Shown here piece by piece: positions 1-12,810 of a stretch of 12,810 bases of DNA. The DNA lies in NCBI GenBank assembly GCA_049971805.1, contig JBMFKU010000032.1, forward strand, positions 1 through 12,810, written 5' to 3'. The notes beneath the pieces were generated by a model that worked only from the letters and a program-made list of their open reading frames with translations, did no database searches and was not told the origin of the DNA. The position numbers and the translations under genes are program-made. How positions within the stretch are numbered: the stretch's first letter is position 1; each line of letters opens with the position of its first letter. The DNA is from Caldisphaera sp. GTDB taxonomy: Archaea; Thermoproteota; Thermoprotei_A; Sulfolobales; Acidilobaceae.

Positions 1-628
1 GGCTTGTCAAGTTTTTGACTACAATAAATTTTAAATGGGGGATATCTTTTAGGCTTAAAGTTCTTCCAAATTCTTCGTTAATTACTTTTACATCAACTTC
101 TTTATTCCAATTTTTGCAAGATACATAAACCCTAAAATTGTTATCATAAACTATTTTCTCTGCCCATACATCTACTTCTAAATATTTACCGATTCTGGTT
201 AACAACTTTGCATTCACATCTATTTGAAACCCTAGTTCGCTCAATACATTAGCAACTATCGATTCAAGGAGTTCCCTTGATGGATTCTTACTTTGAAACA
301 TATTAGCAGCAGAAAGAAAATTCGGATTTTGTCCTTTACATGCCCTTTTTATGAAATAGCTAACAGAGCTTATAGGTCTTCCAATTTTTTCCGATATTTC
401 TAACAAAGGTCGATTTTTGTAATATTCTTTGCATATAAATTCTCCTTCTTTTTTGGTAATCTTTCCTCTAGTATTATAAGATTGTTTTCTTGAAGGGCCT
501 ATACCATGTTTTCTCAAAATTCTATAAACAGTATAAGCACCAATATTATGAGATTTAGCTATTTCAGAAATTTTTAAGCCATTAAAATAATCTTTAACTA
601 TTTTATCTTCCTCAATTTTTGTAAGCAT
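1..628 (-). CDS. Tandem-HTH plus Mrr-like PD-(D/E)XK restriction endonuclease domain protein; 3' end runs off the window
   Basis: Not in the ORF track. Manual translation from the ATG at 628 gives 209 open codons. Two HTH-like segments (KISEIAKSHNIGAYTVYRILRKHGI; PLLEISEKIGRPISSVSYFIKR) are followed by RELLESIVANVLSELGF...EVDVWAEK...VYVSCKNWNKEVDVKVINEEFGR, the typical Mrr_cat layout (E..L...GF, D, xCK, V..V.E). Confidence 0.85.
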   Translation of the reverse strand, partial: MLTKIEEDKIVKDYFNGLKISEIAKSHNIGAYTVYRILRKHGIGPSRKQSYNTRGKITKKEGEFICKEYYKNRPLLEISEKIGRPISSVSYFIKRACKGQNPNFLSAANMFQSKNPSRELLESIVANVLSELGFQIDVNAKLLTRIGKYLEVDVWAEKIVYDNNFRVYVSCKNWNKEVDVKVINEEFGRTLSLKDIPHLKFIVVKNLTS

Positions 629-659
629 CTCTATTACCAATAGAATATAATTTTCCAAA

Positions 660-675
660 GGTTATATATTTTTGA
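660..675 (-). promoter_or_regulatory. Putative BRE/TATA promoter of the HTH-Mrr gene
   Basis: The minus strand reads caaaaATATATAAcc about 35 nt upstream of the ATG at 628, and GGTAAT precedes the ATG. The AT-rich context weakens the call. Confidence 0.4.
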
Positions 676-993
676 ATTGAAAAATTGAATCAATTTTATA
701 TTGAGTTGAGTATCAAGTAATAATTAAAAGAGAAATTGCAACAATATAGATTTACAAATTTTAATCATTTATACGAAAAATTTTACTTCTAATATTTTTC
801 AATATTATTTTAAAAATATAATGGATTGTTTAAAAAGTGAAAAAATTCAACTCGAAAGAATGGAAATAGAAGAGTTAAATGAAAAATTGAAAAAGAATAA
901 GAGTAGAAAAATAGTTATATTTTTAAAAGATGTGCCCGATAATAAAAATTGTTTCTGTTATTGATTATTGTTTGTTTTAATATAGCAAGTTTA

Positions 994-1452
994 TTAAAGA
1001 GACTCAGATAGTTTTGTCACATTATTTATATATTCACTTAATGTCCTACAATAATTATTTTTATCGTCTTTATAACAATTCCTAGATTGATATTCATTCT
1101 TTGATGATGAGTACTTATTCAATAAAAATCTAGAGATTTCTCTAATTAACGAATATTTATCACCGCCAAAGATAAGTGTTTCAGCCATTTTATGCAATAG
1201 TAATGCGCCATCTTTGTCTTTTACTAAGAAATCTACAAAATTAGGAAAGCTATCAAATTTAAACTTTATATCAGATATTTTATCTAATAGTTCTTTTAAT
1301 TTAATATTAGTAGTTTGTAAACCTCTTTGAAAGTTATTAGATCTCTGTAATCTCCATAACAAAGCTTCTATTTCAAAATCAATCGAATATATAGTGAGAG
1401 ATGGTAATGAAGAAATGGATACTTTCAATTCCATTTCATGGATCCATTGCAA
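994..1452 (-). pseudogene. Helical protein, probably a 5'-truncated remnant; weak resemblance to a type III small subunit (Cmr5/Cas11-like)
   Basis: 152-aa ORF with a TTG start (ATG alternative at 1434). It overlaps head-to-head with the csx1-like fragment, leaving no intergenic space for a promoter. ISSLPSLTIYS near the N-terminus and EYINNVTKLSESL at the C-terminus loosely echo Cmr5 motifs. This is an eyeball resemblance only. Confidence 0.35.
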
Positions 1453-1884
1453 AAGAATATTAAGGATATAGTTTTTAGCTCAGAAATAAGTCAAGATATA
1501 ATAGAAAACGAACTAAACAATATTCACGTTGGGTTAAAAAATAACTTTGAGGAATTAGTGAAACAGGCCAAAAAAGATAATTTCAAAATACCATTATATA
1601 AATTTTATAAGACAAAAAGTGATGAAGTTGATAAACAAAACTTAGAAGAAATGATTAAATCTATAGGTCAAACAAAAAGGAACTTTATAGCTCATGCAGG
1701 TCTTTTAAAGGAATTAGTTATTGTTGACGTAAAAGATTTAGTTGATTTAAATAAAAATATGGAAGATTTTGATAAAAAAATAACTAAAGCAAAATTATAT
1801 TATAATAATACAGACGAAAATTTTGATAAAATATTGGAAATATTGAATAAAATAGTTCAAGGTATAGATAACCTGTGGAAATAG
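1438..1884 (+). pseudogene. csx1: C-terminal HEPN ribonuclease portion of a Csx1/Csm6-type CRISPR type III effector; CARF domain absent
   Basis: KRNFIAHAGL (R-x4-H at 1678-1695) is the hallmark crenarchaeal Csx1 HEPN motif. It is preceded by IIENELNNI and followed by LVIV...LYY. The ORF is only 148 aa versus about 400-480 aa for full Csx1, and the frame is closed upstream by TAA TGA at 1405-1410. Confidence 0.7.
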
Positions 1885-2326
1885 TTTTAATATACTAAAA
1901 ATAAATTTAATTAATTTTTTATACCCTTTGAGACTATTAAGTTTTCCTAGACTTATACTTCATCAATTAATCCATTTAATGATAAGAAATTAAAAAAGCA
2001 AGCTATGGAGAATGCAATAAAGTTAATCCTTACCTGATGATGAATTTTGCTTAAGAGGGTAATTGTATTAAGATTGTGAAAATAGTTGTGATGTATTAGG
2101 AAAGTAGATATGCTACATTAGAAAATGACTCAATAGAACCTTTTTACTCTATAGAAAAGGTATATAAGGAAGATAGTGATGTTTTTCTCAATTTATCCCA
2201 ATGATTTAGGAGTTAATGTTTACGATCCCTTAAAAGGGGTGCGCGGCCGAATTAGAAGTGGTTAAAAATAAGGAAAAGTTAAGCCGGGGGAAGGAGGGGG
2301 AGGGGAATAAACACACAAAACATATC

Positions 2327-2430
2327 ATAGCATTTAAAATTTTTAACTTTAAAATAGCAATTAACATTAGGTGATTAAATGTCTTCTAATGATACAACGA
2401 ATCTAAGAAATTTTGTAAACCAAGCAAAGG
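2327..2430 (+). repeat. Direct repeat copy 1: duplicate of the herA promoter, RBS and first 17 codons
   Basis: Ungapped match to 5976-6079 (offset 3649) with 7 mismatches in 104 bp. Includes TTTAAAATTTTTAACTTTAAAATAGCAA, AGGTGA (2369-2374) and the ATG at 2379. Confidence 0.97.
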
Positions 2431-4652
2431 CTTTAAGACTTCTTGATTTAAACAATTTAAAGTACTACTATGGAGTTAATAAGGAACCTCTTGAAATACA
2501 TGAAAAACTTTCTTTATATAAAGGCCCTAAATTTGAAGAAGAGTTAATAAATAGAAAGGAAATCTCAAATAAAATATCATTATGGGATCCGTCTAAAGAT
2601 CCTTTAGTCTATGCCATTGTTGGTGTTTCTGGAGTTGGAAAAAGCTGGCTCACTTACAGAATAGTTAGAGAAGCTTTACTTTCTGAAGCTAATATAAAAG
2701 CTTACGCAATTGATGATATGGAAAATTTTGATTATCCTAAGGATAGATCTCTTTTGCTTATAGACGATTCAAGGGTAAGTGAATCTGAGCTAAAGGAAGC
2801 ATATAAGCTACTTATAAAAGCAGTTAAAAAGCAAGAAAAAGAGGTAACAGGACCAATAATAATTACAACTACAGATATTGATTGGGACACAATTTATAAA
2901 ACAGCTCTAAATGGTCTTAATAGTGATGAGGAAAAAGAAAGATTAAAGAGCAGAACTGTAATAGTTAATGTAGGAAAAGCAAGCAAGGATGAGATGCATA
3001 AAATTCTGGATCAGCTTCTTGGAGGTAAGATTCCCATTTCTAATGATTTAAAAGAAAAAATAATTGAAAATGCTAATGGGTTACCTATAATACTTAGGTA
3101 TTTTATTGAAGGTAAAAAAGCAATAAGACAAAAAGATATAGATGAGATAGAAAAAGATCCAGTGAAATATGCCGCAAAAAAGATAGAGCAATTTTATCTA
3201 TTTGACTGCAAAATATCATCAAGAAGGAAAGAAGACAAAAAGGATTTCTTGCTAATACTTGCCCTCCTTGGTGCTATATTAAAAACTAAAAATGTAGTTT
3301 TAGGCGAGATTGATAAAGATGCACTCAATCTTATATATGGAGAAGATTATGAGAAATCATACATTATAAAATCCCTTGACGCTCTTTTTAATGAGCAAAA
3401 GAAATTAAAGACGAAACAACCTAAGATTGGGACTATAGGATTAACAATGAAAGGAATTTATACAAGGTTTCCTCTTTTCGAAACAGATCCTATTTATGGC
3501 GAAATCAGGCCAATTCACAATTCAGTTAAAAAAGGTTATGATTATTTATTTAAATCAATTTTTGAAAGTTATGAGAGTGAAATAGATGATTGCATAAAAA
3601 ATTTAAGAAGCCAAATGTATAACGTTGAAGAATATCATGAAGTTATTAATGGTATATTGAAAGAATTAGAAAGAATTCCTCAGAATTATTTTAAATTTTT
3701 TGAGGATTACCTTAAAAATAAAGAAAAATATAAGAGATATAATAATAAAAGAAAAAAGTTGGCTTATGATATATTATCGGTCGAATTTTTACATTCTCTA
3801 TGGTATAATAAGGATATTTTTGAGCTTATGGCTCTTGATGTTCTCGTAAATATTGATGATATAGATGATAAGCTTTTACATGGAATCGTTAACTTATTAT
3901 TTAATGATTTTGTTTTGAATAACATAAATGCTTTAAGCAATATTGATGATTTTCACAAACTGTTTTTGGGAGCATTAAAATCTAATGATGAATATGTTCG
4001 CTCACGTGCTTGGGAAAACTTAACAAAACTTATTGATAGGGGAATGATTGATAAAAGAGACTCGGATTACTTCCTCTCTTTATTAAAATCTAGAGATGAA
4101 AAAGTTCGTTTAACTGCTTGGGAAAACTTAACAAAACTTATTGATAGGGGAATAGTTGAATTAGAAAGTGTTAAAATAAGGAAGAATTATTTCTTATCAT
4201 TATTGAAGAGTAGTAACGAATATGTGCGATTAACTGCTTGGGCCGATCTTACGAAACTTATTAGTAAAAAAATTTTAGGTAAAAGGGAAGATTACTTCCT
4301 CTCATTATTAAGAAGTAGTAACGAATATGTACGTCTATATGCTTGGTACAACGTACTTGAGCTCATGGACAAAGGATTGGTTGATTACGAAAAGGTTAAA
4401 GAAAATAGGAGCTATTTCTTATCATTGTTGAAGAGTAATAATGAATATGTACGTTTAACTGCCTGGGAAAACTTAACAAAACTCATTTATAAAGGATTTA
4501 TCGATTTCGATAAGGTTAAAGAAAGGAAGAACTATTTCTTATCATTATTGCAATCTGAAAATAAATATGTTCGCTCACGTGCTTGGGAAAACTTAACAAA
4601 ACTTATTGACATAGGGATTTTAAGTAGAGATTATATAAAAGATAATAAATAA
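2379..4652 (+). CDS. NLR-like STAND-class P-loop NTPase with C-terminal HEAT-like repeats (757 aa)
   Basis: LINRKE pre-motif, Walker A GVSGVGKS (aa 82-89), Walker B LLLIDDS, sensor-1 IIITT and STAND GxP motif NANGLPIIL. Six 35-40-aa repeats LLKSxNEYVRLxAWENLTKLIxxG run from about aa 532. AGGTGA RBS upstream. Confidence 0.85.
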   Translation: MSSNDTTNLRNFVNQAKALRLLDLNNLKYYYGVNKEPLEIHEKLSLYKGPKFEEELINRKEISNKISLWDPSKDPLVYAIVGVSGVGKSWLTYRIVREALLSEANIKAYAIDDMENFDYPKDRSLLLIDDSRVSESELKEAYKLLIKAVKKQEKEVTGPIIITTTDIDWDTIYKTALNGLNSDEEKERLKSRTVIVNVGKASKDEMHKILDQLLGGKIPISNDLKEKIIENANGLPIILRYFIEGKKAIRQKDIDEIEKDPVKYAAKKIEQFYLFDCKISSRRKEDKKDFLLILALLGAILKTKNVVLGEIDKDALNLIYGEDYEKSYIIKSLDALFNEQKKLKTKQPKIGTIGLTMKGIYTRFPLFETDPIYGEIRPIHNSVKKGYDYLFKSIFESYESEIDDCIKNLRSQMYNVEEYHEVINGILKELERIPQNYFKFFEDYLKNKEKYKRYNNKRKKLAYDILSVEFLHSLWYNKDIFELMALDVLVNIDDIDDKLLHGIVNLLFNDFVLNNINALSNIDDFHKLFLGALKSNDEYVRSRAWENLTKLIDRGMIDKRDSDYFLSLLKSRDEKVRLTAWENLTKLIDRGIVELESVKIRKNYFLSLLKSSNEYVRLTAWADLTKLISKKILGKREDYFLSLLRSSNEYVRLYAWYNVLELMDKGLVDYEKVKENRSYFLSLLKSNNEYVRLTAWENLTKLIYKGFIDFDKVKERKNYFLSLLQSENKYVRSRAWENLTKLIDIGILSRDYIKDNK
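3972..4640 (+). repeat. Six tandem coding repeats (HEAT/ARM-like alpha-solenoid units)
   Basis: Visible in both protein and DNA. Units 1 and 6 share an identical 46-nt block (3991-4036 = 4564-4609), and GCTTGGGAAAACTTAACAAAACT or a close variant recurs in four units. Confidence 0.95.
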
Positions 4653-4931
4653 TATATTTTATTTTATATAATTAGTTGTTATCAATATTTTAATTAATTT
4701 ATGTGTTTTTGATAAATTTTCATGATAAAGGTGTGGTCTTATAACTATTTAAAAAATTAGTTGTTTATTAGCGAGCATTATTCTCAATTAATTTGAAATA
4801 TTTTAATAATAAACAACCTTTTTGTTACTGCATTCTTATACAAAGAATTTTTTTCTTTCTTTATACTTTCATTTGCTAAAAATCATACTTGTTAATTTTT
4901 AATTCAAAAATGTAAGAAATTATTATTATGA

Positions 4932-5927
4932 TTATTCGCTCAAGTCTCTCATAGCTTCAATATATCTATTCCAATCATCATAGTTTACTTCCATTAGGCT
5001 CATAGCATTAATAAAAGATATTAAATAAGTTGAGGCACTTAACCTTCTAGAAATCTTATCTGCTGCCTCTATAAAAGTCGGTATTCCTCTTATTGATGTA
5101 TTTTTTATAGAAGTCCATACACCTTCACACAATAATTCCTTATTCCTGCTCTCAACTCTGAAAACGCTATTTCTAACCTTAATGTATACCATATAACGAT
5201 AAAACTTGTTTTTCAATATCTCAACTTCTTCCTTATAAATTGGAGAAATAAATTTATCAAATCCTTTGCTCATCTCAAATACTATTATATCATCAGTTGC
5301 TCCAATATCAACTAATTTTTTATATTTTTTAGCTATGTTTTCTTCCCTGCTTAATTTTCTTGTAAAGCTTAGCCTCTTTACTATTCCTATTAGATTTTCA
5401 GTCTTCCTTTTAATATTAAGAGTTTCAAAAGCTGATTTATAAGGCTCTCCAATAATTTTTGTATATGGTCCAGGAAAAATTGGGCCATCAACAATTAAAA
5501 CCTTGCTCTTAGCGTTGTTTATGGCATAATTCTCAAGGCTTATCCTCAGCTCGTCCAAAATATTATCATCCTTATAGTTAACTGAATATTGCACATGGTT
5601 AACATTTTCAGTAACAATAAAACCTAGATCCTTTACTTTATTTATTACTTCGTTAGATCCCTTTATAGCTATAAATGGTATTGATGCATCTAAAGGTATT
5701 AATATATGCTTCCCATTATCGTTTGCGTATAGCGAAGCTAAGTAAAGGTTTGCCCCTCGTACATTTATTATCCTTGAGGAGCTGTCTAAATAACCAAATT
5801 CATCTAGAGGCTCACATCTATCAATTTCTCCTTCATAATTTATGTAACTCGTTTCATCAATAATGCCCGAAGGTAAATCTGAACCCAAGTAGCTTTCTTT
5901 ATATGATATTTCAGATAAAATCTTCAT
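4932..5927 (-). CDS. nurA: NurA-family 5'-3' nuclease (RNase H-like fold)
   Basis: Catalytic-type motifs FGYLDSSSR and LIVDGPIF, IGIVKR, and a C-terminal RGIPTFIEAADKISR. Divergent from a HerA ATPase gene. The frame stays open upstream (IFTEVDYAIRSL) without a canonical start codon. Confidence 0.88.
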   Translation of the reverse strand: MKILSEISYKESYLGSDLPSGIIDETSYINYEGEIDRCEPLDEFGYLDSSSRIINVRGANLYLASLYANDNGKHILIPLDASIPFIAIKGSNEVINKVKDLGFIVTENVNHVQYSVNYKDDNILDELRISLENYAINNAKSKVLIVDGPIFPGPYTKIIGEPYKSAFETLNIKRKTENLIGIVKRLSFTRKLSREENIAKKYKKLVDIGATDDIIVFEMSKGFDKFISPIYKEEVEILKNKFYRYMVYIKVRNSVFRVESRNKELLCEGVWTSIKNTSIRGIPTFIEAADKISRRLSASTYLISFINAMSLMEVNYDDWNRYIEAMRDLSE

Positions 5928-5975
5928 TAATGATCTTATTGCATAGTCTACTTCCGTAAAGATCCCTATTAAATT

Positions 5976-6079
5976 ATAGCGTTTAAAATTTTTAACTTTA
6001 AAATAGCAAATAACATTAGGTGATTAAATGTCTTCTAATGATACAATAGATTTAAGAAATTTTATAAACCAAGCAAAGG
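5976..6079 (+). repeat. Direct repeat copy 2: native nurA/herA divergent promoter region plus herA 5' end
   Basis: 97 of 104 positions identical to 2327-2430. Contains TATA-like TTTAAAA boxes and AGGTGA at 6018-6023 before the ATG at 6028. Confidence 0.97.
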
Positions 6080-7665
6080 AAAATGCTAGTAAAAATGGGG
6101 AAGTAGTTGGTATAGCCTCTAGGATAACCCCAATATCATATGGAAAGGAAAATAATGAAATAAAGGCAGAAATCCCATTTGAAGTATATTTAAACAAAAA
6201 ATTTTTGATAGGAAGCTATATTGGTATTTCGTTACCATTTTCAAAATCATTAATTTTAGGAAGAATAATAAATGTAGAGAGATCCGATATTTTAGCAATA
6301 TCAAAAATACCTGCTTTAACTCCAACTGAAGATATCTCCAGTTTAACAACACCTCTTTCATTAACTATTGAGCTTCTATCTGAGGAAATAAACGGAGAAG
6401 TAGTTCCCCCTTCTTCTCCAATAGACCCTCAAAGCCCCATATTTATACCAAATAAGGATTTTATAATAAGAATGCTTGGTTTGCCAAAAGAAGGGGTTGA
6501 GATTGGTAATATAATGGAGGGTTATAAAGAACTGGATATAAGATTAAAGTTAACGGATGAAATCTTAAGACATCATATATTAATTGTAGGAACTACTGGT
6601 GCTGGAAAAACTAATTTGTTAAAGGTAATTATGAGAAACAGTAACATACCTTTGATAGTTTTTGATATACAAGGTGATTATGTTAAGCCAGCAGCTGAGC
6701 TTGGATATAACATAATTGTACCAATAACAAGCGATTATTCTAAATCAGAAATTAATGATATAATAGCTAATTACTTAAAAAGGAGCAACATAAGCAATAA
6801 AGTTGATAAAATAGTAGGTCCTATGGTTTTTCTAGATGGGGAGAAAAAGTTTAAAATTAATCTAATTGGCTTTAAGCTTGTAAAAACTTATGGTTTAATA
6901 GCTGAGGTTTCACCTTTCTTCTCATCCCAAGGTGCAGCATTCTTTAAAATGTTAACAAGTAATTGTGAAGGTACTATAGATTTATGGGAAAAAAATTGCG
7001 AAAGGAACTTAAAAAGCTTGCCTTTACATCAGACAACAAAAGATAACATAATTAGATCAGTAGTATTGCTAAGGGAAACAGGAGTTATTGATACTTATAT
7101 TAAAGAAGGTAAAACCGATCTTTATTTAGATGAACCTCAATATAATGATATAATAAGCGGAAAAACAATAGTAGATTTAAGATTTGTTCTCGAGAAAGGT
7201 GTTTCTGCAGCTACCATGTCCGCTTTTATTATAGCAGAAAGAATATTTGAACTTGTTGATAGTAGGTATAAAAATGAAGGAAAGGAAACACCATTTTTAA
7301 TGATATTTGATGAAGCTCATGAATATTTTCCTCAAAGTGGGAGAGGCGATGAAGGAAAAGAGGCATTAGAAAAATTGATTAACAGAATAATGAGGTTAGG
7401 TAGGGTAAGAGGGATAGGGACGATTCTAGCTACTCATAGGCCTACGGATCTAAATGATTTGATTCTTACTTTAGCAAATACTAAGATAGCGTTGAGGGCA
7501 GACGAAGACGCGTTAATGAAAATTGGCATGGATAAATATACGAATTTATTGCAATCTTCACCAGCAGGATATGGAATAATAAGAACATTTTCTTTAAAAG
7601 TTCACGATTTGGAATTTAGATCTTTAAAGTTCGCAGAAAATTCAGAAAGAAAAGATTCAACATAA
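6028..7665 (+). CDS. herA: HerA-family ATPase/helicase (HAS barrel plus FtsK-HerA ATPase), NurA partner
   Basis: N-terminal HAS-barrel-like region (IGSYIGI...ILGRIINVER...PIDPQSPIF), RHHILIVGTTGAGKTN Walker A, IFDEAHEYF Walker B, RLGRVRG arginine finger and ATHRPTDLN motif. It is a paralogue outside the mre11/rad50 operon. Confidence 0.93.
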   Translation: MSSNDTIDLRNFINQAKENASKNGEVVGIASRITPISYGKENNEIKAEIPFEVYLNKKFLIGSYIGISLPFSKSLILGRIINVERSDILAISKIPALTPTEDISSLTTPLSLTIELLSEEINGEVVPPSSPIDPQSPIFIPNKDFIIRMLGLPKEGVEIGNIMEGYKELDIRLKLTDEILRHHILIVGTTGAGKTNLLKVIMRNSNIPLIVFDIQGDYVKPAAELGYNIIVPITSDYSKSEINDIIANYLKRSNISNKVDKIVGPMVFLDGEKKFKINLIGFKLVKTYGLIAEVSPFFSSQGAAFFKMLTSNCEGTIDLWEKNCERNLKSLPLHQTTKDNIIRSVVLLRETGVIDTYIKEGKTDLYLDEPQYNDIISGKTIVDLRFVLEKGVSAATMSAFIIAERIFELVDSRYKNEGKETPFLMIFDEAHEYFPQSGRGDEGKEALEKLINRIMRLGRVRGIGTILATHRPTDLNDLILTLANTKIALRADEDALMKIGMDKYTNLLQSSPAGYGIIRTFSLKVHDLEFRSLKFAENSERKDST

Positions 7666-7776
7666 ATTTTAATTTTAAATATTTATGTAAATTTGCGTTA
7701 ATTTTTTATAAATATAAGAAATAAAAAGATTTTGCGTTATTTTAGTGTATTCTAAATTAAAAATTCCTTATCAAGA

Positions 7777-8220
7777 TTATTTTATTTTATATTCTAATAT
7801 ATAACTAATACCTTCTATAATAAATATTCCTATTAAAACAGGTTTTATAATATACGTGAACTTTACATGATCAAGAACACCAATAAATGTAATTAGTAAA
7901 GAAGGTGGGTGTTCTATATTTAAAACTAATTCTATTAAATAGCAAACAAACGATGCTATTGTTGCGTAGAAAATTCCATAAACAAATAATGAAAAAATTA
8001 CTGCAACAATGCCTGCAAATAAATATGAAAAAACTATTGTGGTTTGCTTATTGATTTTCCAATCCTTATCAGCATATTTTGTTGATGCAGTTGCTAAAAA
8101 GGGTGGAAGAATATATTCTTCATGAAGAAGTACCTATATTAACAATAAAATGGATATAGATGTAATTAATTCCATTAAAGAAACAAACTTAATTTTACTG
8201 AAATTAAAATATAGTTTCAT
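7777..8220 (-). pseudogene. HPP-family membrane protein interrupted by one in-frame TAG (8134-8136)
   Basis: From the ATG at 8220 (GGGGTG RBS): MKLYFNFSKIKFVSLMELITSISILLLI*VLLHEEYILPPFLATASTKY...LVLNIEHPPSLLITFIGV...IKPVLIG...KIK, stop at 7777-7779. The PPF and HPP motifs are in the same frame after the stop. Confidence 0.85.
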
Positions 8221-8330
8221 TAAACACCCCTTATTTATCTTTGTCTTATTAAATATTAAAGTTATGTAGGTTGCTTTTTCTTTAGTATATTTAATAAAAA
8301 CATTGAGAGTAATAAATAGACGTTGCATGA

Positions 8331-8768
8331 TTATATAAACCCTTCTTTTTCCAACCTGCTTTGTATTTTTTTAGCTACAATTTTTCCCCTATTAGCAACA
8401 TCATCTATATCCATAGACCTTTCATGGAATCCCCATACATGGAGCTTATCTGCTATGTCAAATATGTCTGTTAAACCCAATTCATAAGAGGCCTTATCTA
8501 AAAGTCTTCTAGTCCATTTTCCCTTAAGCTTTGCTTCTCTTGCCTCTAGAAGGTCATAAGATTCAGCTAATAGTTTTACAAACTCTTCTGCAGCCTTATA
8601 TATCTTCTCGGAGGCCTGAACAGGATCACGTTTTTCTATATATTCTTCAAACTCTTCTAGCCTCTTATTAATCTCTTGGACGTATATTCCTTTTAATGCT
8701 TCTTTTACGTCTTCTTTCCTCTTAAATTCAATTGCCACCTTTCTCACCATTCTTGATTTATCTTTCAA
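8331..8768 (-). CDS. PaREP1-family protein (HEPN-related crenarchaeal repeat-family protein)
   Basis: DPVQASEKIYKAAEEFVKLLA, GKWTRRLL and LHVWGFHE are characteristic PaREP1 motifs. Confidence 0.9.
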   Translation of the reverse strand: MKDKSRMVRKVAIEFKRKEDVKEALKGIYVQEINKRLEEFEEYIEKRDPVQASEKIYKAAEEFVKLLAESYDLLEAREAKLKGKWTRRLLDKASYELGLTDIFDIADKLHVWGFHERSMDIDDVANRGKIVAKKIQSRLEKEGFI

Positions 8769-8805
8769 AATTAATATATTATTACAAGGTCTACCCCTTA
8801 CTTTT

Positions 8806-8992
8806 CTAGGACGTGAGCCCCATCCTGGGGCTATGGGAGGTGGCGCGGAGCACCAGGTAGCCCTGGGTCATTATAGTATTGTTTGAGTAGGCATATACCT
8901 GGACCTGATGAGCCAGGATCTGGGCTCTAGCTATTACTGACTGGAAAGCTATTAGGTCCAGTGTAGATTATTATTGGCAAGAAGCCTCCCAT
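8806..8992 (-). pseudogene. Possible frameshifted 5' fragment of a secreted protein gene
   Basis: Removing one base gives MGGFLPIIIYTGLIAFQSVIARAQILAHQVQVYAYSNNTIMTQGYLV, which looks like a signal peptide with an A-x-A site. No family is recognised. Confidence 0.25.
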
Positions 8993-9364
8993 TTCACTTT
9001 TATTAGCAACTTTACAATTTCATAAAGTTTAAAAAGCGATGCAAGCATGCCGAAGCATAAAGTTTCCACTTTCCTCACAAATGACGATGAAGGCCTTGGG
9101 AAGGGAGGAGCTTAAGGAGAAGAGCAAGGGACGACTAAGCCAGAAAAGAGGTCCTAATCCATGATCCTCGTAGTCCTGAGCTTTATGAAAAACCTTGGTA
9201 TGAACGACGTTTATAAAGAAGCTGAGAAGTGCAACTTATAAAGACTCAGAATACGTCTACTAACTGACGAGTCCACTCACTACTTGAGTTCAATAACTTG
9301 AGGACCACGCTCGTCAGGAGGCTTTATCTCTGACGAGGCCCTTTACATAAGAGCGGGTGAGCTG

Positions 9365-9519
9365 TTGTCAGAAGATGTGTTTGAGGCCTGTCGCACCCGA
9401 CCAAAAGGGCTATAATAAGAGCCCTCGGCGATAAAGGGCATATGACGTTTACTGAACTCATGGATGCCGCTGGGGTCAAGGATACAGGTACTATGACGTT
9501 TCACCCGAGGAGACTCTCA
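9365..9519 (+). pseudogene. Frameshifted, truncated ArsR/SmtB-like winged-helix regulator
   Basis: GGTGA at 9356-9360 and TTG at 9365. Restoring one base near 9388 gives MSEDVFEALSHPTKRAIIRALGDKGHMTFTELMDAAGVKDTGTMTFHPRRLS, the classic VFxALSHPxR...TFTEL...FHLxxL wHTH pattern. Confidence 0.8.
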
Positions 9520-9777
9520 CGACTTGCCGCGAGGATAAGGAGTTGGAGGCTGCTACAGCTGGTGACACAAATAGCGTCATTTGCGCTCACCTTCTTAGCT
9601 CCTGTCTACTTCCCGCTCTCGGTAGTATCCAGATACCTACTGCCCCTCGTCATGATGGAGCCAACCACCTACGTAGCTCAGGCGGTTAGACTCTCTCTGA
9701 TGAGAAGCCCTTTCTCCCTAGCTTGGGACCTCACGACACTATTTTATGGGTTAATATTCGGTACTCTACCCATCTGA
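9520..9777 (+). pseudogene. C-terminal fragment of an ABC-2 type exporter permease, fused in frame to the HTH remnant
   Basis: LTFLAPVYFPLSVV...LVMMEPTTYVAQAVRLSL matches the F.APVYFP...P.TY...IR signature of ABC-2 permease C-termini. The N-terminal helices are missing. Confidence 0.75.
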
Positions 9778-9988
9778 TGGGGCCTGAACTAAGCATCCGT
9801 AATCCTGTTGAGGGTCTTAAAAAAGGTGTGAGGTCTATCCTTTCTCTATGATGGCCTAGGATCCCAAGAGCTCACTCAGGCTTCACCACGAGCAACTGAT
9901 AGACAAGCTGCTTCCTCTTAAACCATCTCTTTATCTCAACGCTGTCACTTGGGGTTTCTATTACTATAGCCTGACAATAAAGTGGTAA

Positions 9989-10018
9989 TCCTCGTCCTTC
10001 AGGATGGGGAGAAGGTCA
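9989..10018 (+). mobile_element. IS200/IS605-family right-end hairpin (also the 3' end of a TnpB omegaRNA scaffold)
   Basis: 9-bp stem 9989-9997/10002-10010 with two G-T pairs, a TTCA loop, then GAAGGTCA. Confidence 0.75.
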
Positions 10019-10103
10019 TTATGGAACTTTCTTTACAATTATAATATTATTTTTAAAATTAAAATGCTTAAATAATTTACCTTAGTTATAAATTTAAAAG
10101 AGA

Positions 10104-10119
10104 GAAAAGTTTATAAATA
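10104..10119 (+). promoter_or_regulatory. BRE plus TATA box of the amino-acid permease gene
   Basis: GAAAAG followed by TTTATAAATA, ending 28 nt before the ATG at 10148. GGGTGGT RBS at 10138-10144. Confidence 0.6.
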
Positions 10120-10147
10120 TATAAACATATGTCTTTAGGGTGGTCAC

Positions 10148-11683
10148 ATGGGCTTTAGGAAGGAGTTGGGGTTTTGGCACGTATTATTTTTAACGTTAGG
10201 AGCAATTATTGGTGATGCAGTAGCATTTATTCCCGTTTATGTTTTAGGTTATGATGGTCCAGCAGGTATTTTATCATGGGTTATTGCATTTCTCTTAATT
10301 ATACCTGTTGCTTTAGTTGTTATAGAACTTGGAACTATGTGGCCCAGAGCTGGTGGCGTAGCTTACTACCCAGCTAAAAGCAATGGGCCAGTTGCTGGTT
10401 CAATAAACGGTTGGTCTGCATTTTTAGGATATGCTTTAGTCACTCCAAGTTCTATAATAGCTTTTGTTGAATACCTAGCATATTATTTTCCATCATTATA
10501 TAAATCAGGTTTTCTAACTGTATTGGGTATAGTAATAAGTGCAATAATAGCTTTAATAACGTATTTGATAAACAACAAGCACGTTGGTTTAATAGGTGAC
10601 ATAAACAATTATTTAACAGTTTTAAAAATAGCTATGGTTATGATACCTGTTTTGGCTCTATTTGCCTTCTTTAATGCAAAGAACTTTAATTCACCAATTT
10701 TAGGAGGTTTTATGCCTGTTAACTTAGGCGCAATAGGTTTCTTCACTGCAGTAACATCAACAATTCTGGCATACGCTGGATTTAAGCAGCCTGTTAATTA
10801 TTCAGAAGAGGTTAAAGATCCTGGGAAGTTTATACCTAAAGCAGTTATAGCATCTTTAATAATAACAATGATAATCTATTTGGTTGAAAGCATTGCATTT
10901 TTAGGAGTTGCGGATAAAGTTATCAGTAACCCATCTCAATGGCCTTCATTAATAACTCTACCATATCCATATATAACGGCTTTGACATCAGTTAAAATAC
11001 CTTCAAATCTTCTTTTAATCTTAATATTTCTAATGATAGCAGGAACGATTATTGCCTCATATACAGATGCATTAATTTATTTTGGTGGTGCCTCAAGAGT
11101 TGGTTATTCCCTATCATTTTATGATAGATAATTCCCCAAAGTTTTCTCAAAGCTAAACAAAGAGGGAGTTCCATACATTTCGAACATATTAATATTTGTC
11201 CTATCAATAATTTACCTTCTACTTTTACCATCTTTTGCAACAATATTTACTGTTTTAATAGATGCTTTCATCTTCTCATATGCTCCATTAGCTATAAGCG
11301 TTGCAGTTTTTAGGGCTAGATATCCTGATGAGAAAAGGCCATTTAAAGTTCCAGTATCTAAAATATTATCTCCCATTGCCTTTGTTATTGGAGGTTTACT
11401 AATTTATTGGTCAGGATGGAGCGCTATTTATATAGCTGGCATATCAGTTCTCATAGGTTTGGTATTTCTTGCTTATTATCATAAAAGCATAGGAATAAAG
11501 AAGAGGGATTTCATAGCAGGAGGATGGCTACCTTTATATTTGGTTTCAACAATGATAATTTCATATTTTGGGAGCAGCAATTTAAACAAAATACCATTCC
11601 CATACGATAACATACTATTTATTGTAGTTTCATTAATATTCTATTTCTGGGGTTATGAGGCTGGAAAGAAATTTGAATACTAA
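10148..11683 (+). pseudogene. APC-family amino acid permease interrupted by one in-frame TAA (11129-11131)
   Basis: GAIIG, ELGTMWPRAGGVAYY, AYAGFKQ..YSEEVKDP and ASRVGYSLS motifs. The same frame continues YDR*FPKVFSKLNKEGVP...RARYPDEKRPFKVP through the track ORF 11459-11683 to the stop, 511 codons in total. Confidence 0.92.
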
Positions 11684-11950
11684 AGAAATTTTTATTTTTA
11701 ATTGACAAAATAAAATTAGCCGTAAATTAAAAATATTCAGCATAGATAGTATTTACAAATTTCAAAGATGAAATTAAAATAATACTAAAATTTTTAAAAT
11801 TACAACAATAGATAGTAGTTCATTGGTTATTCCAGGTGTGAAATAGCTAGTTTCTTGCTTTTTCTCAAAGTTATACCTGTACAATTTAATAACGCTCTCT
11901 GAATATGTCCTTCTTCATGAATTATCATAAAGAAAGATCTTAAGCTTGAT

Positions 11951-12406
11951 ATGATTTTGCACAAGGAGAGTATATCGGCATTGAACTTCATGTCTTTAGC
12001 TTACATAATATTTGCTTTGTTCTTGTTTCCTCTTATATTTTCAATAGCTCTCTACCATATAAGTGATGGTTTTTATAGCCTTTATGATAGGTTAAATTAT
12101 AAAGGTTTTAAGAAAGTTAGTAAGGGTCTTTGGTTTATAGGATTCCTAGCTATGTATTTTTTGTTTATAGAAAGCGGTACAGCATCCATCATAGCATATC
12201 AGACTATGCATGCTAAGACCAATACTACAATATTACAAAGTATTTCTGTGTTACAAGCTGCTTCAAATCAAACTAGTCTGTCTTATGGCAATCCCATTGG
12301 CACATACATTGTATTAATACCCATTTATGTAGCTTTCCTAATAGCTTTGATGTCTCTTATTTATATGCTAATGGGTTTCAGGTTTTTAAAGAAGTGGCCT
12401 TCGTGA
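11951..12406 (+). CDS. Hypothetical membrane protein with about 3 TM segments, possibly truncated
   Basis: 151-aa ORF with three hydrophobic stretches and a Ser/Thr/Asn-rich loop. No family is confidently recognised. Confidence 0.55.
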   Translation: MILHKESISALNFMSLAYIIFALFLFPLIFSIALYHISDGFYSLYDRLNYKGFKKVSKGLWFIGFLAMYFLFIESGTASIIAYQTMHAKTNTTILQSISVLQAASNQTSLSYGNPIGTYIVLIPIYVAFLIALMSLIYMLMGFRFLKKWPS

Positions 12407-12497
12407 TATAGCCTTTATAATTTATTCGTAAATATTGAAAATAATATTTAGATATGTTACTTATTTTTCCTTTAAGTTCTATTGAAAATAAAACCAT

Positions 12498-12624
12498 TAC
12501 TCTTTTTCCCGCAAATATATTTGCATTTAAATATTTCTGCTCCTATTTTAATAAAATATTAATCTTTATTTAAAATCCAAAATCTTTCAATACATTAATG
12601 ATCATTAATTTCAGTTACTTCTCT
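12498..12624 (-). pseudogene. Heavily decayed paralogue of the Mrr-like nuclease domain encoded at 149-277
   Basis: With one frameshift it reads REVTELMIINVLKDFGF*IKINILLK*EQKYLNANIFAGKRV, against RELLESIVANVLSELGFQIDVNAKLLTRIGKYLEVDVWAEKIV. About 17 of 43 residues are identical and TAA sits at the CAA codon. Confidence 0.65.
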
Positions 12625-12724
12625 AAAATATGATAACTCAAATTTTTGTTCAAGCTAAAAATAAAGACAACTAAATAATAAATTATTAATTTAAAAAATA
12701 TAAATAATTATATATTAAATAAAA

Positions 12725-12810
12725 TTATCCTGCTTCCAGATAAGTTGTTAAACCGAAGTATAAGGCAAATAGAATAGCAATTAGTATAATTCCTGGTCTT
12801 ATATCGGAAA
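12725..12810 (-). CDS. 3' end of a membrane transporter gene entering from the right edge, possibly an NCS2/AzgA-type permease
   Basis: SDIRPGIILIAILFALYFGLTTYLEAG* with TAA at 12725-12727, a terminal TM helix. The family guess rests on the ..I.P....IAILF.LYF ending only. Confidence 0.5.
   Translation of the reverse strand, partial: SDIRPGIILIAILFALYFGLTTYLEAG

Follow-up and report, generated by a model that had tools for sequence, protein, structure and literature searches.

The STAND-HEAT gene that adjoins nurA and herA in a 12,810-nt stretch of Caldisphaera DNA (the window) is probably a lineage-specific chimera, in which the sensor half of an Avs5-like immune gene has been joined to the 5′ end of herA, the effector half having been lost and an effector-less binder or regulator having been kept. 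This suggests a concrete route by which an immune STAND gene could be remodelled, with loss of the self-toxic effector half, rescue of expression by a copied promoter and start codon of a neighbour, and retention of the product by selection. The features of the window that bear on this reading are as follows.

2–658, minus strand: ORF with HTH (Cbp1-like) and Mrr_cat domains; the N-terminal 219 aa, running off the contig
994–1479, minus strand: cas8a/csa4 remnant, C-terminal third only (ORF 994–1452)
1411–1884, plus strand: csx1/csm6 remnant, HEPN only and no CARF (ORF 1438–1884)
2324–2430, plus strand: repeat copy 1, with 55 nt of herA-type promoter/leader and the first 17 codons, with which the STAND gene now begins
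2379–4652, plus strand: STAND-HEAT gene, 757-aa ORF
3974–4624, plus strand: six HEAT-like repeats in units of 105–120 nt (35–40 aa each)
4932–5927, minus strand: nurA, 331 aa, intact, divergent from herA
5973–6079, plus strand: repeat copy 2 (the original), comprising the herA promoter region and first 17 codons
6028–7665, plus strand: herA, 545 aa, intact, with Pfam DUF87 and HerA_C

The STAND-HEAT protein and its longer relatives

The initial annotation of this locus had described a STAND module, C-terminal repeats and intact nurA and herA genes, all of which were found in their places by ORF, Pfam and fold checks. Residues 79–213 of the STAND protein match Pfam nSTAND3 (PF20720) at 28.1 bits (cut-off 27.2 bits), with a Walker A motif (GVSGVGKS) at aa 82–89 and a Walker B motif (DD) at aa 129–130; no sequence in the alignment of the STAND family departs from G82-x2-G85-x-G87-K88-S89 or D129-D130. 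The protein can be divided into aa 1–17, which derive from herA, a second NTPase module and helical domain from aa 18 to ~520, and six HEAT-like units at aa ~530–757 (Pfam HEAT, E 1.3e-15). Its AF2 model (pLDDT 76.8) matched STAND structures (6mfv, Apaf-1, NLRC4, NOD2 and EfAvs5) as well as HEAT solenoids, PP2A-A among them, in both cases at low TM-scores of 0.2–0.3; the match to EfAvs5 9jap_A had an E value of 2.2e-4, and the protein had no sequence similarity to solved structures. Its sole PADLOC hits were HEAT-ARM_XIII and mad8. A Pfam search found no SIR2_2 in the 757 residues, consistent with the earlier claim that an effector domain is lacking.

This lack is better read as truncation than as the effector-less design that had been envisaged. 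A search of 1.84 billion representative sequences gave 12 hits, five of which place the STAND module at residue 453–1399 of a longer protein, and ~390–1400 residues precede the module in these five and in all six genomic relatives with context; nSTAND3 starts at ~aa 390–450 in four further genomic relatives, and its score exceeds the cut-off in P0004, P0006 and the protein of the window. Homology of the window protein to its family begins at residue 18, corresponding to ~residue 700 of the full-length relatives. SIR2_2 was identified in four relatives (P0005, P0006, P0011 and the 1840-aa ORF of L034), in the order SIR2, first P-loop, hydrophobic and coiled-coil linker (recognised by eye), STAND and HEAT. 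Among relatives whose upstream sequence is available, the closest is P0004 (partial, 53% identity), which has at least 315 aa more, including another P-loop. Taken together, these alignments identify the window protein, at the level of sequence, as the truncated sensor half of a larger, single-protein archaeal immune gene. Two database relatives, P0008 and P0009, nevertheless begin just ahead of the module, and a natural short form of the family may exist.

The assignment to an immune-type STAND family, also made previously, is upheld by SIR2_2 in the four relatives and by their Avs5 (AVAST type 5) domain logic: these full-length proteins combine SIR2_2 (PF13289), an nSTAND3-matching STAND module and a helical repeat sensor, comparable to the SIR2, STAND NTPase and C-terminal repeats outlined for Avs5 (PMC11897194; bioRxiv 10.1101/2025.07.08.663546). 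The window protein shares with Avs5 an nSTAND3-type NTPase with Walker A and B and C-terminal helical repeats, but is without the N-terminal SIR2 effector, and the archaeal relatives differ from Avs5 in their two P-loop modules and intervening linker. PADLOC includes Avs5 models, and no Avs-named model was hit by the window protein or its relatives; the hits of the latter were to ThsA-type SIR2 and others. One by-product of our analysis, which may outweigh the three-gene locus in worth, is this Avs5-like family of archaeal proteins carrying two NTPase modules.

A different explanation for the missing half is that the SIR2 and first NTPase are encoded elsewhere in the genome and act in trans, which we consider most improbable. 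The family does break naturally before the YYGVN motif, at the starts of P0008, P0009 and L035, and the assembly is in 66 contigs. However, neither a SIR2_2 hit at E ≤ 0.1 nor a significant tblastn match to four N-terminal halves was found in the genome, which is 96.6% complete; the best tblastn match, at E 0.002, was to a 102-aa stretch of a different contig. In L035, a SIR2 piece lies upstream of the A7 run that breaks a longer frame, which resembles a frameshift and not a designed split.

A copied herA promoter and start

The sequence at the front of the truncated gene is one copy of a 107-nt direct repeat (2324–2430 versus 5973–6079) that is ~93% identical to the other, with eight differences (three upstream and five coding), and is present just twice in the genome. 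The second copy lies at the herA promoter region, within the 100-nt divergent nurA/herA intergenic region. All six HerA sequences of the subfamily keep the N-terminal helix preceding GEVVG, whereas the STAND relatives have unrelated sequence ahead of the YYGVN motif in the family alignment, which makes herA the donor of the repeat. The promoter core TTTAAAA(A)TTTTTAACTTTAAAAT is kept in four of four aligned copies, one of them from G144, a genus mate in which the STAND gene is missing, and its A-run is one base shorter in both window copies. G144 shares the divergent nurA/herA pair as well as this core, and by this comparison the divergent orientation and the promoter core predate the chimera. 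The junction between the herA-derived start and the STAND module is genuine, being spanned by contigs from three runs of three studies and found again in the independent MAG L032.

Ahead of the STAND module lie a promoter-like region that is complete, a GGTGA resembling a Shine-Dalgarno sequence, and an ATG. The latter, in the copied segment, is the sole ATG ahead of Walker A, the next in-frame Met being residue 114, past that motif. We infer promoter activity for the copied segment from its sequence, and its presence makes co-regulation of the STAND gene with herA likely. The captured 17-residue peptide has pLDDT <50 in the model and diverges more rapidly than the remainder of the sequence (3 of 17 residues changed versus 31 of 665; p 0.048).

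Our proposed history is that, in the ancestor of two close Caldisphaera lineages, a full-length STAND gene adjoining nurA lost its 5′ part, at least ~0.9 kb and probably ~2.1 kb, which would have encoded SIR2 and the first NTPase; this size and content are deduced from relatives at 28–53% identity. No full-length gene adjoining nurA, the expected intermediate, was found. The gap may then have been patched by a locally templated 107-nt copy of the herA promoter and start, although the route of the patch, by templated repair or otherwise, is conjecture. Because the copy carries the only ATG before Walker A, a duplicate of the promoter of herA and nurA would drive transcription of the truncated gene alongside theirs. 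The protein probably still binds ATP and ligand and oligomerises, would no longer deplete NAD+, and has most likely been kept as a binder or regulator that lacks an effector and is expressed together with NurA-HerA. If it is coupled to NurA-HerA at all, the coupling would act at the level of regulation, via the shared promoter.

Selection on the chimera

Relative to the L032 copy, the STAND gene has a dN/dS of 0.32, based on one pair of close lineages and 65 changes, of which 28 are synonymous against an expected share of 19.7% (p 1.6e-5); within the repeats the ratio is 0.18. For nurA and herA it is 0.175 and 0.13. The number of repeat units differs by assembly (7, 6 and 4), with a repeat-number variant in run X2, and the ORF remains uninterrupted at each of three lengths, 757, 797 and 683 aa. 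The chimera retains every one of the 30 columns that do not vary in the family, Walker A and B among them. It is under purifying selection, which shows that it has some role.

These results make it rather improbable that the STAND-HEAT gene is a pseudogene fragment still open by chance, with a meaningless adjacency to nurA and herA. The missing effector half of its relatives, its absence from five of the six other genomes of the genus and a decaying setting, in which a permease is broken, foreign DNA has inserted and remnants of cas8a and csx1 are left, would all fit this view. The low dN/dS overall and particularly in the repeats, the uninterrupted ORF with its full set of invariant columns, and the complete promoter-like region with GGTGA and ATG speak against it.

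The nurA/herA pair

The window NurA covers positions 7–253 of 254 of Pfam NurA (E 1.5e-15), and the best PDB match to its model is the S. solfataricus NurA 2ygk (E 3.6e-8), with 7f6d and 9x1l also among the best fold matches; a NurA profile search by sequence identified no solved relative. The window HerA has a HerA-type ATPase core, and its orthologues are 57–67% identical. In PADLOC, both genes matched "Type III coevolved" models (herA, PDLC01055, E 5.6e-56; nurA, PDLC01056, E 3.7e-16), with the next-best HerA model for herA at E 4.3e-22. On these profile matches the pair is assigned to the CRISPR-associated NurA-HerA paralogue family ("Cas HerA/NurA"; Shah et al. clusters 57/58), descriptions of which include PMC3396285, PMC3973734 and PMC6546367. 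As in that family the genes are always paired, being adjacent in six of six related loci examined. One orthologous pair closes a type I-A cas operon and another is near csx1; beside the window pair lie Cas8a and Csx1 remnants. The window subclade differs in that its genes are divergent, 100 nt apart, compared to co-directional in four of four more distant orthologous loci.

Two other HerA settings were compared. The window pair shares the NurA fold and HerA-type ATPase core of the Mre11-Rad50-NurA-HerA end-resection machinery but is not clustered with mre11 or rad50, neither of which was found in the window by Pfam search. The window HerA scored 61 bits against the NCBIfam repair HerA (cut-off 970). 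A Metallophos-SMC-NurA-HerA (mre11-rad50-nurA-herA) operon is on a separate contig (C24), and the window pair is not the repair copy. In Sir2-HerA and DUF4297-HerA defence, HerA ATPases partner effectors (PMC11472057, PMC11514289 and PMC11291478). The window resembles these systems in having a HerA-family ATPase beside an immune gene of a SIR2-using family, but there is no SIR2 in the window or genome, the partner of HerA is NurA, and the PADLOC HerA models of these systems scored E 4e-22 or worse versus 5.6e-56 for the CRISPR-associated model.

Linkage of the STAND-HEAT gene to nurA and herA

Recurrent linkage of STAND-HEAT genes with nurA and herA, the check proposed by the initial annotation, was not seen, which comes close to refuting the module on that annotation's own terms: within the DNA examined, nurA/herA occurred in none of six loci of STAND relatives outside the Caldisphaera lineage, and a STAND-HEAT gene in none of five orthologous nurA-herA loci. 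The trio is restricted to two close Caldisphaera lineages, the window genome (G000) and one genus mate, and the STAND-HEAT ORF is missing from the remaining five of six other genomes of the genus. As dS between the two trio-bearing lineages is 0.04–0.07, they are close kin and count as one event.

It is unlikely, in our estimation, that the trio is a genuine defence module which senses a viral cue and uses NurA-HerA, or the Mrr-like nuclease, as an effector in trans. Such a module would be consistent with the arrangement seen in the two lineages (the STAND gene and nurA convergent, nurA and herA divergent), the placement of the STAND gene behind a duplicate herA promoter, purifying selection on all three genes, and the part played by HerA ATPases in the Sir2-HerA and DUF4297-HerA systems. 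It is opposed by the missing recurrence, by nurA, herA and their promoter being older than the chimera, and by the fast-changing, low-pLDDT captured peptide, which is unfavourable to a role in docking; NurA of the T. kodakarensis complex touches the α1 helices of the HAS domain and not the extreme N-terminus (PMC12977600). The Mrr-like gene is separated from the trio by the two cas remnants. We also doubt a more specific version, an effector swap in an archaeal NLR-like protein, in which the STAND-HEAT sensor, rewired by the herA promoter and start after SIR2 loss, would form a regulon with the CRISPR-orphaned NurA-HerA and employ it in trans to degrade DNA once the HEAT repeats bind a viral protein.

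A functional tie of the chimera to NurA-HerA may exist; in its favour are the copied promoter, purifying selection on the chimera and an arrangement that both close lineages preserve. No system name is given to the trio by PADLOC, in agreement with the earlier view that it matched none with a name. The trio appears to reflect one recent local event and no recurrent module, which is a caution for defence calls based on guilt by association.

Flanking genes

The Mrr-like nuclease noted earlier near the trio is the 2–658 ORF (Pfam Mrr_cat, E 1.3e-5, and Sigma70_r4_2/HTH), which continues past the contig end; its NCBIfam HTH_Cbp1 match (E 8.3e-6) is under that model's cut-off. The cas8a remnant (PADLOC Cas8a, E 1.1e-10; TIGR01914, E 1.8e-10) covers only model positions 239–333 of 353, its frame being open from 994 to 1479 only, and overlaps head-to-head with the csx1 remnant, which matches Pfam Csx1_HEPN and positions 304–394 of 396 of PADLOC Csx1/Csm6 (E 3.9e-11). 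These two remnants and the Cbp1-like HTH gene are the entire cas context of the window nurA/herA pair. No Cas1, RAMP or CRISPR array was found in the assembly of the window genome, and the pair thus appears to have outlived its CRISPR-Cas system; CRISPR arrays are often missing from MAGs. The locus also holds a broken permease and a foreign insertion. The 107-nt repeat and the Cas8a/Csx1 remnants (994–1884) had gone unmentioned in the initial annotation, which also did not note that the relatives have long N-termini or that nurA/herA match the CRISPR-associated paralogue.

Genes of the window

The window makes up one entire contig, C32 (12.8 kb). The genome to which it belongs (1.52 Mb in 66 contigs, about 31% G+C) is rated 96.6% complete. 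The gene content read from the window in the initial annotation was confirmed by ORF calls and Pfam, which place a STAND gene with Walker A, nSTAND3 and HEAT repeats, nurA, herA and an Mrr_cat gene where they had been reported.

Features of the window (coordinates, strand, description)
2-658, minus, start portion of a gene for an HTH and Mrr_cat protein
994-1452, minus, C-terminal third of Cas8a, left of the STAND gene
1438-1884, plus, HEPN-only piece of Csx1, left of the STAND gene
2379-4652, plus, STAND-HEAT gene, 757 aa, Walker A at aa 82-89
4932-5927, minus, nurA, Pfam NurA positions 7-253 of 254
6028-7665, plus, herA, DUF87 and HerA_C

Residues 79-213 of the STAND protein match Pfam nSTAND3 at 28.1 bits (cut-off 27.2), and the protein also has HEAT matches (E 1.3e-15), with six repeat units of 105-120 nt each. 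Its AF2 model (pLDDT 76.8, pTM 0.47) resembles STAND proteins and HEAT solenoids with low TM-scores, and the top match of the NurA model (pLDDT 67.8) was S. solfataricus NurA. Searches of PDB gave no match to the STAND part by sequence at E<=1 or to the NurA profile at E<=0.01; tblastn of the STAND protein against plasmid and phage collections, and Rfam and tRNA scans across the window, likewise gave no matches.

A 5' end shared by the STAND gene and herA

The first 17 residues of HerA and of the STAND protein are nearly identical. The nucleotide sequence here is a 107-nt direct repeat (2324-2430 and 5973-6079) with eight differences, three within the 55 nt upstream of the ATG and five within 52 coding nt, and no third copy was found elsewhere in the genome. 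The junction falls after codon 17, and the alignment of the STAND family starts at residue 18 (ALRLLDLNNLKYYYGVN). Sequence comparison demonstrates that the STAND gene is of chimeric origin and that copying went from herA to the STAND gene. On this comparison herA is taken as the donor because all six HerA proteins of the subfamily keep such an N-terminal helix before the conserved GEVVG strand, because a genus mate without the STAND gene (G144) has a matching divergent nurA/herA pair and promoter core, and because STAND relatives have unrelated sequence at the corresponding point. The nurA/herA region of G144 is collinear with window positions 4926-7608 at 77% nucleotide identity, and the promoter core TTTAAAA(A)TTTTTAACTTTAAAAT is common to both, save one base in the A-run. 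A single inversion was rejected as the origin of the chimera, as it would yield inverted rather than direct repeats and would break herA.

Nucleotides 2430/2431 are bridged by contigs from three runs of three studies, and the same chimera is present in L032, a contig of an independent MAG, so the junction is not an assembly artefact. Logan contigs break at repeats, and no single piece covers the whole locus. A short way upstream of the first repeat copy, at 2285-2307, lies a G-rich tract, CCGGGGGAAGGAGGGGGAGGGG, which is unusual for a 30% G+C genome and has one extra G after position 2301 in two runs.

The next in-frame Met of the STAND protein is residue 114, past Walker A, and therefore the borrowed ATG is the only one that gives an intact NTPase. 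The shared peptide was also considered as a NurA-docking motif, and this was unsupported. The peptide is modelled at pLDDT below 50 and evolves faster than the remaining protein (3 of 17 versus 31 of 665 residues changed, p 0.048), and the T. kodakarensis HerA-NurA structure, in the portion of its description drawn on here, has NurA contacting the alpha1 helices of the HAS domain, not the extreme N-terminus (PMC12977600). Because of these three observations, it is more likely that the value of the borrowed segment lies in its promoter and start codon. A complex prediction for a NurA dimer with STAND residues 1-270, run without controls, scored below the mark.

The STAND family and the missing half of the gene

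The STAND family is rare: a word-indexed search found four proteins, and HMMER, run in full against 1.84 billion representatives, found 12 at E<=1e-3. Of these 12, one is the chimera again, from the other MAG; in five the homologous module lies within a longer protein, at residue 453-1399; two begin within 10 residues of the module; and four are fragments or weak partial matches. An N-terminal Pfam SIR2_2 domain was present in three of 11 database relatives scanned (P0005, P0006 and P0011; P0005 is the 1439-aa ORF of locus L033), and SIR2_2 was also detected in an 1840-aa ORF of metagenome contig L034. The order in the SIR2-bearing relatives, determined by eye, is SIR2, a first P-loop, a hydrophobic stretch, a coiled coil, YYGVN, the module found in the window and the same 40-aa HEAT unit as in the window protein. 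Among relatives with upstream sequence, the nearest is P0004 (53% identity, partial), which extends by at least 315 aa on that side and has another P-loop there. One of the two "short" forms is accounted for by locus L035, where a frame shift at an A7 run immediately precedes the module and the sequence before it holds a SIR2-bearing piece; the other, P0008, is a sequence without genomic context. When the module profile was run against 351 genomes of the class, seven matched, comprising the genome under study, one genus mate and five at the level of Sulfolobaceae, whose ORFs are 997-1654 aa long with nSTAND3 beginning around aa 390-450 or around aa 700.

The relatives of the window protein share SIR2, nSTAND3 and C-terminal repeats with Avs5, whose architecture is so described in the published text drawn on here (PMC11897194; bioRxiv 10.1101/2025.07.08.663546), and this identifies the window gene as the sensor half of an Avs5-like gene. 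A split system, in which the other half would be encoded elsewhere, finds no support in the genome: no SIR2_2 match was found at E<=0.1, and tblastn of four N-terminal halves gave nothing significant (best E 0.002). Together with an artefact, it takes up only the small remainder of probability left by the readings discussed below. No description of the two-NTPase archaeal SIR2-STAND-HEAT architecture was found in the open-access text searched. What is new here is the lineage-specific truncation together with the capture of a promoter and start codon.

Several further observations concern the relatives. The frame change in L035, at about 1440-1475, falls exactly at the boundary between coiled coil and STAND module; it could reflect an error in sequencing, or else a genuine and perhaps programmed frameshift between two domains. 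The two closest relatives outside Caldisphaera, P0003 and P0004 (both 53% identity), come from contigs 1.5-2.4 kb long, binned by their sources under Nanoarchaeota and under Caldimicrobium, which reflects either mis-binning or horizontal spread. The full-length SIR2-to-HEAT gene of L033, from Sulfolobales archaeon HS-7, lies at 7904-12223. One of its flanks holds cas2, a VapB gene and the gene for a Cas3-like helicase, and at a distance of about 7 kb on the opposite side there is a RAMP gene, so that this gene too has CRISPR/defence surroundings.

Lack of recurrence of the three-gene combination

The initial annotation had proposed STAND-HEAT, NurA and HerA as a candidate undescribed archaeal defence module with its effector in trans, and the recurrent linkage expected of such a module was not found. 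The genome's three NurA and three HerA proteins were used in tblastn (E<=1e-3) against six loci of STAND relatives, five (L033, L045-L048) with about 10 kb of flank on each side and one (L034) a 7-kb contig, and none of the six gave a match. Reciprocally, none of five orthologous nurA-herA loci (G095, G055, G074, G024 and G144) has a STAND-HEAT gene, nor was a match to it found anywhere in those five genomes. The trio is present in the genome under study and one genus mate, between which dS is 0.04-0.07, a closeness that points to one event; one of six other genomes of the genus has the STAND gene. Our results thus show that the trio does not recur. We consider it unlikely that NurA-HerA, or with still lower probability the Mrr-like protein, serves as the effector of the STAND protein.

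In G144, the slot of the STAND gene is occupied by a gene for an 824-aa DUF87/HerA-like ATPase, convergent with nurA, and the P-loop NTPase gene found at this slot seems to vary. On the G144 contig concerned (C12, L052), the two regions are at 1341-2913, where a frameshift near residue 392 breaks herA in two, and 4244-6718, which holds the ATPase gene.

CRISPR-associated nurA and herA paralogues

The genome has three NurA-HerA pairs. On contig C24, Metallophos (Mre11-like), SMC (Rad50-like), NurA and HerA genes are consecutive and form a repair operon, and contig C8 has a third, divergent pair. The latter (6420-10325) comprises a NurA-like protein of 407 aa and a HerA-like protein of 722 aa, with a 92-aa ORF between them and metabolic genes flanking; relatives of this HerA-like protein were found across the family. 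Both genes of the window pair match PADLOC models labelled 'Type III coevolved' (HerA E 5.6e-56, NurA E 3.7e-16), which, in the sections of the source used here, derive from clusters 57/58 of Shah et al. (PMC6546367). CRISPR-associated nurA/herA paralogues were described first in Pyrobaculum (PMC3396285, in part); a later catalogue lists them as 'Cas HerA/NurA', always in pairs (PMC3973734, in part). The window genes belong to this CRISPR-associated paralogue family.

Orthologues of the pair occur in four genomes of the order, with HerA 57-67% identical. At one locus nurA and herA are the last genes of a type I-A cas operon, with a CARF-PIN gene after them; at another a csx1 gene is near, and the other two are flanked by housekeeping genes. 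The two genes are co-directional in all four, whereas they are divergent in the window, L032 and G144. Genes near these loci that PADLOC labelled 'mad3/mad8' were rejected as defence genes, having proved to be ABC-transporter ATPases.

In the window, the open frames of the Cas8a and Csx1 remnants meet head to head, with an overlap at 1411-1479. Such an overlap is the mark left when DNA between divergent genes is deleted, and here it looks as though the deletion took the 5' halves and promoters of both genes. Neither Cas1, a RAMP protein nor a CRISPR array was found in the assembly, and MAGs often lose arrays; TRF and a k-mer scan gave no array, only a three-copy 54-nt repeat on contig C22. CRISPR-associated nurA/herA have been proposed to act in a RecBCD-like manner, making DNA for spacer acquisition (PMC3396285 and PMC5587795, each in part). 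The window pair is kept at dN/dS 0.13-0.18 in a genome that yielded no core cas genes, which suggests a role independent of CRISPR-Cas.

Selection on the chimera and its possible origin

Compared with L032, dN/dS of the STAND gene is 0.32 overall (0.42 over codons 1-520, 0.18 over the repeats), against 0.175 for nurA and 0.13 for herA, and the synonymous excess is significant in all three (p about 1e-5). Three length variants, carrying 7, 6 and 4 HEAT units, all have an intact ORF, and 30 of 30 invariant family columns are kept. These features argue that the gene is not a decaying pseudogene, and we give a low probability to its being functionally dead despite the selection signal.

Probably, a full-length Avs5-like gene was once convergent with nurA, lost its SIR2-bearing 5' part and was patched by a local copy of the herA 5' end. 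The chimera would then be transcribed in parallel with herA and nurA, and its product can probably still bind nucleotide and ligand while being unable to deplete NAD+. The STAND protein is probably an effector-less binder or regulator, with no direct hand-over to NurA-HerA.

The number of HEAT units at 3974-4624 differs among assemblies, including those of P0001 and P0002, and in run X2 a variant joins 4404 to 4099 and carries 39 additional letters. In nature, the sensor array is polymorphic in length.

Other differences from L032

L032 is collinear with the window except that it lacks 8332-10040, a 1.7-kb stretch of 43-47% G+C in surroundings of about 30%, with a PaREP1 gene (8331-8768, minus) and otherwise only short ORFs. 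Rfam and tRNA scans found nothing in this stretch, which may be foreign DNA or a mis-assembly. At 10148-11131 and downstream, an amino-acid permease ORF has 327 aa, versus 511 aa in L032 at 98% nucleotide identity; the shorter length probably reflects either a frameshift that made the gene a pseudogene or an error in sequencing.

Follow-up and report, generated by a model that had tools for sequence, protein, structure and literature searches.

Our analysis suggests that a gene for an NLR-like STAND ATPase in Caldisphaera probably arose as a chimera by partial duplication, in which the C-terminal module of a STAND protein was joined to a 107-nt copy of the 5' end of herA and was then retained, so that the two genes would share a promoter. 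The window, by which we mean the whole 12,810-nt stretch of DNA that was analysed, holds a direct repeat of 107 nt at 2324-2430 and 5973-6079, made up of 55 nt upstream of herA and its first 17 codons, with 8 mismatches (at 2326, 2332, 2361, 2398, 2399, 2400, 2403 and 2415). BLAST across the 1.52-Mb whole genome returned this pair with an E value of 4.5e-40 and found no third copy. The initial annotation had counted 97 identities in 104 nt, which holds within its 104-nt range, and 14 identities among the 17 N-terminal residues of the two proteins, a figure that we recover as well (MSSNDTTNLRNFVNQAK versus MSSNDTIDLRNFINQAK). Similarity between the STAND gene and herA ends after the first base of codon 18, and the interval between the two copies, with nurA inside it, is 3649 nt. 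The features to which we refer are the following.

994-1452, - strand: C-terminal fragment of Cas8a2/Csa4, 5'-truncated
1438-1884, + strand: Csx1 HEPN fragment, 5'-truncated, abutting the Cas8a2/Csa4 fragment head to head
1918..2314, + strand: remnant (3' part) of a dispersed element that occurs at least 10 times in the genome; G-rich tract at 2286-2305
2324..2430, + strand: copy 1 of the 5' segment of herA, continuing in frame into the body of the STAND gene
2379..4652, + strand: chimeric ORF of 757 aa, with 17 HerA-derived residues, STAND NTPase, helical region and HEAT repeats
2430..2431, + strand: fusion breakpoint, inside codon 18
3939..4652 (about aa 521-757), + strand: HEAT-repeat array with units of 105-120 nt
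4932..5927, - strand: nurA (331 aa), divergent from herA and between the repeat copies
5973..6079, + strand: copy 2, the parental promoter and 5' end of herA (repeat search and genome BLAST)
6028..7665, + strand: herA (545 aa), whose product belongs to the 'type III coevolved' HerA cluster

Reality and direction of the duplication

The repeat and the chimera are not an assembly artefact. The same chimera is found in a second species-level genome (G002) and in a third record (protein P0001), and Logan contigs from two runs of two studies, one of which may be the source of the window itself, span the junction between herA codons and STAND sequence (X1 record 2, covering 2368-2764, and X2 record 10, covering 2368-2587). 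It is true that the window is a metagenome-type contig and that the sister contig G002:C1 ends right within the repeat, as might be expected of a mis-join. However, the two copies differ at 8 sites and the junction recurs in independent assemblies and in the contigs of both studies. A mis-join is therefore extremely improbable, and the same applies to the reverse direction of copying, with herA taking its start from the STAND gene, since the N-terminal helix of HerA is kept in the orthologues of many Sulfolobales and in no STAND relative outside this lineage.

Sequence comparison indicates that the duplication runs from herA to the STAND gene, because HerA orthologues keep the helix (l..lIeeAK.rA, with Ala16 invariant in 28 of the 28 aligned orthologues) whereas STAND homologues extend upstream instead. 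HerA begins MSSNETINIKALIDEAKENASKNGEVVG in G006, the nearest genome without the STAND gene, and one of the two copies of the donor 5' segment still heads an intact herA in the window. The earlier proposal, in which the STAND gene received the upstream region of herA, a Shine-Dalgarno-like site, an ATG and 17 codons through a local partial duplication, is in agreement with our results.

The full-length STAND family and the lost front half

According to our alignments, the 757-aa protein is only the C-terminal NTPase and HEAT module of a larger STAND family. Full-length members (P0005, P0012, P0013, L033 and L037) carry a SIR2_2 domain, a first P-loop ATPase and a hydrophobic or coiled-coil linker, followed by the STAND-HEAT part. 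STAND homologues run upstream for 330-750 further codons. In a search that was exhaustive over 1.84 billion representatives, the query aligned from residue 13-22 onward to about position 700 of proteins of 1375-1596 aa and, in a protein of 2067 aa, to position 1399. SIR2_2 was recognised in three long relatives (E 1e-16 to 1e-18), and phmmer matched P0005 over query residues 17-756 with an E value of 1.3e-104. A complete 5' end is available for 14 loci from metagenomes or genomes. In 11 of them the reading frame continues for at least 330 codons ahead of the junction point; in the other three it is short, but the N-module is still encoded upstream, in a different frame. It had been anticipated that STAND homologues might have a different N-terminus, perhaps an effector domain, while herA orthologues keep theirs; this is what we find, the N-termini of the former being different, much longer and provided with a SIR2_2 effector, and the latter retaining the helix. 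The closest STAND relative (L034, 54% identity over query residues 3-430, up to the end of its contig) reads ...IRSEMIRAEGLRLLDLDELKNYYGVNMEPLEIHE in the junction region versus ...NFVNQAKALRLLDLNNLKYYYGVNKEPLEIHE in the window, and homology to the full-length relatives begins immediately past the breakpoint (LRLLDL...YYGVN.EPLEIHE).

The genome, which is 96.6% complete, yielded neither the N-module nor SIR2_2, and the ORFs adjacent upstream were no exception; in place of the N-module a transposon remnant lies upstream of the chimera, and no trace of nurA or of this module was found at window positions 1-2323. Ahead of the NTPase the chimera has only the 17 residues derived from HerA and some 60 residues typical of the family, and it has no N-terminal effector domain such as the tripartite NLR-like architecture includes. 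Its Walker A (G82-S89) and Walker B (D129-D130) motifs are intact, with G82, G85, G87, K88, S89, D129 and D130 invariant in an alignment of 11 sequences (A3). The match of aa 79-213 to Pfam nSTAND3 (PF20720) is marginal (28.1 bits, E 1.9e-6, where the cut-off is 27.2); P0004 and L034, two of its relatives, reach 38.3 and 30.0 bits. In Foldseek, the best match of the chimera model was 6mfv, a TPR-bearing STAND protein (E 8.8e-7), and further matches were SAMD9, EfAvs5 (9jap), NLRC4 and Apaf-1 (best-match E values from 9e-7 to 2e-4); the TM-scores are low (0.2-0.27), because the model has several domains, and point to a common architecture alone, with no close fold match. The C-terminal repeat sensor consists of six HEAT units at 3974-4624 (PF02985, E 1.3e-15), and the number of repeats varies in frame among relatives, with proteins of 683, 757 and 797 aa. 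A foreign origin was also considered on the basis of composition, which gave no signal (G+C 29.2% for the STAND gene, 31.2% for the genome).

In the origin that we propose, the front part of the STAND gene would have been lost from the genome and the 107-nt copy of the herA 5' end would stand in its place, joined at codon 17/18. The copied piece would provide the 5'-truncated gene with an A/T-rich core promoter, a start codon and, at the usual spacing from it, an AGGTGA. The simplest route would be one tandem duplication of a 3649-nt unit reaching from STAND codon 18 to herA codon 17; the join point of this duplication would yield the chimera and leave every gene intact. Loss of the upstream parental copies would have followed, with the TnpB-related transposon remnant marking the edge of the deletion, and afterwards the chimera would have been kept open under purifying selection, its promoter copy staying near-identical to that of herA. 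The tandem-duplication intermediate is hypothetical, because none of the other 6 genomes of the genus yielded a full-length parental STAND gene. A possible microhomology (A-GCA-nAn-G) is seen at the breakpoint between herA and L034, the latter being a 54%-identical relative and not the true parent. Direct ectopic insertion of the 107-nt piece and arrival of the STAND fragment by transfer are possible alternative routes. A HEAT-repeat relic at 1918-2028 would have favoured the tandem-duplication model; the candidate (tblastn E 0.63-11) was rejected, the stretch proving on inspection to be the end of the transposon's own ORF (TYTSS...), which other copies of the element also show.

Retention, promoter copies and the captured residues

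The intact frame had been taken by the initial annotation as a sign that the chimera has been retained, and we find purifying selection in at least two lineages. Between G000 and G002 the chimera has 27.8 synonymous and 37.2 non-synonymous changes, with a dN/dS of 0.32 and rejection of neutrality at p 1.6e-5, and 30 of the 30 family-invariant residues are present, including those of Walker A and B. It is unlikely that the gene is a dead relic, i.e., a truncated fragment in frame by chance, unexpressed or functionless, that is slowly decaying in a gene graveyard. Its position next to 5'-truncated Cas8a2 and Csx1 fragments and a transposon remnant, the loss of the effector half and the absence of the STAND gene from 5 of the 6 further genomes of the genus would all fit such a fate, as would a dN/dS 2-2.5 times that of its neighbours, which are under tighter constraint (0.18 for NurA and 0.13 for HerA). 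Decay is difficult to reconcile, however, with a frame of 757 codons that is open in a 31% G+C genome and in three records and tolerates in-frame changes in repeat number, with the clear excess of synonymous changes, with the conservation of every family-invariant residue and with a promoter copy near-identical to that of herA.

The upstream part of copy 1 contains A/T-rich TATA-like boxes and a Shine-Dalgarno-like AGGTGA at -10, inside the genome-wide peak of this motif at -13 to -9 (201 occurrences, 701 long ORFs). The promoter boxes were assigned by eye, because across the genome TATA-like hexamers are concentrated only weakly, at -40 to -37. Since the promoter copy is near-identical to that of herA, transcription of the chimera is probably controlled in the same way as that of herA. 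Among the sequencing runs listed for 1885-7665, none is an RNA run. The 50 nt preceding herA hardly vary between genomes, G006 included, despite its diverged coding part. Moreover, the promoter halves are nearly identical within each genome and genome-specific changes are common to both copies, which hints at homogenisation by gene conversion. The better conservation of the non-coding half (2 mismatches, against 5 in the coding half) had already been remarked upon; the counts are correct, but on their own they are not significant (Fisher p 0.27-0.44), and it takes the sister genome G002 to make the contrast significant (0/52 versus 7/51, p 0.006). This difference may be due to gene conversion rather than to selection alone. 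A bolder proposal, which we consider quite unlikely, is that an orphaned STAND-HEAT sensor, after losing its SIR2/ATPase effector half, was rewired, being expressed from a promoter that gene conversion keeps identical to that of herA and acting through the adjacent NurA-HerA nuclease-translocase. If true, an NLR-like sensor would have swapped its effector via a regulatory head and not by domain fusion.

The 17 HerA-derived residues are most likely passengers. Between G000 and G002 the captured codons differ at 7/51 nt and the remainder of the gene at 58/1995 nt, a divergence that is 4.7 times faster in the former (p 0.0009), and aa 1-16 are modelled at pLDDT <50, unpacked on a fold that is confident from about aa 19. 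The breakpoint also cuts the N-terminal helix of HerA (residues 3-23), of which only residues 3-17, the first 15 of 21, were copied, and the STAND copy has changed at positions conserved in HerA (I7T, I13V/T). All this speaks against the earlier idea of a docking or mimic peptide, according to which the shared helix binds NurA or the HerA ring, or competes with HerA for a partner. The idea draws on the family-wide conservation of the helix, with Ala16 in 28/28, on its location directly before the N-terminal barrel of HerA, which is the face bound by NurA, and on the fact that the STAND gene, nurA and herA are kept together in G000 and G002; nevertheless, we regard it as very improbable.

Genomic setting and relation to known systems

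The chimera appears to be a clear natural example of a known process, the rescue of a gene by partial duplication. Both parents are readable, in the form of an intact herA 3.65 kb away and of full-length STAND relatives in other thermophilic archaea, and the locus would thus be an unusually clean record of a 5'-truncated defence-island gene regaining a promoter, a ribosome-binding site and a start codon. It also suggests that an NLR-like protein reduced to its sensor half can be maintained by selection after loss of the effector, and it could offer a modest system for studying how the promoters of two unrelated genes are homogenised. Promoter capture reportedly occurred at rnk-citT in the E. 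coli long-term evolution experiment. Tandem duplications in Drosophila yakuba are reported to yield chimeric genes and promoter capture at their join points (PMC5460883). As in such duplication chimeras, in the window the 5' region and first codons of a donor precede the 3' part of another gene while the parental copy is intact; unlike them, our case is archaeal and resides in a defence island, the recipient is half a gene devoid of effector domains, and the duplicated unit is now 107 nt long, with promoter copies that have apparently been homogenised. The host of the chimera is a hot-spring archaeon. Among the papers listed, and judging by titles, we found no description of an archaeal case of such a chimera, and none of those on Caldisphaera and HerA concerns this locus.

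New here is the recognition, based on alignments, of the body of the chimera as the effector-less half of the SIR2_2-ATPase-linker-STAND-HEAT family. With SIR2-STAND Avs5-type NTPases (9jap, EfAvs5) and STAND/NLR-like proteins it shares a P-loop NTPase, a helical region and a C-terminal sensor, and its full-length relatives bear, like the Avs5 type, an N-terminal SIR2_2. Unlike the Avs5 type, the window protein has no effector domain, and its family has two P-loop modules, with a hydrophobic or coiled-coil linker between them, and HEAT repeats. DSR2, to our knowledge, has no STAND NTPase. It is reported to be a Sir2 NADase with a HEAT-repeat sensor (PMC11263360), and the full-length relatives similarly pair a Sir2-type domain with a HEAT region, a likeness by description only.

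HerA and NurA of the window match PADLOC profiles (PDLC01055, E 5.6e-56, and PDLC01056, E 3.7e-16) derived from clusters 57 and 58, the type III CRISPR-associated HerA/NurA of Shah et al. 2018 (PMC6546367), and adjoin fragments of CRISPR-associated genes. In contrast to these type III pairs, no intact type III CRISPR-Cas interference module lies beside them in the window, only the Cas8a2 and Csx1 fragments. Bacterial SIR2-HerA defence (PMC11514289, PMC11472057) is reported likewise to bring a HerA ATPase and the SIR2 family into one defence context; in the window, however, the SIR2 part of the lineage has been lost and HerA is paired with NurA. The divergent arrangement of nurA and herA in the window is replaced by a co-directional one in G005. 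Adjacency of the STAND gene to nurA/herA was considered as a habit of the family and discarded: L033, the single full-length relative with genomic context, adjoins Cas3 and a RAMP gene, with no nurA/herA within 10 kb.

The region had been described as full of pseudogenes, which is partly right overall: it holds for the truncated Cas8a2 and Csx1 fragments and for a permease ORF that is C-terminally short. Position 1885-2378 contains no RNA genes (Rfam at E up to 1, ARAGORN), and a G+C-rich patch considered as a tRNA or att site belongs to the dispersed element. The ORF of this transposon has no Pfam match at E up to 5; one full copy of the element follows an ORF nearest to TnpB-related protein-atlas clusters (0.96), which we take as a lead. 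The remnant of the element in the window ends 9 nt before the left edge of copy 1.

The herA repeat and its direction

The window, which is the entire contig C32, carries a direct repeat of 107 nt (2324-2430 and 5973-6079) whose copies differ at eight positions (2326, 2332, 2361, 2398-2400, 2403 and 2415). A whole-genome search (1.52 Mb, 66 contigs, 96.6% complete) located exactly these two copies (E 6.5e-51 and 4.5e-40) and no third. Copy 2 comprises the final 55 nt of the nurA-herA intergenic region (100 nt in all), the first 17 codons of herA and one further base, and copy 1 heads a 757-codon STAND ORF; the two head peptides share 14 of 17 residues, so that the numbers given for the repeat in the initial annotation were correct.

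Principal genes of the window
994-1452, minus strand: C-terminal fragment of Cas8a2/Csa4 without its 5' part, open frame of 152 codons
1438-1884, plus strand: Csx1 HEPN fragment without its 5' part, open frame of 148 codons
2379-4652: chimeric STAND ORF; HEAT repeats E 1.3e-15, nSTAND3 marginal (28.1 bits, cut-off 27.2)
4932-5927, minus strand: NurA; PADLOC 'Type III coevolved' profile, E 3.7e-16
6028-7665: HerA; PADLOC 'Type III coevolved' profile, E 5.6e-56

The PADLOC HerA and NurA profiles correspond to clusters 57 and 58 of Shah et al. 2018 (PMC6546367). The nearest proteins bear source names indicating Caldisphaera.

The repetition of the herA 5' end before the STAND gene is confirmed by the non-identity of the two copies, by the presence of the same herA/STAND junction in G002 (same genus, separate species-level genome) and in protein record P0001, and by Logan contigs of sequencing runs belonging to two studies (one run may be the source of the window) that span 2430/2431 (X1, 2368-2764; X2, 2368-2587) and reach copy 2 from both sides. 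The G002 contig begins within the repeat, as expected for an assembler meeting a repeated word; its duplicate, L032, was left out of separate counting.

Of the 40 related genomes, G002 (99% identity), G006 (75-83%) and G005 (66%), all of the same genus, have a HerA orthologue of the window type, and no STAND homologue was found in G006. The HerA N-terminus reads MSSNETINIKALIDEAKENASKNGEVVG in G006 and MNENEIIEKAKERAKKYGEVVG in G005, and 28 aligned orthologues (mostly Sulfolobales, 41-99% identity) keep the helix l..lIeeAK.rA, with Ala16 invariant. The copied segment is therefore native to herA. The nurA-herA pair is present in only four of seven genomes of the genus, and is divergent in the window's genome (G000), G002 and G006; in G005 (L022, 8607-11269) the two genes are co-directional, nurA first, and their ends overlap. 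The accessory herA of G006 (L023, contig C12, 1275-2913) is broken into frames of 400 and 157 codons.

The recipient gene and its relatives

A set of 1.84 billion representatives, searched exhaustively and without a profile, returned 102 proteins at E <=0.001, the majority of which match the HEAT region only. In those matching the NTPase body, the alignment runs from query residue 7-22 onward.

Protein relatives of the chimera (record, length, start of the match)
P0005, 1436 aa, 700; N-terminal SIR2_2 (E 3e-18) and first P-loop
P0012, 1375 aa, 695; N-terminal SIR2_2 (E 1.5e-18) and first P-loop
P0013, 1596 aa, 718; N-terminal SIR2_2 (E 2.8e-16) and first P-loop
P0015, 2067 aa, 1399; extra N-terminal P-loop region in place of SIR2_2
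P0006 and P0007, 1068 and 863 aa, 5-10

Scans of genome and metagenome contigs yielded 21 STAND-relative loci, 18 of which were examined. The 5' end is complete in 14, and in 11 of these 330-750 in-frame codons precede the point equivalent to window codon 18. In the three short ones (L046, L050 and L052) the N-module, that is, the SIR2_2, first P-loop and linker front of full-length relatives, lies directly upstream in another frame; these loci are split or frameshifted, not orphaned. Their frame change falls within about 100 codons of the module boundary, which is the window's fusion point (L052:4-1897, L046:1-2198, L050:72-2611), and this boundary may be prone to repeated fission; alternatively, the three may be frameshifted pseudogenes. 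In L034, the nearest of the relatives at 54% identity, a P-loop, a hydrophobic stretch and a coiled coil occupy about 347 residues ahead of the junction point, and the protein continues ...IRSEMIRAEGLRLLDLDELKNYYGVNMEPLEIHE where the window reads ...LRNFVNQAKALRLLDLNNLKYYYGVNKEPLEIHE; family homology therefore starts exactly where herA similarity stops. The N-module was not found in the window's genome by tblastn with six N-terminal parts (best E 0.01, an unrelated P-loop), nor was any SIR2_2 domain.

Capture of the promoter and start from herA, as initially proposed, is well supported at the sequence level by the two-copy repeat, its native place in herA and the different heads of the STAND relatives, whose front is longer and bears SIR2_2, while herA orthologues keep the helix. 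These comparisons extend the claim, in that the recipient is the truncated half of a SIR2-STAND-HEAT gene. The process itself is known, and the chimera is a clean archaeal instance of it. The present protein would be an effector-less sensor; its transcription from copy 1, its co-regulation with herA and any physical link to NurA-HerA are all putative.

The AlphaFold2 model of the chimera (11-row alignment, mean pLDDT 78.5) consists of a Rossmann-like NTPase, helical domains and HEAT helices. Its top Foldseek PDB matches, all with low TM-scores (0.2-0.27), are the STAND-TPR protein 6mfv (E 8.8e-7), SAMD9, EfAvs5 (itself a SIR2-STAND protein), NLRC4, Apaf-1 and HEAT proteins such as PP2A-A.

The two-NTPase members (L033:7904-12223, L037:679-6198, P0005, P0012, P0013 and P0015) form an archaeal family of 1375-2067 aa, with SIR2_2, first P-loop, hydrophobic/coiled-coil linker, second STAND NTPase and HEAT repeats, found in hot-spring Sulfolobales-type contigs. 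L033 (1439 aa, from a complete Sulfolobales genome), the sole full-length relative with readable gene context, adjoins Cas3 near a RAMP gene and is not beside nurA/herA.

Retention of the chimera and the two halves of the copied segment

G002 has the gene order STAND-nurA-herA, as in the window, and its STAND protein (683 aa) begins MSSKDTTNLRNFTNEAK; P0001 (797 aa, 95% identical) has exactly the window's head. The proteins differ in length by complete HEAT units. For the G000-G002 comparison, dN/dS (Nei-Gojobori) is 0.32 for STAND (27.8 synonymous and 37.2 non-synonymous changes; synonymous excess over neutral expectation, p 1.6e-5), 0.18 for NurA and 0.13 for HerA, and the window protein agrees with the family alignment at each of its 30 invariant columns, including Walker A and B. 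The chimeric gene is thus constrained, more loosely than its neighbours nurA and herA.

In the upstream half, AGGTGA starts 10 nt before the ATG; motifs of this type peak at -13 to -9 genome-wide (201 occurrences over 701 long ORFs). TATA-like hexamers at -46, -38 and -31 were assigned by eye, because the genome-wide positional signal of such hexamers is weak. Even G006 keeps the 50 nt ahead of herA with hardly a change, although the first 17 herA codons there are altered at many sites. The initial annotation considered the non-coding half the better conserved; its counts stand, and the difference between 2/52 upstream and 5/51 coding mismatches is not borne out by G000 alone (p 0.27), whereas it is by the paralogous copies of G002 (0/52 versus 7/51, p 0.006). 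Pooling the two genomes, which are not independent, gives 2/104 versus 12/102 (p 0.005). Purifying selection may have an alternative or supplement here: two upstream states, a shorter A-run in G000 and an A-to-G change in G002 (polarity taken from G006), are each common to both paralogues of one genome only, and coding-half differences sort by gene, not genome. These two informative sites hint at gene conversion limited to the promoter half.

The shared head had also been suggested to be a docking or mimic peptide for NurA or the HerA ring. Between G000 and G002, however, the 17 copied STAND codons differ at 7/51 nt and 3/17 residues, against 58/1995 nt and 31/665 residues in the remainder of the gene (p 0.0009 and 0.048), and the same codons of herA differ at 2/51. 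The STAND substitutions fall on positions kept by HerA (Ile7, Ile13). Residues 1-16 of the chimera model have pLDDT <50, with confidence climbing from about residue 19, and the HerA model (pLDDT 84.2) has a single continuous helix, 3-23, running into the first barrel strand, so that the breakpoint at residue 17/18 cuts a helix. The fast divergence, the changes at positions kept by HerA, the poorly modelled head and the interrupted helix together make a conserved docking function unlikely.

Origin of the join and the surrounding island

The junction reads CAA GCA AAG G/AA in herA, CAA GCA AAG G/CT TTA AGA in the chimera and AGA GCA GAA GGC TTA AGG in L034, used for comparison and not as the true parent, and microhomology of a few bases may have steered the join. 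One tandem duplication of a 3649-nt unit, spanning STAND codon 18 to herA codon 17, would yield the exact join without damage to either parent; to reach today's arrangement, the upstream parental STAND gene and the first nurA copy would afterwards have had to be lost. No tandem-duplication intermediate was found, nor, upstream of copy 1, were relics of nurA, the STAND HEAT-repeat 3' end or the N-module. The 3' remnant of a dispersed element (about 1918-2314, plus strand) comes close to copy 1, with 9 nt between its end and the left edge of the copy, which fits a transposon-associated deletion at that edge.

The genome contains at least 10 copies of this element, which are about 270-400 nt long and 69-81% identical, several of them at contig ends: C15:16028-16362, C33:9215-9466, C13:36576-36848, C6:65056-65208, C27:6698-6914 and C22:5141-5395, with further copies on C36, C39, C34 and C49. 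The repeat unit is an ORF tail plus the right end of the element, and the full copy on C27 has a 361-aa ORF whose nearest protein-atlas clusters are IS200/IS605 TnpB-related (score 0.96), with no Pfam match; the conserved non-coding tail may encode a guide-type RNA. A G-rich tract within the remnant (2286-2305, GGGGGAAGGAGGGGGAGGGG; genome 31% G+C) is inserted there, is missing from the other element copies and differs in length by one G in the X1 and X2 contigs.

The Cas8a2/Csa4 and Csx1 fragments abut head to head with a 15 nt overlap, and their meeting point marks a second rearrangement joint within the island that holds the chimera. An ORF running off the window end (2-658, minus strand) has two helix-turn-helix regions, weakly matching the CRISPR repeat-binding protein Cbp1 (E 8e-6), fused to an Mrr-type restriction endonuclease domain (E 1.3e-5). 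An amino-acid permease ORF (10148-11131, plus strand) covers profile positions 1-291 of 427 only and is probably truncated or frameshifted, and 9950-10032 (plus strand) gives a sub-threshold Rfam match to the HgcC family RNA (25.1 bits, gathering score 50, E 0.021).
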